Assembly: GCA_964291405.2 (NCBI GenBank)
Contig: OZ219926.1
Coordinates: forward strand, 4,320,001-4,384,000
DNA: 64,000 bases
Source: Thermodesulfobacteriota bacterium
GTDB taxonomy: Bacteria > Desulfobacterota > Binatia > Bin18
Direction of reading: 5' to 3'
The notes below the pieces were generated by a model. That model was not told the origin of the DNA. It was given only the letters and a program-made list of their open reading frames with translations, and made no database searches. The position numbers and the translations under genes were made by a program. Within the stretch, counting starts at the first letter, position 1, and each line of letters opens with the position of its first letter. Positions 1 to 64,000 of this stretch are shown here, one piece after another.

Positions 1-1083
1 CAGGACCATCAGATTGCCGATTCGCAGGTCTTTGGCCGCGTCGGCGAGCATGTCGCGCACCGTCGCCGGGCTGCCGGCAATCACAAAACCTTCGTCCACA
101 AAGTCTTTGAACTTCCAGTTGGGGATGTCATCGAGTTTATCGAAATAGCTCTTGAAGATACCCTTGCGGATATTGTTTTCCAGACTGCGATAATCCTGAT
201 GGCCCGGCGGGAAGAAGTATTCGGGCGGGATATGCAGGGATTTATTGTAGAAGTACTGGATATGCTTTTCATACAAGGCTTCGGCTTTGGCGTCGGTTTC
301 GGCCACGGCCACGAGTTGCAGAAAACCGGCGCGGTAGGGGTTGGGTTCGATGCCGCGATCGCCGATGAACTGCCAGAACCCGTCCATTACGTTCTTGCCG
401 GCCTTGGGGCCGTAATAGCTCAAAAAACAGTAGCAATGGTTGTGCTGGGCGGCAAACTCCCAGGTGCTGAGGCTGCCCAGGCCGGGAATCCAGACGGGCG
501 GATGGGGCTGCTGGATCGGCCGCGGCCAGACGTTGACCTTGGGGAGCTGATAGTATTTGCCGTTCCAGGCGAAGATGTCATCCGCGGTCCAGGCCTTGAG
601 GATCAAATCGTGGGCCTCGTAATAGCGCTCACGCTGTTCAATCGGCGTAATACCCGCACACAAGGTGGCATCCATAGCCGTTCCCAGCGGCATACCGGCC
701 ACCAGGCGACCGCCGCTTATGGTATCCAACATGCCGTATTCTTCGGCTACGCGCGTGGGCGGGTTGGTGGTTGGCAAGGTTGAGCCCATTTGCACCACCG
801 CCACGTCCATGCCATTGGTGGCGCGGGCCAGGACCGAGCCCATCAGGTTGGGGTTGGGCATAAAGCCGTAGGCATTCTGGTGATGTTCATTGACGCAGAT
901 ACCGTCCATCCCGGCTTTGGCGGCATGGATCAGTTCGTCCAGTGACCAGTTATAATATTGGCCGACTTTCTCGGCGTCGCCCAGTTCCGTCCAGGGCGGA
1001 TCGACCCAGACTGAGTGGTATTTTTGCTCAAAATCGTCCGGCAGGTCCCGGTAGGGCATCAGGTGAAACATGGATACTTTCAT
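1..1083 (-). CDS. LLM-class (luciferase-like) flavin-dependent monooxygenase, 3' end outside window
   Basis: Manual minus-strand translation from ATG at 1083: MKVSMFHLMPYRDLPDDFEQKYHSVWVDPPW...GMDGICVNEHHQNAYGFMPNPNLMG; AGGAGG upstream. Missing from the ORF track because it runs off the window. Confidence 0.85.
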   Translation of the reverse strand, partial: MKVSMFHLMPYRDLPDDFEQKYHSVWVDPPWTELGDAEKVGQYYNWSLDELIHAAKAGMDGICVNEHHQNAYGFMPNPNLMGSVLARATNGMDVAVVQMGSTLPTTNPPTRVAEEYGMLDTISGGRLVAGMPLGTAMDATLCAGITPIEQRERYYEAHDLILKAWTADDIFAWNGKYYQLPKVNVWPRPIQQPHPPVWIPGLGSLSTWEFAAQHNHCYCFLSYYGPKAGKNVMDGFWQFIGDRGIEPNPYRAGFLQLVAVAETDAKAEALYEKHIQYFYNKSLHIPPEYFFPPGHQDYRSLENNIRKGIFKSYFDKLDDIPNWKFKDFVDEGFVIAGSPATVRDMLADAAKDLRIGNLMVL

Positions 1084-1263
1084 CCCTGGCCTCCTTTGTG
1101 TGTACTGTGTCCGGCTAGAGTACCAATTGTGGCGTGGTTTGACTAGGCGACCTTAGCGCTGATTCACACGACAGTCTTACGCGAACAGGATAATATAATT
1201 CTTCATTTTTTGTGTTACTATCGTATATACGATCTGGTACACATTAGAAAACAGGAGATTGTC

Positions 1264-1551
1264 ATGCGCTTTGTGAGCGTTCGTGAATTGCGCAACCAGT
1301 CGGCCTCGGTATGGAAGGTGCTATCCGAAGAGAAGGACTTGGTCATTACCTCCAACGGCAAGCCAATCGCCCTCCTGTCGGCGATGATGGAGGAAGACCT
1401 GGAGGCATCGCTGGGGGCCGTACGTCGTGCGCGCGCCCAAGCCGCTGCCACAGCCCTGCAACAAGCTTCTCTGCAAGCCGGGACTGATCGCCTCTCGGTG
1501 GAAGACATCAACGCAGAGATCAACGCGGCGCGCCGGGAACGCGCTCGATGA
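1264..1551 (+). CDS. Phd/YefM-family antitoxin
   Basis: MRFVSVRELRNQSASVW...LVITSNGKPIALL Phd motif; ATGA overlap with the downstream PIN gene. Confidence 0.9.
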   Translation: MRFVSVRELRNQSASVWKVLSEEKDLVITSNGKPIALLSAMMEEDLEASLGAVRRARAQAAATALQQASLQAGTDRLSVEDINAEINAARRERAR

Positions 1552-1973
1552 GGATCGTGCTGGATACAAATGTCCTGGTCTCCGGTCTGCTTTCTCCCTT
1601 CGGCCCTCCAGGAGATATTGTGAGACTGATAACGACTGGGACAGTACGGGTCTGTTATGATGCCCGCATCCTGGGTGAGTATCGTCAGGTCCTCCTGCGG
1701 CCGGCCTTCTCGTTCAGCCAAGTCCAAGTCGAATCCGTGCTGGCTCAACTCGAAGCCGATGGAGACCTCGTGACAGCGCACCCTCTTTCCGAGGGTCTAC
1801 CAGACCCGGACGACGAGGTTTTTCTCGCGGTGGCTCTCGCGAGTCAAGCCCATTGTCTGGTAACCGGTAATATCAGGCATTACCCCGCTTCGCGCCGCCA
1901 AGGGGTGCGGGTCGTTTCCCCGAGAAATTTCCTGGAGTTGTACCGGAAAATGGCAGTGTCTGACGATTTATGA
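1548..1973 (+). CDS. PIN-domain (VapC-like) toxin
   Basis: MRIVLDTNVLVSGLL...PDPDDEVFLAVA...LVTGNIRHY PIN acidic motifs. Confidence 0.92.
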   Translation: MRIVLDTNVLVSGLLSPFGPPGDIVRLITTGTVRVCYDARILGEYRQVLLRPAFSFSQVQVESVLAQLEADGDLVTAHPLSEGLPDPDDEVFLAVALASQAHCLVTGNIRHYPASRRQGVRVVSPRNFLELYRKMAVSDDL

Positions 1974-2027
1974 TTTCTCACCACGTCTAACGAGAACCGC
2001 CCAACAGAGTGACGAAAGCGCTGAGCG

Positions 2028-2639
2028 TTAGAAAAACTTCACGCAATAACTGATCCGCGAAGCGCTGTCGTGGTCGGCATCGGCCGGCACGAGTTGTCTG
2101 TCTTTTACGAGGTCGCGCAGTTCGGTATCAACCACACTCGAAAAGACCTCAAACCCGCGTTCCAGGTAGGCTTTGGGTGGATGCCCGCCCATGAAGGCCA
2201 TGACCGCCCGTGGAGTAGGGGTGGCCTTGGCCGTCACCGCTGCGAACCCGGCCTGCTTGGCCCAGTCCAAAAAATGATCCAAGAGGCTCAGGCCAATGCC
2301 CCGCCCCTGATAACGCGCGTCTCGGTCGTCCGTGTCGTCGAGTTGACCAACGTGGTAGCAGTAAATGGACAGGCTGCGGTCGGGCAGCGCGGGCGCTGCG
2401 TTGCCGAACTCGCCCCAATACAGCGGGTCCCACAGCCCCTTTGGCGAGCGGGTGTCCGCGGCGTAGCGTCGAAACTGGAGTTGGCCGACATGCTGAGTGC
2501 CGTCAAACGCCAATATCGCGCTTGAGCCCAGGTCCCGGATACGGGCACGGACCTCCTGCTCGTCGCCCTGATGACCAATGGGTATGGTCCCAACATCCTC
2601 TGATGTCATGGGTCGGAAGGTAATAGTGTCTGTGGGCAT
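2028..2639 (-). CDS. GNAT-family N-acetyltransferase
   Basis: YQGRGIGLSLL acetyl-CoA motif A; start taken at MPTDT (2639) after GGAG. Confidence 0.75.
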   Translation of the reverse strand: MPTDTITFRPMTSEDVGTIPIGHQGDEQEVRARIRDLGSSAILAFDGTQHVGQLQFRRYAADTRSPKGLWDPLYWGEFGNAAPALPDRSLSIYCYHVGQLDDTDDRDARYQGRGIGLSLLDHFLDWAKQAGFAAVTAKATPTPRAVMAFMGGHPPKAYLERGFEVFSSVVDTELRDLVKDRQLVPADADHDSASRISYCVKFF

Positions 2640-2837
2640 GTATTTTCTCCCTCGAGCGTTTGTAGCGATGCTGTCACAATAAACGGAACGGCCATCAACA
2701 TAAATTCCCCATATACTCTCCTGGACCTGTGCTTGAGACAAGACCCGGACTGTGACAAGCCTGCGAAAATGCAAGCGGGCTGGAGATTGCGATAGAGGAC
2801 TGCGCGGGCGAAGTTCTTCGCCCGCGCGGAGTAGTGT

Positions 2838-4085
2838 TTAGCCGGCGCGCCTTTGGCTGCGCCCCCGGCGAGCCGGATGAGGTTGCCCGCTCCGGGGCCG
2901 TCTGCCGGGGCGCTTGAGCTGCTTGGGCTGCTCGTTGACATCGGGCGCGAAGCCCTCGACCTGCCGACGGGGTATGGGTGAGCCGATCATGCGTTCGGTC
3001 GCACGTACCCAGCCGGAATCGTCAGCCGTCACAAAAGTACATGCCTCTCCACGGCGCTCGGCGCGGCCGGTGCGCCCAAGGCGATGGGTATATGCCTCGG
3101 GTGTGTCCGGTACATCGAAGTTAATCACGTGGGAGACTCCGCTCACGTCAATGCCGCGCGCCACGATGTCTGTTGCCACGAGGATGTTGTGGTGGCGTGA
3201 GCGGAAGCTGCGCATGGCCCGGTCGCGCTGGGACTGGGACAGGTTGCCCTGGAGACCCACGGCCCGGTGTCCGGCCTGACCGAGGCGCTCGGCCAGACGC
3301 CGGGCGCGGTGCTTGGTGCGGGTGAAGACGATGGCCGAGTCGCAGTTGTCTTGGGTGAGGACGTGTTCGAGCAGGGCGTGCTTGCGCTGCTCTGCGACGA
3401 GCACCAGGGCATGTTTGACGGTAGCGGCCGGGGCCATATCGGTTAACTCGACCACGTGCGGAGTCTGCAATAGATCGTCCGCCAGCCCGCGGACTTCTCT
3501 TGGCATAGTGGCTGAGAACAGCAGGTTCTGCCGGCGAGCGGGAAGCGCGCCGAGGATTTTGCGAATGCCGGGCAGGAAGCCCATATCGAACATATGGTCA
3601 GCTTCGTCGAGCACGAGGGTTTCGACCTGGCCGAGGCGGAGTATACCCTGCTGGAGCAGATCAAGTATGCGGCCTGGGCAGCCCACTACGATCTCCGGGC
3701 GCTGACGCAGCGCACTTATCTGGTTGCGCATTGAGACACCGCCGTAGATGGTGGCCATCTTGAGGCGGGTGAACTGAGCCAGTGTCCGAATTTCTTCCGT
3801 AATCTGGCTGGCGAGTTCCCGGGTGGGTGCGAGCACCAAGGCGCGCAGGCCCTTACGGCGTTCTCCGAGGAGCCGGTCGAGCAGGGGGAGGGCGAAGGCC
3901 GCCGTTTTGCCGGTACCGGTCTGGGCTAAGCCGAGTACGTCGTGGCCGTCGAGGCCGGGGGGAATGGTTTTGACCTGGATTGGCCAGGGAGTTTCAAAGC
4001 CGGCGACGTGGATGCCGCGCATGAGGGCTTCGTGAAGCCCGAACCGGTCGAATGTTGCCGGTGCGATTGATACTGAATCAGACAT
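2838..4085 (-). CDS. DEAD-box RNA helicase (RhlE-like)
   Basis: AQTGTGKT, PTRELA, DEAD, SAT, ARGID and HRLGRTGR motifs. Confidence 0.95.
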   Translation of the reverse strand: MSDSVSIAPATFDRFGLHEALMRGIHVAGFETPWPIQVKTIPPGLDGHDVLGLAQTGTGKTAAFALPLLDRLLGERRKGLRALVLAPTRELASQITEEIRTLAQFTRLKMATIYGGVSMRNQISALRQRPEIVVGCPGRILDLLQQGILRLGQVETLVLDEADHMFDMGFLPGIRKILGALPARRQNLLFSATMPREVRGLADDLLQTPHVVELTDMAPAATVKHALVLVAEQRKHALLEHVLTQDNCDSAIVFTRTKHRARRLAERLGQAGHRAVGLQGNLSQSQRDRAMRSFRSRHHNILVATDIVARGIDVSGVSHVINFDVPDTPEAYTHRLGRTGRAERRGEACTFVTADDSGWVRATERMIGSPIPRRQVEGFAPDVNEQPKQLKRPGRRPRSGQPHPARRGRSQRRAG

Positions 4086-4294
4086 AAGTAGATTAATCTC
4101 CGCCGTAGAGGCACGAGTTGCTCCTGTACGGCCGTATTTTCCGACCCAAACAACAGGGAAAGGGAAGAAGGGTTTTTTTAGCGGCGTGCCCTCGGAGGGA
4201 CGGAGAGGGCCTGTTGTTCGCCGCTGTCGAGCGGATGCTCAAATCACAGGAGCTAGGCTACACGGTCTGCGCGATTTGTGCCACCCCACTGGGA

Positions 4295-4942
4295 CTAGCT
4301 CTTGTTTTTGAAGGCTGCGAAATCTCGCTGCATAACCGAATCGACCACGTTGACCGACGGGCGTTCGCCGACCATTTGCAAATACTCACCCAGGCCGGGG
4401 ACATCATTCGTAATGTCCCAGTCGTAGATTTGCGTAGTGTGCAGATTGGTAAAGCGCAACTCGAAATAGGCGGTCAGGTCGGCGAAGGTGAATGTGTCGC
4501 CGGCAATATAGGGCTCGAAGCGGGTGAGTTGCTTGAGCGCCCGCAGCCCGTTTTCCAGCAATGGCCGGGCTGCGTCGTACGCGGCCTGGTCAACCGGCGC
4601 GCCGAAGTACACGGTCGGTACATGGCGCCGGGCCGGTGCGTCGAGATACAGCTCGACAAAGCGGATAATTTCTTTGGCTTTGGCCCTGGCCCAGGGGTCG
4701 CTGGGATACAGCGCCGGTTGCGGCTGGACATCTTCGAGATAGTCAAAGATGACGTTCGTCTCGGTCAGGGTCGTACCATCGACCTCAATATAGGGCACCT
4801 TGCCCATCGGGCTTTTGGCCAGGACTTCAGGGTCTTGGCTCGGCATGATCGAGACTTCCTCAAAGGCGAGTCCTTTTTCGACCAGTGCGGCCTTGGCCGT
4901 GCTGTAATAATTGCTCAGGGTCGTACCGTAGATTTTGATCAT
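4295..4942 (-). CDS. Glutathione S-transferase
   Basis: SPMGKVP...LTETNVIFDYL N-domain; YIAGDTFTFADL C-domain. Confidence 0.92.
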   Translation of the reverse strand: MIKIYGTTLSNYYSTAKAALVEKGLAFEEVSIMPSQDPEVLAKSPMGKVPYIEVDGTTLTETNVIFDYLEDVQPQPALYPSDPWARAKAKEIIRFVELYLDAPARRHVPTVYFGAPVDQAAYDAARPLLENGLRALKQLTRFEPYIAGDTFTFADLTAYFELRFTNLHTTQIYDWDITNDVPGLGEYLQMVGERPSVNVVDSVMQRDFAAFKNKS

Positions 4943-4975
4943 AGTGTGTCCTCCTTGCAGTGTGCGTTCATATAC

Positions 4976-5136
4976 TCAGGGCGGGCAGGTCTCCGCTGGT
5001 CAGATCAATAGACAGGGCTCGTAGATGGTCTGTAAGGTCCCAGCGTCTCGCCTTGCGTCCAGTAATCAGGATACTCGTGGAGATAGCCGAGCCACGCTCC
5101 CTCGTCTTCCCAGTAGACAAATTGTGTCTTATGCAT
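4976..5136 (-). pseudogene. Frameshifted HicB-like antitoxin; no hicA seen
   Basis: MHKTQFVYWEDEGAWLGYLHEYPDYWTQGETL continues in another frame as DLTDHLRALSIDLTSGDLPA* (shift near 5040). Confidence 0.7.
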
Positions 5137-5229
5137 GGTCATCCGCTCTTTTTTCGTCTCTCTCACCGTAAATGTCAATGCGTATGAGCGTACACCCCGT
5201 GGCAAAACGGTGCAGCCCTTGTCTCGACG

Positions 5230-5553
5230 TTACTCCCGCATCGCCTCAATAATACGGGTGAGCCTGAGCAGCTCTTCATCACTGGCATCATTGACCAGCC
5301 CGTCCAGCTTTCGGCGGAGTTCGACGGGAGGATATCCTTCCTCCCGTCGATACTGAAACAATTCGGACAGCGGAACCTCCAGACCCGCGGAAAGGCGCTC
5401 AAGCAGAGCGAGTGTCGGATTCGCCTCTCCCCGCTCAATGACGGCCAGGTAGTTGGTGTTGATGTCGATGATTTCTGCCAGCCGTTCCTGCGTATGTCCC
5501 TTTGATCTTCGCAGGCTTTTAATCCGTTTTCCTAACAGCTCTCGGTCCTTCAT
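5230..5553 (-). CDS. XRE-family HTH transcriptional regulator
   Basis: LGKRIKSLRRSKGHTQERLAE...YLAVIERGEANPTL. Confidence 0.92.
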   Translation of the reverse strand: MKDRELLGKRIKSLRRSKGHTQERLAEIIDINTNYLAVIERGEANPTLALLERLSAGLEVPLSELFQYRREEGYPPVELRRKLDGLVNDASDEELLRLTRIIEAMRE

Positions 5554-5796
5554 ACCCGCCTCGTGGTGCAAGACCAGTATGGATAGACCTCTATGTTAGG
5601 TGAACGCTCTGATAGGGATAGTTTATTGACAATATATCTCTGTTAGTAATAATATATTGTCCTTCAGATATAATTTACGAGCGAAACTATACCTGTCAGA
5701 TACCACGAAAGAGGACGTAAACATTTGTCGTCGGCGGACAAGCGCGTGAACCTGAAGCAAGAAACAAGGGAGGAAAGGAGGAGTGCGGAATGAAGG
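5554..5796 (+). promoter_or_regulatory. AT-rich divergent promoter/leader block, copy 1 of 3
   Basis: Aligns by eye with 10824-11052 and partly with 13641-13705. TTGACA at 5626; inverted repeat GACAATATAT(5628-5637)/ATATATTGTC(5652-5661); strong AGGAGG. Confidence 0.75.
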
Positions 5797-6002
5797 AATA
5801 GCTCGATGCTGAGATCGGAGGGTGGGGCGTCAAGCGGACTATCCCTTACCGGCCTACTCGCAATGAAGGCTCAGAACTGCGTTGGAAGGAACGATATCAT
5901 AGTCTGAAGGAGGAGGAAAAAGTGATGCATAAAATAGTGTGTAGTCAATACGGACCGGCAACTCGCATGTGCCGGGCGGTGATCGGAGAGAGAAGGTTTT
6001 GT

Positions 6003-6584
6003 ATGGGTCGTGTCGTTGGGGTCGTCAGTATCCTGCTCTGCTTTCTCCTGGCTCCCATCGGAGCACAGGGGCAGGAAGAGGGGCAGGAGACCCCGGCCAC
6101 CGCGTATTTTCTGGATGTTCCATACCAGGGAGGACAATACTCTGGCGTGGGCACAGTGCATGGCTGGATATGTGAGCCGATGGGGGACCTGACGGTTCGT
6201 TTCGACGATGGGGAGCCCATCCCTCTGCTCTATGGTGCCCAGCGGGCGGACGTGATGGAAACCGGACAGTGTGACCACGCAGAAGTCGGTTTCGTCACGA
6301 TCTGGAACTGGGGTGAATTGGGAGAAGGGGAACACACCGCACGGGTGTATGATGGTGACATGTTACTCGTAGAGCATACGTTCATGGTCGCCACGTTTGG
6401 CGTGCCCTTCCTCATGAATGCAGAAGGCAGTTGCACCATTGCCGATTTCCCGTCTACCGGGGAAACCGCGCATTTTACGTGGACCGAGGGAACGCAGCAC
6501 TTAGAGCTGGACCCGTCTGAAGACACGGAGGGCGAGGCCGGCGAGGAAGAGGACGGAAGCGAGGACATGGACGATATGAGCTAA
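6003..6584 (+). CDS. Secreted protein made of the shared 'SG(I/V)G..SGW.C' domain plus an acidic tail
   Basis: Hydrophobic signal peptide; domain aligns with the N-terminal domains of 6880-8703 and 13825-14799. Confidence 0.8.
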   Translation: MGRVVGVVSILLCFLLAPIGAQGQEEGQETPATAYFLDVPYQGGQYSGVGTVHGWICEPMGDLTVRFDDGEPIPLLYGAQRADVMETGQCDHAEVGFVTIWNWGELGEGEHTARVYDGDMLLVEHTFMVATFGVPFLMNAEGSCTIADFPSTGETAHFTWTEGTQHLELDPSEDTEGEAGEEEDGSEDMDDMS

Positions 6585-6748
6585 GTGGGTTCCCCGCCCT
6601 TGGTCAGCCTCTTTGGTCGGCCAAAAAGAGGTCGCCCGTTTTTTCCCTCGGGGCGGGTGGCCTCTCTGATTTGCTTACCATGAGGGCTTCATGCACGACT
6701 GGACGAAAGATTGGTCTGCCGGGACCCTCGCCGTGGAAGGAGCAGCGT

Positions 6749-6841
6749 ATGCGAGTGGAATGTCCACACTGTAAAGCCGTGGTGAATTTCAAGCGAGATG
6801 CAAAAGGCCGGTGGGTCGGTACGAAATGGATCCCATTCTGA
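6749..6841 (+). CDS. 30-aa CxxC small ORF, possibly a truncated Zn-ribbon protein
   Basis: MRVECPHCKAVVNFKRDAKGRWVGTKWIPF*, preceded by GTGGAAGGAG. Confidence 0.4.
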   Translation: MRVECPHCKAVVNFKRDAKGRWVGTKWIPF

Positions 6842-6879
6842 ACGAACTCCTACCGACTGTTCCGTAGAGGAGGAGATAA

Positions 6880-8703
6880 CTGTACCGTATTATCGCACTT
6901 ATTCTTGCCCTGTTCATGGTCTCTGAGGCTCACGCGGCTATTCTGGAAAATCCCACACATAATGCCCTGTATTCCGGGATTGGCGTCATTTCTGGATGGA
7001 AGTGTGAGACGTCAGGAGAGTTGACCGTCCGTTTTAACGAAGATGATCCGATCCCCCTGGTGTACGGCAGTCAGCGGCTCGATGTCCTCGACGCTGGCGC
7101 GTGTGACAGTGCCGATGTGGGATTTGTAGCCATCTGGAATTGGGCCAAACTCGGTACCGGAACGCACACCGCAGTTGTCTACGACGATGGGGAAGAGTTC
7201 GCTCGCTCTATCTTCGACGTAGCAACGACTGGAGAAGAGTTTCTCCGGGGGGCAAGCGCGCAAGTGTGGATAGACGAATTTCCTGCACCTGGAGAACGAA
7301 CGCGCTTTGTGTGGAATCAAAGTACACAGCATCTTGAACTCGCCGAAGTCACGGAACAGCCTGGCAATGAGGACGATGGCCCGCAATCTGGCAATGGAGC
7401 GACGGAACAGCCTAGCAACGAAGAAGAGGAAGAGGACCCGCAATATGCTCTTCATAGAGCAGCGCAGAATGGAGACGCAGAAGCGGTTCGGACTCTGATT
7501 GCCAATGGAGCGGACGTACATGAGAGGATTAATACGGGGCGTGATACTCCCTTGCATCGGGCTGCGTCAGGGGGAACCGCGGAGGTCATCGAGATTTTAC
7601 TGGAGGCGGGTGCGCTTGTGAACGCGCGGAACACCTTCGGGGACGCGCCATTGCATCATGCCGCAAGGAACGAAAATAGCGGGGAGATCACCCGGGCTCT
7701 TCTTGCGGGGGGCGCGGATTTGTACGCGGGGGATAGCGAAGATCGTACACCGTTACATTGGGCCGCGAGAGAAGGAAGCGTGGATATGGTCTTGATTCTC
7801 TTGGCGGAGGGTATGGACGTGAACACGCAGAGTAAGTGGGGTGACACTCCGCTGCATTATGCAGCAGGTGGCGGAAATGCAGCGGTTATTCGTATATTGC
7901 TTGACGCCGGCGCGGACGTGAATGCACAGGCTTCTCGGGGAGTAACTCCATTACATCGTGGCGCGGGAAGCGGGGATGCAGAGGTTGTTCGCCTCTTGCT
8001 TGACGCAGGCGCGGATGTGAATGCGCGAGGAAGGGGCGATAACACACCGTTGCACCATGCAACACATGGCGGAAACGTAGAAGTTCTCCGGGCGCTACTT
8101 GACGCCGGCGCGGACGTGTATGCGCAAAATGATGACGGTGACACAGCATTTGCACTCGCCGAAAAATATTCAACTCCCGAAGTGGTCGAGTTTCTCCGCA
8201 ATGAAGGAGGGGCCGGGGAAAGGCCCTGCACGCCAGAAACCACAACTGTTCCAGTGATCCTCACAGGCGGGGGGAATCAAGAATCTCAGTGGGCAATAAC
8301 GAACTCCTGTGACGGCACCACGCTGACCATAGATATTACGGTGTTTGGTCTGATCTTCCATCCTCGTTTCTCAAGCTTCCCACTCGATGCAGCAGATTTG
8401 ATGATCGAACAACACGGGCGTTACTACACGTCCCTGTCAACAACCGTATGGAGTCGTCTGTTAGGGTGGTTCATACAGGATTTCTCATGGACATATGATG
8501 ATGGTGGGGAGAACATAGAAGATTATTTCACGTTATATGGACCTCCTGAAACTGTCGGGACGCCCTACACGGTCACGCTCCGCACGATCGTCACGCTTCC
8601 CATGGACGCCAGCCTCAACTTTCGTGAGCCGTTCAAAGTTTTCTATCGGGATACAATAGACACACTTGACGACCTGGAGAACCCGCTGTTTGAGTTTCCG
8701 TAG
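6880..8703 (+). CDS. Secreted ankyrin-repeat protein (shared N-domain, about 7.5 ANK repeats, unknown C-domain); probable CTG start
   Basis: Repeated TPLH.AA..G..E....LL.AGADVN. The signal peptide LYRIIALILALFMVSEAHA is complete only from CTG 6880, which follows AGGAGG and an in-frame TAA. Confidence 0.88.
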   Translation: MYRIIALILALFMVSEAHAAILENPTHNALYSGIGVISGWKCETSGELTVRFNEDDPIPLVYGSQRLDVLDAGACDSADVGFVAIWNWAKLGTGTHTAVVYDDGEEFARSIFDVATTGEEFLRGASAQVWIDEFPAPGERTRFVWNQSTQHLELAEVTEQPGNEDDGPQSGNGATEQPSNEEEEEDPQYALHRAAQNGDAEAVRTLIANGADVHERINTGRDTPLHRAASGGTAEVIEILLEAGALVNARNTFGDAPLHHAARNENSGEITRALLAGGADLYAGDSEDRTPLHWAAREGSVDMVLILLAEGMDVNTQSKWGDTPLHYAAGGGNAAVIRILLDAGADVNAQASRGVTPLHRGAGSGDAEVVRLLLDAGADVNARGRGDNTPLHHATHGGNVEVLRALLDAGADVYAQNDDGDTAFALAEKYSTPEVVEFLRNEGGAGERPCTPETTTVPVILTGGGNQESQWAITNSCDGTTLTIDITVFGLIFHPRFSSFPLDAADLMIEQHGRYYTSLSTTVWSRLLGWFIQDFSWTYDDGGENIEDYFTLYGPPETVGTPYTVTLRTIVTLPMDASLNFREPFKVFYRDTIDTLDDLENPLFEFP

Positions 8704-8875
8704 CATGGGGAATTCCAACAGGCCGTGAGAAAAACCGGCGGGTTGCATGGACGGATGTCAGTCAGCGCGACCCCCCGGCTCACCGGGGTCCACAGAGATG
8801 CCATCATGCGGCTGAACCCGTGCATCGGCCGTTGAGACTCCGTCAGCCAGCCCGCAGCTCAAGACCAACACCATT

Positions 8876-8934
8876 TTATGTGTCCTCGAACAGCTCCTGG
8901 ATGTGCGCCTCGGGCAGGGGCTGGGTCACTTTGG
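8876..8934 (-). repeat. Displaced 59-bp copy of the SSS gene 3' end (KVTQPLPEAHIQELFEDT*)
   Basis: Near-identical to 20209-20267. Confidence 0.9.
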
Positions 8935-9131
8935 GGACAGGGATAGTTTCGAGCACGATTAAGTCCTTCCCTAATGGCACGGTCAGCCGCCGGGGCAGCG
9001 GCAGTAGGTCAGTGCTGGCGAAACAGATAGCGGCACTCAGAAAGGAACAAGAGATGACCGAGAAAATCCGACAGATCATCGAAGAGGCGGTAAGGTGTTT
9101 TGAAGAGGAGCAGGAAGACCCCCGCATCCTT

Positions 9132-9212
9132 CAAGCTCAGCTCTGTGGCCATACCCTGCGATTAACAGGGATGGGGAACAGGGCATATAAGTCCCCTCAT
9201 TAGGACAGTACC
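9132..9212 (+). repeat. 81-bp direct repeat R, copy 1, ending ATTAGGACAGTACC
   Basis: Matches 10004-10084; the two copies flank mazEF. Confidence 0.9.
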
Positions 9213-9267
9213 ACCTTGCGTTGCGAGTCAACCTTTATTATATTTCAATATAATGTGAGAGGTGCTT

Positions 9268-9525
9268 ATGCATACCACGACTCTGCGCAAGGTTGGCGGT
9301 TCCGTCATGCTCGCCGTGCCCCCGGCCCTTCTGAATCTCCTGCAGCTCGGGGTCGGTGCCAGAGTGGATATCCGGATTGAGGACGGCCGCTTGGTTGTTA
9401 CGCCCAGGACACGTCCACGGTACTCGCTTGATGAACTGCTGGCACAATGCGACGAGACCGCCCCCGTGGCGGCCGGGGATCGCGCCTGGATTGACGCGAA
9501 GCCGGTCGGCAACGAACTGTTGTAA
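9268..9525 (+). CDS. AbrB/MazE (PemI)-family antitoxin
   Basis: MHTTTLRKVGGSVMLAVPP...RPRYSLDELLAQCD. Confidence 0.93.
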   Translation: MHTTTLRKVGGSVMLAVPPALLNLLQLGVGARVDIRIEDGRLVVTPRTRPRYSLDELLAQCDETAPVAAGDRAWIDAKPVGNELL

Positions 9526-9857
9526 TGCAGCGGGGCGACATCTGGCTCGTCAGCCTCGATCCCACGGCCGGCCATGAACAACAAGGGACCCGGCCGGTCG
9601 TGATCGTGTCCCCGGCAGCGTTCAACGAATTGACCGGGACGCCAGTTGTCCTGCCCATCACCACCGGCGGGAGCTTCGCGCGCCGGCGTGGTTTCGCGGT
9701 TTCCCTCGAAGACGCGGGCACCCACACGAGGGGCGTGATCCGCTGCGACCAGCCGCGCGTCCTCGACCTCGCTGTCCGGAATGGGAAACGCCTCGAAACC
9801 GTCCCGGAGCCCATCATGGATGAAGTGCTTGCCCGCCTCGCCGCCATCATCACGTAG
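9525..9857 (+). CDS. MazF/PemK-family endoribonuclease toxin
   Basis: MQRGDIWLVSLDPTAGHEQQGTRPVVIVS; TAATG coupling to the antitoxin. Confidence 0.94.
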   Translation: MQRGDIWLVSLDPTAGHEQQGTRPVVIVSPAAFNELTGTPVVLPITTGGSFARRRGFAVSLEDAGTHTRGVIRCDQPRVLDLAVRNGKRLETVPEPIMDEVLARLAAIIT

Positions 9858-10003
9858 GCAGCTTCGCCGGTGCCCGAGCTTCGTGCGAGACGGACACGAG
9901 GATGCATGCGCGTGCAGTCGGGCCGTGGCAAGAAGAGCGGAGCCGGCCGCGGGCCACGGTGGAATGCCGTGGCGTCGGCGGGAAACTGATGGAGGAGCGC
10001 AAC

Positions 10004-10085
10004 CAAGCTCAGCTCTGTGGCCATACCCTGCGATTAACAGGGATGGGGAACAGGACATATAAGTCCCCAAATTAGGACAGTACCC
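10004..10085 (+). repeat. Direct repeat R, copy 2, ending CAAATTAGGACAGTACCC
   Basis: Matches 9132-9212; the terminal 18 bp are an inverted match (17/18) to 11966-11983. Confidence 0.9.
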
Positions 10086-10174
10086 TTATTTGTTAAACTT
10101 GGCCGTCTCCGGAAGTTCGCGGCGGAGACTGGCCGGCCGGACGCTGAGAACATGGTATTCTGTCAAGACACGGC

Positions 10175-10474
10175 TCAGGCGCGTTTCGCCTGGGGAGTCA
10201 CGCTGAGCCGCAGGCCCAACTGCCCGAGCACGCCGCTCAAGGTGGAGAGCCGGGGATTGCCGTCTGCCGAGAAGGACTGGTACAAGGTCTCGCGGCGTAA
10301 CCCCGCCCCTTGGGCGACCGTGGTAAAACCCTTGGATTTGACAACCTTGCGCAGCGCCACCAGCAAGAGCTTGTCATCTCCTTCTTCCAGAACGGCGTCC
10401 AAGTACGCGGCGATCTCCTCGGGACTGCCGAGGTGGGCGGCGACATCAAATGCTCTCGTCGTTGCCCCTGCCAT
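10175..10474 (-). CDS. Addiction-module antidote (HigA-like HTH antitoxin)
   Basis: FDVAAHLGSPEEIAAYLDAVLEEGD...GLRRETLYQSFSADGNPRLSTL; own AGGAGG before ATG 10474. Confidence 0.88.
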   Translation of the reverse strand: MAGATTRAFDVAAHLGSPEEIAAYLDAVLEEGDDKLLLVALRKVVKSKGFTTVAQGAGLRRETLYQSFSADGNPRLSTLSGVLGQLGLRLSVTPQAKRA

Positions 10475-10794
10475 TATGTCTCCTCCTGAGTCCAGGAGCC
10501 TTGCCAAAGTTCGCGCGCGTTCAATGTCTCGCGTTTGGGTTCGCTTTGTCCCGCCCCACAGCAGGACTACCGTTCGACCACTGATACGGTAATATATCCG
10601 GTAACCTGGACCGGCGTCGATACGATACTCAAATAATGCCGGTACTCCCTTAATGGACTTTGCCCCGCCGAAGTTCCCGTCCGACATCTTGCTGACCGCA
10701 GCGAGGATGCGCGCCTCGCACCCAGATCACGCAGTCCGTTCAGCCACGCTTCGAAGGGAACGCTACCGTCCGCCAGTTCGAGCGCGCGGGTCAA
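10475..10794 (-). pseudogene. RelE/HigB-like killer gene: frameshifted, no clear start, and no stop before higA
   Basis: DGSVPFEAWLNGLRDLGAR, frameshift near 10713, then ILAAVSKMSDGNFG...EYRIDAGPGYRIYY...LLWGGTKRTQTRDIERA, reading in frame into the antitoxin. Confidence 0.8.
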
Positions 10795-10823
10795 TTGGGC
10801 AGAATTGAGGCGGAAGAGGGCAA

Positions 10824-11052
10824 ACCCGCCTCGTGGTTCAAGACCAGTATGGATAGACCTCTATGTTAGATGAACGGTCTGGCTGAGATAGTTCATTGAC
10901 AAATTATCTTTGTTAGTAATAATACACCGTCTGAAAGATATAATTTATAAGTAAGACTATATCTGTCAGACATTGTAAAAGATGACATAAACATTCGTCA
11001 TCAGCGGAGGAACGCGTGGGCCCGAAGCAAGAAACACGGGAGGATAAGGAGG
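10824..11052 (+). promoter_or_regulatory. Promoter/leader block, copy 2
   Basis: Diverged copy of 5554-5781; TTGACA at 10896; AGGAGG before ATG 11060. Confidence 0.75.
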
Positions 11053-11059
11053 CGTCACC

Positions 11060-11395
11060 ATGACAAAAGAGAATGATTCAGGGTGGAACGGCTTCGTGCT
11101 TGAAAAAGACGGAAAAAGCAACTGCCTGCTTAAAAAAGACGAAGAGACATACTGCATCGTGCTCAAAGCAGAAGGGGATGATGAGGTGAAAGAGGGACAC
11201 TTTAGAGCAGACTTCCAGGGCAAATACAGGATCAATGGCAGGACATGTCAACCAGTTAATATCTCAGGGTCTCCCGACGCTCCCGGACCCTGGAGGGGGT
11301 CGTATTGTGGTGGTTTGGAAACACACGTTCGCGGCCACGAAAAGGATGGGTGGGTCATATCTCCGCTGGAAAGTTTTGAATGTCTCTGCACCTAA
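11060..11395 (+). CDS. Hypothetical protein
   Basis: Strong SD; 111-aa ORF with no recognised motif. Confidence 0.6.
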   Translation: MTKENDSGWNGFVLEKDGKSNCLLKKDEETYCIVLKAEGDDEVKEGHFRADFQGKYRINGRTCQPVNISGSPDAPGPWRGSYCGGLETHVRGHEKDGWVISPLESFECLCT

Positions 11396-11458
11396 CGATT
11401 GAAGGTGATGTCCGTGTCCGAGTCTCTGCCGGGACCGCGTTCGCATAGGAGGTAGGCC

Positions 11459-11893
11459 ATGGAGGGAGTTGAGATATTAGGCGCACTGCTCGTGTGGGTG
11501 CTCTGTGGGATTGCCGGGGCTATGATTGCCTCGCAGAAAGGCCGAAGTGCTGGAGGCTGGGCCGTGCTGTGTTTTCTGCTTGGGCCGCTCGGTGTCATCC
11601 TCGCGTTGGTCGCCAGTCGAGATGAGGCAGGACTGGAAGCGCAGGCGCTAGAGAGTGGGGACAGTCGGAAGTGTCCGCAGTGTGCCGAGATCATTAAATC
11701 GGAGGCCACGAAATGCCGCTATTGTGGGAGCGAACTGGAACCCCTACCAGAACCACAGGAGGGAGGCCCCTGTTTCGTGTGTGGTTTTATAATACGGGAC
11801 CATAAGGTGCCCATCTGCCCCAACTGTGGGCGGAAAGACCCGCTGGCAGGACCTGCTGGGAGCAGAGAAGGCGTGTCATGGAAGGATGGGTAA
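11459..11893 (+). CDS. Membrane protein with C-terminal Zn-ribbons
   Basis: Two TM segments (IASQKGRSAGGWAVLCFLLGPLG); CPQC...CRYC...CFVC...CPNC. Confidence 0.8.
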   Translation: MEGVEILGALLVWVLCGIAGAMIASQKGRSAGGWAVLCFLLGPLGVILALVASRDEAGLEAQALESGDSRKCPQCAEIIKSEATKCRYCGSELEPLPEPQEGGPCFVCGFIIRDHKVPICPNCGRKDPLAGPAGSREGVSWKDG

Positions 11894-11965
11894 TGATGAA
11901 GTCCATGGTCCTGTTGACAGTGTTTCTGGATATCCGCCAACTCTTGCGGGAGCTCAAAGGGAATG

Positions 11966-12104
11966 GGGCACTGTCCTAATTTGACACTGCACTGCCTGAT
12001 TTCGCGGGCTACCACCTATTTGAAGGGGAACGCGCTGAGCACCATCTCTGTGTCGTGTGCTCAACGACCCGACAACTCTGTCGGGACCCTCGCAGTGGAA
12101 GGAG
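11966..12104 (+). repeat. About 140-bp leader repeat L, copy 1 (starts GGGCACTGTCCTAATTTG, ends GTGGAAGGAG)
   Basis: Aligns with 12794-12932; supplies the stop of a short ORF starting at 11893. Confidence 0.9.
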
Positions 12105-12112
12105 GAGATGCG

Positions 12113-12340
12113 ATGTCTTGGATTACCGGTGTTTTGGATGAACTCAGTGATGCTCTTCGTTCGTCGATAAGTCGGCGACTTAACGCATACTTCTATGAGG
12201 ATGAGGATAAACACGAATATGGTCCAGAGGATGGGGGTGATCCAAGCCCAGACCCATGGCCCCCTGACCCCGACTTCAGGGGTCCTGATATCCCCCTGCA
12301 CTTTAATGCTCCTCCTGGCGAGTATGATGAGGAGGAGTAG
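12113..12340 (+). CDS. Small acidic/Pro-rich hypothetical protein
   Basis: ATG 12113 after GGAGGAG; MSWITGVLDEL...PDPWPPDPD. Confidence 0.6.
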   Translation: MSWITGVLDELSDALRSSISRRLNAYFYEDEDKHEYGPEDGGDPSPDPWPPDPDFRGPDIPLHFNAPPGEYDEEE

Positions 12341-12343
12341 CGT

Positions 12344-12781
12344 ATGGCATTATTTGAAGAAGAGGAAATGACTTGGCGTGAATTTGAAAAGCTCTGCGAG
12401 CAACTCGTAACAGATACTTTCCACGGCGACACCTGGAAAGTGAAAATACAGCCAGTGCGGACTTATGCCGATGGCCAGACGAAAAGAATGGACATCGAAA
12501 TTTCCGAGAGGAGGCAGGGAGGAAGACATTACGTAGTTGATTGTAAACATTTCCCGAAAGCCGCGCTAAACGAGGAAGAAATTAGGACGACACTCGACTA
12601 CAAAAGAAGGTCCCGTGCATCCAGAGCTTTTATCCTTGTCAGTAGTGCTTCCAATTGTCCGCAATCATTTTTAGATTCTGCCAGACGCCAAGATGTGAGC
12701 GTTGAGATAGTGAGTACAAAAAAGTACCCAGGACTGCTCAAATGGATGAGAAACGGTTTCTTTGATCTCGATTTGTCATGA
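12344..12781 (+). CDS. Stand-alone Mrr-like PD-(D/E)xK restriction endonuclease domain
   Basis: WREFEKLCEQL...MDI...VVDCKH...ASRAFILVSS pattern. Confidence 0.75.
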   Translation: MALFEEEEMTWREFEKLCEQLVTDTFHGDTWKVKIQPVRTYADGQTKRMDIEISERRQGGRHYVVDCKHFPKAALNEEEIRTTLDYKRRSRASRAFILVSSASNCPQSFLDSARRQDVSVEIVSTKKYPGLLKWMRNGFFDLDLS

Positions 12782-12793
12782 AGGAGACCACAC

Positions 12794-12932
12794 GGGCACT
12801 GTCCTAATTTGACGCTGCACTGCCTGATTTCGTGGGCTACTACCTTATTTGAAGGGGAACGAGCTGAGCACCATCTCTGTGTCGTGTACTCAACGGCCGA
12901 TAACTCTGCCGGGACTACTGTAGTGGAAGGAG
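12794..12932 (+). repeat. Leader repeat L, copy 2
   Basis: Aligns with 11966-12104; its SD serves ATG 12939. Confidence 0.9.
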
Positions 12933-12938
12933 AATGTC

Positions 12939-13238
12939 ATGGAGCAGAAGGGCATTATCGATGCGAGTTGTATTGATACAAGGGAGATGGAAAAGCGAAA
13001 TCGCGGACCAATTCGGGAGGTATGGGAAACAAAAATCGTCCCAATGAGAGCCCTTGCCTTCGACTCTGGCGCGGATTGGACATCGCGAGCGATTGCGATT
13101 GGGGCACTGATTTATCTCATTTCTCCGATTGACGCTGTTCCTGATGTCTTACCAGGAGGGCTGTTGGACGACCTCGCCGTCATCCTTGCCGCTGCCGCGC
13201 AGATTGTTGACGTGCTGCGGAAGTATGTCAATGACTGA
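12939..13238 (+). CDS. YkvA/DUF1232-family membrane protein
   Basis: AIGALIYLISPIDAVPDVLPGGLLDDLAVI signature. Confidence 0.88.
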   Translation: MEQKGIIDASCIDTREMEKRNRGPIREVWETKIVPMRALAFDSGADWTSRAIAIGALIYLISPIDAVPDVLPGGLLDDLAVILAAAAQIVDVLRKYVND

Positions 13239-13640
13239 CCGGCTCGTCCTTCGCTCTACGGTGTTGTGACTAGAGCCTACACCGCAGAAGAAGCTGGACA
13301 GTGGATTGCCGGGTAGTGTCTCACTTTGAAATTTGTCCCCCTCGCCGTCGGCTGCGTCGCCCCCTTTCCCCTCCCGGTTTCGCCTGCTGAGCTTCTGCGG
13401 GGCTCGTATCTTTTTTTTGTTCCCCCCCATTTGGGGGGGGATAAGGGCCGCAGCAGTGTGTTAGGAGTCCTTATTGATGGAGGCGACACCGGACAAACAG
13501 CGCGAGTTTTTTACTGCTGCACGGGCCAGTCGGGGGAGTATGCAATCGCTGATCTGGGTGTTCCTGTTCATCCTGGCCTTTGTCGTCCTAGTGATGCTCC
13601 GCTGAGTCTGTTTCGTTTGCGTGTAATTCGAGGCAGGAAG

Positions 13641-13705
13641 GGCGGATAAACGCGTAGGCCCGAAGCAAGAAACACGGGAGGATAAGGAGGAGGCAGAATG
13701 AAGGA
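13641..13705 (+). promoter_or_regulatory. Partial copy 3 of the promoter/leader block
   Basis: CGCGTAGGCCCGAAGCAAGAAACACGGGAGGATAAGGAGG matches 11013-11052 and 5743-5796. Confidence 0.75.
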
Positions 13706-13824
13706 GTTTGTATGAGAAGAGTTACGTGGCGAATAGGTGGGGGCTCACAATGCGTTCATGCCGTGATGTTGACACAGCCCGGCAACTCTCATGTGCCGTA
13801 TTGTGGTTTGGAAGGGGGGAGAGT

Positions 13825-14799
13825 ATGCCTGGAGACCACACGAACGAATGGACAAAAACGATTTACACCTGTCGGTATCATTGGAAATGGATACTGTTTT
13901 GGGCCATGTTCATTCTCTTTGGGTTTCTCTCTCTTCGTGTATGGGCTGACACGTTGGAAATTCCCGGCCACGGCAGCATTCAATCTGGCATTGGCGTGAT
14001 TTCGGGCTGGAAGTGCCGAGCCAATGGACGCATTACCGTCCGTTTTGATGGGGGCCGGTCCATTCCGCTGGTCTATGGCAGTGAGCGAACTGATACCCGT
14101 GGGGTATGCGAGGATGCAAACAATGGGTTTGTGGCTATTTGGAATTGGGGGGCACTGGATGACGGAACATATACGGTCGTGGCCTACGATAATGACCGAG
14201 AGTTCGACCGTGCCACCTTTACCGTGGTGACGACTGGCGTGGAATTTCTCAGAGATGTGACGGGTTCCGGCACGGCGACCCTCAGCAACGGACAACAAGC
14301 CACCTTAGAGTGGTCACAGGCGACACAAAGTTTCGTGGCAACGGATTTCACCGACCCCCGAGGGACACCCGTCACGCCAGAACCAGTAGAGACGCCTGAA
14401 GCACGCCAGTTACGTGGACTCATTGGCACCTGGGCGTTCACCTTGACAGTCCTGGACCCACCGAATCAGAGTCCCATTCGACGGTCCTATACCGTCAGTA
14501 GGGTTGAACAGACCGATGCCGGTGCTGGTGCTATTGGCCGTGACCCAGCGGATCAATCCACCTTCCTCGTTATTGTCTCGGACCCGCCCGCGGTCTTAGA
14601 GGGGCAAAGTTATCCGTTTTTTCTGGTTGATGTGGATCGCCTGCAAAGTGGGTATATTTGTAGCAGCTATTTTCTCCGGCAGTCCGGCAATCGTCTGACT
14701 GGGTATTTCGGTCTTGCAGAAGGCCGAGGTCCCGATTTGAGTCAATGTGATGCGGATACGCTTTTTGCTGTTGGGACAGTGACAGCAACACGGAGATAA
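13825..14799 (+). CDS. Secreted protein: shared N-domain plus a GTW-type beta-barrel-like C-domain
   Basis: TM/signal segment, then LEIPGHGSIQSGIGVISGWKC; C-domain resembles the C-terminus of 15791-17581. Confidence 0.8.
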   Translation: MPGDHTNEWTKTIYTCRYHWKWILFWAMFILFGFLSLRVWADTLEIPGHGSIQSGIGVISGWKCRANGRITVRFDGGRSIPLVYGSERTDTRGVCEDANNGFVAIWNWGALDDGTYTVVAYDNDREFDRATFTVVTTGVEFLRDVTGSGTATLSNGQQATLEWSQATQSFVATDFTDPRGTPVTPEPVETPEARQLRGLIGTWAFTLTVLDPPNQSPIRRSYTVSRVEQTDAGAGAIGRDPADQSTFLVIVSDPPAVLEGQSYPFFLVDVDRLQSGYICSSYFLRQSGNRLTGYFGLAEGRGPDLSQCDADTLFAVGTVTATRR

Positions 14800-15207
14800 C
14801 GACAGGTAGCCCCCACGCTTGACATGCTGAGAGGCCCTATAGTAACGAAGCTTTCTCCTCTATAGGGTCAGCACTCAAGAATCGCTTTGTTCATAACCTG
14901 ACAGGAACAAAAGGCTGAGACCCACCTCTGGCAAAGGATATCGCCAAACTCCTTGACAGGTTGGGAGACATGCTCACCAAAGATCCATTTATCAGGCAGA
15001 TGGCGAATGAACGATTGAAGGCTACTATTCCCTCTTTCGTAGATCGCTACCAGGGCAGCTGGCGCTAACGCCTGGGCTACTTGTCAGCGTAACACTCCGT
15101 GCAGGCATGCCGGATCAGGACCAAGGAGAGACGCGCGGCAAGCGAGCCCGGCAGGATGCCCCCGAGCATGAGCGACCTCCATATCTCACCAAGAGAGGAG
15201 TGCAGGA

Positions 15208-15801
15208 ATGACAAAGACTGCCATGATAATTGGATACGTGTGTATCGTGGTGTGCTCCGCCACCCCTGTCGGGGCGACCACGGTGCTGGAGAAGGATTTC
15301 CCAGCCCTAGTGCAGGAAGCCGAGACGATAGCAGTCGGCACCGTCATCAGTATCGAAGTGGTCCAGGAGGGCGAGACCCCCTTCACCCTGATCACATTCT
15401 CCGATCTCGACATTCTCAAAGGCGACTCAGATCAAGAAGCACTCACCGTTTCTGTGATGGGCGGTCCGAGTGCAGGCGGACTCAGGCTCCATATCGCCGG
15501 TGTCCCGGAGTTCACCCTGGGCGACCGTATGGTCGTGTTTATCGTGGGGAACGAGACCCAAGCGGTGCCGTTTGTGGGAATGTGGCAAGGCGTGTATCGC
15601 GTGGTGCAGGACCCCGAGCAGGGCACCGAGCGCATGGCCGACCATGCAGGCCGACCACTGACGGCGTTACCTCAACGCCAGTCTGCTGACGGACTTGTCC
15701 ATGATGACGCCCCCTCTACTGTGCAAACACTCCAGGCTCCCGCACTCTCGCTGGATATCTTCCTTGAGGCGATTGCGGAGAAGGTGCAGGATGAACAGTA
15801 A
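15208..15801 (+). CDS. Secreted protein overlapping the metalloprotease gene, probable partner
   Basis: Signal peptide, then TTVLEKDFPALVQEAETIAVGTV...GVPEFTLGDRMVVF...VGMWQGVYRV. Confidence 0.7.
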   Translation: MTKTAMIIGYVCIVVCSATPVGATTVLEKDFPALVQEAETIAVGTVISIEVVQEGETPFTLITFSDLDILKGDSDQEALTVSVMGGPSAGGLRLHIAGVPEFTLGDRMVVFIVGNETQAVPFVGMWQGVYRVVQDPEQGTERMADHAGRPLTALPQRQSADGLVHDDAPSTVQTLQAPALSLDIFLEAIAEKVQDEQ

Positions 15802-17581
15802 ACAACGGAGTATGTGGGCACTCGCGGGCCTCCTAGTGCTAGTCTCCATCAGCCTCAGTTTTGCCTATGTCCGCACCACAACCCCGCAGGGCAACGCCAT
15901 CTTCTGGCCCAAGCCGCAGGCCACGCTCGTCGGGAACCTCGGCTGTCCCCAGGTCCAGCTGGCGGCGTGGGGACGGTGTTGGGATGATGTCGCCCGCCAT
16001 GCCGCGTCGGCCTGGAATGGGGCGGGATCACGGTTTCGCTTTCAGACGGTGCGGTCCACCGCGCGGGAGCAACTGTCCTGTACCACCAACCAGATTGATT
16101 TCCGTAACGTGGTGGTGTGGTCTCCCTCGCATTGTGGCAGGGCGTGGGGAGACACTGTCGCGATCACGCAAACGTGGTTCCTTGAGTCGGGTGAGATAGC
16201 GGATACGGATGTGCTGGTGAATGAGCAGCTGCTCTGGAATGCGTATCAAGGCCCTGCACGCTTCAACGGCGGTCGCATAGTCTATGATCTGTACCGCGTG
16301 CTGCTGCACGAGTTCGGCCATGTGCTGGGGCTCGCTCACCCGGATGAACACGGCCAGAACGTGCGCGCCATCATGCACAGTAGCAATATGAACGGGACGA
16401 TTGAGCGCTTGCAGCCCGACGATATTGCGGGCATCAAAGCAATCTATGGTGTCGCGGGTGCTGGTCCCGACCCCGATTACTGTGTGAACAATTACTGTGG
16501 GATTGGAGATGGGGATTGCGATCCAGGACAATGTGATGAAGGCGTGTGCGTGAATGATGTCGGTGCACGCTACGGTTTACCCGCCCATTATGATGTCTGT
16601 GAAGCAAGGGGGAGTGGTCAGCCTGATCCCGACTACTGTGTCTATAACGATTGTGGGGCAGGCGAGGGAGACTGCGACCCTGGCCAGTGTGGGGCTGGTC
16701 TCGTCTGTGTCAATGATGTCGGTGCCCGGTATGGGTTGCCCGCGCATTACGATGTCTGTGAAACGCGGAGTGCAGGTCGTCCTGATCCTGACTATTGCGT
16801 GTACAACTACTGTGGGATTGGGGATGGGGATTGCGATCCGGGACAGTGTGACGAAGGGACGTGTGTGAACGATGTCGGGGCAGAATACGGATTGCCCGCG
16901 TACTACGATGTCTGTGAAACGCGGAGTGCAGGTCGTCCTGATCCTGACTATTGCGTGTACAACTACTGTGGGATTGGGGATGGGGATTGCGATCCGGGGC
17001 AATGCGATGAGGGTGTCTGTGTCAATGATGTGGGGGCACAGTATGGCTTGCCAGCCCACTACGATGTGTGTGAAGCACATGACACCACACCACCGGTTAC
17101 CAGTGGTGTCCGCCAATTCGTGGGGACCTGGCGCTTCACCAACAGCCGCACGACGCAAACCTACCGCTTCGGAGAGTGTCCGGCAAATACCGTGCTGAAA
17201 CCATGCGTAGCGGATGTGCCACAAAGAACGTATTTGTGGCCGACGTACCTTTTTGAAGGATTAGGTTCCCTTGGGCATAGCTATTATCTCGCGGACGTTG
17301 AACGTAGCGTGTGCCGGATATGGCTTTTCTATGAACCAGACGGCAATCGTGTGAGCGGTCATTATGGAGAGGCGTATGGGAATTGTCTTTCAAGCTCAGC
17401 CCTTTCCTCGATTACTGAAGATTTAACGTATCAGCGCTATCCCACCACCGGCACCCGTAGCAGTCAATCTGCTACGGGTCTGACGACCACACCAGAAACC
17501 CTTCAACCCCCCGTCACACCAGAAGTACAAGAGGCGCTTGAACAGGCTATTGAGGATTCGCTGTTCTTGCTGATGAAATAG
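15791..17581 (+). CDS. Secreted matrixin-like (metzincin) metalloprotease with four Cys-rich repeats
   Basis: HEFGHVLGLAH zinc motif, AIM Met-turn, LQPDDIAGIKAIYG; signal peptide from ATG 15791. Confidence 0.88.
   Translation: MNSKQRSMWALAGLLVLVSISLSFAYVRTTTPQGNAIFWPKPQATLVGNLGCPQVQLAAWGRCWDDVARHAASAWNGAGSRFRFQTVRSTAREQLSCTTNQIDFRNVVVWSPSHCGRAWGDTVAITQTWFLESGEIADTDVLVNEQLLWNAYQGPARFNGGRIVYDLYRVLLHEFGHVLGLAHPDEHGQNVRAIMHSSNMNGTIERLQPDDIAGIKAIYGVAGAGPDPDYCVNNYCGIGDGDCDPGQCDEGVCVNDVGARYGLPAHYDVCEARGSGQPDPDYCVYNDCGAGEGDCDPGQCGAGLVCVNDVGARYGLPAHYDVCETRSAGRPDPDYCVYNYCGIGDGDCDPGQCDEGTCVNDVGAEYGLPAYYDVCETRSAGRPDPDYCVYNYCGIGDGDCDPGQCDEGVCVNDVGAQYGLPAHYDVCEAHDTTPPVTSGVRQFVGTWRFTNSRTTQTYRFGECPANTVLKPCVADVPQRTYLWPTYLFEGLGSLGHSYYLADVERSVCRIWLFYEPDGNRVSGHYGEAYGNCLSSSALSSITEDLTYQRYPTTGTRSSQSATGLTTTPETLQPPVTPEVQEALEQAIEDSLFLLMK
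16466..17074 (+). repeat. Four tandem coding repeats of about 51 aa, PDPDYCVxNxCGxGxGDCDPGQC...CVNDVGAxYGLPAxYDVCE
   Basis: Direct reading of protein and DNA; six Cys per unit. Confidence 0.95.
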
Positions 17582-17599
17582 AGAAGAAGGAGGAAAAGG

Positions 17600-17935
17600 A
17601 TGAAGCAACGAATATGGATAACATTTGCGGCGCTTGCGTTTGGGCTGTGTGCGTGTACCCACCAGAAGGTGCGCATATCACAGACTACGGACACACAACT
17701 TTCGTGTGCGGCGTTACGGAATGAACTGGCTCGGGTGGAGCAGGCCCGTGCGGAGATCGACTCTAAGACCGGGTTCTCTGGCCGGAATGTGGGCATGGCC
17801 CTGGTGTTTTGGCCGGGCATTATCGTGAATGAATCACAGGCAGCCAGCGCTGAGGCCGCCGCTGTGGCCCGGTTGGATCGGCTCAATCAATTGTATTATG
17901 AGCGGGGCTGCTTGGAGAAAGAGCGGCGGCATTGA
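17600..17935 (+). CDS. Lipoprotein
   Basis: Lipobox LCAC after a hydrophobic stretch; LSCAALRNEL motif. Confidence 0.78.
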   Translation: MKQRIWITFAALAFGLCACTHQKVRISQTTDTQLSCAALRNELARVEQARAEIDSKTGFSGRNVGMALVFWPGIIVNESQAASAEAAAVARLDRLNQLYYERGCLEKERRH

Positions 17936-18060
17936 GGGCGGATTCCTGGGGATACCCAACAGCAAGGAGGAGTCAGTCAAGTACATTATTATCCTTTTTT
18001 GGCGTGTGTACACGCAGAAAATTGGCTTTCAACATGAAGTTTCCCCCTTCGGGTCCGGGC

Positions 18061-18159
18061 CCTTCAGGGAAAGAGCGACGAGAAATTTTACGCCTGGTCC
18101 TCCAGCATAGAGATGAGCTTTATGCTGAATGGGAAGCCAAAGTAGATAGAGGGAACTGA
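18061..18159 (+). pseudogene. C-terminal remnant of a DUF4160-like protein
   Basis: REILRLVLQHRDELYAEWEAKV resembles the DUF4160 C-terminus; directly upstream of a DUF2442 gene. Confidence 0.45.
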
Positions 18160-18161
18160 AA

Positions 18162-18971
18162 ATGTCAAAGCTGGCAGCAATGACCGTTTGGGCGCAAGAC
18201 CCTTTCAGCTATGACATCATTCCGCCTTCTTTCAGCATTTTTCGGAAGCCGGATTTGAGAAAAGTCAACGCGCGGAATGTTTTCGTTCTCACCTCTGTTG
18301 CCGCCCTGCCGGCGGTCAGCGAGTTTGTCCGGGCTGCAAAGCATCGCAACCATCTCCGCACTCTTTTCGTCCGAGAAGATGACAACGCTCGGTTTTTACC
18401 CCAGATGCTTTGTGAGGCAAAACTCCGAATCAGCCGACATATCCTTGTCCACTCGGGGAAAGAGGTCCCAAAGCGGGTGCTCATGGCCTGGAGTTTGGGC
18501 TGTCCGAGTCAACTCATTGCCACTGCACAGGTCACCCAGGATGACCTCTTCGTCATGGCCTGTGACCATAGCTTGTTCAAGGTTGGCTTCGAAGAAATGC
18601 CGGCACTCAAGGGGATTCAGCCCCAACACCGTTCTTCCTTTACCATATCCAGCGAAGGCAGCTATCTGCACTGGCCCGAGGGCGATGTCCATATCGATCT
18701 CGACGCGATTCGCTGTCTGAAAGACGAGGGCTGGCGGAGGAAAAAGGAGCGGGAAAGACTGCTGTATGATCTGCGATTCGGAGAGGCGGTTGCCGCATTG
18801 CGCAAGCAGCGCGGAATCAAGCAGACCGAGATTCAAGGGCTGTCCGAACGCCAGGTGCGAAGAATCGAAAAGGGGGAACGGACAAAGCTGGCTACGCTGG
18901 CGGTTGTGGCCGGAAGCCACGGCTTGTCTCTTGAAGAGTATCTGGATGAAATTGCTGAAATGCTCTCATAG
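18162..18971 (+). CDS. DUF2442 plus C-terminal XRE-HTH protein
   Basis: ISSEGSYLHWPEGDVHIDLD; FGEAVAALRKQRGIKQTEI...VRRIEKGE. Confidence 0.78.
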   Translation: MSKLAAMTVWAQDPFSYDIIPPSFSIFRKPDLRKVNARNVFVLTSVAALPAVSEFVRAAKHRNHLRTLFVREDDNARFLPQMLCEAKLRISRHILVHSGKEVPKRVLMAWSLGCPSQLIATAQVTQDDLFVMACDHSLFKVGFEEMPALKGIQPQHRSSFTISSEGSYLHWPEGDVHIDLDAIRCLKDEGWRRKKERERLLYDLRFGEAVAALRKQRGIKQTEIQGLSERQVRRIEKGERTKLATLAVVAGSHGLSLEEYLDEIAEMLS

Positions 18972-18989
18972 ATTTATGCCTCCTCGAAC
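18971..18989 (-). repeat. 19-bp copy of the SSS gene stop region (FEEA*)
   Basis: GATTTATGCCTCCTCGAAC is identical to 19307-19325. Confidence 0.8.
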
Positions 18990-19015
18990 TGTTAAGTTTC
19001 ACCGCTCAAGCGCCG

Positions 19016-19162
19016 CTAGTGCAGTTTACGATAAGTTGTAGCCACATCGCTTCACCTTCGTCATACCGGACGTGATCCGGCATCCAGAGGGCGGGGGGCG
19101 GGGCTGGATTCCTGCTTTCGCAGGAATGACGGGCGGCTACACAGAATCGTAATTTGCTCTAG
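19016..19162. mobile_element. IS630-end MITE with GGATTCCTGCTTTCGCAGGAATGAC palindrome cargo
   Basis: Bounded by CTAG; TGTAGC at position 22 from both ends; inverted homologue of 21863-22012. Confidence 0.8.
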
Positions 19163-19236
19163 GGCTTACAGCCCAGGCAACCTGGGCCTCATAATAATTT
19201 AATAAAATTAAGAGATTAGAGCAGTAGGTCGGATTA

Positions 19237-19286
19237 GTGGAGTGCGCCCTGCGCACCAGGAAGCTGGTGCATGGGATGCACCCTAC
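19237..19286. repeat. GTAG-type REP doublet
   Basis: GTGCGCCCTGCGCACC...GGTGCATGGGATGCACCCTAC; same family inside 24926-25080 and 44772-44927. Confidence 0.75.
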
Positions 19287-19309
19287 GGAAGGGAACGGGG
19301 GGCTATGAT

Positions 19310-19541
19310 TTATGCCTCCTCGAACAGTACCCGGACGTGCGCCTCGGGCAGGGGCTGGGTCACTTTGGAGAAGATGATGGTAAAGGCCACCGAGGTGAGG
19401 CTGGCGAGGGCCGAGCAGGAGAACGGATTGACGCCCTCGATATAGAGCCAGGAGACGACGGAGTGCAGCAGGCCGGGTGCAAACCAGGCCGGGTCAATCA
19501 GTTGGGCGTGCAGGACCAGAAAGCTGACAAAGCCGCTGACC
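19310..19541 (-). repeat. 232-bp displaced copy of the SSS gene 3' end (...AHVRVLFEEA*)
   Basis: Near-identical to 20209-20440 with scattered substitutions. Confidence 0.93.
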
Positions 19542-19546
19542 GCCTC

Positions 19547-19837
19547 TCAGTCTACAGGTTCATCTGGCAACTGAGCACCATGCCATACGCCCACTATCCA
19601 GACTGTGTTCTGTTCTGGACGGTAGAAAAAACGATACGGAGTAATAAGGACTTCTCGGTAGGGTAGCTCTGGAAACTCGGGAATGACTCTACCCGAGCCT
19701 GAAAATCGTCCGAGCCGACGGAGAATCTGCTCGGCGCGTTGGCGAAACTGTCTCGCCGCTTCTGGGTTGTCGCAACGGATGTACGTAATGGCAGCCAGGA
19801 ATTGCGCCCGAGCCGCTGGGGTGAATTGGACGGTCAC
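19547..19837 (-). CDS. ParE/RelE-family toxin
   Basis: MTVQFTPAARAQF...SGRVIPEFPELPYREVLITPYRFFYR...VWHGAQ. Confidence 0.9.
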   Translation of the reverse strand: MTVQFTPAARAQFLAAITYIRCDNPEAARQFRQRAEQILRRLGRFSGSGRVIPEFPELPYREVLITPYRFFYRPEQNTVWIVGVWHGAQLPDEPVD

Positions 19838-20115
19838 TGCTCGTCAGCCTCAAGCAGTGCATCAGCCTCAGCGAGCACCGTACCCAAGTCGATACCACGC
19901 CCTTCAGCAATTTCTTTTTCCCCCCGAGCCAGGAGTCTGAGTATCTGCCGCTCAGACTCTGCTCGCCGGTAGGCTTCTGCGCTCAATAACACTGCCGCGG
20001 CCCGTCCTCGTTGGGTGATGACAAACGGGTCGTCCGACTTGCTAACTTGCTTTAATACGGTCGCAGCGTCCTGGCGCAGTGCGGTGATAGGGATAATGTG
20101 CGGCAAACTCGACAT
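19834..20115 (-). CDS. Phd/YefM-family antitoxin
   Basis: IIPITALRQDAATVL...PFVITQRGRAAAVLLS. Confidence 0.9.
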   Translation of the reverse strand: MSSLPHIIPITALRQDAATVLKQVSKSDDPFVITQRGRAAAVLLSAEAYRRAESERQILRLLARGEKEIAEGRGIDLGTVLAEADALLEADEQ

Positions 20116-20208
20116 AAACAATCCTTTTCGGAACGTTTGGATGTACAGCCAAACGTATCATAGAACGTATGACTGAGCAATGTATCATCGTCCAAGCCGT
20201 ACCATATT

Positions 20209-21786
20209 TCAAACGTCCTCGAACAGCACCTGGACGTGCGCCTCGGGCAGGGGCTGGGTCACTTTGGAGAAGATGATGGTAAAGGCCACCGAGGTGAGGC
20301 TGGCAAGGGCCGAGCAGGAGAACGGATTGACGCCCTCGATATACAGCCAGGAGACGACAGAGTGCAGCAGGCCGGGCGCAAACCAGGCCGGGTCGATCAG
20401 TTGGGCGTGCAGAACCAGAAAGCTGACAAAGCCGCTGACCAGACCGGCGTAGGCCCCGGCCCGCGTGACTCCGCGCCACAGCGCCCCGAATACCAGGGAA
20501 CCGGCCAGGGCCGACATGACACAGCCGGTACCAATCCAGACAATCAGCATGACGTTGGTTTCAACCCACGACCAGGCTATTGCCGCGCAGACGACCAGCA
20601 CGGCAACGGTCGCTACCCGGCTGATGTATAAAACCTGGCGGTCGAGTCGTTCCCCGGTTGGCGGATGCTTCAATCGCGGGACTATACTCCGACGGTAGAG
20701 GTCGTTGGCGATAATCTGGGAAGATGACACGACGAGTCCGTCCGCGGTGGACATAATGGCGGCCAGGATGCCGACGCCGACCAAGGCCGCCAACCAGGTC
20801 GGGAACAGCTCGATGAAGAGTGTGGGCAGGGCGTGATTCGAGGTTGCGCCCTCGGCGAACAGGGCGTCACCCATCAGCGCCCGGGCCAACAGGCCGCCCA
20901 AGGTCAGCATGGCCAGGGTGATGATGAATATGATCGTGAGGGTAAGAAAGCGGTTCTGGTGCATGCTGTGTTTCAAGGCCCAGAGCTTATTGCCCAGGTG
21001 CGGCAGCACGCCCAGCGGAATGAACGAAATCACCAGCGCGGCAATGGACCACCAGGAGTGATAGAGCGGGGTTTTCGTGTTGAGCGGGCTCACCAGGTGT
21101 TCGTCCTGAGTGGCCAGATTATCGATCAGTCCCAGGAATCCGCTTCTGCCCGATTCGCCCACCTCCAGCCCAAAGCCGATGAGGAAGAGCACGACGACCA
21201 CCACGGCGACCAGCAGCATCAGACAGGCCTGGACCCCGTCGGCGATAATGTCGGCATGCGCCCCGCCCAGGACAACGTAAATCAGCAACACGGTGGTGGT
21301 GATGATCAGGGCCCAGAGCGGTGGTAAACCCAGCAGAATCTCGAACATGACCAGGCCCGACACGAGCTGGCCGGCCAGATAGAAACACAACAACAGGGAA
21401 AACACTGACACCAGCACCCGAATGCCTTCGGACTGGTAGCGGTCACCGAGGTACTCGGGGATGGAGCGGTTGCCGAACTTATGGCCGGAGCTTGTAATCA
21501 GGCGCATGGTGAGCAACATGCCCAGACACAGACCGGCGGGACCCAGAAAGACGCCCCACATGGTGGTCAGCCCCCAGGTGTAGCTCAGCCCCGGCATGCC
21601 CAGGAAGGTTGCCCCGCTCACGGTGGTCGCCGAAAACGCCAGGGCCAGAAACAGGGGGCCGTACGCGCCACGCGCCGTGGCAAAGTCGTCGGCATGTTTG
21701 ACCCGCCGCTGGGCCAAAACCCCGATGCCTATCATGCCGCCGATATAGATGACGAGGAAGAACCACGACCAGCTAATGAGTGTCAT
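20209..21786 (-). CDS. Sodium:solute symporter (SSS) family transporter, paralog 1
   Basis: SGATFLG, SIPEYLGDRY and AAIMSTAD motifs; many TM segments. Confidence 0.93.
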   Translation of the reverse strand: MTLISWSWFFLVIYIGGMIGIGVLAQRRVKHADDFATARGAYGPLFLALAFSATTVSGATFLGMPGLSYTWGLTTMWGVFLGPAGLCLGMLLTMRLITSSGHKFGNRSIPEYLGDRYQSEGIRVLVSVFSLLLCFYLAGQLVSGLVMFEILLGLPPLWALIITTTVLLIYVVLGGAHADIIADGVQACLMLLVAVVVVVLFLIGFGLEVGESGRSGFLGLIDNLATQDEHLVSPLNTKTPLYHSWWSIAALVISFIPLGVLPHLGNKLWALKHSMHQNRFLTLTIIFIITLAMLTLGGLLARALMGDALFAEGATSNHALPTLFIELFPTWLAALVGVGILAAIMSTADGLVVSSSQIIANDLYRRSIVPRLKHPPTGERLDRQVLYISRVATVAVLVVCAAIAWSWVETNVMLIVWIGTGCVMSALAGSLVFGALWRGVTRAGAYAGLVSGFVSFLVLHAQLIDPAWFAPGLLHSVVSWLYIEGVNPFSCSALASLTSVAFTIIFSKVTQPLPEAHVQVLFEDV

Positions 21787-21862
21787 GGGCAGGTTTCCTT
21801 ACATGTCCAAAAGGGAATCCGGGGGCCGCAGCCGCCGTTGCCGCTTGCCCGCTCTTGATGGT

Positions 21863-22012
21863 CTAGGGCAAATCACGATGCTATGTAGCCGCCCGTCATT
21901 CCTGCGAAAGCAGGAATCCAGGTCTCCAGCCCCCCGGCCTCTGGATGCCGGATCAAGTCCGGCATGACGAGCGTGTACTGGCATGGCTACAACTTATCGT
22001 GAAATGGTCTAG
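21863..22012. mobile_element. IS630-end MITE with GTCATTCCTGCGAAAGCAGGAATCC cargo
   Basis: Bounded by CTAG; the right CTAG contains the stop codon of 22009-22449. Confidence 0.8.
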
Positions 22013-22449
22013 CCTTGGCGGTCGGCCGTCATCCGCAGGACGACCCGTAGGTGTTGGTACTTCCACTCCCCGTTGACCTTCACGTAGTCGTCGTCATAGC
22101 GCAGGGCCAGCCATTTCTCATCGTCGTTTTCGGCATACGTCCACGGACCCATGATATACCAGACGCCGGTGGCGCGGTCTCCGTTGACCTCGATGATGGG
22201 GTTCATGATGTTGTGCTGAGAAAAGCTGAACATGTTTTGGAATTTCTGAAATAAATCGCGAATAGCCGCATGACCCTCAGCCTTGCCGAAATCCGGACTC
22301 TCCCAGATGGCATCTTCGACAAAGACTGAGGTGACCCTGTCGGGGTTGTGCATATCGTCGCAGATTTCGCAGTAGCGGGCCTTGAGCTGTTTTATCGCCT
22401 CGATGTCTTCGAGCCGGGTGATGCGCGCTTCCAGTTCCGACATGGCCAT
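22009..22449 (-). CDS. SnoaL/NTF2-like family protein
   Basis: LEDIEAIKQLKARYC...YDDDYVKVNGEWK. Confidence 0.88.
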   Translation of the reverse strand: MAMSELEARITRLEDIEAIKQLKARYCEICDDMHNPDRVTSVFVEDAIWESPDFGKAEGHAAIRDLFQKFQNMFSFSQHNIMNPIIEVNGDRATGVWYIMGPWTYAENDDEKWLALRYDDDYVKVNGEWKYQHLRVVLRMTADRQG

Positions 22450-22588
22450 ACTGAACCCTCCCTTTGATCGGACTTGTGATTGCATTCTTACTACACGGTT
22501 CGCTGACGGTATGGCAATTCCCGTGCAGGATTGGTTTCGACCCATGCAGGTTATGCCGCATAGCGGAAGAATGATGCCTATTGTATCC

Positions 22589-23521
22589 CTAGCGGATCGC
22601 GACAGGATGGACGGGGCTCTGCACCGCCCCAACCAGGCGTGGTGCAGCGAGCATGAAGAAAAACTCGTAGGCTTGATCCGCAGCCAACTCGGCGGTCTTG
22701 ATATTTTCCAGAATATACACGCCCCGTTTCGTCAAGAGCAAATCGTGAACGGGCAGGAAGTGGTCCGGTAGCGTGTCGTTGGTGGGCCAGCCTTCGATGG
22801 TCCAGGTATCCGCACCAACGGCCACAACGTCCTGGTCGGCCAGCCAAGTTGCGCCGTCTAGGCCAATCCCGGGTGGCTTGGCCAGAAAGCGCTCCCCGTC
22901 CTCGGCGGCAACGCTGAGCCAGCCGGTGTGCAGCAGGACAACATCACCCGTGCGGATTTCCATGCCCTGACGCTGGGCCGCCGTCCGCAACTCGGCGCTC
23001 TCGAAGACGGTCCGCTCGGGCAGTTGAGCGACGCCCGCGGCGGCTGCCATGTCGAGCAGAACACCCCGCCCAACGATGGGCGGCAGGGTATGGATACCGT
23101 ATTGGATTGCACCATCCGGGCGGATGACTTCCTCGGTCGGGACGCCGTTGTAATGCCGACCGTCAGACCCGACGTGGGCAAAGCCGTCGATCTGAGTGCC
23201 AACGCCCAGCCAGGAGATGACCAGATCGTCAAAGCCCTGGAGCTTATTGGCCCCGACGGTTGGACTGTCTCCGACAAAAATCCTATCGGTGCGGATTTGG
23301 TAATTGCGGGGGCCAAAGGCTGGGGTTTTCGGGCCGGTCGGCATGGCAAGCGAATAGACCTTGCCCGTTGTGATCAGACCGGCCGCTTCAACCACGGCCT
23401 GCGCCGACAGATTGTTTATCGCTCCCAGCCGGTCCTTCGCACCATACTTCGACGGAAACCAATCCGCCGCATAGGCCGGGCTCAGCCACAGCACAACCAC
23501 TACGAATGCCAGGATGCTCAT
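22589..23521 (-). CDS. Cyclase (kynurenine formamidase-like) family protein with signal peptide
   Basis: GTQIDGFAH, GRGVLLD, GDVVLLHTGW, VGADTW, ILEN. Confidence 0.88.
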   Translation of the reverse strand: MSILAFVVVVLWLSPAYAADWFPSKYGAKDRLGAINNLSAQAVVEAAGLITTGKVYSLAMPTGPKTPAFGPRNYQIRTDRIFVGDSPTVGANKLQGFDDLVISWLGVGTQIDGFAHVGSDGRHYNGVPTEEVIRPDGAIQYGIHTLPPIVGRGVLLDMAAAAGVAQLPERTVFESAELRTAAQRQGMEIRTGDVVLLHTGWLSVAAEDGERFLAKPPGIGLDGATWLADQDVVAVGADTWTIEGWPTNDTLPDHFLPVHDLLLTKRGVYILENIKTAELAADQAYEFFFMLAAPRLVGAVQSPVHPVAIR

Positions 23522-23701
23522 ACCAGTTCCTTCGCTCCCGAGCAGCGCCGCTCAGTCGTCTCACCAATGAACTACTCCACTCAACCTCGTCCCCTCTATC
23601 GCCGGTCTTGAGATCAAAATGCTTACCGCGCCCTCGCGCACCAAGCGATGATTACGAAAGGAACGGGATTCTCGGCAGGCGTCTGTTCTCAGTTGACGCC
23701 C

Positions 23702-24544
23702 TTAAAAGCTCGGCCTGGTCGAAAATGGAGTCAATTGGAGTTCATGCGTCCAACAGGATTTGTCTTGGGTGTGTAGATAATAGTACGCCTCAGCGATCTG
23801 AACGGGATCCATCACCACTTCAGGCCGCTTCTGGGCCAGCGGCAGGGCGCGGGTGCCTGGAGAGTCGATGAGGCCGTCTATCACGATGTTGGCTACGTGT
23901 ATGCCATGCTCGGAATATTCCTCCGTCAGCACCTGCGCCAGCGTGCGCATCATCACTCTCGGATAGTACAACGACTGTCCTGTCAGTCGCTTTCGTCCGC
24001 GCAAGGACGCCGCGTTATTGGAAATGAAGAAAGACCCTGAGCCGCGTTCTCGCATGGTGGGCAACACCTCCTTGGCAACCAGGAACGGGCCTCGGCTGGA
24101 GATGTGCTGCGCGGTGTCAAAGAGTTCGACCGGGATGTATTCAAGCAATTCTTTCTCCGGCGGCAGGTCACGCCCCTCCAGGTAGCCCGCGTTGAAGATC
24201 AAGACATTCGGGTCACCGGCTTGCTCTCGAATCCGGGCAAACGCCTGCGATATGGAGTCGTGCGACACGAGGTCCAACTCGACAATCATGCCTTCGCCAC
24301 CTTGCTCTTGGATTGCCTGCTCCAACCCGGAGGCATTGGCGGCCTTCCGGGTGGTCAACACGACGAAGAAGCCCTCTTTGGCAAACTTCTGCGCGACGGC
24401 ACCGCCGATACCCCAGCGCGCACCGACGGGTATATCGCTGTCGTCGATCTCCTGACCGTGCGCGAGTTTGGTATTACGGCCATCTGACTGCCACTTGGAC
24501 GTTGCTCCCACCACGACGGCAACCGGTTTACGGGTCGCGTTCAT
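23702..24544 (-). CDS. SDR-family oxidoreductase (atypical)
   Basis: VVVGA..(insert)..GIGGAVA, FNAG, HVANIVIDGLID, WTHELQLTP. Confidence 0.85.
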   Translation of the reverse strand: MNATRKPVAVVVGATSKWQSDGRNTKLAHGQEIDDSDIPVGARWGIGGAVAQKFAKEGFFVVLTTRKAANASGLEQAIQEQGGEGMIVELDLVSHDSISQAFARIREQAGDPNVLIFNAGYLEGRDLPPEKELLEYIPVELFDTAQHISSRGPFLVAKEVLPTMRERGSGSFFISNNAASLRGRKRLTGQSLYYPRVMMRTLAQVLTEEYSEHGIHVANIVIDGLIDSPGTRALPLAQKRPEVVMDPVQIAEAYYYLHTQDKSCWTHELQLTPFSTRPSF

Positions 24545-24647
24545 ATCGGATTCCTTTTCCCTTGTTGCGAGTCACCCAAGCGTAAGGAAAAATAGCCACA
24601 TTCACAACGACAAACAGAATTATCTTAGTTACGGTCCAGGAGATTGC

Positions 24648-24716
24648 CTTTGAAGCCGAAAGGTCAGAAAACGGAAATCTGACGGTGACTACTGAGCCGG
24701 GTCTAAGTGAGTCCAC
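24648..24716 (-). pseudogene. 5' fragment of a PemK/MazF toxin
   Basis: GSVVTVRFPFSDLSASK is followed by unrelated sequence where KxRP is expected. Confidence 0.7.
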
Positions 24717-24904
24717 GCTTCATCTTCTTCTAGACGGTTCCAGTCTTTCGCAAGTGCTTCTTCGCTGAGTTGTGCAGTTGAGGGGATGCGCGGAGTTTCT
24801 TCAAGGATGGTGACGATCGCGCGCCGCGCTTGAGGAAGCTGTACTGGTTCCGACAGGTGGACACGCCCGTCTTTGTCTATGGTCGCTTCGAGGGTACGAA
24901 TCAT
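24689..24904 (-). CDS. DUF104/AF2212-like putative antitoxin
   Basis: LEATIDKDGRVHLSEPV...LSEEALAKDWNRLEEDEAW; overlaps the PemK fragment. Confidence 0.7.
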   Translation of the reverse strand: MIRTLEATIDKDGRVHLSEPVQLPQARRAIVTILEETPRIPSTAQLSEEALAKDWNRLEEDEAWTHLDPAQ

Positions 24905-24925
24905 TGAAAACCTCTTTCCCATATT

Positions 24926-25080
24926 CTAGCGCAAAATTCACATGAGTGTCGCGTCCAACGGCCTCCGCGTGTTTCCCGATACGTAGGGTGCGCCCTGCGC
25001 ACCAGTAAAGTTGGTGCGCAGGGCGCACCCTACGGAACTATGGAGAGCACCTCGCTACACCACGGAGAAAACTGCTCTAG
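24926..25080. mobile_element. IS630-end MITE with GTAG-REP doublet cargo, directly abutting IS630
   Basis: Right end CTCGCTACACCACGGAGAAAACTGCTCTAG nearly matches the IS630 right end; shares CTAG 25077-25080 with it. Confidence 0.85.
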
Positions 25081-26099
25081 AGCGTGTTACACTGTCGTGT
25101 AGCGTCTAGAGGAAGGCGTGGTACGTGGTGAGAGGCAAGGGGGACGTATGCAAGCATATTCGCTAGATCTCCGGGAGCGCGTCGTAGCCGACCGGGTGGC
25201 GGGACTGCGCACGGCCGAGGTGGCCCGCAAGTATCGCGTGAGTCCGGCGTGGGTACGCCGGCTCCTGCAGCGCTACCGGGCGACGGGGAAGGTGGCCCCC
25301 AAGCGACGGACGCAGTATCGCCTGCCCCTCCTCCAGCCGTATCTCCCGCAACTTGCCGCGTTGATTCAGGCGCAGCCCGACGCGACCCTCGCCGAGTTAC
25401 GCGCGGCCTTGGGCGTCTCGGTCAGTCTGCCCACGGTATGGCGAGCCATACGCCACTTAGGCCTGACGGTAAAAAAAAGTCCTACACGCGGCAGAACAAG
25501 ATCGGCCTGATGTCGTGGTGGCACGCCAGCGCTGGCGCGCCCAAGCGGCCTCCCTCGATGGGCACGGCCTCGTCTTCCTGGATGAGACGGCCGTGCGGAC
25601 GAATCTGACCCGGCGGTACGGTCGGAGTCGGCGCGGGACACGCCTCGTCGCCAAAGTCCCTCATGGACACTGGCAAACGACCACCCTCATTGCCGCCCTG
25701 CGCGCGCAGCACCTCACCGCCCCGGCGGTCTTGGATGGGCCGGTTGATGGCCCCTGCTTTGTCGCTTATGTCGAACAGGTCCTCGCGCCCACCTTGCACC
25801 CCGGCGACTGCGTCGTCATGGACAATCTCGCCTGTCATAAAGTCACAGGCGTGCGCCAAGCGATTGAGGCTGTCGGGGCGCGCTTGCTCTATCTGCCCCC
25901 CTACAGCCCCGACTTCAATCCCATTGAGCAAGTCTTTGCCAAACTCAAAGCCCGCCTGCGGGCCGCTCCGCCCCGCACGGTTGCCCGCTTGTGGGCCGCT
26001 ATTGGCCACACCCTCCAGACCTTCTCTCCCGCGGAATGTGCCAACTATATCCGCCACGCTGGCTATCGCCTCGCTACACCACCATGAAAACTGCTCTAG
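25077..26099 (+). mobile_element. IS630-family insertion sequence
   Basis: CTAG at both ends; imperfect TIRs (CTAGAGC...TGTAGCG); transposase inside. Confidence 0.93.
25148..26087 (+). CDS. IS630 transposase, two ORFs joined at an A8 run (25471-25478)
   Basis: [13 protein letters not shown] (HTH) and FLDET...VMDNL...[12 protein letters not shown] (DDE); ORF B is in the +1 frame. Confidence 0.9.
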
Positions 26100-26185
26100 T
26101 CTTTGGCTTATAGCCCGTCCGTGCCCCTTTGAAAGCCGTGTGCTCAAGAGGACGACCGGTCGAATCCAGAGCGAATTTTGGACGT

Positions 26186-27754
26186 CTACGTCCCCTCAAA
26201 CAACGCCTTCACATGCGACTCGGGCAACGGTTGCGTTGCTTTGGACACGATATAGGTGCAGGCAACCGACATGAGTTCCCCTATCGTTGCGCAGGAGAAC
26301 GGGCTGGGGCCTTCGGCGTAAAGCCAGGCGGCGGCGGTGTGCAGCATGCCGGGTGCGAACCAGGCGGGGTCTATCATTTGGGTGTGCAGCACGAGGAAGG
26401 TGACGAAGCCGCTGACTAAGCCGGCATAGGCGCCTTTGCGGGTGACGCCGCGCCAGAGCGCGCCGACCACGAGGGGTCCGGCAAAGGCCGCCATCATGCC
26501 GCCGTTCCCGATCCAGACAATGAGCGCGATATTGGTCTCGACCAAAGCCCAGGCCAGGGCGGTACACAGCACCAGCACCACAACGGTCGCCACCCGACTG
26601 ATGGATAAAACCCGCTGGTCAAGTTGCTCGGCACTCGGGGGATTCTTGAGCCGAGGCACGATGGACCGACGGTAGAGATCGTTGGCAATCACTTGGGATG
26701 AAGATATGACCAGCCCGTCGGCGGTAGACATGATGGCGGCCAGCACGCCCACCCCAATGAGCGCGGCGAACCAAGTCGGGAACAACTCGATGAAGAGGAG
26801 GGGCAGGGCCTGATTCGGGTTCGCTCCCTCGGCATACAGCGCATCGCCCAATATCGCGCGGGCGAGGAGACCGCCCAGCCCGAGCATGCCCAGCGTCAGC
26901 CCAAACGCGAAGGCCAGCTTGATAAACGATTTCTGTTGGCTCACGCTCTTTAATGCCCAGAGTTTGTTCCCGAGATGGGGGAGCAGGCCGAGCGGGATGT
27001 GCGCAATAAAAATGGCAACAACGGACCACCAGGAATGGTAGAGCGGAGTCTCGGCGTTGAGCACACCGACCAAGTGTGCATCCTGCTCGGTGAGGCGGTC
27101 GATGATACTCAGCATGCCCGCTCTTTCGCCGTCTACCCCAAATCCGGTCAGAAACAGGACAATCACCATCGCCGCGACCAGCAGCATCATGAAGCCCTGC
27201 ACCCCATCCGTCAGGATGTCGGCATGCGCGCCGCCGAGCACAACGTAAATCAACAATACGGTTGTGGTGATGAGCAGCGCCCACAGGGGGGACATGCCCA
27301 GCATAATCTCGAACATCACCAGCCCGGACACCAACTGCCCGGCCAGATAGAAAAACAACACTAAGGAAAAGACCGAGATGAGTATCCGAATGCCGTCGGA
27401 TTGGAAGCGGTCGCCGAGGTATTCCGGTATGGAGCGGTTCCCGAACCGGTGGCCCGAAGCGGTAACCAGGCGCATGGCAACCAACACGCCGACATACATC
27501 CCAGCCGGGTACAGGAAGCAACCCCAAATCGTTGGGAGCCCCCACTCGTAGCCAAAGCCCGAGCTGCCGAGAAAGGTGGCGCCACTGGCCGTGGTCGCGG
27601 CAAAGGCAAACGCGAGAAATAACGGTCCGTATGCACCCCGCGCCGTGGCAAAGTCGTCAGCGTGTTTGACCCGTCGTTGGGCGAGCACGCCGATAGCCAG
27701 CATGCCGCCGATATAGACGATGAGAAATATCCACGACCAGGTAATGAGTGACAT
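26186..27754 (-). CDS. Sodium:solute symporter family transporter, paralog 2
   Basis: Clearly homologous to 20209-21786; starts 24 nt after the frc stop. Confidence 0.93.
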   Translation of the reverse strand: MSLITWSWIFLIVYIGGMLAIGVLAQRRVKHADDFATARGAYGPLFLAFAFAATTASGATFLGSSGFGYEWGLPTIWGCFLYPAGMYVGVLVAMRLVTASGHRFGNRSIPEYLGDRFQSDGIRILISVFSLVLFFYLAGQLVSGLVMFEIMLGMSPLWALLITTTVLLIYVVLGGAHADILTDGVQGFMMLLVAAMVIVLFLTGFGVDGERAGMLSIIDRLTEQDAHLVGVLNAETPLYHSWWSVVAIFIAHIPLGLLPHLGNKLWALKSVSQQKSFIKLAFAFGLTLGMLGLGGLLARAILGDALYAEGANPNQALPLLFIELFPTWFAALIGVGVLAAIMSTADGLVISSSQVIANDLYRRSIVPRLKNPPSAEQLDQRVLSISRVATVVVLVLCTALAWALVETNIALIVWIGNGGMMAAFAGPLVVGALWRGVTRKGAYAGLVSGFVTFLVLHTQMIDPAWFAPGMLHTAAAWLYAEGPSPFSCATIGELMSVACTYIVSKATQPLPESHVKALFEGT

Positions 27755-27778
27755 GCGGGGATTAGGTGCTGAGTGGCG

Positions 27779-29020
27779 TCAGATTGCGCCCTCGGCCTGG
27801 GCTGCTTTAACCTCTTCGTTGCTGTACCCGACCAGCTCCCGCAGGATTTCCTGGGTATGCTCGCCGAGGCGGGGCGAAGTCGTGACCTCGACCGGTGAAT
27901 CGGAGAGCTTGAGCGGACAGCCGACCGTTTTGAACCGTCCGCGCTCCCGATGCTCGACTTCGGCTATAATGTCTCGCGCGGCCAGCGACTCGTCCTCCAG
28001 CAGCTCTTTCATGTCCAGGGTCGGGCCGCAGGGCACATTGGCCGTGTTGAGGAGCTGCATGGCTTCGTACTTGGTGTGCTTTTGGGTCCAGGCCTCGATC
28101 GTCGCGAAACAGTCATCCAGATGGGAGAGACGCGCCTCCGGCGTGGCATAGTCCGGATGGTCGATGAGTTCCTCGCGGCCAATCAGCTTCATCAGCGGCC
28201 CCCAGACCTGGGCCTGGACGACCACATAGATGTAGTCGTTGGGGCCGCCGGGTTTGCATTTGAGGGCCACCCCCGGATGGCCACCCCCGGAGGCGTTACC
28301 GGAACGCGGTACGGCTGGGCCAAAGGGCTTATCGGGATACTGCGGGTACTCCTTCAAGGGACCGTGGGCAAGCCGCTGCTGGTCGCGCAGCTTGACCCGA
28401 CACAGATTCAGCACCGCATCCTGCATGGCGACCTCAACCCGCTGCCCGGCTCCGGTTTTCTCCCTCTGAAAGAGGGCCGCCAGAATCGCGGCTACCAGAT
28501 GCATGCCCGTCCCGGAATCTCCGATCTGGGCTCCCGTACTGGTCGGCGGGCCGTCATCCCAGCCCGTTGTGCTCATGGCTCCTCCCATGGCCTGGGCGAC
28601 GGTTTCGTATGCCTTGCAGTCTGCGAACGGACCGGGACCGAACCCCTTGCCGGAGGCATAGATTATGCGCGGATTGATCTGCCGGATGACCTCCCAACTG
28701 AAGCCTTGGCGGTCCAGAGCGCCGGGCGCAAAGTTTTCGACCAGCACGTCACACTTCTTGATCAGCTTCCGAAAAATATCCTGTCCCTTGGGGGTCTTGG
28801 TATTGATAGTGATGCTGCGCTTATTGCAGTTGAGCATGGTGAAATACAGGCTATCGACATCGGGCAGGTCCCGGAGTTGTTGGCGGGTGATATCGCCCCG
28901 GCCCGGCAGTTCGACTTTGATGACATCCGCGCCGAGCCAGGCGAGCATCTGGGTACAAGAAGGCCCCATCTGGACGTGGGTCATGTCAAGAACACGGATG
29001 CCGTCCAAAGCTTTTCCCAT
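27779..29020 (-). CDS. frc: Formyl-CoA:oxalate CoA-transferase (family III)
   Basis: [58 protein letters not shown]. Confidence 0.88.
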
Positions 29021-29054
29021 GGTTTTCTCCTTGCCAGACGTACGCTGAATATTC

Positions 29055-29091
29055 CCCCTCACCCCAACCCTCTCCCCCCGGGGGAGAGGGA
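29055..29091. repeat. CCCTCTCCC/GGGAGAGGG palindromic repeat
   Basis: CCCTCTCCCCCCGGGGGAGAGGG hairpin upstream of frc. Confidence 0.6.
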
Positions 29092-29221
29092 GCCACGACT
29101 GCCTTGCGGTTACTTGTATATCGTCTGATTCCTGACGCAAAGAGGGGCGCGGGGCCGCTCCCTTGCCGAGGTCAGGGCCATCCAATATCATGCCGCCTGC
29201 AAAAACGCCCGGTAGGATAAT

Positions 29222-30886
29222 ATGAGCAAACAGACTGCAACAAAATCAATGGACCCCATTGTCTCGCTGTGCCGACGCCGCGGGTTTATCTTTCAGTCAT
29301 CCGAGCTGTACGGTGGCATTAACGGTTTTTGGGACTACGGTCCGCTCGGCGCTGAGTTGAAACGCAACCTCAAGGAAGCCTGGTGGCAAGACGTGGTCCG
29401 CTGCCCGGCCCCCGGTCCGGATGGCCGGCCCATTGAGATCGTCCCGGTTGACGCGACCATTATTATGAACCCGAAAGTCTGGGAGGCTTCGGGGCATGTG
29501 GGTGGATTCTCCGATCTGATGAGTACCTGTCGTCACTGTAAGAAGCTCGTACGGTACGATCACATCGAGGAGATGACTTACGAGAGTGACTGGTATGCTT
29601 CGTTCGTCGCCGAGTTGTACGATCCTGGTCCGCCGACTGTTAAGAGTTTACTCCGCTGGGCTAAAAAGTCGGGCAAGTTGGCTCCTGGCTTGGCGCAATC
29701 CATCCAGCAGACTGGCAATAAGATGGGCGAAGATGAGACACCAATAGAGCTTAGACCCTATAGACTACTCAAGCGTCTGGCAAGAACGGATGGAAGAACT
29801 CTGCTGGCGCGCCAACACTATGGTGTTGAAGAGACCGAACCTTATGAATTGCTGATTGACGCTTCTAGAGACGGGGAAGGACCGTGCCCATTCTGCGGCG
29901 GAGAGATTACTGAGCCGCGGCCTTTCAACCTGATGTTCAAGACCACAACCGGCGCGGTCGAAGACCCGTCGGCGGTCACCTATCTGCGCCCGGAGACGGC
30001 CCAGGGAATTTTTACCCAGTTCTGGAATGTGCTGGATAGCAATCGGGTGCGCGTGCCGTTTGGGATTGCGCAGATCGGCAAGGCGTTCCGCAACGAGGTC
30101 ACGCCGCGTAATTTTACGTTCCGGTCGCGTGAGTTCGAGCAGATGGAAATCGAGTTCTTCATTCATCCCGAGGAGGCCGCGGAGTGGTATCAGTACTGGC
30201 GCGACACCCGCTTTCGCTGGTGGCAATCTATTGGTCTGGCGGGCGAGAACCTGACGCTACGTGAGCACGACCAGGATGAGCTGGCCCACTACGCCAAGGA
30301 GGGGGCCGGCACGAGCGATGTGGAATATCGTTTCCCGTTTACCGCGCCCGGCTATGGGGAATTGGAAGGCGTGGCCCATCGGGCGGACTATGACCTGCGC
30401 CAGCACGCCACCCATTGCGGCCAGGGAGATAAGCTGCGCTATTTTGATGACCAGCGTAAAGAGCGTTATTTCCCGCATGTGATTGAGCCGAGCGCCGGTG
30501 CCGACCGTGGCACCCTGGCAGCACTGTGTGAAGCCTATACACAAGACGAGAACCGGCCGAGCAAGGTCTATATGAAATTCCACCCCCGGCTGGCGCCGAT
30601 CAAGGCGGCGGTATTCCCTCTGGTCAATAAAAGCGGCATGCCCGAGGTGGCCGAGAAGCTCTACCAGGAGTTGCGTCCGAAATACGCCGTCCAGTTTGAT
30701 GTGAAGCAGAACATCGGCAAACGCTACGCGCGTATGGACGAGGCCGGCACACCCTACTGCTTTACGATTGACGGCGACACGCTTGAGGACCAGACCGTGA
30801 CCGTGCGTTACCGTGACACCCTGGAGCAAGACCGTATCGGGATTGATAAGGTCGGCGCGTTTCTGGACGAGAAGATGGGGAAGTAA
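29222..30886 (+). CDS. glyQS: Glycine--tRNA ligase, alpha2 (homodimeric) type
   Basis: [56 protein letters not shown]. Confidence 0.95.
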
Positions 30887-30932
30887 GTCGGGACTCGCCT
30901 GTCCCTTCCCTGGGCGGGTGATGTAAGAAGGA

Positions 30933-30972
30933 ACCCACCCCGGCCCTTCGGGCCACCCCTCCCAAGAGGGGA
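30933..30972. repeat. Palindromic REP-like repeat downstream of glyQS
   Basis: GGCCCTTCGGGCC and CCCCTC-CCAA-GAGGGG hairpins. Confidence 0.55.
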
Positions 30973-31082
30973 GTTTTCCCATCTCCTCCTCGGAGGGAGT
31001 TATAGACAATCTTACCCACGCTCATAGTACCTTCATGGCTTGACTTTCATTATTTCCAGAGCATATATTTTCTGCATAACAG

Positions 31083-31146
31083 AAAAGCCCCGTCCATTCG
31101 TCCCTGATTAAAGACGCCCATCAAAGGCGGCACGAGTGGACGGGGC
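31083..31146 (-). terminator. Long stem-loop with a U-tract on the minus strand, between convergent genes
   Basis: GCCCCGTCCA.TCGT / ACGA.TGGACGGGGC followed by TTTT. Confidence 0.5.
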
Positions 31147-31223
31147 ACCCCACTACCACCTTCCCCCAATACTATGAACTCTACTTATGCAATCCTGTTG
31201 GATGGCGGGGTGGGTTGCCCCGT

Positions 31224-32024
31224 TTATTCAACACCCAATTCTACTTCACCCAGCCCGTCCATCGTCAACTGCACCCTGTCGCCCTGACTCACAAACTTGG
31301 TCGCCACCACGCTGCCGGTCATGACGACCATGCCCTGAGACAGAGTCTTGCCCTGGGCGGCCAGCGTGCTCGCCAGCCAGGCCAGGGCATCGAGCGGATG
31401 GCCCAGCACGTCCCGGCCATCACCTTCTCCAACGACCTCGCCGTTGATGCGCATGGTGCCGTGGATGGCGGCCAGGTCGAGCGATTGCCAGTCTGTCAGA
31501 GGCGAACCCAGGACAATGCCGCCGTTCCAGGCGTTGTCCGCGAGCAGCGTCAATATATTGTCGGCGATCTTGGTGTAGTCCGCGTGGCGATCATCAACCA
31601 ATTCAAAGGCCGGCATGACAGCCCCGATTGCCCCGGCCACGCTATCGCGCGTATAGGGAGCCCGCTCGGCTGGCAAATCATGCGCAATCTGCACGGCAAT
31701 CTCACACTCGACTCCCAGGCGACCGAAGTCGCTCAGGCGCACCCGAGCAGGTGTATGATGGATGCTTTTTTCCATGACGGCGGCGGCAATGGGTTCGTCA
31801 AAACCGACCATTTTTTGCATCACTGGGGTGGTCAATGCAATTTTATGCCCGGCGATAGGGCCGTAGGTCTCCGTCAAGAGTTGCTGAAATGCTGCCTGAA
31901 TGGCATAGGCGTCTTCAAGATGGCGCGGGGTATGCGGCTCCGGGATGGGGATAAAGGGGCGGCCGGCCTGGCGTTCGTTCCATAAAAATCTGGCGGCCTC
32001 GTGATACGACTGTGCGTTGGCCAT
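31224..32024 (-). CDS. 2-keto-4-pentenoate hydratase / FAH-family protein
   Basis: GHKIALT, VECEIAV, ELVDDR, ADNAWNGGIVLG, VMTGS. Confidence 0.88.
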   Translation of the reverse strand: MANAQSYHEAARFLWNERQAGRPFIPIPEPHTPRHLEDAYAIQAAFQQLLTETYGPIAGHKIALTTPVMQKMVGFDEPIAAAVMEKSIHHTPARVRLSDFGRLGVECEIAVQIAHDLPAERAPYTRDSVAGAIGAVMPAFELVDDRHADYTKIADNILTLLADNAWNGGIVLGSPLTDWQSLDLAAIHGTMRINGEVVGEGDGRDVLGHPLDALAWLASTLAAQGKTLSQGMVVMTGSVVATKFVSQGDRVQLTMDGLGEVELGVE

Positions 32025-32052
32025 TACGATGTCTCCTCACCTGCACCACAGG

Positions 32053-33387
32053 CTATTGAGTCTGAAAAAAGCGATTCTCCGGCCGAGGCAGGCCAAGGTT
32101 TTCCCGTAGGGTCGTGCCCTCGTATTCGCGCCGAAACAGGCCGCGGCGCTGGAGTTCGGGCACGACTTGATCCACAAATTCGTCCAGTCCGCCCGGCAGA
32201 TAGGGGAACATGACGTTAAAGCCGTCCGACCCCTCGGTCATGAGCCACTCCTCCATGTGATCGGCGATCATGCTCGGCGTGCCAGTGAGTTCCAAGGTGC
32301 TGAAACTGCCGCCCACATACTGGGCAAGTTGTCTGATGGTCATATTGTCCCTGCGCGCCATATCGACCAGTTTCTGCCGCCCGGATTGAGTGGCGTTACT
32401 TTCCGGTATGTCGGGCAACGGATTGTCCAGGTCATAGCCCGACACGTCATGGCCCAGCAGGACGCAGAGTGTGGCCATGCCGCTGTCCGGGTGGACCAGG
32501 CTGTCGAGCTTCGCCTTCTTTGCCCGCGCTTCGGCCAGCGTGTCGCCAATAACAACAAAGGCGCCCGGCAGGATTTTGAGATGCTCGCGACAGCGCCCGC
32601 AGGCCTCCATCCGACCTTTGACATCCGCGTAATAGGACTGGGCGTCCTTCAGATTATTGACCCCGGAAAACACGACCTCGGCGGTCTCGGCTGCGAGCTG
32701 ACGGCCGGCCTCTGACGCACCGGCCTGGACGATGACCGGCCAGCCCTGGACGGGTCGGGCGATATTCAGCGGACCGCGCACGGACAGATGCGGGCCTTTA
32801 TGGTTCAGCACGTGTAACTTTTCAGGATCGAAATACACGCCAGCCTCGACATCGCGGATAAAGGCATTGTCCGCCCAACTGTCCCACAGGCCGGTGACCA
32901 CATCGTAGAACTCGCGCGCCAGACGATAGCGCGCATCATGTTCCATATGGGCCTCGCGTCCGAAATTTAACGCCTCGTCCGGGTTGGCCGAGGTCACTAC
33001 ATTCCAGCCGGCCCGCCCGCCGCTGATATGGTCAAGCGAGGCAAACTTCCGCGCCACATGGTACGGGTCGTTATAGGTGGTAGAGGCTGTAGCGACCAGA
33101 CCCAGGTGCGTGGTGACCGTAGCCAGCGCCGGAAGCAGGGTGAGCGGATCGAACGAGGTGACCGTCGCGCTGCGTTTGAGTGCTGCCATTGGCATATTGA
33201 GCACGGCCAGGTGGTCGGCCATGAAAAAGGCATCGAAGCGCCCACGTTCCAGGGTACGCACAAAGCGCTGGTAGTGCGCAAAATTGAAGTTGGCATCCGG
33301 AAAGGCCCCCGGATAGCGCCAGGCCGCGGTATGAATGCTGACCGGTCGCATGAACGCGCCGAGCCGCAGTTGTCGTAAATGCGCCAT
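32053..33387 (-). CDS. LLM-class FMN-dependent monooxygenase (NtaA/SnaA/DszA family)
   Basis: FFMADHLA, ARKFASLDHISGGRAGWNVVTS, QAGAS, GTTLRENLGL. Confidence 0.92.
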   Translation of the reverse strand: MAHLRQLRLGAFMRPVSIHTAAWRYPGAFPDANFNFAHYQRFVRTLERGRFDAFFMADHLAVLNMPMAALKRSATVTSFDPLTLLPALATVTTHLGLVATASTTYNDPYHVARKFASLDHISGGRAGWNVVTSANPDEALNFGREAHMEHDARYRLAREFYDVVTGLWDSWADNAFIRDVEAGVYFDPEKLHVLNHKGPHLSVRGPLNIARPVQGWPVIVQAGASEAGRQLAAETAEVVFSGVNNLKDAQSYYADVKGRMEACGRCREHLKILPGAFVVIGDTLAEARAKKAKLDSLVHPDSGMATLCVLLGHDVSGYDLDNPLPDIPESNATQSGRQKLVDMARRDNMTIRQLAQYVGGSFSTLELTGTPSMIADHMEEWLMTEGSDGFNVMFPYLPGGLDEFVDQVVPELQRRGLFRREYEGTTLRENLGLPRPENRFFQTQ

Positions 33388-33575
33388 AGTTTTTCTGTCC
33401 GGTCCTCCTATCTCGGGCTAGACGATAGGGTAGCAAATTGCCGGGTTATGGCTATCCCAGCGATTTCCAGAAGCCTGGTATTTCGCTTCTGCCTGTTTTC
33501 TTTATCTCTCGTGACTTTAGAATACGGACTGGTTATAAGTCTAGTCAGTAGAGACTATAAACTCTTGGAGTACAT

Positions 33576-33836
33576 ATGAGTAAAACCTGGCAGGTACAGG
33601 ACGCGAAGGCGCGGTTCAGCGAATTCCTTGAAGCGAGCCTTGCCGAAGGACCGCAAGTCGTAACCAAACGAGGGGTGGAGGCTGCGGTTTTGGTCTCCAT
33701 CGATCAGTGGCGACGATTAGAGCAGATGAGTAGGCCCGATCTGAAGGAATTGCTCCTCGCACCCGAAGCACGGACTGATACTCTGACGTCGCCACGAGAG
33801 AGACGTCGTCACCGCAGTTTGCCGAGCTTCGAGTAA
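33576..33836 (+). CDS. Orphan Phd/YefM antitoxin
   Basis: WQVQDAKARFSEFL...GPQVVTKRG; no toxin ORF follows. Confidence 0.88.
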   Translation: MSKTWQVQDAKARFSEFLEASLAEGPQVVTKRGVEAAVLVSIDQWRRLEQMSRPDLKELLLAPEARTDTLTSPRERRRHRSLPSFE

Positions 33837-33904
33837 AACGGAAAAGGCTGTAAATTGGGGCGTGTGTGGTCGTCTACAAGATGTATCTTTATCGCTTTCG
33901 ATAT

Positions 33905-34149
33905 CTATGATGAAGGGCGACCGGCATCTCTGACGACCTGCCATACGATGTAGATAATCATTCCGGCAACCATGAAGAGTCCAGCAAATCCCACAAGTTC
34001 GTAAGCGCTCATTCTCCAGACCCCCCGATCCCTTTCATAAGCAGTTCGATCCGTCGATGAAGAAGCACGATGAAGATACCAAGGACAAAATTCACTGTAA
34101 GGCCAGCTATGAGGAACTTGGCCGCGCTTTCTCGTTGTCGCGATGTCAT
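33905..34149 (-). CDS. Two coupled small membrane ORFs (34009-34149 and 33905-34012)
   Basis: MTSRQRESAAKFLIAGLTVNFVLGIFIVLL...GE* overlaps by ATGA with MSAYELVGFAGLFMVAGMIIYIVWQVVRDAGRPSS*. Confidence 0.4.
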
Positions 34150-34346
34150 GCTTGGTGAAAGTCTACTACACAGGCCATGCACTGACCAGAGTTGTTCCTC
34201 TACACTTTGGCGTTCGGCTGGGCTGGAAGCCCGCATCCGCAGTGACGCCGAGCTTTGAGATCAACACCGCCAGTTGCGTATTGACGACTTCTTCACGATT
34301 GCGCTGCTTAGGCATGAGTATCGGCAAGTCCTTCTTGGCGTCCCTT

Positions 34347-34374
34347 GTAGGGGCAATTCATGAATTGCCCCTAC
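34347..34374. repeat. Perfect 28-bp GTAG-type palindrome
   Basis: GTAGGGGCAATTCATGAATTGCCCCTAC; supplies the stop of 34371-34964. Confidence 0.85.
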
Positions 34375-34964
34375 CGCTCTCTGTTTCCTATCCAGGTGAC
34401 GCAGGAATCCGAAAAGATAATCGTATCTTCATTGGGATAACTGTGGGCGGTTTTGAGCGTCACACGCGGGCTCGTCTTGTCGAGCATCACCCAGACCAGC
34501 GTTTGGGGGGCTGGGCCTCGGGACGTGGCCGGAAAAGAATAGTCGAGACCAGCGCTCGATGAGGGTGCCGTGTCTGTACTGGCCCGGACAATACGTTGAG
34601 CCAGTGCCCGAAAGGCGGACTGGCCGCGCCGGCTGTCCGTCTGCTGGGCTTCAAAATGATAGTGCAGCGCTGGTGTGAGCTGGAGGTCAATAGGGCGAGC
34701 CAGGTTCACAATCCAGTCCGAGAACACTGGTTGTAACGCAGGGGGAGTATCCGTGCAGGCCAGGATTTCGCAGACGTGCTGGGTATTGTCATACGCGATA
34801 TGAACGATGTGGCTGGCCCCGATAATACTCGCCTGTACCTGGAATCGGGGCTGTTCCAGGCGCACCGTGGCCAGCGGTCTGAAGTGCTGAAAATCCACCC
34901 GGTCGGCGAGAACGTGAAGCCGGAGCTCGGCGGCGGATTGGTCCTTGTAGGTGAGCGTGCTCAT
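34371..34964 (-). CDS. DUF2617-like protein
   Basis: IIGASH...EILAC...TAHSYPNE pattern. Confidence 0.6.
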   Translation of the reverse strand: MSTLTYKDQSAAELRLHVLADRVDFQHFRPLATVRLEQPRFQVQASIIGASHIVHIAYDNTQHVCEILACTDTPPALQPVFSDWIVNLARPIDLQLTPALHYHFEAQQTDSRRGQSAFRALAQRIVRASTDTAPSSSAGLDYSFPATSRGPAPQTLVWVMLDKTSPRVTLKTAHSYPNEDTIIFSDSCVTWIGNRER

Positions 34965-34971
34965 GCGGTGT

Positions 34972-35808
34972 CTAGCCTGCGGCAACAACGGACGGGTGCA
35001 GGAGTTGAGATAGGGCTAACAGCCGGCCGAGCATCTCCCACACCCCGAGTAACTGGAACGCCATGACCACTATTGTCCCAGCCAACACGATCCGAATCCA
35101 GCCTTCGCCCTTGCTGACACCCCAGTGCGCTCCAAACCACGCGCCGATACTGGTCGTTATCGACAGGATCAGGCCCGCGCTCCAATCAACCTTTCCGTTC
35201 AGCGCAAAGACGCAGCAGGCAATGCCGGTCACGCCCATGACAATAACGACCTTCACACCGTTTGCCAGCATGAGATTCAAGCCGCCCATAGTGCTTAGCG
35301 CCACCAGTATAAAAATACCGGCCCCAATTTGCAGTAAGCCACCGTAGAGGCCGATACCGAAAAAGACGCCTTGAAGCAGTCGTCGCCCTCGATCTGTCCT
35401 ACTGACGGCCAGCAGTTTGCTATTGAGAACCGGTTCAAACACCACCGGGATGAGCAGGACCATCATCGTGATAGCCAACAAGGTCTGGAAGACCGCATCG
35501 TCCAGACGGACCGATACCAGCGCGCCGCACACCGAGCCCAGCATGGCCGGGATCATGAGCGTAATGGCTAAGCCGGAGTCGGTCTGATTCAGTTTTTTAT
35601 ACGCGGCCAGGGCAGTCAGGCTTTGCAGGACAACGGCCAAACGATTCGTGCCGTTGGCCACTCCCGGCGGCAGGCCGATCAGGATGAGGGCGGGCACGGT
35701 CAGCACGGCCCCTCCGCCGGAAACCGCGTTGAGAAAACCGGCGGCCAGACCGCTGAGGCTAATGAGGAGTATGTCGGTGAGTGACATGACACTAAAAAGG
35801 GCAGCCAT
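34972..35808 (-). CDS. TauE/SafE sulfite-exporter family membrane protein
   Basis: AGFLNAVSGGG...ANGTN...GLYGG. Confidence 0.9.
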   Translation of the reverse strand: MAALFSVMSLTDILLISLSGLAAGFLNAVSGGGAVLTVPALILIGLPPGVANGTNRLAVVLQSLTALAAYKKLNQTDSGLAITLMIPAMLGSVCGALVSVRLDDAVFQTLLAITMMVLLIPVVFEPVLNSKLLAVSRTDRGRRLLQGVFFGIGLYGGLLQIGAGIFILVALSTMGGLNLMLANGVKVVIVMGVTGIACCVFALNGKVDWSAGLILSITTSIGAWFGAHWGVSKGEGWIRIVLAGTIVVMAFQLLGVWEMLGRLLALSQLLHPSVVAAG

Positions 35809-35967
35809 AGCGGGCTGCCCCTACCATCTCGGTGTTTGATTTGTGGAGAACTGCACCGTCTCGCCGGGAATGTCGGTGTCTTTGGTGAGCACCTTGTCGG
35901 TCTTCAAGGGCACGACGATTTGATCGTACTACCAGATCGATTCACCGCTCCAATCACAACGTGACCG

Positions 35968-37182
35968 TCACCGTTTCTCAAATATTACAAGGCTCTCTCG
36001 GGACGCCACACGCCCGTATTGCCCCATTTGCTGCGCGCTATTCCCACGCCAGCGTATTGCCCGTATTTCATTGCATATGAGGCCTGCCCGCTCGCCCATT
36101 TCCGCAGTGTACTCATCAACAGGAATGACGCTGCCGTCGTAGCGAGCGTTCCCAACTACGAAAGCAACCTTTCCACTTGAGCGACAAACACGTTCGACTT
36201 CACACAGACATAAGTACATGTCAAAAAAATATCCTCGTAACATTTGTTGCATACGCTGGTCGCTCAAATTGTAAATGTTCCTTTCGAGCGATTCAGGTGC
36301 TTCGTACTCCTCCGCCGAGGGTCGTTTTGGGCGAGCCTCTGGATGGGAATGGAAAGTCTGATATCTAAGTGCTCGATTTGCTTCCCAGTCATGAAATGCA
36401 AACATCAATTCTATTCCAAAGATCCGCGTATAGTCGTGACGATTCGGGTACGGTGGGGAAGTAATCACGGCTGAGTATGACCCATTGGGCGCCGGGATGG
36501 TACGGGCATCTGCGACCCGGGCTTTCCAATTGCCATTGCTTTGGGGGCACGATTTACCGACGTCCGATAACATCATCCCGACTTGTTTCCTGAAGGAGTT
36601 CCAAACATTTTCGGCACTAGCGCCTTGGTTCAACCACCTCAACCATCCCCCGTTTGCAACCGCATGACTGAAATGTGGGAGGATGGAAATTAACGCCAAT
36701 CGAAAAAAATTCTGTTCCGAGGAGGAAGCATTTATGTTGTCTATATACCCAGCAATTGCATCGAACGACTCAAGTCGGCCCTCAGGCAAGGCTTTTCGTA
36801 TCAGTTCCGGGTAGGTTCGCCTCATTGGCAACGCGCCTCCCGACTTTGCGGCGCGTTGGAGAGTCCGCCATAACTTATCCAATTTCCCTCGTGAGAAAGT
36901 GGCCGTCTTCGTATTCGCAGCAAGAACGGCGAGTGGGGAAAGATCATAACCAGCGGCCGAGACACTCTTTTCCTTCGCAGCTAAGAGTGTGGTCCCCGCG
37001 CCCACAAAGGGATCAAGTATATCGTCCTGTTCGGTCAATCTCCATTCATCTACTAAAGAGTGGACGAGTTCACCAGTAAAGCTATGAGGAAAAAGATACC
37101 ACCGGTGGACTGCCTTTTCCCTTGCGGCTCTTGGCGTCATCCAATGTTTCCACTCAGCCTGTTCGGTAATGTGCCACTTCAT
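35968..37182 (-). CDS. DNA amino-methyltransferase, probably N4-cytosine
   Basis: Motif I DPFVGAGTT precedes motif IV TSPPY; HRWY..PHSF N-terminus. Confidence 0.88.
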   Translation of the reverse strand: MKWHITEQAEWKHWMTPRAAREKAVHRWYLFPHSFTGELVHSLVDEWRLTEQDDILDPFVGAGTTLLAAKEKSVSAAGYDLSPLAVLAANTKTATFSRGKLDKLWRTLQRAAKSGGALPMRRTYPELIRKALPEGRLESFDAIAGYIDNINASSSEQNFFRLALISILPHFSHAVANGGWLRWLNQGASAENVWNSFRKQVGMMLSDVGKSCPQSNGNWKARVADARTIPAPNGSYSAVITSPPYPNRHDYTRIFGIELMFAFHDWEANRALRYQTFHSHPEARPKRPSAEEYEAPESLERNIYNLSDQRMQQMLRGYFFDMYLCLCEVERVCRSSGKVAFVVGNARYDGSVIPVDEYTAEMGERAGLICNEIRAIRWRGNSAQQMGQYGRVASRESLVIFEKR

Positions 37183-37982
37183 GATGAATTATGATGTTCG
37201 AGAGTGGGTATTTCTGGTTGAACGGTACCGTCAGCCGTAACCATATGGGCGCTCGGTAATTCTACTCCATTGGCAGTTCCAAGTGTGATATCCCCGATGA
37301 GCTGGCGTAACTTCTCTCTGATTTCCTCATAGGGAGCACTGTCATTAGGGCCGCATATATAGTTGACAGTATCTCTGAGGTATTTGTCGGCAGTAAACAG
37401 GTAATCTGCTTTAGCAACTAGTGCACTCGCGTAAATGATACTGTCCATAGCCTCAATATAAATCAGCCCATTAATGCCTTTTGCCAACTCCAGCACATCA
37501 CGTGTCCGGTCTCTGTCATTTGTCCTGACCGCGATATCTGATTCTCCCAGCAGTGAGGTTAAACCATTGACTCCATCCTTGACCGTCGTCAACTCGCTGG
37601 TGTCAACTCGCTCACGAATCTCTTCTTCACGGAGACGTGACCACATCCGGTCCGGTATCCCCTCTTTCGCTGCGCTCAGGATAGCCCTCCCCCTTGCTCT
37701 CCCGGTGAGCAATTCGAGCTCGGAGACAGGCGCGTATTGGACCTGTACCTCCTGCGCCGAAAGGAAAGCTATAGTCTCTAAACCTCGTTTCAGGCTTTTC
37801 TTGAGACTGGCATCCTCTAGGTTGTCTACTCGTGCAACTGCGCGCTCTTTCTCTGCTGTAGATTTTTCGGGACTCCAAGGAAACAGGGCGTTACCCTTTG
37901 CGTATTCCAGGTAGATTCCGATGTAATGAAGTATGTTCGTATCTAAGAATGCTATCCTCTGAAGATCTTGCTGGCTATCCAT
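37179..37982 (-). CDS. Extended PIN-domain protein
   Basis: AFLDTNILH...SELELL...MDSIIYASAL...LFTADKYL; ATGA overlap with the MTase. Confidence 0.75.
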   Translation of the reverse strand: MDSQQDLQRIAFLDTNILHYIGIYLEYAKGNALFPWSPEKSTAEKERAVARVDNLEDASLKKSLKRGLETIAFLSAQEVQVQYAPVSELELLTGRARGRAILSAAKEGIPDRMWSRLREEEIRERVDTSELTTVKDGVNGLTSLLGESDIAVRTNDRDRTRDVLELAKGINGLIYIEAMDSIIYASALVAKADYLFTADKYLRDTVNYICGPNDSAPYEEIREKLRQLIGDITLGTANGVELPSAHMVTADGTVQPEIPTLEHHNSS

Positions 37983-39162
37983 GGTTTCGTGTTTCTGTTG
38001 GAGTCTGGCTGGGAAAAAGCTCCTCTTCGACTTTGTGAAGATAGTCCTCAGTAAATGGTAGCTGCACATTAGCATCTGCCTGTCCAAGTGCTCGGAAGCA
38101 TACTTTTACAAGCTGTCTGGGATTGGAGTAAGTGGTAGGACGAAAGGGAAGATCATCTGGAAACGGGAAAAGAACGCCCATCGATTCATCCGTCTCTCCT
38201 GACCGAGCAGCAGTTATCCGGGATTTCATCAGAGCGAATGCGTCCTCATACGTTAGGGGGTTAATCTGGAAGGTGCGGTTAGCAATGCGCGCCACCAGGG
38301 AGGGTTCAAGTTCTTTGGTAGTCTCGTAGGCATCGGGGGTCATAGACAACACAATCCAGAAGTCAATCTGCTCGCTTTCAGCGAGGTTGATTAATCGTCT
38401 CAGGGTAGCTAAGTAATCGTACGCCGCTCGCTTACTGAGCCGTTTTTGCAGACCTATTTCCTCAAATTCGTCGATCAGAAATGCAATAGCCTTGGCACCT
38501 GTCCCCTGTAAAATTGTTTTCAATATTGCACGAAAGTACGGCGCTTCCTCTCCTTCTGGGACCACACTCCCTTTTTGGCGGGGTACAAAGTCCCGATATT
38601 CAAAATATGGTTTGTTTACGACCTCGGTGACGATCCGAGCGAGACAGTGGGCAATCTGTTCATCGGTCGTAACTTCCGCGCTCAGGATGGCCTCCTGGAG
38701 AGGTATTGTCATGTCATGTTGGTGCCGACGCGGATGAAATGCGTCGGACAAATATTCCTCAAATCCCTTTCGGAAAAGATTTCTCTGATACGGAACAGTT
38801 ACATATGCTCCAGCCAGTTCCCAAATGAACTTAGCGAAATCTTTCCGCCCGATAGTACGCAACAACGTATTGGCGAGGTCGTAGAAATGCACTCCTGGGT
38901 TATCGAAGTAGAATGACCGGATTTGACGGCTTGGTAAAACGTCCGTGTGGAGCCACTGTAGAAGGCAAGTCTTTCCGGTCCCATACTCACCGACGAGAAC
39001 AATGGCCTTTACGCCCTCTCCACTCTGATGAACGTCGAGGAGCTGTCGCACGTCCGTCTCTAGTGCCGTCGGCAGTGACAGAGGGCCTGCAAGAGGTGTG
39101 CCCGTCGCAGCGGGCTCGAAAGGATTAACATTGAGCCTGAATTTTTGAAGAATGTCTGGCAT
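37975..39162 (-). CDS. AAA+/P-loop ATPase
   Basis: NPF N-terminus; Walker A GEYGTGKT; Walker B FLIDEFE; NPRQLV. Confidence 0.88.
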   Translation of the reverse strand: MPDILQKFRLNVNPFEPAATGTPLAGPLSLPTALETDVRQLLDVHQSGEGVKAIVLVGEYGTGKTCLLQWLHTDVLPSRQIRSFYFDNPGVHFYDLANTLLRTIGRKDFAKFIWELAGAYVTVPYQRNLFRKGFEEYLSDAFHPRRHQHDMTIPLQEAILSAEVTTDEQIAHCLARIVTEVVNKPYFEYRDFVPRQKGSVVPEGEEAPYFRAILKTILQGTGAKAIAFLIDEFEEIGLQKRLSKRAAYDYLATLRRLINLAESEQIDFWIVLSMTPDAYETTKELEPSLVARIANRTFQINPLTYEDAFALMKSRITAARSGETDESMGVLFPFPDDLPFRPTTYSNPRQLVKVCFRALGQADANVQLPFTEDYLHKVEEELFPSQTPTETRNHG

Positions 39163-40219
39163 GGTGGTCTGTCAACTCCATGGGTTCCAACACTATGTCT
39201 TTGTGTATGCGAATGTGAGAAATATAAGGACCATTCGCGGTCCTGTAATATCTTCGTAACACCAGTGTTTCCCCTTGCGCAGATGGCGCCGTGAGCGTTG
39301 CAAGGGCGCGGGATGTTGGAATCAACACAACGTGATTCGGCCATTCCCGAAGCAGACAGTCGATCGCATCGAAAAGCACACGGATCGGTTGTCGGCGAGC
39401 TTCGCAGAAGCGAACGATAAGATCAAGAATGGAGAATGATGTCCACTCATCTGGGGTACGTAGAGAAAGAAGGGAACGCACGGTCTGCCGTACAGGGCTG
39501 TCGATTCCCTTGAGGGAAGACCGGGGCCACGATACAGGAAACATAACCACACTACCATCGGCTTTTGGGCAGTATTCGTCGATGAGTCCCAACTCATTAC
39601 GTGCCCAGTAGCGCACTCCGTATAGGATCGCAGCTATGCTTGCGTACGAAGTCCAGCGTGCCGTGCGGCCTGTTTTGTCATTTCGAAAAATGACCTCCCT
39701 GGCGCGACAGGAACTGTAGCGGGTCCACTTAACAGGGAGACTGTTTTGACGAAAACTTGAAACGGAACTGGAGCTTGTGCCTGCGGACATGAAAAGATCA
39801 AAAAAAAGTGACCTGCATTGTTCATTTTTCAATACCAACGCTGCAAAATGGTCTCTTGCAGAATCACTGAGCACCTGATCTCTGTTGGCTGGGGCTGGCT
39901 GATGTAGTAGTTTGCAGACATCAGGATCATCATCGTTAATACGCAACCTCAGCCCATCTCGTTTGAGGGTGCGTAGACGAAGCAAGGTATTACGATAGTG
40001 GTATAGGGTCGTAGGTGCTGGGCCTGAACTACGCTGCGTAAGCACGAGGCTCTTTTCTTGTACTAACTTGTTAATTTCACCAGCCCTCAGTCCGTTCGGA
40101 AAGACAGCGACGGTTTTCAAGATACGGTGGAGCCCGGCGAACGAGACGGCGCGCATCCAATAATGATTCTGTCGTGCGCTGTCTTTATTAGACCGTTGTG
40201 CCTGAGTCATGTTGGTCAC
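39125..40219 (-). CDS. Uncharacterised, probably multi-winged-helix DNA-binding protein
   Basis: 364-aa ORF overlapping the ATPase start; the wHTH call is inferred from patterns such as TTLYHYRNTLLRL and YWARNELGLIDE. Confidence 0.65.
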   Translation of the reverse strand: MTNMTQAQRSNKDSARQNHYWMRAVSFAGLHRILKTVAVFPNGLRAGEINKLVQEKSLVLTQRSSGPAPTTLYHYRNTLLRLRTLKRDGLRLRINDDDPDVCKLLHQPAPANRDQVLSDSARDHFAALVLKNEQCRSLFFDLFMSAGTSSSSVSSFRQNSLPVKWTRYSSCRAREVIFRNDKTGRTARWTSYASIAAILYGVRYWARNELGLIDEYCPKADGSVVMFPVSWPRSSLKGIDSPVRQTVRSLLSLRTPDEWTSFSILDLIVRFCEARRQPIRVLFDAIDCLLREWPNHVVLIPTSRALATLTAPSAQGETLVLRRYYRTANGPYISHIRIHKDIVLEPMELTDHHARHSSKIQAQC

Positions 40220-40541
40220 TTCTCTACGTTTACGTCTCGGAAGCCTTTCTGAATGTTATCACGGAGAACGGAGAAGCAAAACTAAACGCTGGTAGGGAGA
40301 GGTCAAGCCCAATATAACATTTGGGTTACCGTTTCATTGTGTGGACAGCAGACTATGACTGTCTGTTGATTCCCTGCTACTACGCTAGTTTGCTGGTAGA
40401 TGGCCTACGCTATTGTGATTATCCGATCTTGAGTGAAAATAGAACTATCAGTGGGGTTGATGACGGAATCGGTCCCGCTTTCCTTGACCCTCATCCGGTC
40501 TCTGCCTATGATCCGAGGACGCTGGCTAAAGGAGGGCGGAC

Positions 40542-41720
40542 ATGCCTGCGGGGAACCTCAAAGATGTTGCGGCTGTGTGTGGTGTGGGCCATACGGCATA
40601 CGGTCGGAAAATGAACCGGAGTCAGATCGATCTTGCCGGTGAAGCCATCCGCAACGCGCTCGATGACGCCGGGTTGGGACGGGATGATTTGGACGGGCTT
40701 ATCGTCAGTTTTGGGACGCCGATTGGGGCGGACGCCGACACCCTGGCCTATGCGTTGGGATTAAAGCTGCGCGCGTATAATCAGACTTGGGCGCACGGAC
40801 GGTTTACGGCCAGCAGCATACAGTGGGCGGCGATGATGGTGAGTGCCGGGCTGGCTAATGTGGTGGCTTGCATGGCGTCGATCAGTTTTTCCGGTTTCCG
40901 CAAGCCCATGATGGGCGGGTCCGGAGACGCGGAAGGTGGGCGTGAGGCCGGCGGCGGGCACGGCGAAGACCCGGTGTTCGGCATGACCTCGCCTGGGGCC
41001 GGGGCTGCCCTGGTCGCCCGGAAGTATTTTGATCGCTTTGGCGCAACGAGTGAGCAACTGGCCGCAGTGGCGGTGGCGTTTCGGAAGCATGCCTCTATGA
41101 ATCCGAATGCCGTCATGCAGACACCGATCAGCGTCGAAGATCACCAGAACTCGCGTTTTGTGTGCGAGCCGCTGCACCTGCTGGACTATTGCCTGATTAA
41201 CGATGGCGCGGCGTGCGTTCTGGTGACCACCCAGGAACGTGCGCGGGACATGGCCAAGCGGCCGGTGTGCATGAGCGGCATGCAGGGCCTGCCTGCGGGA
41301 CGGGAGGAATTCATTTGGACCTATCCCGGCTTTGGGACTTCTCAACAAACCGCCTTTGATTATGTGCCCGGCCCGCAGCCCGTGTATGAGATGGCAGATG
41401 TCTCGCCCAAGGATCTGGATGCGCTGTTTACCTATGATGCGTTCTCGATCCTGGCCTGGACCGCGCTGGAGCGCTTTGGGTTCTGCCAGCAGGGCGAAGC
41501 CGCGGCATTTACCCAAGACGGGCGCATCGAGCTGGGTGGGGAGCTACCCATGAACACCAATGGCGGGCTGATGTCCGAGGGCCATATCATGGGCTGGAAT
41601 CATCAGGTCGAGATTGTACGCCAATTACGGGGGGAGTGTGGTGAGCGACAGATTCCGAATGCGCAACTCATCCAATGGGCCAACGCGTACGGAGACTCGT
41701 TAATCTATCGCGCGGGCTGA
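40542..41720 (+). CDS. Thiolase-fold (SCP-x/Ltp2-like) protein
   Basis: PLHLLDYCLINDGAA, YDAFS, NTNGGLMSEGH, QLRGECGERQ. Confidence 0.88.
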   Translation: MPAGNLKDVAAVCGVGHTAYGRKMNRSQIDLAGEAIRNALDDAGLGRDDLDGLIVSFGTPIGADADTLAYALGLKLRAYNQTWAHGRFTASSIQWAAMMVSAGLANVVACMASISFSGFRKPMMGGSGDAEGGREAGGGHGEDPVFGMTSPGAGAALVARKYFDRFGATSEQLAAVAVAFRKHASMNPNAVMQTPISVEDHQNSRFVCEPLHLLDYCLINDGAACVLVTTQERARDMAKRPVCMSGMQGLPAGREEFIWTYPGFGTSQQTAFDYVPGPQPVYEMADVSPKDLDALFTYDAFSILAWTALERFGFCQQGEAAAFTQDGRIELGGELPMNTNGGLMSEGHIMGWNHQVEIVRQLRGECGERQIPNAQLIQWANAYGDSLIYRAG

Positions 41721-41736
41721 TAAAAAAGGAGAGGGT

Positions 41737-42150
41737 ATGGCCGAGTACACAAAACCGCTCCCGGCGATTTCGACACTGAACCAGCCGTACTGGGATGGCC
41801 TGAAGCAACGGCAGGTGGTGCTGCCCTATTGCGAAGTGTGTGACAAGGTCTGGTATCCTCCGGCTCCGTTTTGCCCGGACTGCTGGTCACGAGATTTTCG
41901 CTGGCAGGCGGTGAGCGGTCGAGGCGTGGTGAACTCCTGGGTCGTTTTTCATCAGGCGTATTTCTCGTCGTTCAAGGATGACATTCCGTACGCTGTTGCC
42001 GAGGTCGAACTGGAAGAAGGCCCCCGTCTGCTGACCAATCTGGTCGAAGTCGCGGACGAGGACATTACCATCGGCATGCCGGTGGAGGTGGTCTTCGATG
42101 ATGTGACCGATGAGGTCACCCTGGCAAAGTTTCGACCCCGGAAAGGGTAA
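41737..42150 (+). CDS. DUF35 Zn-ribbon/OB-fold protein
   Basis: CEVC...CPDC; VELEEGPRLLTNL. Confidence 0.92.
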   Translation: MAEYTKPLPAISTLNQPYWDGLKQRQVVLPYCEVCDKVWYPPAPFCPDCWSRDFRWQAVSGRGVVNSWVVFHQAYFSSFKDDIPYAVAEVELEEGPRLLTNLVEVADEDITIGMPVEVVFDDVTDEVTLAKFRPRKG

Positions 42151-42191
42151 ACAGACCGGTACGGCTGCACTGAAGGAGAAAAGGAGTATCT

Positions 42192-43394
42192 ATGCCCGGT
42201 ATTCTCGACGGTATTCGCGTATTTGACCTCAGTATCGCTGCGGTCGGACCCTGGGCGTCCAAATTGCTGGGCGAACTGGGAGCGGATGTGATTAAGGTTG
42301 AGTCGCCCGGCGGTGAACTCTCGCACGTCATCCCGCCGCCGATTAAGGGCACGGCCGTCCTGTATATCTCGGCCAATTTCAACAAGCGGAATATTGTGCT
42401 CGATCTCAAAGAAGAAGGAGATCGGGCTATTGCGCTCAAGATGGTTGAAAAGAGCGATGTGTTTGTTCAGAACATGCGGCCGGGTGCGGTCGAGCGTTTG
42501 GGTCTGGGCTATGATGTGGTCTCTCAGCTCAACCCGCGCCTGGTGTATCTGTCTGCGTCTGCGTATGGCCGGACTGGTGCGATGGCAAAGGAAGCCGGGA
42601 TCGATCCGACCGTTCAGGCCTTCGGAGGCTGGTGCAGCATTACTGGCACGCCCGGCTCTCAAGGAGAGATGTTCCGTCACCTGGCTCATCTCGACATTAC
42701 GACCAGTACCATGATTGTCGAAGCTGTTTTGCAGGCGCTGCTGGCGCGAGAGCGCTCGGGCAAGGGACAGCACATTGAGATCGATATGATCTCGGCCGCG
42801 ATGTCGCTGCAAACCAGCCGCCTGGCTGAGTATTTCGCGACCGGCGAACAGCCTCGGCCCATGGGTAGTGCCGTGGCAACGACTGTGCCGCACCAGGCCT
42901 TTGTGTGTGAGGATCAGGAATATCTGGCGGTCGGGGTGGTGCGTGAAGATCAGTGGCCGCCTTTCTGTCGTGCTATCGGCCAGGATGCCCTGTGCGACGA
43001 TCCGCGCTTTGCGACCAATCCGAAACGAGTCGAAAACCGGGCCGCCCTCGTAGCGCTGCTGGAAGACCATTTCAAAACCAAGCCAACCCGCTGGTGGAGT
43101 CTGCGGCTGACGCAAGAAGGCGTGCCGAACACGCGGGTGGACCGTACGGTCAATTTTCAGACGCTCCGCGCTGACCCCCAAGTCACCCTGAATCAGCATA
43201 TTGTTGACCTGGAGACGCCGCATTGGGACACGCTCAGCGTCGATGGGCTGCCGTGGAAGTTTGAGAAAACTCCGGCTGGTCCGATTCGTCCGGGCGGACT
43301 GCAAGGCGAGCAGACCGAGGAAGTCCTGCGCGAGTTTGGGATCGCGGCAGAGACGCCGGAGAAAAACGGTAGAGACAAGAGACTGGAGCGGTGA
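42192..43394 (+). CDS. Family III (CaiB/BaiF) CoA-transferase
   Basis: [25 protein letters not shown] (catalytic-position Asp present). Confidence 0.92.
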   Translation: MPGILDGIRVFDLSIAAVGPWASKLLGELGADVIKVESPGGELSHVIPPPIKGTAVLYISANFNKRNIVLDLKEEGDRAIALKMVEKSDVFVQNMRPGAVERLGLGYDVVSQLNPRLVYLSASAYGRTGAMAKEAGIDPTVQAFGGWCSITGTPGSQGEMFRHLAHLDITTSTMIVEAVLQALLARERSGKGQHIEIDMISAAMSLQTSRLAEYFATGEQPRPMGSAVATTVPHQAFVCEDQEYLAVGVVREDQWPPFCRAIGQDALCDDPRFATNPKRVENRAALVALLEDHFKTKPTRWWSLRLTQEGVPNTRVDRTVNFQTLRADPQVTLNQHIVDLETPHWDTLSVDGLPWKFEKTPAGPIRPGGLQGEQTEEVLREFGIAAETPEKNGRDKRLER

Positions 43395-44596
43395 TGCCCG
43401 GTGCACTCGACGGTTTTATCGTTATTGACTTCACCCAAGGACTGTGTGGGCCGTTTGCCTCCATGCGCCTGGCTGACGCTGGGGCCGAGGTGATCAAAAT
43501 CGAGCCGCTGAGCGGCGATACCGCACGGACTATGGGACCGCCGTTCATCCAGGATGAAAGCGCGGTCTTCCTGAGTCTCAATCGGAACAAAAAGAGCGTG
43601 GCCCTCGATGTCACCACACAAGACGGCGGGAAGATTGCGCAACAACTGATCGCCCGGGCCGATGTGGTCTTAGAAGATTTCGGGCCGGGCCAGGCGGAAA
43701 CATTGGGGCTGGGCTACGCAGACCTCAGCCAGACGCATGAGGCGCTGGTGTATTGCGCGATCAGTGCCTTTGGGGAGGAAGGGCCGCTGCGAAACCAGCC
43801 AGGGGCGGAGCTGGTGGTGCAGGCCATGGCCGATTACACCCACTCGCTTGGAAAAATCGGAGAGGCTCCGGTTCGTTTAGGCACGGACGTGGCCAGTCTC
43901 AATACCGGTATCATGGCCTCCCAAGCGATAACGGCCGGGCTGTTTCACCGCGTGCGCAAAGGCGAGGGGCAGCGGGTTGCGGTCAGTATGCTGGGGACTC
44001 TGCTCCATATGCGCGGCATTATGTGGACGTCCATGACGGACCCGGACGAGTGGTATGGATTCCATCTCGATCATTACACCCGACCGCCCGACGAGGGTTA
44101 TAAAACCAAAGACGGTCATGTCTATTTCGGCCTGCGGCGGGGCAGTAGCGAGGATTGGGATCGGCTGATGCTGACGCTTGGCTTGGCAGACTATATTACT
44201 GACCCGCGTTTTCAGGGCTTTGGACGAGAGGCGACCAGCATTGGCCGCTACGCGCCTGAGGTCAAGCCGATTTGGGAGCGAGCCTTTCAGCAATTGACGA
44301 ACGCTGAAGTAGTCAAACTCGTCCATGAATTCCGTGGGGATGCCGTGCCCTTTAATGATTACCCCACGTTATGTGCCCATCCACAGGTGGCCGAGCTCGA
44401 TATCCTGAAAGACGTTGACCACCCGGCGGGAGGGAGCTTTCGGACCATCGGTCCGGTCTGGCGTCTGGCGGATACGCCGGCGGAAATTAGGACCGCCCCG
44501 CCGACTCTCGGTCAGCATACGGACGAAGTCCTGACCGGGATAGGGATGAACGCGACAGACCTTCAGCGGCTCAGAACGGCCAAGGTCGTCGGCTAG
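43394..44596 (+). CDS. Family III CoA-transferase, probably a non-catalytic subunit
   Basis: GAEVIKIE, NRNKKS; VASLNTG has Ser at the usual Asp position. Confidence 0.88.
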   Translation: MPGALDGFIVIDFTQGLCGPFASMRLADAGAEVIKIEPLSGDTARTMGPPFIQDESAVFLSLNRNKKSVALDVTTQDGGKIAQQLIARADVVLEDFGPGQAETLGLGYADLSQTHEALVYCAISAFGEEGPLRNQPGAELVVQAMADYTHSLGKIGEAPVRLGTDVASLNTGIMASQAITAGLFHRVRKGEGQRVAVSMLGTLLHMRGIMWTSMTDPDEWYGFHLDHYTRPPDEGYKTKDGHVYFGLRRGSSEDWDRLMLTLGLADYITDPRFQGFGREATSIGRYAPEVKPIWERAFQQLTNAEVVKLVHEFRGDAVPFNDYPTLCAHPQVAELDILKDVDHPAGGSFRTIGPVWRLADTPAEIRTAPPTLGQHTDEVLTGIGMNATDLQRLRTAKVVG

Positions 44597-44775
44597 AGCG
44601 TTTTACTATAGGCTGTAGCCCTGCCGTTACGTGCTCGTCATGTCGGACGCGCTCCGGCATCCCTGCTTCGACTTCGCTCCGCTCCGCTCAGCACGAACGG
44701 CAGACCGTTAGTCCTGAGCGTCAGGCGCAACGCGCCTGAAGTCGAAGGGCTACACGGAATCGTAATTTGCTCTAG
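44593..44775. mobile_element. IS630-end MITE with CTTCGACT...AGTCGAAG palindrome cargo
   Basis: Bounded by CTAG (the left one contains the CoA-transferase stop); TGTAGC at position 22 from both ends. Confidence 0.8.
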
Positions 44776-44927
44776 AGCAAAATTCACATGAGTGTAGCGT
44801 CCCACGGCCTCCGCGCGTTGCCCGATACGTCGGGTGCGCCCTGCGCACCGGGGCAAGGTGGTGCATGGGATGCACCCGACGGAACTCTGGAGAGCACCTC
44901 GCTACACCACGGAGGAAACTGCTCTAA
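44772..44927. mobile_element. IS630-end MITE with GTAG-REP cargo, in tandem with the previous one
   Basis: Homologue of 24926-25080. Confidence 0.85.
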
Positions 44928-44974
44928 TGTGTCGGATGTAACAGCCAGTCGAGAGGGGCTCAGCGGTCAAGGAA

Positions 44975-45003
44975 GCTCGGGCCGGCTTCGGACCGGCCCG
45001 AGT
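44975..45003. terminator. GC-rich hairpin downstream of amtB
   Basis: GCTCGGGCCGG-CTTCGGA-CCGGCCCGAGT; no clear U-tract. Confidence 0.5.
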
Positions 45004-45048
45004 GCGTTGAGGGATCGATAGCTCCGACGTTGATCGCGGTCAGTCGTC

Positions 45049-46374
45049 TTAGTCGACATAGCCGATCTCGTCGTGGTCGGTCAGGTCGAGACCCTGCTGC
45101 TCACTCTCTTCGCTAATGCGAGCCCCGCCGGTCAGGGCGTTGGCGATCATATAGGCGATCACTGAGACCACGCCACTCCAGATGATGGTGACAATAACGC
45201 TCTTGATCTGCTCAATGACCTGGGCCATCGTAGATGTGGCTTCGAGCCCGGCGCCACCCATGAATTCGGCTGCGCACAGACCGGTCAGGATCGCGCCGAC
45301 AATGCCGCCGACGCCGTGCACGCCGAAGACATCGAGGCTGTCATCATAGCCGAAGGATCGTTTTATCGTGGTGGCGGCCAGATAGCAGAAGAAGGCTGAG
45401 GCTGCGCCGATCAGGATCGCGCCCATGGGACCGGCCGTGCCGCTGGCTGGCGTAATGGCGACCAGACCTGCGATTGCGGCGGTGGCCATGCCAAGAATGC
45501 TCGGCTTGCCATGCCTGACCCACTCGATGAGCATCCAGACGACAACCGCCGTGGCGGTGGAGATCTGGGTGACGAGCAGGGCCATGCCGGCGACGCCGTC
45601 GGCGGCAAGCTCGCTCCCGGCGTTGAAACCAAACCAGCCCACCCAGAGCATAGCGGCTCCGACAACGGTCAGGACGAGGCTGTGGGGTCGCATGGGCTCT
45701 GTGGGGTAGCCGGTGCGCGAGCCGATCATGATGCAGACAACCAGCGCGGCGATCCCGGCGTTGATATGCACGACGGTCCCGCCGGCAAAGTCCAGGACGC
45801 CCCAACCGGCGAACAGGCCACCGCCCCAGGCCATATGCCAGATCGGGACATAGCTGAAGGTGAACCAGATGATCATGAAGATCAGCATGGCGCTGAACTT
45901 CATCCGCTCGGCAAAGGCCCCAACGATGAGCGCCGGGGTGATGATCGCAAAGGTCATCTGGAAGGTCAGGAAGACCGACTCGGGTATGGTGCCACTGAGG
46001 GAATCGACGCTCAGATCATTGAGGAAGAGCTTGGAGGCGTCTCCGATGATGGCGTTCCCCTCGGTGGCGGCAAAGCTGTAGCCGTAGATGATCCAGAGCA
46101 GGGTCATGACCCCGGCCATTGCCAGGCATTGGCCCAGAACGGACAGAACGTTCTTGACCCGCACCAGGCCGCCGTAGAACAGGGCCAGGCCCGGCAGGGT
46201 CATGAAGAGCACCAGTGCCGTGGCAGTAATCATCCAGGCGGTGTCCCCGCTATCGAGCGTTGCTGTTTCCTCGGCCCAGGCTGGCACGGCTGTCCCGAGC
46301 ATGCTGAGTAAACCGAGTGCGAGTGTGCTCCACCCACACCAGGCGGCTTGTTGTGTCTTCCGAAAAAGTTTCAC
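45049..46374 (-). CDS. amtB: Ammonium transporter
   Basis: GDTAW, DFAGGTVVH, WFGFNAGS, DDSLDVFGVHG; GTG start after AGGAGG. Confidence 0.95.
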   Translation of the reverse strand: MKLFRKTQQAAWCGWSTLALGLLSMLGTAVPAWAEETATLDSGDTAWMITATALVLFMTLPGLALFYGGLVRVKNVLSVLGQCLAMAGVMTLLWIIYGYSFAATEGNAIIGDASKLFLNDLSVDSLSGTIPESVFLTFQMTFAIITPALIVGAFAERMKFSAMLIFMIIWFTFSYVPIWHMAWGGGLFAGWGVLDFAGGTVVHINAGIAALVVCIMIGSRTGYPTEPMRPHSLVLTVVGAAMLWVGWFGFNAGSELAADGVAGMALLVTQISTATAVVVWMLIEWVRHGKPSILGMATAAIAGLVAITPASGTAGPMGAILIGAASAFFCYLAATTIKRSFGYDDSLDVFGVHGVGGIVGAILTGLCAAEFMGGAGLEATSTMAQVIEQIKSVIVTIIWSGVVSVIAYMIANALTGGARISEESEQQGLDLTDHDEIGYVD

Positions 46375-46472
46375 GGTGAACTCCTCCTTACCCTCACGCC
46401 CAAAGAACAAATATAACCGCTGCCGATTGCCCCGGATTGGCAACAGAAGGCGAGGGTCATCCTTCATAGTAG

Positions 46473-46488
46473 GCAAAAAGAATGCCGA
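46473..46488 (-). promoter_or_regulatory. Sigma-54 (-24/-12) promoter for amtB
   Basis: Minus strand TCGGCATTCTTTTTGC gives GG-N10-GC. Confidence 0.65.
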
Positions 46489-46613
46489 CCGGGAAGCATC
46501 TAATTTATTTGACTTTTTGTGTTTTGAGAGGGCCTGAGGCGAGACTGCTGCTGACTGGATTTTAAGCAACGCCTATTTTTTCGTCAGCTTTGCGCGTGAG
46601 GGAGGGGCATCCT

Positions 46614-47894
46614 TCATTGGGGAGACCAGAAGGCGATATGGCCGTCTGAGAGCCGCTGGGGTGTGGCATCTTCCGTGACTGGGACAACATAGACGGACGG
46701 GCCCCGAGAGCCTTGACCTGGGTTGGGGCGTATCTGCCCGCTAAAAGTAAAAAACTGGCTGTTCGGAGACCAGAGGCGATGCGAAAGCGCATACTGGTCG
46801 AAATACTGGAAAACGAGAATCTGGGGACGGGATGGAATGAAATCGACCACGGGAATGGATGTTCGGCTATGGACATCCACAACCATCCACGTCCAGTGCG
46901 CTCGCTCCGGGTTGCGTCTGGCATACAGGATACGAGTCCCGTCCGGAGACCAGAAAAAGGCCGCAACAGGCTCTTGAATCAGGGGATGCATCGTGCCTGT
47001 TGCCACGTCGAATAGGCGAACCTCCTCAAAGAGGGGCGCTCTGATAAAGGACGTGGTGGCAATGGCCAACAGGGGTTGAGTCGGGGACCATTCGAGGGCC
47101 ATCCGTCTTGGAACAAGCGCGACGGATTCAGGCCGACTGCCATCGCCGGCAGCGATCATCAGCGCCGCGGGTTCTTGGCCTGCTACCGTATTGCCATAGG
47201 CGAGCCATTTCCCATCAAAAGACCATGACGGTGGCCCAAATATCGAGGGTGAGCGAGAGAGCAGGTGCCGTTCGCCAGTGGGAATGGCCACAACGCTGAT
47301 GGAATGGCCGGCCGCTCCCCCGCGATTTCCTCCCGTATGGGCGAGCACGGCTTGTCCATCCGCGCGCCAATGAAAATAAAAGGGCGCACCCTGGGCAATC
47401 CTGTGAGGGCGCTGGCCATCTGACGTCGGCCAGAGGTTTAATGAAAAAGGTCCTCGCCCGCCCAAAAGGACGCCCAATTGCTGGCTCGTGGGCGACCAAT
47501 AGGCATAAATGGGTTGGAGGCCGGGTTCTTTATAGGAGTGGAGGATTTGGGCGCTGACACCGTCAAAGATATACAGCCCATCCGTGAGTTGACCGCCGTC
47601 GAGCTCAACGCGAAAGCTGGCCAGGCGCTGTCCGTCGGGCGACCAGACTGGCCAGCTGTAAAAGTCCTGATTACGCTGGACCGAGCGAGGCGCGAAATCG
47701 GCCTGCTGGAGCATTTCGCCGGAGGCCATTTTTTGGCGACCGGTTCCGTCCGGCCGAATGGTATACAGGTCGCCGGCGCGATCAATATAGGCGATCCGAT
47801 TGACCGGTGGTGCCGCGCTCGGACTCGGCGCGTGCGTCAGGAGAAGAGCAATCGTAAGGAGAAAGGAAAGAAAAACATGGCAGCGTGCAGTCAT
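46614..47894 (-). CDS. Secreted TolB-like/PD40 beta-propeller protein
   Basis: Signal peptide; repeated WSPDG/WSP motifs. Confidence 0.8.
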   Translation of the reverse strand: MTARCHVFLSFLLTIALLLTHAPSPSAAPPVNRIAYIDRAGDLYTIRPDGTGRQKMASGEMLQQADFAPRSVQRNQDFYSWPVWSPDGQRLASFRVELDGGQLTDGLYIFDGVSAQILHSYKEPGLQPIYAYWSPTSQQLGVLLGGRGPFSLNLWPTSDGQRPHRIAQGAPFYFHWRADGQAVLAHTGGNRGGAAGHSISVVAIPTGERHLLSRSPSIFGPPSWSFDGKWLAYGNTVAGQEPAALMIAAGDGSRPESVALVPRRMALEWSPTQPLLAIATTSFIRAPLFEEVRLFDVATGTMHPLIQEPVAAFFWSPDGTRILYARRNPERAHWTWMVVDVHSRTSIPVVDFIPSRPQILVFQYFDQYALSHRLWSPNSQFFTFSGQIRPNPGQGSRGPSVYVVPVTEDATPQRLSDGHIAFWSPQ

Positions 47895-48091
47895 GATCGC
47901 CCCGGTCCACGGCCACGATAGCAGAGTTTGTGAGAAGGGCAACGATCCAGGAGAAAGGAGCGGGCAGGGGTATATCAACAGGCTGAGCTTGACGGCCCCG
48001 CGTCCCGTTCGGTACGAATGCTGGTCATGGCGAAAAGGATTTCGTTAGTGCGGGAGAACTCCGCAGTGCAGCGAGAGGAGGGGCGGAGAAG

Positions 48092-49267
48092 ATGAAGCGT
48101 ATTGCCATTCTCGGTTCGACCGGCTCCATCGGGGTGTCGACGCTCGATATTGTTGGGCGTTTTCCTGAAAAATTTCGTGTGGTTGCCCTCGCGGCCGGCA
48201 AAAACCTGACGCAACTCATCGCGCAGATCAAATCTTTTCAACCTCTCCTGGTCTCTCTCTCCCAAGAAGAGGACGCAAAAAAGCTACGGCAGGAACTGCC
48301 CGATTTCGAGGGTGATATCGTCTGGGGGGCAGACGGGCTGCTCGCGACCGCGACGCATGAAGACGCGGATATGGTCATGGCCGCCCTTGTGGGGGCCATC
48401 GGACTTCCCCCGACCTTGGCGGCCATACGGGCGGGCAAAGATGTCGCCTTAGCCAACAAAGAAGCCTTGGTCGTGTCCGGCGAACTCATGACGCGTGAGG
48501 CTGCGCAGCACGGAGTGCAACTCCTGCCGGTTGACAGTGAACATAATGCTATTTTTCAGGCCCTGCACGGACACAGACAGGAACGGGTCAAGCGCATTAT
48601 TCTGACCGCCTCCGGCGGACCGTTTTTACACCGTCCGGCTGAGGACTTTCAGACCATACGCATAGAAGAGGCGCTGCAGCACCCGACCTGGAAGATGGGC
48701 AATAAAATCACGATTGACTCGGCAACGCTGATGAACAAGGGGCTTGAAGTCATTGAGGCGCGCTGGCTTTTCAATCTGCCCCCTGAGCAAGTATCGGTGA
48801 TCGTGCATCCACAAAGTATCGTGCACTCCCTGGTGGAGTATGTGGATGGATCGGTGCTGGCTCAGTTGGGCATTCCTGATATGCGGGTGCCGATTTCCTA
48901 TATTCTCGCCTATCCGGACCGTTTGCCGCTCACACATCTACCGCAGTTGAATCTGGCCGAGGCGGCCCGGCTCGAATTTGTCGAGCCGGATTATGACAAG
49001 TTTCCCTGCCTGGGTTTAGCCTATACGGCGCTGGGGCGGGGGGGGACGTGCCCCGCAGCGCTCAACGCCGCGAACGAAGTATCTGTGGCGTCGTTTCTTT
49101 CCGGACGAATAGCCTTCACCGACATTGCCGACATCAATAAGCAGGTCCTCACCGCCCATGCTGTCCAGCCGGTGAAAGACCTGGAGAGCGTTCTTGAGGC
49201 CGATGGGTGGGCACGCGCCCAGGCGAAAAAGATCGCCGGTATATCCGAACAGACTGCGGCGGCCTAG
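48092..49267 (+). CDS. dxr: 1-deoxy-D-xylulose-5-phosphate reductoisomerase
   Basis: LGSTGSIG, LANKE, PVDSEH, MGNKITIDSAT. Confidence 0.97.
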   Translation: MKRIAILGSTGSIGVSTLDIVGRFPEKFRVVALAAGKNLTQLIAQIKSFQPLLVSLSQEEDAKKLRQELPDFEGDIVWGADGLLATATHEDADMVMAALVGAIGLPPTLAAIRAGKDVALANKEALVVSGELMTREAAQHGVQLLPVDSEHNAIFQALHGHRQERVKRIILTASGGPFLHRPAEDFQTIRIEEALQHPTWKMGNKITIDSATLMNKGLEVIEARWLFNLPPEQVSVIVHPQSIVHSLVEYVDGSVLAQLGIPDMRVPISYILAYPDRLPLTHLPQLNLAEAARLEFVEPDYDKFPCLGLAYTALGRGGTCPAALNAANEVSVASFLSGRIAFTDIADINKQVLTAHAVQPVKDLESVLEADGWARAQAKKIAGISEQTAAA

Positions 49268-49349
49268 GCAGACGAGAGGGGACCGGTGGACCGGCAACCG
49301 AACCAGAGGGCTGAGCGGGGGCCGGCATGCGGACCGGTGAAAAAACGAA

Positions 49350-50303
49350 ATGAGTGAGGAAGCCGGCAGGTTTCAGGAGCAGCCTGCGGCCGTGCTCTCT
49401 CCGTCGCCGCAGGGAGGCTCGCTCGCGGATGCGTACGCCTATTGTCGTGATATTACCCAGCGCAGCTCGTCGAATTTTTATTATGCCTTCCGGCTCCTGA
49501 CCCGGGAGCAGCATAATGCGCTTTGCGCGCTATACGCCTTTTGTCGATTCGTGGATGATATCACGGACCAAGACCTCTCCCCCGTTGACGAGAAACAACC
49601 CCAGAACCGAAAAGAGCGACTCGCTCAACTCCTGGACACGTGGCGAGAGGAACTCATCTGCTGCTATGAGGGGACTCCACGTCATCCTATTTCGCGGGCC
49701 TTGGCCGATGCGGTGCGGCGTTTTCCCATTCAACAGGAACACCTGGCCGGCATTATCGACGGTGTGGCCATGGATCTCAGTCGGACCCGCTACCAGACGT
49801 TCTCAGAGCTATATGAATACTGTTACCGGGTTGCCTCTTTGGTCGGCCTCGTCTGCATAGAAATCTTTGGTTACCAATCGCCGCAAGCACGGGACTACGC
49901 CGTTAATCTGGGTATTGCGTTTCAACTGACGAATATCCTGCGGGATGTGGGCGAGGACGCGCAACGGGATCGGATTTACCTGCCGCTTGCAGACCTGGAC
50001 CGGTTTGCATACTCGGAGCAGGAACTCCTGAATCATGAGTATAACACGGCCTTCCTGAAACTGATGACGTTCGAGGGCCAACGCGCTCAGGAGTATTATA
50101 GCCGGGCGGTCAGCTTGCTGGATCGTCACGACCGCCGCTCTCTTGTTGCCGCGGAAGCCATGCGGCTCATTTATCATGGACTGCTCAAAAGAATTGCGTC
50201 GCAGCAATTCAAGGTTTTCCAACGTCGGGTGACGCTGCCCACCCCATTGAAGGTAGGCTTGGCCTTAGCCGCCTGGGGGCGGAGCCTGTTTGTTTTCCCT
50301 TAA
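49350..50303 (+). CDS. Squalene/phytoene synthase family protein (HpnD-like)
   Basis: SNFYYAF, YAFCRFVDD, QLTNILRDVGED. Confidence 0.88.
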   Translation: MSEEAGRFQEQPAAVLSPSPQGGSLADAYAYCRDITQRSSSNFYYAFRLLTREQHNALCALYAFCRFVDDITDQDLSPVDEKQPQNRKERLAQLLDTWREELICCYEGTPRHPISRALADAVRRFPIQQEHLAGIIDGVAMDLSRTRYQTFSELYEYCYRVASLVGLVCIEIFGYQSPQARDYAVNLGIAFQLTNILRDVGEDAQRDRIYLPLADLDRFAYSEQELLNHEYNTAFLKLMTFEGQRAQEYYSRAVSLLDRHDRRSLVAAEAMRLIYHGLLKRIASQQFKVFQRRVTLPTPLKVGLALAAWGRSLFVFP

Positions 50304-50552
50304 TCCGGCTGTCAGGATTTTCCTATCGAAGGGAAAAGAGCGAGGAGTGTCGGGACTGTGGGTATCCTGGCGGCAGGCGGAAAGCGTACGCTCTCCCGGG
50401 TTGGCTCTAATGGGAAAGACGGGAATCTGGGCAAGACGCACAGCGTCCCTAGGGTGCATGCAGGCTGACAGAGAAATGCAAGAGGGGAGGCGGGCCGAAC
50501 TCACGAGTTCGGCTGAAGCGTCTCCTGTTCGGACGTTTCTCTGAGGATGTAT

Positions 50553-50963
50553 TCAGGCGACTGCGCGGAGCTTCTTCCCGCCTCGGGAGGAGTTTTTCAT
50601 CCCCTCATTGTCTGGGAGATGTTCCGCGATGTTCGTCTTCGCGTAGTGCGAACCTGGAAAAAGTGAGCGGATGGCAAACGCGACTTGTCCCATAAGGCGC
50701 TTGACGCCAACCGTTTTTTCTACTGGAGAAGTCGGCTCAAGGCGAACCATAGCCCCATTACTCTTTTTGCACACCTGGATAAAAAACTGTTGTTTTTTCC
50801 CCGGTTCTATAACGAGCGCTTCGAGGAGGATTTTGGTACACTCGGTATTAATATAGTACTCGCTGACGCGTTTAATGCCATCCGGGTCACGGAGAAACAT
50901 CTCTGGCCGACGGATAATGATCTGGCGTAGGTCCATCGGCCCTTGGATTGTTACGTTTGGCAT
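50553..50963 (-). CDS. Hypothetical protein
   Basis: 136-aa ORF with AGGAG upstream. Confidence 0.65.
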   Translation of the reverse strand: MPNVTIQGPMDLRQIIIRRPEMFLRDPDGIKRVSEYYINTECTKILLEALVIEPGKKQQFFIQVCKKSNGAMVRLEPTSPVEKTVGVKRLMGQVAFAIRSLFPGSHYAKTNIAEHLPDNEGMKNSSRGGKKLRAVA

Positions 50964-51214
50964 AAGCCCTCTCCTTAATATGAAACGCCCTGTCTGGAAT
51001 CACGTTTCCCCTGCTCTCAGCGTGTCCCAGAGCCCTCTGTTCGCAGCTTTGCCTGCCCCTCCACAGACAGATGTATATGCTATGTATCTGCCGCTTGTCG
51101 GACGGTCAAGTCTTAGGGGGTGTATGGGGAGTGTTCGGCTACTTTACAGATTGTTAGGACACCAGTTATAAGCTCCTGTAAGAGCGTCGAAATCTATGAG
51201 AAGAGAGAACGGTT

Positions 51215-52438
51215 ATGTTTTCAGTCACTTCGAGCGCCCCCGATCATAAGAGCCCGCATATTGCATCGATTCCGGAAGCGATCGAAGAAATTCGGGCTGG
51301 ACGCATGATCATTCTGATGGATGACGAAGATCGGGAGAACGAGGGTGACCTGTGCATGGCAGCGGAAAAGGTGACACCCGAAGCCATTAACTTTATGGCA
51401 AAACAGGGACGTGGGTTGATTTGTATGCCCATGGCCGAGGAGCGCATTGACACCCTCGGGCTGCCGATGATGGTAGCCAAGAATACGGCTCCTCTTGGAA
51501 CAGCCTTTACCATGTCTTTTGACGCCCGAAGGGGAGTGACACGGGGAGTTTCGGCGGAGGACCGAGCCACGACCATTCTGACGGCCACCCGGAAAGACGC
51601 GCGTCCTGAAGATTTTGTCGTCCCCGGTCATGTCTTCCCGCTACGCGCGCGGAAGGGGGGCGTCTTGGTCCGCACCGGACAGACCGAAGGCTCGGTTGAT
51701 CTCTCCCGCTTGGCCGGCCTCGACCCGTCTGGGATCATTTGTGAGATTATGCGAGAGGACGGGACCATGGCTCGTCTGCCCGACCTGGAAGAATTTGCCG
51801 TTGAGTACGGACTGAAAATCGCCACGATTGCCGACCTTATCCATTATCGTCTTGAAAATGATTCCTTAGTCCATCGTGTTGCTGAGGCCCGTCTGCCGAC
51901 CCAGTACGGGGGAGAATTTACGGCCCACGTCTATACCAGCGATGTGGACGAGGCCGAGCATTTTGTGTTGGTTAAGGGCGAGATCGACCCGGATGAGGCC
52001 GTGCTCGTTCGACCGCACGCTGAGTATGTGCCGGGAGACGTCTTTGGCTATACCTTTGGGAATACCAGCGCTCTCCTACAGCAGTCTATGGCCATGATCG
52101 CCGCAGCGGGAAAGGGGGTCATTCTCTACCTGCGCCAAGGCGGTCAGGGAGAGCAACTCTTCCGGGATACGAGCCGGACGGATAAACATGCCAACAAAGG
52201 CGCGGAGCAGGCAAGTACGAATCCGGGTTCCCAGTTGCGAGATTTTCGGGATTATGGCATTGGCGCCCAGATTTTACGTGACTTGGGCGTCCGCAAGATG
52301 CGACTCTTAACGAACTCTCCGCGGCGTTTAGTGAGTCTGCCGGGATACGGACTTGAGGTTGTAGAAACCGTTCCATTAGACATGTATTCCCGTCAGCAGT
52401 CTTCTGCCAGAAAAAAAATACAGTCTGCCTCAGCGTAA
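51215..52438 (+). CDS. ribB: DHBP synthase fused to a degenerate GTP cyclohydrolase II (RibBX-like)
   Basis: DDEDRENEGD, PGHVFPL; the GCHII part lacks the zinc cysteines. Confidence 0.9.
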   Translation: MFSVTSSAPDHKSPHIASIPEAIEEIRAGRMIILMDDEDRENEGDLCMAAEKVTPEAINFMAKQGRGLICMPMAEERIDTLGLPMMVAKNTAPLGTAFTMSFDARRGVTRGVSAEDRATTILTATRKDARPEDFVVPGHVFPLRARKGGVLVRTGQTEGSVDLSRLAGLDPSGIICEIMREDGTMARLPDLEEFAVEYGLKIATIADLIHYRLENDSLVHRVAEARLPTQYGGEFTAHVYTSDVDEAEHFVLVKGEIDPDEAVLVRPHAEYVPGDVFGYTFGNTSALLQQSMAMIAAAGKGVILYLRQGGQGEQLFRDTSRTDKHANKGAEQASTNPGSQLRDFRDYGIGAQILRDLGVRKMRLLTNSPRRLVSLPGYGLEVVETVPLDMYSRQQSSARKKIQSASA

Positions 52439-52453
52439 GAGTCTGACTCCACC

Positions 52454-53347
52454 ATGTATCGTTCGACTCCCGCCGATGTGCTCGTAAAGGCAACGGCTGC
52501 GAATAATACCATCCGGGCTCTGGCCGTTGTGACCACTGGTGTTGCGGAAGAAGCACGGGGCCGTCATCAAACTGCCCCCACAGCGACTGCCGCCCTCGGG
52601 CGTGTCATGACCGCGGGACTGCTCATTGGCAGTATGATGAAAGAGGAGGAGCAACTCTCCATTCAGTTTATGGGCAGCGGCCCCCTCCAAGGGGTGGTGA
52701 TTGATGCCAATGCCAAAGGAGAAGTCCGTGGTTTTGTCTATCAACCCCGGGCACACCTCCCCATAAAAAACGGCAAGCTGGATGTTGGTGGCGTTGTCGG
52801 AAAGGGAACCATGGCCGTTGTGCGACGGCAGCACTGGGATAAAGAGCCCTATCGTTCCGTGCTGCCGATTGTGTCCGGAGAAATCGGTCTGGATATTGCC
52901 AACTATTTGCTGACCTCAGAACAAGTGCCTTCTGTGGTGAGCCTGGGGGTCTTTGTCCAGCCTGACGAAGTGGTCTCCGCTGCCGGTGGTTTCATCATCC
53001 AGGCCATGCCGGACGCGGAGGACTCGACGCTGGCTGGCATAGAAGAGGCAGTAGCCCAGGCGAGGCCGGTCAGCCATATGGTGCGTGACGGGCTCGCTGC
53101 GTGGGACATCTTGAGGCAGGTGCTCGCGGATTTTTCGCCAACGCTCCTGGACGAGATGCCGGTCCGCTTTGCGTGTCGCTGTTCGCGCGAACGCGTTCAG
53201 GGCATTATTGTTGCTCTTGGTGCGGAAGAAGTAGAAAGGTTACTTGAGAAAGAGGGCCGGATCTCAGCCGCCTGTGAATTCTGTGCCGAGCAGTACGTCA
53301 TTGGATCAGAAGAAGCGCGGGCGCTTTTGGCAGACGCACAAAGTTAA
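52454..53347 (+). CDS. hslO: Hsp33 redox chaperone
   Basis: CRCS...CEFC zinc motif; AAGGFIIQAMP. Confidence 0.95.
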   Translation: MYRSTPADVLVKATAANNTIRALAVVTTGVAEEARGRHQTAPTATAALGRVMTAGLLIGSMMKEEEQLSIQFMGSGPLQGVVIDANAKGEVRGFVYQPRAHLPIKNGKLDVGGVVGKGTMAVVRRQHWDKEPYRSVLPIVSGEIGLDIANYLLTSEQVPSVVSLGVFVQPDEVVSAAGGFIIQAMPDAEDSTLAGIEEAVAQARPVSHMVRDGLAAWDILRQVLADFSPTLLDEMPVRFACRCSRERVQGIIVALGAEEVERLLEKEGRISAACEFCAEQYVIGSEEARALLADAQS

Positions 53348-53457
53348 CCGATCGGCTTTGCACTCTCTCCCGCGCCGTCACTCCCCGTCTTTGTGAGCAA
53401 ACTGAAGAGCGCTTCAGGGGAGTCCAAGCCTATTCGGCAGGCTGACAGACAGATAAC

Positions 53458-54327
53458 TTACGCCGAGACGGTGAGTGACCGGATTAACGCGTTTGACATG
53501 ACCCTGACTGGGGCCGGATGGCCGGTCCAGAGTTCAAAAGCGAGTGCGCCCTGATGCAGTAGCATGCGGCGACCGTCCAGCGTCGGGCGTTGAGCGTGGT
53601 GAGCGTGCTGCAAGAAGAGAGTCGGCTGAGGCCCGTAGACTAAATCATAAAAGAGACATCTGCGCGGTGTTGCTCCGTAGTCGAGAGTCGGGAAAGTGTC
53701 GTTGTGGAGGCCGAGCGGGATACTGTTCACTACGAGAGCGGTGCGTTTCATGAGGGTGGGGTCTTGGAGTGCCTCCAGAGATGCAGGCACGAGCTGTGTC
53801 GTGCCCAGCGATCGATATGCACGTATCAGCTTTTTCGCGTTGGCCGGCGTTCGGTTGGCAATGGTAATCCGCGCGCTGCCTGCCTGAATGAGAGCTACCA
53901 AAACAGCCCGGGCTGCCCCGCCTGCGCCAATCAGCACAACCTCGCGGTCCCGGACTGAGCGGTTGCGTTCCGAGAGTGAGCGTAAAAACCCTTGCCCATC
54001 CGTGTTCTCTCCGTAGAGGGTACCGTGCCGATTGATAACCGTATTAACTGCTCGATACAGGCTGGCCGCTGGACTGAGTTCATCCAGATAGCGAAGGATC
54101 TTTTCCTTGTGGGGGACGGTGACATTAACCCCGACAAGATTGAGGGCACGAATACTGGAGGTCGCCTTCCCGAGCGCGGGAGGAGGGACGGAGAAGGGAA
54201 TATAAATATACGGGAGGCCCAACGCTCGGAATGCCGCATTATGCATGGTTGGCGAGCGGGTATGGGCAATAGGGCTGCCGAAAATCCCAATAACCTGGGT
54301 TTCTCCATTCACACTCAAGGTGGCCAT
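53458..54327 (-). CDS. aroE: Shikimate dehydrogenase
   Basis: SPTMHN, NVTVPHK, NTDG, GAGGAA. Confidence 0.95.
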   Translation of the reverse strand: MATLSVNGETQVIGIFGSPIAHTRSPTMHNAAFRALGLPYIYIPFSVPPPALGKATSSIRALNLVGVNVTVPHKEKILRYLDELSPAASLYRAVNTVINRHGTLYGENTDGQGFLRSLSERNRSVRDREVVLIGAGGAARAVLVALIQAGSARITIANRTPANAKKLIRAYRSLGTTQLVPASLEALQDPTLMKRTALVVNSIPLGLHNDTFPTLDYGATPRRCLFYDLVYGPQPTLFLQHAHHAQRPTLDGRRMLLHQGALAFELWTGHPAPVRVMSNALIRSLTVSA

Positions 54328-54377
54328 GCCGAAAAGAGCCCCCGGTAGGTGAGAGAATACCTAGCGCTGCGAGATCT

Positions 54378-57236
54378 CTAGTGGGTTGACCCTTGCGCAA
54401 GGGCCGCGCCCGATGGTTTGACGGATGTTTTCCGCGCAGTCCGCGGCTCGTTCGCCATCTGCTCCTTGAGGGCGGCGTGGGCTGCGGCAAGACGCGCAAT
54501 CGGTACGCGATAGGGCGAACAGGAAACATAGTTCAAGCCGATATTGTGGCAGAACTCGACCGAAGCGGGGTCTCCGCCATGTTCGCCGCAGATCCCGATT
54601 TTTAAGCCCTCTCTGACGGCGCGTGCTTTTTGGACGGCGGAGGCCATCAGTTCGCCTACGCCATCCAGGTCGAGCGACCCAAACGGATCCTGGGGGAAGA
54701 TGCCTTGCGAGACGTAGTCGGGGAGAAATTTTCCGGAGTCGTCCCGGCTCAGCCCGAGCGTCATCTGCGTCAAGTCGTTTGTCCCAAAGGAAAAGAAATC
54801 GGCGGCCGCGGCAATATGATCGGCTCGCAGGGCAGCTCGGGGTACTTCGATCATGGTGCCGATCGAATACTGCGGCGTGGCGCCCTGGGAGGCGATAACC
54901 TCGGCACAGACATGGGCAATCCGCTTGCGCAAGATTTCAAGTTCACGCTTATGGCCGACAAGGGGGACCATGATCTCGGGCAGCACGGTGATGCCGGATC
55001 GCGTCAGCTCACAGGCCGCTTCCATAATCGCCGTCACTTGGGCTTCATAGATTTCTGGAAAAGTGATGCCCAGACGACAGCCCCGATGCCCTAACATCGG
55101 GTTCAGTTCGTACAGCACATGCCGTTTGGTATGCAGGCGTTCCACGGGAACGTGGAGCTTCCCGGCGAGTTCCTCCAGGTCTTTATCCGTCTGCGGCAGA
55201 AATTCGTGCAGTGGCGGATCAAAGAGGCGGATTGTGACCGGCAGGCCCTCCATCGCGCGTAAAATGCCGATAAAGTCTGCCTTTTGCATGGGAACAATTT
55301 TCTCCAAGGCCCGAATACGCCCGATCGTGTCATCGGCCAGGATCATCTCTCGGACGGCGTCGATACGGTCTCCCTCAAAGAACATATGTTCGGTGCGACA
55401 CAGGCCAATACCTTCGGCGCCAAAGGCGCGTGCCACTTGCGCGTCACGTGGGGTATCGGCATTGGCGCGGACGCGCAGGCGACGCAGGCGATCCGCCCAG
55501 GTCATCAGAGCTCTGAAGGATGGGCTTTCTATTTTGGGTGCGCTGGTTGGCACCCGACCCCGGAAGACTTCTCCGGTTGAGCCGTCCAGGGTAATGAGGT
55601 CCCCGGCTCGGAGGACCAGGTCTGTGCCGCGCACACGGAAGATTTGCTGAGCGTAATCAATTTCAAGCGCCTCGCAGCCGACGACGGCGCACTTGCCCAT
55701 ACCCCGGCTCACCAGGGCGGCGTGTGAGCTGGCTCCGCCCCGGGTGGTCAGGATGCCTTCCGCGGCATTCATGCCATTGATGTCTTCCGGCGAGGTTTCA
55801 ATCCGAACCAGGATGACCTGCCGTTCGGCCCGCGTCGCGGCTTCGGCATCCTCGGCAGAGAAGACGACTTCCCCGCTGACCGCCCCAGGCGATGCGGGCA
55901 GGCCGCGGGCGATCGGCTCCTTTGGGGCCTCTGGATCAAGAATGGGATGGAGCAACTGATCGAGCTGAGCTGGGGCGACCCGCAGGATGGCTTGTTCCTC
56001 ATTAATGAGACTTTCGTACACCATGTCCACAGCGACCTGGACGGCAGCGGCTGCTGTCCGCTTGGCCGTTCGGGTCTGGAGCATCCATAACTGGCCGTGC
56101 TCTGAGGTGAACTCGATATCTTGGACGTCGCTGTAATGCGCTTCGAGCGTGTGGGCGACCGCTTTCAGTTGCTCAAAGCTGTCCGGCATCTGCTCTTCCA
56201 GAGCCGGGTAGCGTTCTTTCCGCTCCTCTTCCGAACATCCTTCTCGTTGGGCGCGCTGACGTGACGCCGAGAGGGTGATCTGCTGGGGCGTGCGGATACC
56301 GGCAACGACATCTTCTCCTTGGGCGTTAATGAGAAAATCGCCGTTCAGCTCGTTTGCACCGGTAGACAGGTCGCGGGTGAAGGCAACGCCGGTGGCGCAA
56401 TCATCTCCCAGATTCCCAAACACCATGGCCTGAATCGTGACCGCGGTGCCCCATTCGTCCGGGATGTTCTCCAGCCTGCGATACGTGGCCGCTCGGGTAT
56501 TATTCCACGAACCGAACACCGCGCCGATCGCGCCCCAGAGTTGATCGTGGGGGTCATCGGGAAACGGGATACTCGACCGCTCTTGAATCAGGCCCTTGAA
56601 TGCGGAAACGAGGGCTTGGAGGTCTTCGGCCGTGAATTGAGTGTCAAAGTCTATCTCTCGTGCAGCCTTTTTCTCCTCAATAATCCGCTCAAAAGGGTCC
56701 CGCTCTGTCTTTGAGTGAGGCTTGAGACCGAGCACGACATCCCCGTACATCTGAACAAAGCGGCGGTAGCAGTCATAGGCAAAACGCGGGTTACCGGACT
56801 GCTGAATGAGCCCCTGGACGGTCTTATCGTTGAGGCCGAGATTCAGCACCGTATCCATCATGCCGGGCATGGAAACTCGGGCGCCCGAGCGGACCGACAA
56901 GAGCAGGGGATTGGTCGCGTTCCCAAAGCGGCGACCCATAATTTTTTCGATTCGCCGCAAACCCGTCCGGACCTGCTGCGAGAGTTCCGGCGGATAGGTA
57001 CGGCCATAGGTATAGTAATAGTTGCAGACTTCGGTTGTGATCGTCATACCAGGCGGAACGGGCAGACCAAGTTCGGCCATTTCCGCCAGATTTGCGCCCT
57101 TGCCACCGAGGAGCCAGTTGAGGCTCGCCCTCCCATCGGCCTGGCCGGCACCGAAAGAGTAGACATACCGTTTGCGCCGTGATCGCTTCTGCCGCTTTGG
57201 CAGCCCGTTTTGTGTGTTGGTATCCATGAGTTGCAT
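54378..57236 (-). CDS. ppdK: Pyruvate, phosphate dikinase
   Basis: LGGKGANLAEM, GGASSHAA, GLCRTEHMF, FSFGTNDLTQ. Confidence 0.97.
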   Translation of the reverse strand: MQLMDTNTQNGLPKRQKRSRRKRYVYSFGAGQADGRASLNWLLGGKGANLAEMAELGLPVPPGMTITTEVCNYYYTYGRTYPPELSQQVRTGLRRIEKIMGRRFGNATNPLLLSVRSGARVSMPGMMDTVLNLGLNDKTVQGLIQQSGNPRFAYDCYRRFVQMYGDVVLGLKPHSKTERDPFERIIEEKKAAREIDFDTQFTAEDLQALVSAFKGLIQERSSIPFPDDPHDQLWGAIGAVFGSWNNTRAATYRRLENIPDEWGTAVTIQAMVFGNLGDDCATGVAFTRDLSTGANELNGDFLINAQGEDVVAGIRTPQQITLSASRQRAQREGCSEEERKERYPALEEQMPDSFEQLKAVAHTLEAHYSDVQDIEFTSEHGQLWMLQTRTAKRTAAAAVQVAVDMVYESLINEEQAILRVAPAQLDQLLHPILDPEAPKEPIARGLPASPGAVSGEVVFSAEDAEAATRAERQVILVRIETSPEDINGMNAAEGILTTRGGASSHAALVSRGMGKCAVVGCEALEIDYAQQIFRVRGTDLVLRAGDLITLDGSTGEVFRGRVPTSAPKIESPSFRALMTWADRLRRLRVRANADTPRDAQVARAFGAEGIGLCRTEHMFFEGDRIDAVREMILADDTIGRIRALEKIVPMQKADFIGILRAMEGLPVTIRLFDPPLHEFLPQTDKDLEELAGKLHVPVERLHTKRHVLYELNPMLGHRGCRLGITFPEIYEAQVTAIMEAACELTRSGITVLPEIMVPLVGHKRELEILRKRIAHVCAEVIASQGATPQYSIGTMIEVPRAALRADHIAAAADFFSFGTNDLTQMTLGLSRDDSGKFLPDYVSQGIFPQDPFGSLDLDGVGELMASAVQKARAVREGLKIGICGEHGGDPASVEFCHNIGLNYVSCSPYRVPIARLAAAHAALKEQMANEPRTARKTSVKPSGAALAQGSTH

Positions 57237-57325
57237 CCATTATGACGGTTATCTAACCATAATTCTATCCGTCATAACGGGTGGAGGTCTAGCCTTAGTA
57301 TAGGCGAGCAGCCCTGTCACCCGCT

Positions 57326-58147
57326 CTACGTGTCATCAACGCAAGCGGCGTGGCCAGAGGCAGGGGATACGGGCGAAACATCCACTCGCTCAAGAAAGGC
57401 GAGGGATTTGAGTGGCCGGGACAAATGCTGAGCCAAAAGTCGTGACACAAGAGAGCGTGTTTCCTGGTAGATTCGTGGCGATCTATGATCAGAGTCCGCA
57501 TCGGGCACGCGCTCACTGGCGAGCCAAGTCTGGAGTAGTCTAAGCGTTTCAGGAGCAAGGCGAAACGTTGCACCCCCCTGAGTATCGCACTTGGGACACA
57601 GCAGGCCGCTGAGACTCGGAGAGAAGACCAGAGCCGGCCCGTTCGCTGTGCGCAGTGGGAGGGAGGTCCCGCAGATGCAACAGGAGCTCAGGTTTGGGGC
57701 ATAGCCAACCTCAACCAGGAGTCGCAGCTCAAAAGCCGGGAGAAACAGAGCCGGAAGCGGGGACGACTCTTCAAGCGAGACTAAACCGTGCAGGAGGAGG
57801 GCGTAGATTTCTTGACCGGCCTCCCGCCCGGCCACCATGACGTCCGTCAGCTCAACCATATAACTGGCCAGGGCAAAGCGGTGGATGTCTTGACTCGGAC
57901 GGCGGAACGTCTGGACAAGCTCGCAGCCCAGGATAAAGGCCAGTTCATCAGAGCGACTTGGCCGGAATCTGAGGCGAATATGGGTGAAAGGTTCAAGAAC
58001 GTTGACAAAACGTCGTCGTGAGCGTTTTGCCCCTTTTGCAATCCCGGTAATCTTCCCCCAGTCCTGAGTGAGGAAAGTGACGATCTTGTCCGATTCTCCG
58101 TGTACTCGCGTACGCAGAACAATAGCGGGGGTCCGTTCTTCTTGCAT
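57326..58147 (-). CDS. recO: DNA repair protein RecO
   Basis: ESDKIVTFLT..GKITGIAKGAKRSRRRF; CxxC...CxxC. Confidence 0.95.
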   Translation of the reverse strand: MQEERTPAIVLRTRVHGESDKIVTFLTQDWGKITGIAKGAKRSRRRFVNVLEPFTHIRLRFRPSRSDELAFILGCELVQTFRRPSQDIHRFALASYMVELTDVMVAGREAGQEIYALLLHGLVSLEESSPLPALFLPAFELRLLVEVGYAPNLSSCCICGTSLPLRTANGPALVFSPSLSGLLCPKCDTQGGATFRLAPETLRLLQTWLASERVPDADSDHRSPRIYQETRSLVSRLLAQHLSRPLKSLAFLERVDVSPVSPASGHAACVDDT

Positions 58148-58154
58148 TTGCGGC

Positions 58155-58183
58155 TTGACAGTCCAGGGAGTGATTCTTAGATT
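58155..58183 (+). promoter_or_regulatory. Sigma-70-like promoter upstream of grpE
   Basis: TTGACA-N17-TAGATT. Confidence 0.55.
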
Positions 58184-58285
58184 TCCTGCAACCTCTCTTC
58201 TTCCCTACCATAAATACATGAAAAAGCGAACAAATGAGGGCGGTGAGAAGAGTCCGGCGGGAGAGCTGGGAGAATGAGGGAATGT

Positions 58286-59017
58286 ATGGAAAGACAGGGA
58301 AACGGTCAGTCAGAAGAACAGGAGAAGACGCCCGGCCACGCATCCGACCAAACAGCGTTTGAAGGGTCTTCAGAGGGCGCGAATGGGAAAGGTACGTGCC
58401 AAGAGCAAGAAGGCAATCAGGGTGAGTTGGAAGGACAAGGGAGTGAAGCAGTAGGGGGTAGTGAGCACGCGGAGCTCGATGATCAGGCCGATCAGGACAC
58501 GCCTGATGAACTGACTCTCGTACGGGCACAACTCGTCGCGCAAGAAGCGCTCGCCAAGGAGAAAGACGACCTGTTGCTCAGGGAACGGGCTGAACTGGAA
58601 AATTTCAAACGTCGGATGCAGCGGGAGAAAAACGAGTCTCTGCGTTTTGCGAGTGAGCCGCTGCTCCGTGATATTTTGTCCGTTATCGACAATCTGGAGC
58701 GGGCGGTCGCGCACGCCAAGGGGAGCGAAGGCAGTCAGGCCCTGGTTGAGGGGGTGGAATTAGTCTTGCGGTCGCTGCTGGACACCATAGGCCGGCACGG
58801 CGTGAGCCGGGTGAAAGCAAAGGGAGAGACCTTTGATCCAAATCTGCATGAAGCAGTGGTGCAAGTTGAAAATACCGAGGTTGCTCCGAATACCGTGCTT
58901 GACGAACATCAGTCCGGATATCAGCTGCATGACCGCTTATTGCGCCCGGCAATGGTGAGCGTTTCCAAAGCAGCGCCACCGGCACGGGAAGAAGGAGAGG
59001 AAAAATCAGAGCCGTAG
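58286..59017 (+). CDS. grpE: Nucleotide exchange factor GrpE
   Basis: AELENFKRR, FDPNLHEA, RLLRPAMVSV. Confidence 0.95.
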   Translation: MERQGNGQSEEQEKTPGHASDQTAFEGSSEGANGKGTCQEQEGNQGELEGQGSEAVGGSEHAELDDQADQDTPDELTLVRAQLVAQEALAKEKDDLLLRERAELENFKRRMQREKNESLRFASEPLLRDILSVIDNLERAVAHAKGSEGSQALVEGVELVLRSLLDTIGRHGVSRVKAKGETFDPNLHEAVVQVENTEVAPNTVLDEHQSGYQLHDRLLRPAMVSVSKAAPPAREEGEEKSEP

Positions 59018-59102
59018 CGGTTGCCAACGCACAAGGTGATGATTAACAAGTGCTGTACAACGGGAGTCGCCCGAGAAGGCTCTCGCTATAAGGAGAACAG
59101 GT

Positions 59103-61031
59103 ATGGGAAAGGTTATTGGGATTGATTTGGGAACAACAAACTCCGTTGTGTCTGTGATGGAAGGTGGTGAGCCCACGGTGATCACGAATGCTGAGGGCAA
59201 TCGGACGACGCCTTCTGTGGTCGCTTTTTCCGACAGTGGGGAGCGACTTGTGGGGCAGATTGCCAGTCGGCAGTCCGTGACCAATCCGGAAAATACGATT
59301 TTTTCGATTAAACGGCTTATTGGCCACCGTTATGGAGATAAAGAGGTAAACAAGGCGCAACAACTGCTGCCCTACCAAGTAGTCAAATCCGAGAGTGGGG
59401 ATGCCTGGGTTGAGAGCCGCGGGAAACAATACAGCCCGCCCGAGATTTCAGCCTTCACCTTACAGAAAATGAAACAAACGGCCGAGGATTATCTTGGCGA
59501 GACCGTCTCTGATGCGGTGATTACTGTGCCTGCGTATTTCAACGATTCTCAACGGCAGGCCACAAAAGACGCTGGTCGCATCGCTGGATTGAATGTGCAG
59601 CGGATTATCAATGAGCCGACCGCGGCGTCGCTGGCCTACGGGCTCGACAAGAAGAAAGATGAAAAGATCGCGGTGTTCGACCTGGGAGGCGGAACGTTTG
59701 ACATCTCCATCCTCGAAGTTGGAGACGGCGTGTTTGAGGTCAAGGCAACGAACGGGGACACGTTTCTGGGGGGCGACGATTTCGATCAATGTATTATCGA
59801 TTATCTTGCCGACGAATTTAAAAAGGATCAGGGTGTTGATCTGCGTGCCGACCGGATGGCCCTGCAGCGTCTGAAAGAGGCCGGCGAGAAGGCCAAGTGT
59901 GAGCTGTCGTCTTCGATGGAGACCGAAATCAACCTGCCCTTTATCACCGCGGACCAGAGTGGGCCGAAACATCTCACCATGAAACTCACGCGGGCCAAGC
60001 TGGAAGCGCTGTGCGCCGATTTGCTCAATAGCCTGGACCGGCCCTGCCTCACGGCTCTGAAGGACGCGGGACTCTCCGCCCAGCAGATCGATGAGATCGT
60101 CTTGGTTGGTGGTATGACGCGTATGCCTGCGGTGCAGGAGCGGGTAGCCAAGATTTTTGGGAAAGAGCCGCATAAAGGGGTGAATCCTGACGAAGTGGTC
60201 GCCGTCGGGGCTGCCATTCAGGGAGCGGTGCTCACCGGTGATGTGAAAGATGTGCTCCTGTTGGATGTCACGCCGCTCTCCTTGGGCATCGAGACGCTCG
60301 GTGGTGTCTTCACGCGGCTGATTGAAAAAAATACGACCATTCCAACCAAAAAGAGCCAGGTTTTTTCAACCGCTGCTGACAATCAGACGGCGGTGACGAT
60401 TCGTGTTCACCAAGGGGAGCGCGAAATGGCGTCGGACAATAAGCTGTTGGGGCAGTTCGATCTGGTTGGGATTCCGCCGGCGCCACGAGGCATTCCCCAA
60501 GTCGAGGTGACCTTTGACATTGATGCGAATGGCATTGTCCACGTGAACGCCAAGGACCTCGGTACCGGAAAAGAGCAATCGATTCAAATTACCGCCTCCA
60601 GCGGCCTGTCCGAGGAAGAAATTCAGGATATGGTTCGGGATGCCGAGTCTCACGCCGAAGAGGACCAGAAGAAAAAGGCCCGCATTGAGGCGCATAATCA
60701 GCTTGATGCGTTGGTCTACTCAACCGAGAAGTCTCTGGCTGACCATAAAGACGAAACAGATGCGGAGACGGTTGGGAATATCGAAGCCGCGCTAGAGAAA
60801 GCCAAAAAGGCCCTGGAGGGAGATGATACCGAGGCCATGCAGGCGGCAACGGAAGAGTTGACCCAGGCCTCTCATAAGCTGGCCGAAGCCATGTACGCAA
60901 AAGCGGCGAAGGAGCAAGCTGAGGCGCAAGGTACCCAAGCCGATGATGGGTCGGCAGACCCCGGTGCGGGTAGTACACAGGCAAAAGGGAACGACGACGT
61001 TGTCGATGCGGACTTTGAAGAAGTTAAGTAA
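59103..61031 (+). CDS. dnaK: Chaperone DnaK
   Basis: [25 protein letters not shown]. Confidence 0.99.
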
Positions 61032-61063
61032 GGTTCTTACCTGTCTCTCGGGACCCTTGTCAT

Positions 61064-61107
61064 AAGACCCCCACTTCTCCTACAGTTGGAGGAGAAGTGG
61101 GGGTCTT
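61064..61107. terminator. 18-bp perfect stem between dnaK and dnaJ
   Basis: AAGACCCCCACTTCTCCT/AGGAGAAGTGGGGGTCTT. Confidence 0.6.
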
Positions 61108-61131
61108 CAGTATCAGGGAATAGGGGTGGAT

Positions 61132-62247
61132 ATGGCAAGCAAAGCCGATTATTACGAGCTGTTGGGCGTGAGTCGAGACATAGGCGCAGAAGAGCTGAAA
61201 AAGGCCTATCGCAAAGCGGCGCTTCGCTACCACCCGGACCGCAATCCTGGAGACAAGGCGGCCGAAGAGAAATTCAAGGAGTTGTCGGAGGCCTATCAAG
61301 TCCTCAGCGACTCAGAGAAACGATCCCAGTACGATCGCTTTGGGCACGCCGCATTTGAGCAAGGAGCAGGAGGATTTGGCGGAGGATTCGACTTTTCATC
61401 AACGAACTTTGAAGACATCTTTGGGGATATCTTTGGTGATTTCTTCGGCGGTGGAGGTCGGGCTGGACGTCAGGCGCGTGGGCAAGATCTCGGGTATAGC
61501 CTTGAGGTCTCCTTCGAGGAGGCCGCCTTCGGGACGGAAAAAACCGTTTCCATTCCACGCCGGGTAACGTGTGCGCCCTGTCAGGGGACTGGAGCGAAAC
61601 CAGGAACGCGGCCACAGACGTGCGGAACCTGTCGTGGCAGTGGTCAGATGCGTTTTCAACAAGGTTTCTTTACGGTGGCCCGAACGTGCAATCGGTGCGG
61701 CGGGCAGGGGGCAGTGGTGACCGACCCGTGTCTGGAGTGTCAGGGTGCTGGTGCTGTGCGGAAAACGTCGAACCTGCAGATTAAAATTCCCGGAGGAGTG
61801 GACTCCGGTTCTCGGCTCAAGCTGCGTGGAGAAGGAGAAGCCGGCCCGGTTGGCGGTATTGCTGGCGACCTGTATGTCACCATTCAGGTGGGGGAGCACC
61901 CTCTGTTTGAGCGGCAACACAACGAGGTGATCTGTGAGTTGCCTATCAGCTTCCCACAGGCCGCGCTTGGCGCTGATATCGAGGCTCCCACGCTCGAAGG
62001 GAAGATCAAAATGAAGGTGCCTGCCGGTACGCAGTCGGGCAGTGTCTTTCGGCTCCGAGGCAAAGGCATCGTCGACCTGCGCGGTGGCGGCCGTGGCGAC
62101 CAACTCGTTCGCATCGTGGTGGAAACCCCCACCGACCTTGGGGCCAAGCAGAAAGAATTGTTGGAAGAGTTCGCGCGGCTCAATGGGGGTGAGGTGCATC
62201 CCATCTCCAAGGGATTTTTTGATAAGGTCAAAGAGCTGTTTGGATAG
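61132..62247 (+). CDS. dnaJ: Chaperone DnaJ
   Basis: HPD, G/F-rich region, four CxxCxGxG repeats. Confidence 0.98.
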
Positions 62248-62253
62248 GCGGGT

Positions 62254-63261
62254 ATGAAAATACGGGATCTCGGTGAGTTTCCCTTTTTGCGCCGCCTCCG
62301 TGAGCGCTTGCCCCACGCTATCCACGATCCTCGAATTCAACTCGGCATTGGCGATGACTGTGCCGCCCTCTCGCTTCCAGGGTTCACGGTGTTGACAACG
62401 GATGCTATGATCGCCGGTGTCCACTTCCAGTGTGAGTGGACACCCTTTTTCGTATTGGGGCAGAAAGCCTTTGCCGTCAATGCGAGTGATGTAGCGGCGA
62501 TGGGCGGTGAGCCGGCTTTCGCCCTCCTGAGTTTGGGTGTTCCCCAAGACGCTGCCGTCGAAGACCTGGACGCCTTTTTTGATGGCTTCCTTGATGCTGC
62601 TCAGAAAATGCGAACTACCCTCATCGGTGGCAATATGAGTGCGGCGCCGGTTTTTATGATTTCTGTCTCCCTCCTGGGGCAGACACCGTACGGGCTGATC
62701 GCTCGTGCCGGCGCGTGCGTCGAGGACGAGGTGTACGTGACTGGAACTCTGGGTGATGCGGCCTTAGGGTTACGTCTCCTCACCAATGAATTGACCGGAG
62801 ATTCCGAGAGCGCTGCTGCCCAACACCTGAAACAGCGCTTCCTATGCCCGACCGCCCGTGTCGCAGTCGGAAAAGAACTCGCGGCCCAACGCTTGGCGAC
62901 CGCTATGATTGATGTCAGTGACGGGCTGCTCCAGGATTTGGGTCATCTGTGCGAAGCGAGCCAAGTCGGTGCTGTGGTCGAAGCCCAAACGATCCCGCTG
63001 TCCGAGGGCTATCGGGCACTCCTGGGCACACAGGATTGGGTACTGGCCCTGGCTGGTGGGGAGGATTACGAGTTGCTCTTTAGCGCGCCGGTTACGGCAC
63101 GTCCCAGGATTCAGGAGATCGCAGACAAAAGCGCCTGTACGATCACACGTATCGGCTCGCTCGTGCCCCAGGCAGACGGGGTGACCGTCGTGTTACCGGA
63201 CGGGCCGCGGGCCGCGAGCGAGTTTACCGGGTTTAATCATTTTGCGCAGAGCAGATCATGA
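62254..63261 (+). CDS. thiL: Thiamine-monophosphate kinase
   Basis: GIGDDCA, NASDVAAMG, IDVSDGL, GGEDYELL. Confidence 0.95.
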   Translation: MKIRDLGEFPFLRRLRERLPHAIHDPRIQLGIGDDCAALSLPGFTVLTTDAMIAGVHFQCEWTPFFVLGQKAFAVNASDVAAMGGEPAFALLSLGVPQDAAVEDLDAFFDGFLDAAQKMRTTLIGGNMSAAPVFMISVSLLGQTPYGLIARAGACVEDEVYVTGTLGDAALGLRLLTNELTGDSESAAAQHLKQRFLCPTARVAVGKELAAQRLATAMIDVSDGLLQDLGHLCEASQVGAVVEAQTIPLSEGYRALLGTQDWVLALAGGEDYELLFSAPVTARPRIQEIADKSACTITRIGSLVPQADGVTVVLPDGPRAASEFTGFNHFAQSRS

Positions 63262-64000
63262 CACGAGACCGCCTGGCTGAAATGCTCACCCAAGTTCAAC
63301 AGGGGGTGTTATCTATCGAGCAGGCGCTTGAACGGCTCAAGCAACTGCCTTTTGAAGATCTCGACTTTGCCCGAATCGATCACCACCGGGCGCTGCGTAA
63401 AGGCTTTCCCGAGGTCATTTGGGGGCCAGGAAAAACGAGCCAACAGATTGCCACGATTGCTTCACGTCTCGTTGAGAACGGACAGCCGGCACTGATTACG
63501 CGTCTGGATGAAAAAAAAGCCCAGAAGGTTCAAACTTCCCTGCCCGCCCTGGTGTATTATCCGGAGGCGCGCATCGGAGCCCTGGGCGAACGGCCGACTC
63601 CCAAGACCTCGTTGTCTATCCTGGTGGTCGCGGCTGGCACCGCGGATATTCCCGTTGCCGAAGAGGCCGTGATTTCGGCCGAGTGGCTCGGCAATAACGT
63701 CGAGCGTTTATACGATGTCGGAGTTGCCGGTCTGCACCGCCTGTTTGATAATCTGGACCGACTCCGGGCCGCGTCAGTTTTGATTGTGGTGGCCGGTATG
63801 GAAGGCGCGCTGCCGAGTGTCATTGGTGGGCTGGTGGATCGACCCATCATCGCGGTGCCAACGAGTATCGGCTACGGCGCCAGTTTCGGTGGCGTCGCCG
63901 CCCTCTTGGCCATGCTCAATTCCTGCGCGGCAGGTGTGACGGTGGTGAATATCGATAACGGATTTGGTGCGGCCGCCGCAGCCACCCTGATCAATCGGCC
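63258..64000 (+). CDS. larB: Nickel-pincer cofactor biosynthesis protein LarB, 3' end outside window
   Basis: Manual translation: ARIDHHRALRKGFPEVI...DVGVAGLHRL...AGMEGALPSV...PTSIGYG...NIDNGFGAA. Confidence 0.9.
   Translation, partial: MTRDRLAEMLTQVQQGVLSIEQALERLKQLPFEDLDFARIDHHRALRKGFPEVIWGPGKTSQQIATIASRLVENGQPALITRLDEKKAQKVQTSLPALVYYPEARIGALGERPTPKTSLSILVVAAGTADIPVAEEAVISAEWLGNNVERLYDVGVAGLHRLFDNLDRLRAASVLIVVAGMEGALPSVIGGLVDRPIIAVPTSIGYGASFGGVAALLAMLNSCAAGVTVVNIDNGFGAAAAATLINR

Follow-up and report, generated by a model that had tools for sequence, protein, structure and literature searches.

Four co-oriented genes, designated A to D, were identified on the minus strand of the 64,000-nucleotide stretch of DNA analysed here (the window). 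Their coordinates, together with those of the island which carries them, are as follows:

39125-40219, minus strand: gene A, 364 aa from GTG, predicted DNA-binding protein with several winged helices, its family unnamed
37975-39162, minus strand: gene B, 395 aa, predicted BrxD/DUF2791-like P-loop (AAA_22) ATPase
37179-37982, minus strand: gene C, 267 aa from ATG, predicted PIN-fold nuclease with helical inserts
35968-37182, minus strand: gene D, 404 aa, putative SPPY amino-methyltransferase with motif I (DPFVGAGTT) preceding motif IV
35847-40453, no strand: inserted island of approximately 4.6 kb, with genes A-D as its sole gene content
40220-40453, minus strand: AT-rich leader 5' of gene A, within the insertion, as read from the sequence

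Neighbouring genes overlap by 38 nt (A/B), 8 nt (B/C) and 4 nt (C/D). These overlaps, and an AT content higher than that of the flanks, had been reported in the initial annotation; the ORF coordinates confirmed the former, and the latter was seen as a G+C content of 0.46-0.53 over positions 36000-40500 versus 0.56-0.63 in most flanking 500-base windows. Based on agreement with its relatives, gene A probably starts at the ATG at 40210, giving a product of 361 aa. The longest ORF of gene C has a TTG start at 38087 (302 aa), and its relatives begin at the ATG (267 aa). A consensus scan of the leader (40220-40453) gave no sigma-70-like site on the minus strand.

In five of five same-genus genomes, the tauE and thiolase genes which flank the island in the window are adjacent, 57-80 bp apart and free of the cassette, and homology to the window ends at 35846 and restarts at 40454-40479. 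Neither a recombinase gene nor a clear target-site duplication was seen. The distribution is patchy: one of 24 same-genus genomes has a divergent copy of the cassette, whereas 16 further relatives from the same class have none. On a wider scale, synteny of the four genes, which the initial annotation had proposed to check, was found to be retained: the order A-B-C-D occurs in 36 of 57 loci anchored on gene A, in at least 10 phylum-level lineages as judged by record title. Twenty-one metagenome loci were anchored on gene C; B adjoins C in 20 of these, 14 include A and 13 include D, all missing partners fall at contig ends, and none is missing on a sufficiently long contig. A four-gene arrangement that recurs in this way far exceeds what chance would give. 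The four genes co-vary in their identities to the window (Spearman 0.77-0.94), and dN/dS values of 0.11-0.31 in five pairs show that all four are under purifying selection. That they form a single conserved, mobile unit is thus supported.

The product of gene A matched no model in Pfam, PADLOC or NCBIfam. Its family comprises at least 375 relatives, with 53-92% identity among the matches listed and none named there, and is represented by 208 proteins among 1.84 billion. A structure was predicted with a pLDDT of 78 and a pTM of 0.77, and by comparison of this model residues 22-117 form a winged helix (Z about 9), in keeping with the wHTH-like character first assigned to the protein. The FokI recognition domain was matched at Z 9.1 (rmsd 3.7, 167 residues aligned), which is barely over the noise band of the tool, and Foldseek retrieved SspB (6lb9) weakly, with a probability of 0.69 and a TM of 0.28. 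A nuclease fold, which the initial annotation had envisaged as turning the cassette into an R-M variant, was not matched; winged helices were found instead, in a fold comparison by which residues 118-347 were barely covered. These model-based results support a winged-helix DNA binder. Membership in the DUF4007/SspB family was ruled out by an hhalign probability of 4.8% (54 A-family versus 7 DUF4007 proteins; a comparison of profiles and not of folds) and by the absence of a PADLOC SspB match. A search of the window's genome with PF13182 (DUF4007) gave no match.

Gene B matched Pfam AAA_22 at 5.6e-10 and Pfam BrxC_BrxD at 4.2e-6 (26.4 bits, cut-off 22.2), the latter covering only the P-loop stretch, residues 39-76. 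The NCBIfam BrxD model, whose cut-off is 350 bits, was reached at 23.7 bits and the PADLOC SspC model was touched at E 0.054, so that B falls short of both. Atlas features related the protein at 0.98 to DUF2791/BrxC_BrxD/AAA_22 clusters. The ATPase motifs GEYGTGKT (Walker A, G58-K64) and FLIDEFEE (Walker B, D231-E232), read from the sequence at the outset, were located in B and are invariant in 19 sequences. By sequence, gene B is a BrxD/DUF2791-like P-loop ATPase, probably of the ORC/Cdc6 class, with intact Walker motifs. A and B are fused in two proteins (L050 and P0251; 731 and 712 aa), which, along with the 38-nt overlap in the window, links the two genes.

Gene C matched no family in Pfam, NCBIfam or PADLOC at E <= 0.1, curated PIN sequence models included. 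Its predicted structure (pLDDT 90, pTM 0.87) was compared using VIA-align, and the best 17 rows were all VapC/PIN-type chains with Z 8.7-10.6; the best match, 2fe1_A, was aligned over 130 of 130 residues with an rmsd of 3.0. Foldseek gave probabilities of 0.9-1.0 to the same chains, with E values of only 7e-3 or above. We take 2fe1, 1y82, 1w8i and PcrIIC1 to be PIN proteins, and PcrIIC1 to be a DNA-acting PIN-like protein. The model has the Rossmann-like three-layer sandwich with parallel sheet of the PIN fold. The sequence carries four conserved acidic residues which would bind the metal ion, D14, E90, D180 and D199; these and T15 do not vary among 21 sequences with identities as low as 25%, and the motif DTN...E...D...TAD on which the PIN assignment had originally been based was recovered. 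As modelled, gene C has a PIN fold, and a nuclease role is predicted.

VapC-like PIN domains are mostly RNases, as are the VapC-type toxins, and the latter are the nearest solved folds of gene C. This is in line with a reading close to that of the initial annotation, in which methylation by D would label the host's DNA, A and B would sense sites without the mark, and an RNase activity of the PIN protein, exerted in trans on tRNA, rRNA or mRNA, would lead to growth arrest or death, that is, abortive infection, with no cutting of the invader's DNA. Consistent with it, PIN RNase effectors are described as validated in HEC-03 and DS-3/DS-5, and for BREX and Dnd neighbourhoods PMC10853773 and PMC12839542 treat PIN as a 'backup suicidal' endoRNase. 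A six-gene variant of the cassette leans the other way, as NurA-like and HerA-like genes are located between C and D, beside the PIN gene; the NurA assignment is weak (E 0.002-0.007, under Pfam's cut-off), and the HerA-like gene touched mad8 at 2e-8. Archaeal NurA-HerA process DNA, and because of these genes we lean towards a DNA target for the PIN protein. PcrIIC1 (Z 10.5), moreover, ties with the VapC toxins at Z 9-10.6, and death at any unmethylated site would presumably be costly after acquisition or replication. An RNase acting by abortive infection is accordingly considered unlikely, if worth keeping in mind.

Gene D was matched by PADLOC MTase_II (PDLC03224) at 1.6e-56 and by Pfam N6_N4_Mtase at 1.2e-7, over its cut-off, and carries SPPY and FxGxG motifs, which agrees with its first description as an SPPY amino-methyltransferase. 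The PADLOC matches listed are Type II methyltransferase models, plus a weak one to mad2 (8.9e-6, AdoMet motif), and in the PDB weak sequence matches were given by cytosine-N4 methyltransferases and by a putative modification methylase. Across 20 sequences the protein is evenly conserved over its whole length, and no hypervariable stretch was seen. By its model matches gene D encodes a Type II-like amino-methyltransferase of the SPPY type, with putative activity; SPPY suggests N4-cytosine as the target base, or else N6-adenine.

The association of D with the other three genes bears on a further explanation, that A-B-C constitute a methylation-independent ATPase-nuclease defence comparable to Septu or HEC-03 and that D is separate, whether as an orphan, as protection versus other restriction or as an addiction partner. 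In the locus L050 the A-B fusion and C are retained with no methyltransferase within 14.7 kb of locus sequence, and because of this locus gene D may be non-obligatory. The family of D is also larger than that of A (2172 versus 375 matches), and its position varies, the order being D-A-B-C in two loci (L084 and L085), while D lies two genes apart from C in the six-gene variant. On the other side, D is present in every sufficiently long locus except L050 and decayed copies, its identity co-varies with that of A (0.91) and B (0.87), in the window it shares 4 nt with C, and it stays adjacent even where it has been relocated. We therefore regard a separate D as improbable.

The genomic surroundings of the cassette were inspected for defence islands, as had been recommended. 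Eight loci have the arrangement hsdM-hsdS-[A-B-C-D]-hsdR and may stem from one ancestral composite island, DUF499 genes are close by in about 10 loci, and the 97 nearest neighbours include nine Type I REases and five Type I specificity subunits; a location in defence contexts is thus supported. All 57 genome loci are in metagenome-assembled genomes (Binatia, Latescibacterota, Nitrospirota, Acidobacteriota and others), and searches of plasmid and phage collections did not find the cassette, so that discovery pipelines based on RefSeq would have missed it. A non-defence role, as a selfish addiction cassette acting by post-segregational killing or as an epigenetic or regulatory module controlling host genes, would suit the spread of the cassette as a bare 4.6-kb insertion without a recombinase, as well as the many copies which are decayed or broken by IS elements; restriction-modification modules can act as addiction elements. 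The embedding in Type I R-M loci, the adjoining DUF499 genes, a gene content which fits methylation-based defences and the purifying selection on all four genes argue against such a role, which we hold to be very improbable.

The cassette was not found as a described system in PADLOC 2.0.0 or in the literature surveyed, and the PADLOC check proposed for novelty left genes A and C without any model. With Type II R-M systems it shares a putative small amino-methyltransferase and a predicted nuclease, D being Type II-like. Such systems need no ATPase and their nucleases are of the PD-(D/E)xK, HNH, GIY-YIG or PLD types; A, B and C gave no match to any REase model in these three collections (Pfam, PADLOC, NCBIfam), which for residues 118-347 of A and for the insert in B is a result of sequence comparison and barely, if at all, of fold comparison. 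The initial annotation had recognised neither a PD-(D/E)xK or HNH nuclease nor PglZ, BrxL or DrmA/B, and indeed the four proteins match no such model in Pfam, PADLOC or NCBIfam. DISARM is likewise not indicated, since no Drm model in PADLOC (DrmA, or DrmB helicase/DUF1998) matches at E <= 0.1. MAD6, MAD7 and MAD8 are mandatory in the MADS model of its authors, and no mad6-8 match was obtained among the four proteins of the window.

Pairs of a multi-wHTH protein and an ORC/Cdc6 ATPase are described for Ssp, BREX and Dnd-related systems in PMC10853773 and PMC12839542. The cassette resembles Ssp (SspABCD-SspE/SspFGH), and in particular its SspB-SspC pair, as portrayed in PMC10853773, in having a separate predicted multi-winged-helix protein beside an ORC/Cdc6-class AAA+ ATPase, along with a DNA-modifying enzyme and a nuclease. 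It differs in that a methyltransferase replaces phosphorothioation, SspA and SspD are absent (no cysteine desulfurase or PAPS-reductase-like gene is among the four of the insertion), and the effector would be a PIN protein and not SspE or SspFGH. BREX, according to PMC12839542, similarly has in one operon a methyltransferase, a DNA-binding protein with several HTH domains and an ORC/Cdc6 ATPase from the BrxC_BrxD/DUF2791 group. However, the cassette is without PglZ, BrxL and BrxB, no PglZ or PglX model was matched, D is a 404-aa protein of N6_N4 type and not PglX, and B is under the curated BrxD cut-off; there are four genes in 4.3 kb versus six or more in BREX, with a PIN protein as the candidate effector.

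In MANTIS, an AAA+ ATPase and a co-factor are described as loading the methyltransferase, with restriction carried out by a separate nuclease. MANTIS/Gao_RL and the DUF499-centred 'BREX-related' systems are thus like the proposed defence in being methylation-based with an ATPase and a separate nuclease, but in the accounts available their ATPase is of another family (DUF499, as deduced from PMC12839542) and their effector is a helicase-nuclease. Their PADLOC models match none of A, B and C, and DUF499 genes are neighbours only. The Orc/Cdc6 + REase + DndG-like triple-wHTH and 'HerA/FtsK capture' systems have an ORC/Cdc6-type ATPase and a protein with two to four wHTH domains (DndG/SspB/FokI-related), sometimes with HerA/FtsK, which recalls the six-gene variant; they carry a REase or inactive REase, and section 22 of PMC10853773 mentions neither PIN nor methyltransferase for them. 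HEC-03, found embedded in another defence system, has an ATPase and a VapC-like PIN effector, but as outlined in its source the ATPase is of ABC type and there is no methyltransferase or wHTH protein. Gene C gave no match in PADLOC, which is taken to include the HEC models.

On balance we somewhat favour a self-contained, horizontally mobile, four-gene restriction-modification-like defence with a recognition pair in the style of BREX or Ssp and a PIN effector. It is put forward as the best explanation of the observed gene order, co-inheritance, mobility, folds, motifs and defence-island context, from which we infer all of its functional steps. D would methylate a fixed DNA motif and so mark the DNA of the host. 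A, with its tandem winged helices, would bind B to give an ATP-driven pair for DNA recognition or scanning, by analogy to SspB-SspC or BrxA-BrxC, and may additionally load D, a task which the ATPase performs in MANTIS. When foreign DNA is unmethylated, A-B would engage C as the effector, a metal-dependent PIN nuclease whose substrate is most likely DNA and less likely RNA. A more specific version is offered tentatively, as one we would not yet back: a minimal ATP-dependent, methylation-based immunity in which a sequence-reading A, with its multiple winged helices, and the BrxD-type ORC-like B license the PIN nuclease to destroy invader DNA that lacks methylation; its four genes would stand in for the BREX/Ssp recognition machinery, with NurA-HerA as an optional DNA-degrading add-on.

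BREX, DISARM, Ssp, MADS and MANTIS are large methylation-based defences beyond classical R-M whose mechanisms are mostly unresolved. The cassette fits the same logic in 4.3 kb, with a putative methyltransferase, an ORC-type ATPase, a candidate multi-wHTH reader and a predicted nuclease, and is small and directly testable. Compact and horizontally spread among uncultured bacteria, it appears to be a restriction-modification-like defence that has so far gone undescribed. To our knowledge a PIN effector fold is not known from R-M systems; if the PIN protein does destroy unmethylated invader DNA, this would be the first case of a PIN effector in a restriction-modification-like system. If active in a laboratory host, the cassette would provide a tractable model for the reading of methylation by an ATPase/winged-helix pair and for PIN restriction of DNA.

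The four cassette genes are open reading frames on the minus strand, encoded in the order A to D.

39125-40219, minus strand: gene A, multi-winged-helix protein; probable ATG start at 40210 (361 aa), since relatives start there
37975-39162, minus strand: gene B, BrxD/DUF2791-like P-loop ATPase
37179-37982, minus strand: gene C, PIN-fold protein, read from ATG; the longest frame starts from TTG at 38087
35968-37182, minus strand: gene D, SPPY amino-methyltransferase

Neighbouring genes overlap by 38 (A/B), 8 (B/C) and 4 nt (C/D), and the G+C content across the four genes is 0.46-0.53 as compared to 0.56-0.63 in most flanking windows. The co-oriented, overlapping and AT-richer gene group of the initial annotation is thus borne out by both the coordinates and the base composition.

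The flanking genes are metabolic: one side carries TauE, DUF2617 and a luciferase-like monooxygenase, the other thiolase, ChsH2-like and CoA-transferase genes. An orthologous thiolase gene (88-93% DNA identity) was identified in five of five same-genus genomes, in all of which homology to the window ends at 35846 and restarts at 40454-40479, and the gap between tauE and the thiolase gene is 57-80 bp. Approximately 4.6 kb was therefore inserted into a divergent intergenic region. The four genes are the sole content of the insertion, which lacks a recombinase gene; no target-site duplication was seen at its borders on inspection by eye, and no tRNA gene was found in the window. The window's genome carries one copy of the cassette. 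Among 40 relatives examined, a divergent copy with the same gene order was present in one of 24 same-genus genomes (identities of 37% for A, 42% for B, 27% for C and 45% for D; an IS4/5 transposase lies between B and C), and the 16 relatives from elsewhere in the class gave no match. A second patch of low G+C content (33500-34500, 0.50-0.53) includes a Phd/YefM-type antitoxin gene.

33576-33836, plus strand: antitoxin gene, 86 aa (Pfam 1.5e-15)

No intact toxin open reading frame follows it directly, and it may be an orphan or the remnant of a decayed toxin-antitoxin pair.

A promoter scan of the minus strand upstream of A revealed no site, and the number of promoter sites was near chance (five observed, 4.1 expected from shuffling). 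Terminator sites exceeded expectation (12 observed, 4.5 expected). A strong hairpin was located approximately 145 nt downstream of D, where the annotation places the start of tauE.

35797-35822, minus strand: hairpin of 10 pairs with a T run after it

This hairpin is kept in relatives without the island and is therefore older than the insertion; it could serve as the end point of cassette transcripts.

Based on a scan with the A alignment, taking one genome per species, 57 loci were identified, all in metagenome-assembled genomes and, by record title, spanning at least ten phylum-level lineages.

Cassette genes, in order and at >= 80% coverage, at the A-anchored loci
A-B-C-D: 36 of 57
A only: 8 of 57
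None at this coverage: 5 of 57
A, B, D: 3 of 57
A, B, C: 2 of 57
A, C, D: 1 of 57
A, D: 1 of 57
A, B: 1 of 57

The incomplete loci were cut by a contig end, interrupted or decayed. Because this set had been found through A, a second scan of metagenome contigs was anchored on C, giving 21 loci, several of them near-duplicates. B was next to C in 20 (the remaining contig is 1 kb long), A was present in 14, the other seven ending within or just before B or, in one case (L071), just upstream of C, and D was present in 13, the other eight contigs ending soon after C. The four-gene synteny on which the operon reading of the initial annotation depended is thus conserved, with the misses of the second scan at contig ends. 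Identity to the window co-varies among A, B, C and D (Spearman 0.77-0.94), which is only indicative since kin are not independent. Across all four genes, the dN/dS ratio in five pairs was 0.11-0.31 (20 estimates were obtained, and the one for C in L012/L013 could not be used). Fusions of A with B occur in two proteins, of 731 aa (L050) and 712 aa (P0251). One Vicinamibacterales genome carries two cassette copies on a single contig (L028 and L053); dS came out as 0 for this pair, which suggests that no synonymous differences separate the copies in at least the first of the genes compared.

In eight loci from four phyla (L002, L003, L004, L007, L008, L010, L015 and L037) a Type I restriction-modification system encloses the cassette, with the arrangement hsdM-hsdS-[A-B-C-D]-hsdR on one strand; the hsd assignments come from gene clusters, with Pfam identities checked on L015 only. 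This composite may travel as one island. A DUF499 gene, likewise assigned from its gene cluster and checked against Pfam on L020 and L022, is near the cassette in about ten loci. The nearest neighbours of at least 250 aa (n=97, leaving out seven of more than 1200 aa) included nine that match Type I restriction endonuclease models, five that match Type I specificity models and five that match "mad5"; the last may be HsdM-like, since the MADS authors, in the portion of their article consulted, describe MAD5 as resembling restriction-modification components. Two further neighbours were observed at single loci.

L050 3660-4259, minus strand: RiboL-PSP HEPN protein gene beside the cassette
L082 33-3503, plus strand: Type IIG restriction-methyltransferase gene, the immediate upstream neighbour of A (PADLOC E = 0)

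No relatives of A were found in the plasmid and phage collections PLSDB, INPHARED and IMG/VR.

Variant arrangements were also identified. The gene order is D-A-B-C in L084 and L085, and no methyltransferase was found in the 14.7 kb examined of L050. In a six-gene variant (L076-78, L082 and L086; partial in L079-81 and L083) two extra co-oriented genes lie between C and D.

L076 3409-6287: extra gene pair
L082 6624-9449: extra gene pair

One encodes a weakly NurA-like protein of 358-389 aa (Pfam E 0.002-0.007, below the cut-off), and the other a HerA-like protein of 568-574 aa (PADLOC HerA 1e-6 to 8e-8, mad8 2e-8).

Protein A gave no match in Pfam, PADLOC or NCBIfam, nor in a profile search of PDB sequences, and 22 members of its family gave chance matches only against Pfam at E <= 10. 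Its more than 375 relatives are all unnamed and the family is compact (208 representatives among 1.84 billion proteins). In the structure model (pLDDT 78, pTM 0.77) a winged helix is predicted at residues 22-117 (Z about 9). By VIA structural alignment, longer stretches of the model could be aligned with the DNA-recognition domains of FokI (1fok_A; Z 9.1, rmsd 3.7, 167 residues) and N.BspD6I (Z 7.2, 165 residues) and with tandem winged-helix proteins, all with Z scores near the noise band of the tool. Foldseek returned no match at E <= 0.001; a likeness to SspB was set aside, its Foldseek row being too weak and SspB missing from the 50 best VIA rows. Against the Atlas, residues 118-347 were closest to unnamed clusters (0.88-0.89), followed by DpdG (0.81), which is a lead only. 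The initial annotation had cast this protein as a sensor, and its structural matches were indeed winged-helix proteins with no nuclease fold among them, residues 118-347 being barely covered. A hidden PD-(D/E)xK nuclease is considered unlikely: the (D/E)xK motif is absent across 54 divergent members, and beyond the first winged helix near-invariance of polar residues in these is limited to the pairs D214-E215 and S334-H335.

Protein B matched Pfam AAA_22 (5.6e-10), and BrxC_BrxD over the P-loop only; it fell below the cut-off of the curated BrxD model, and language-model features placed it at 0.98 to DUF2791/BrxC_BrxD clusters. Walker A and Walker B are invariant in 19 sequences and about 165 residues apart. 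An insert at residues about 66-227 (window 38470-38990) carries the strongly conserved motifs FYFDNPGVQFYDLA, KPYFEYRDF and EGEEAPYF. For C (model pLDDT 90), the 17 best structural matches were VapC/PIN-type chains (Z 8.7-10.6), and 21 sequences share the acidic residues D14, E90, D180 and D199 without exception. PDB sequence searches with B (single sequence) and C (profile) gave chance-level rows only, and prediction of a B-C complex scored 0.01, giving no answer. Protein D matched the PADLOC Type II methyltransferase model (1.6e-56) and Pfam N6_N4_Mtase, with motif I preceding SPPY.

The cassette does not belong to BREX (no PglZ or PglX), Ssp (no SspA or SspD), MADS (no MAD6-8) or DISARM (no DrmA or DrmB), and A falls outside the DUF4007 family (4.8% probability by hhalign). 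PADLOC 2.0.0 has no model that matches A or C, whether the proteins are taken from the window or from the divergent variant, as the proposal of an undescribed system had anticipated; according to the Payne preprint, PADLOC searches also cover the candidates of that study which await testing. Neither the literature search listings nor the article passages covered describe this set of genes. A listing in supplementary tables or the newest DefenseFinder models may still exist.

The make-up of the cassette matches methylation-based, ATP-dependent defences. Multi-winged-helix proteins (DndG, SspB, BrxA and the FokI recognition domain) pair with ORC/Cdc6-class ATPases such as SspC, BrxC and BrxD, forming DNA recognition or scanning cores (PMC10853773 and PMC12839542, in the sections consulted), and the MANTIS preprint, in its abstract, describes an AAA+ ATPase and co-factor which load a methyltransferase, a separate nuclease then restricting. 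Based on this make-up and these parallels, D would be the self-marking enzyme, A and B the reader and motor, and C the effector. The initial annotation, for which PIN domains are usually RNases, had C cleaving RNA with abortive infection; DNA is the likelier substrate, since a NurA/HerA variant exists and recognition takes place on DNA, and RNA cleavage is ranked below it. The observations of that annotation stood, and its interpretation is only partly supported. The recognition helix of A is invariant (TLYHYRNT), and D is evenly conserved along its length and without a hypervariable stretch, which suggests that a single fixed target motif may be shared across the cassette family.
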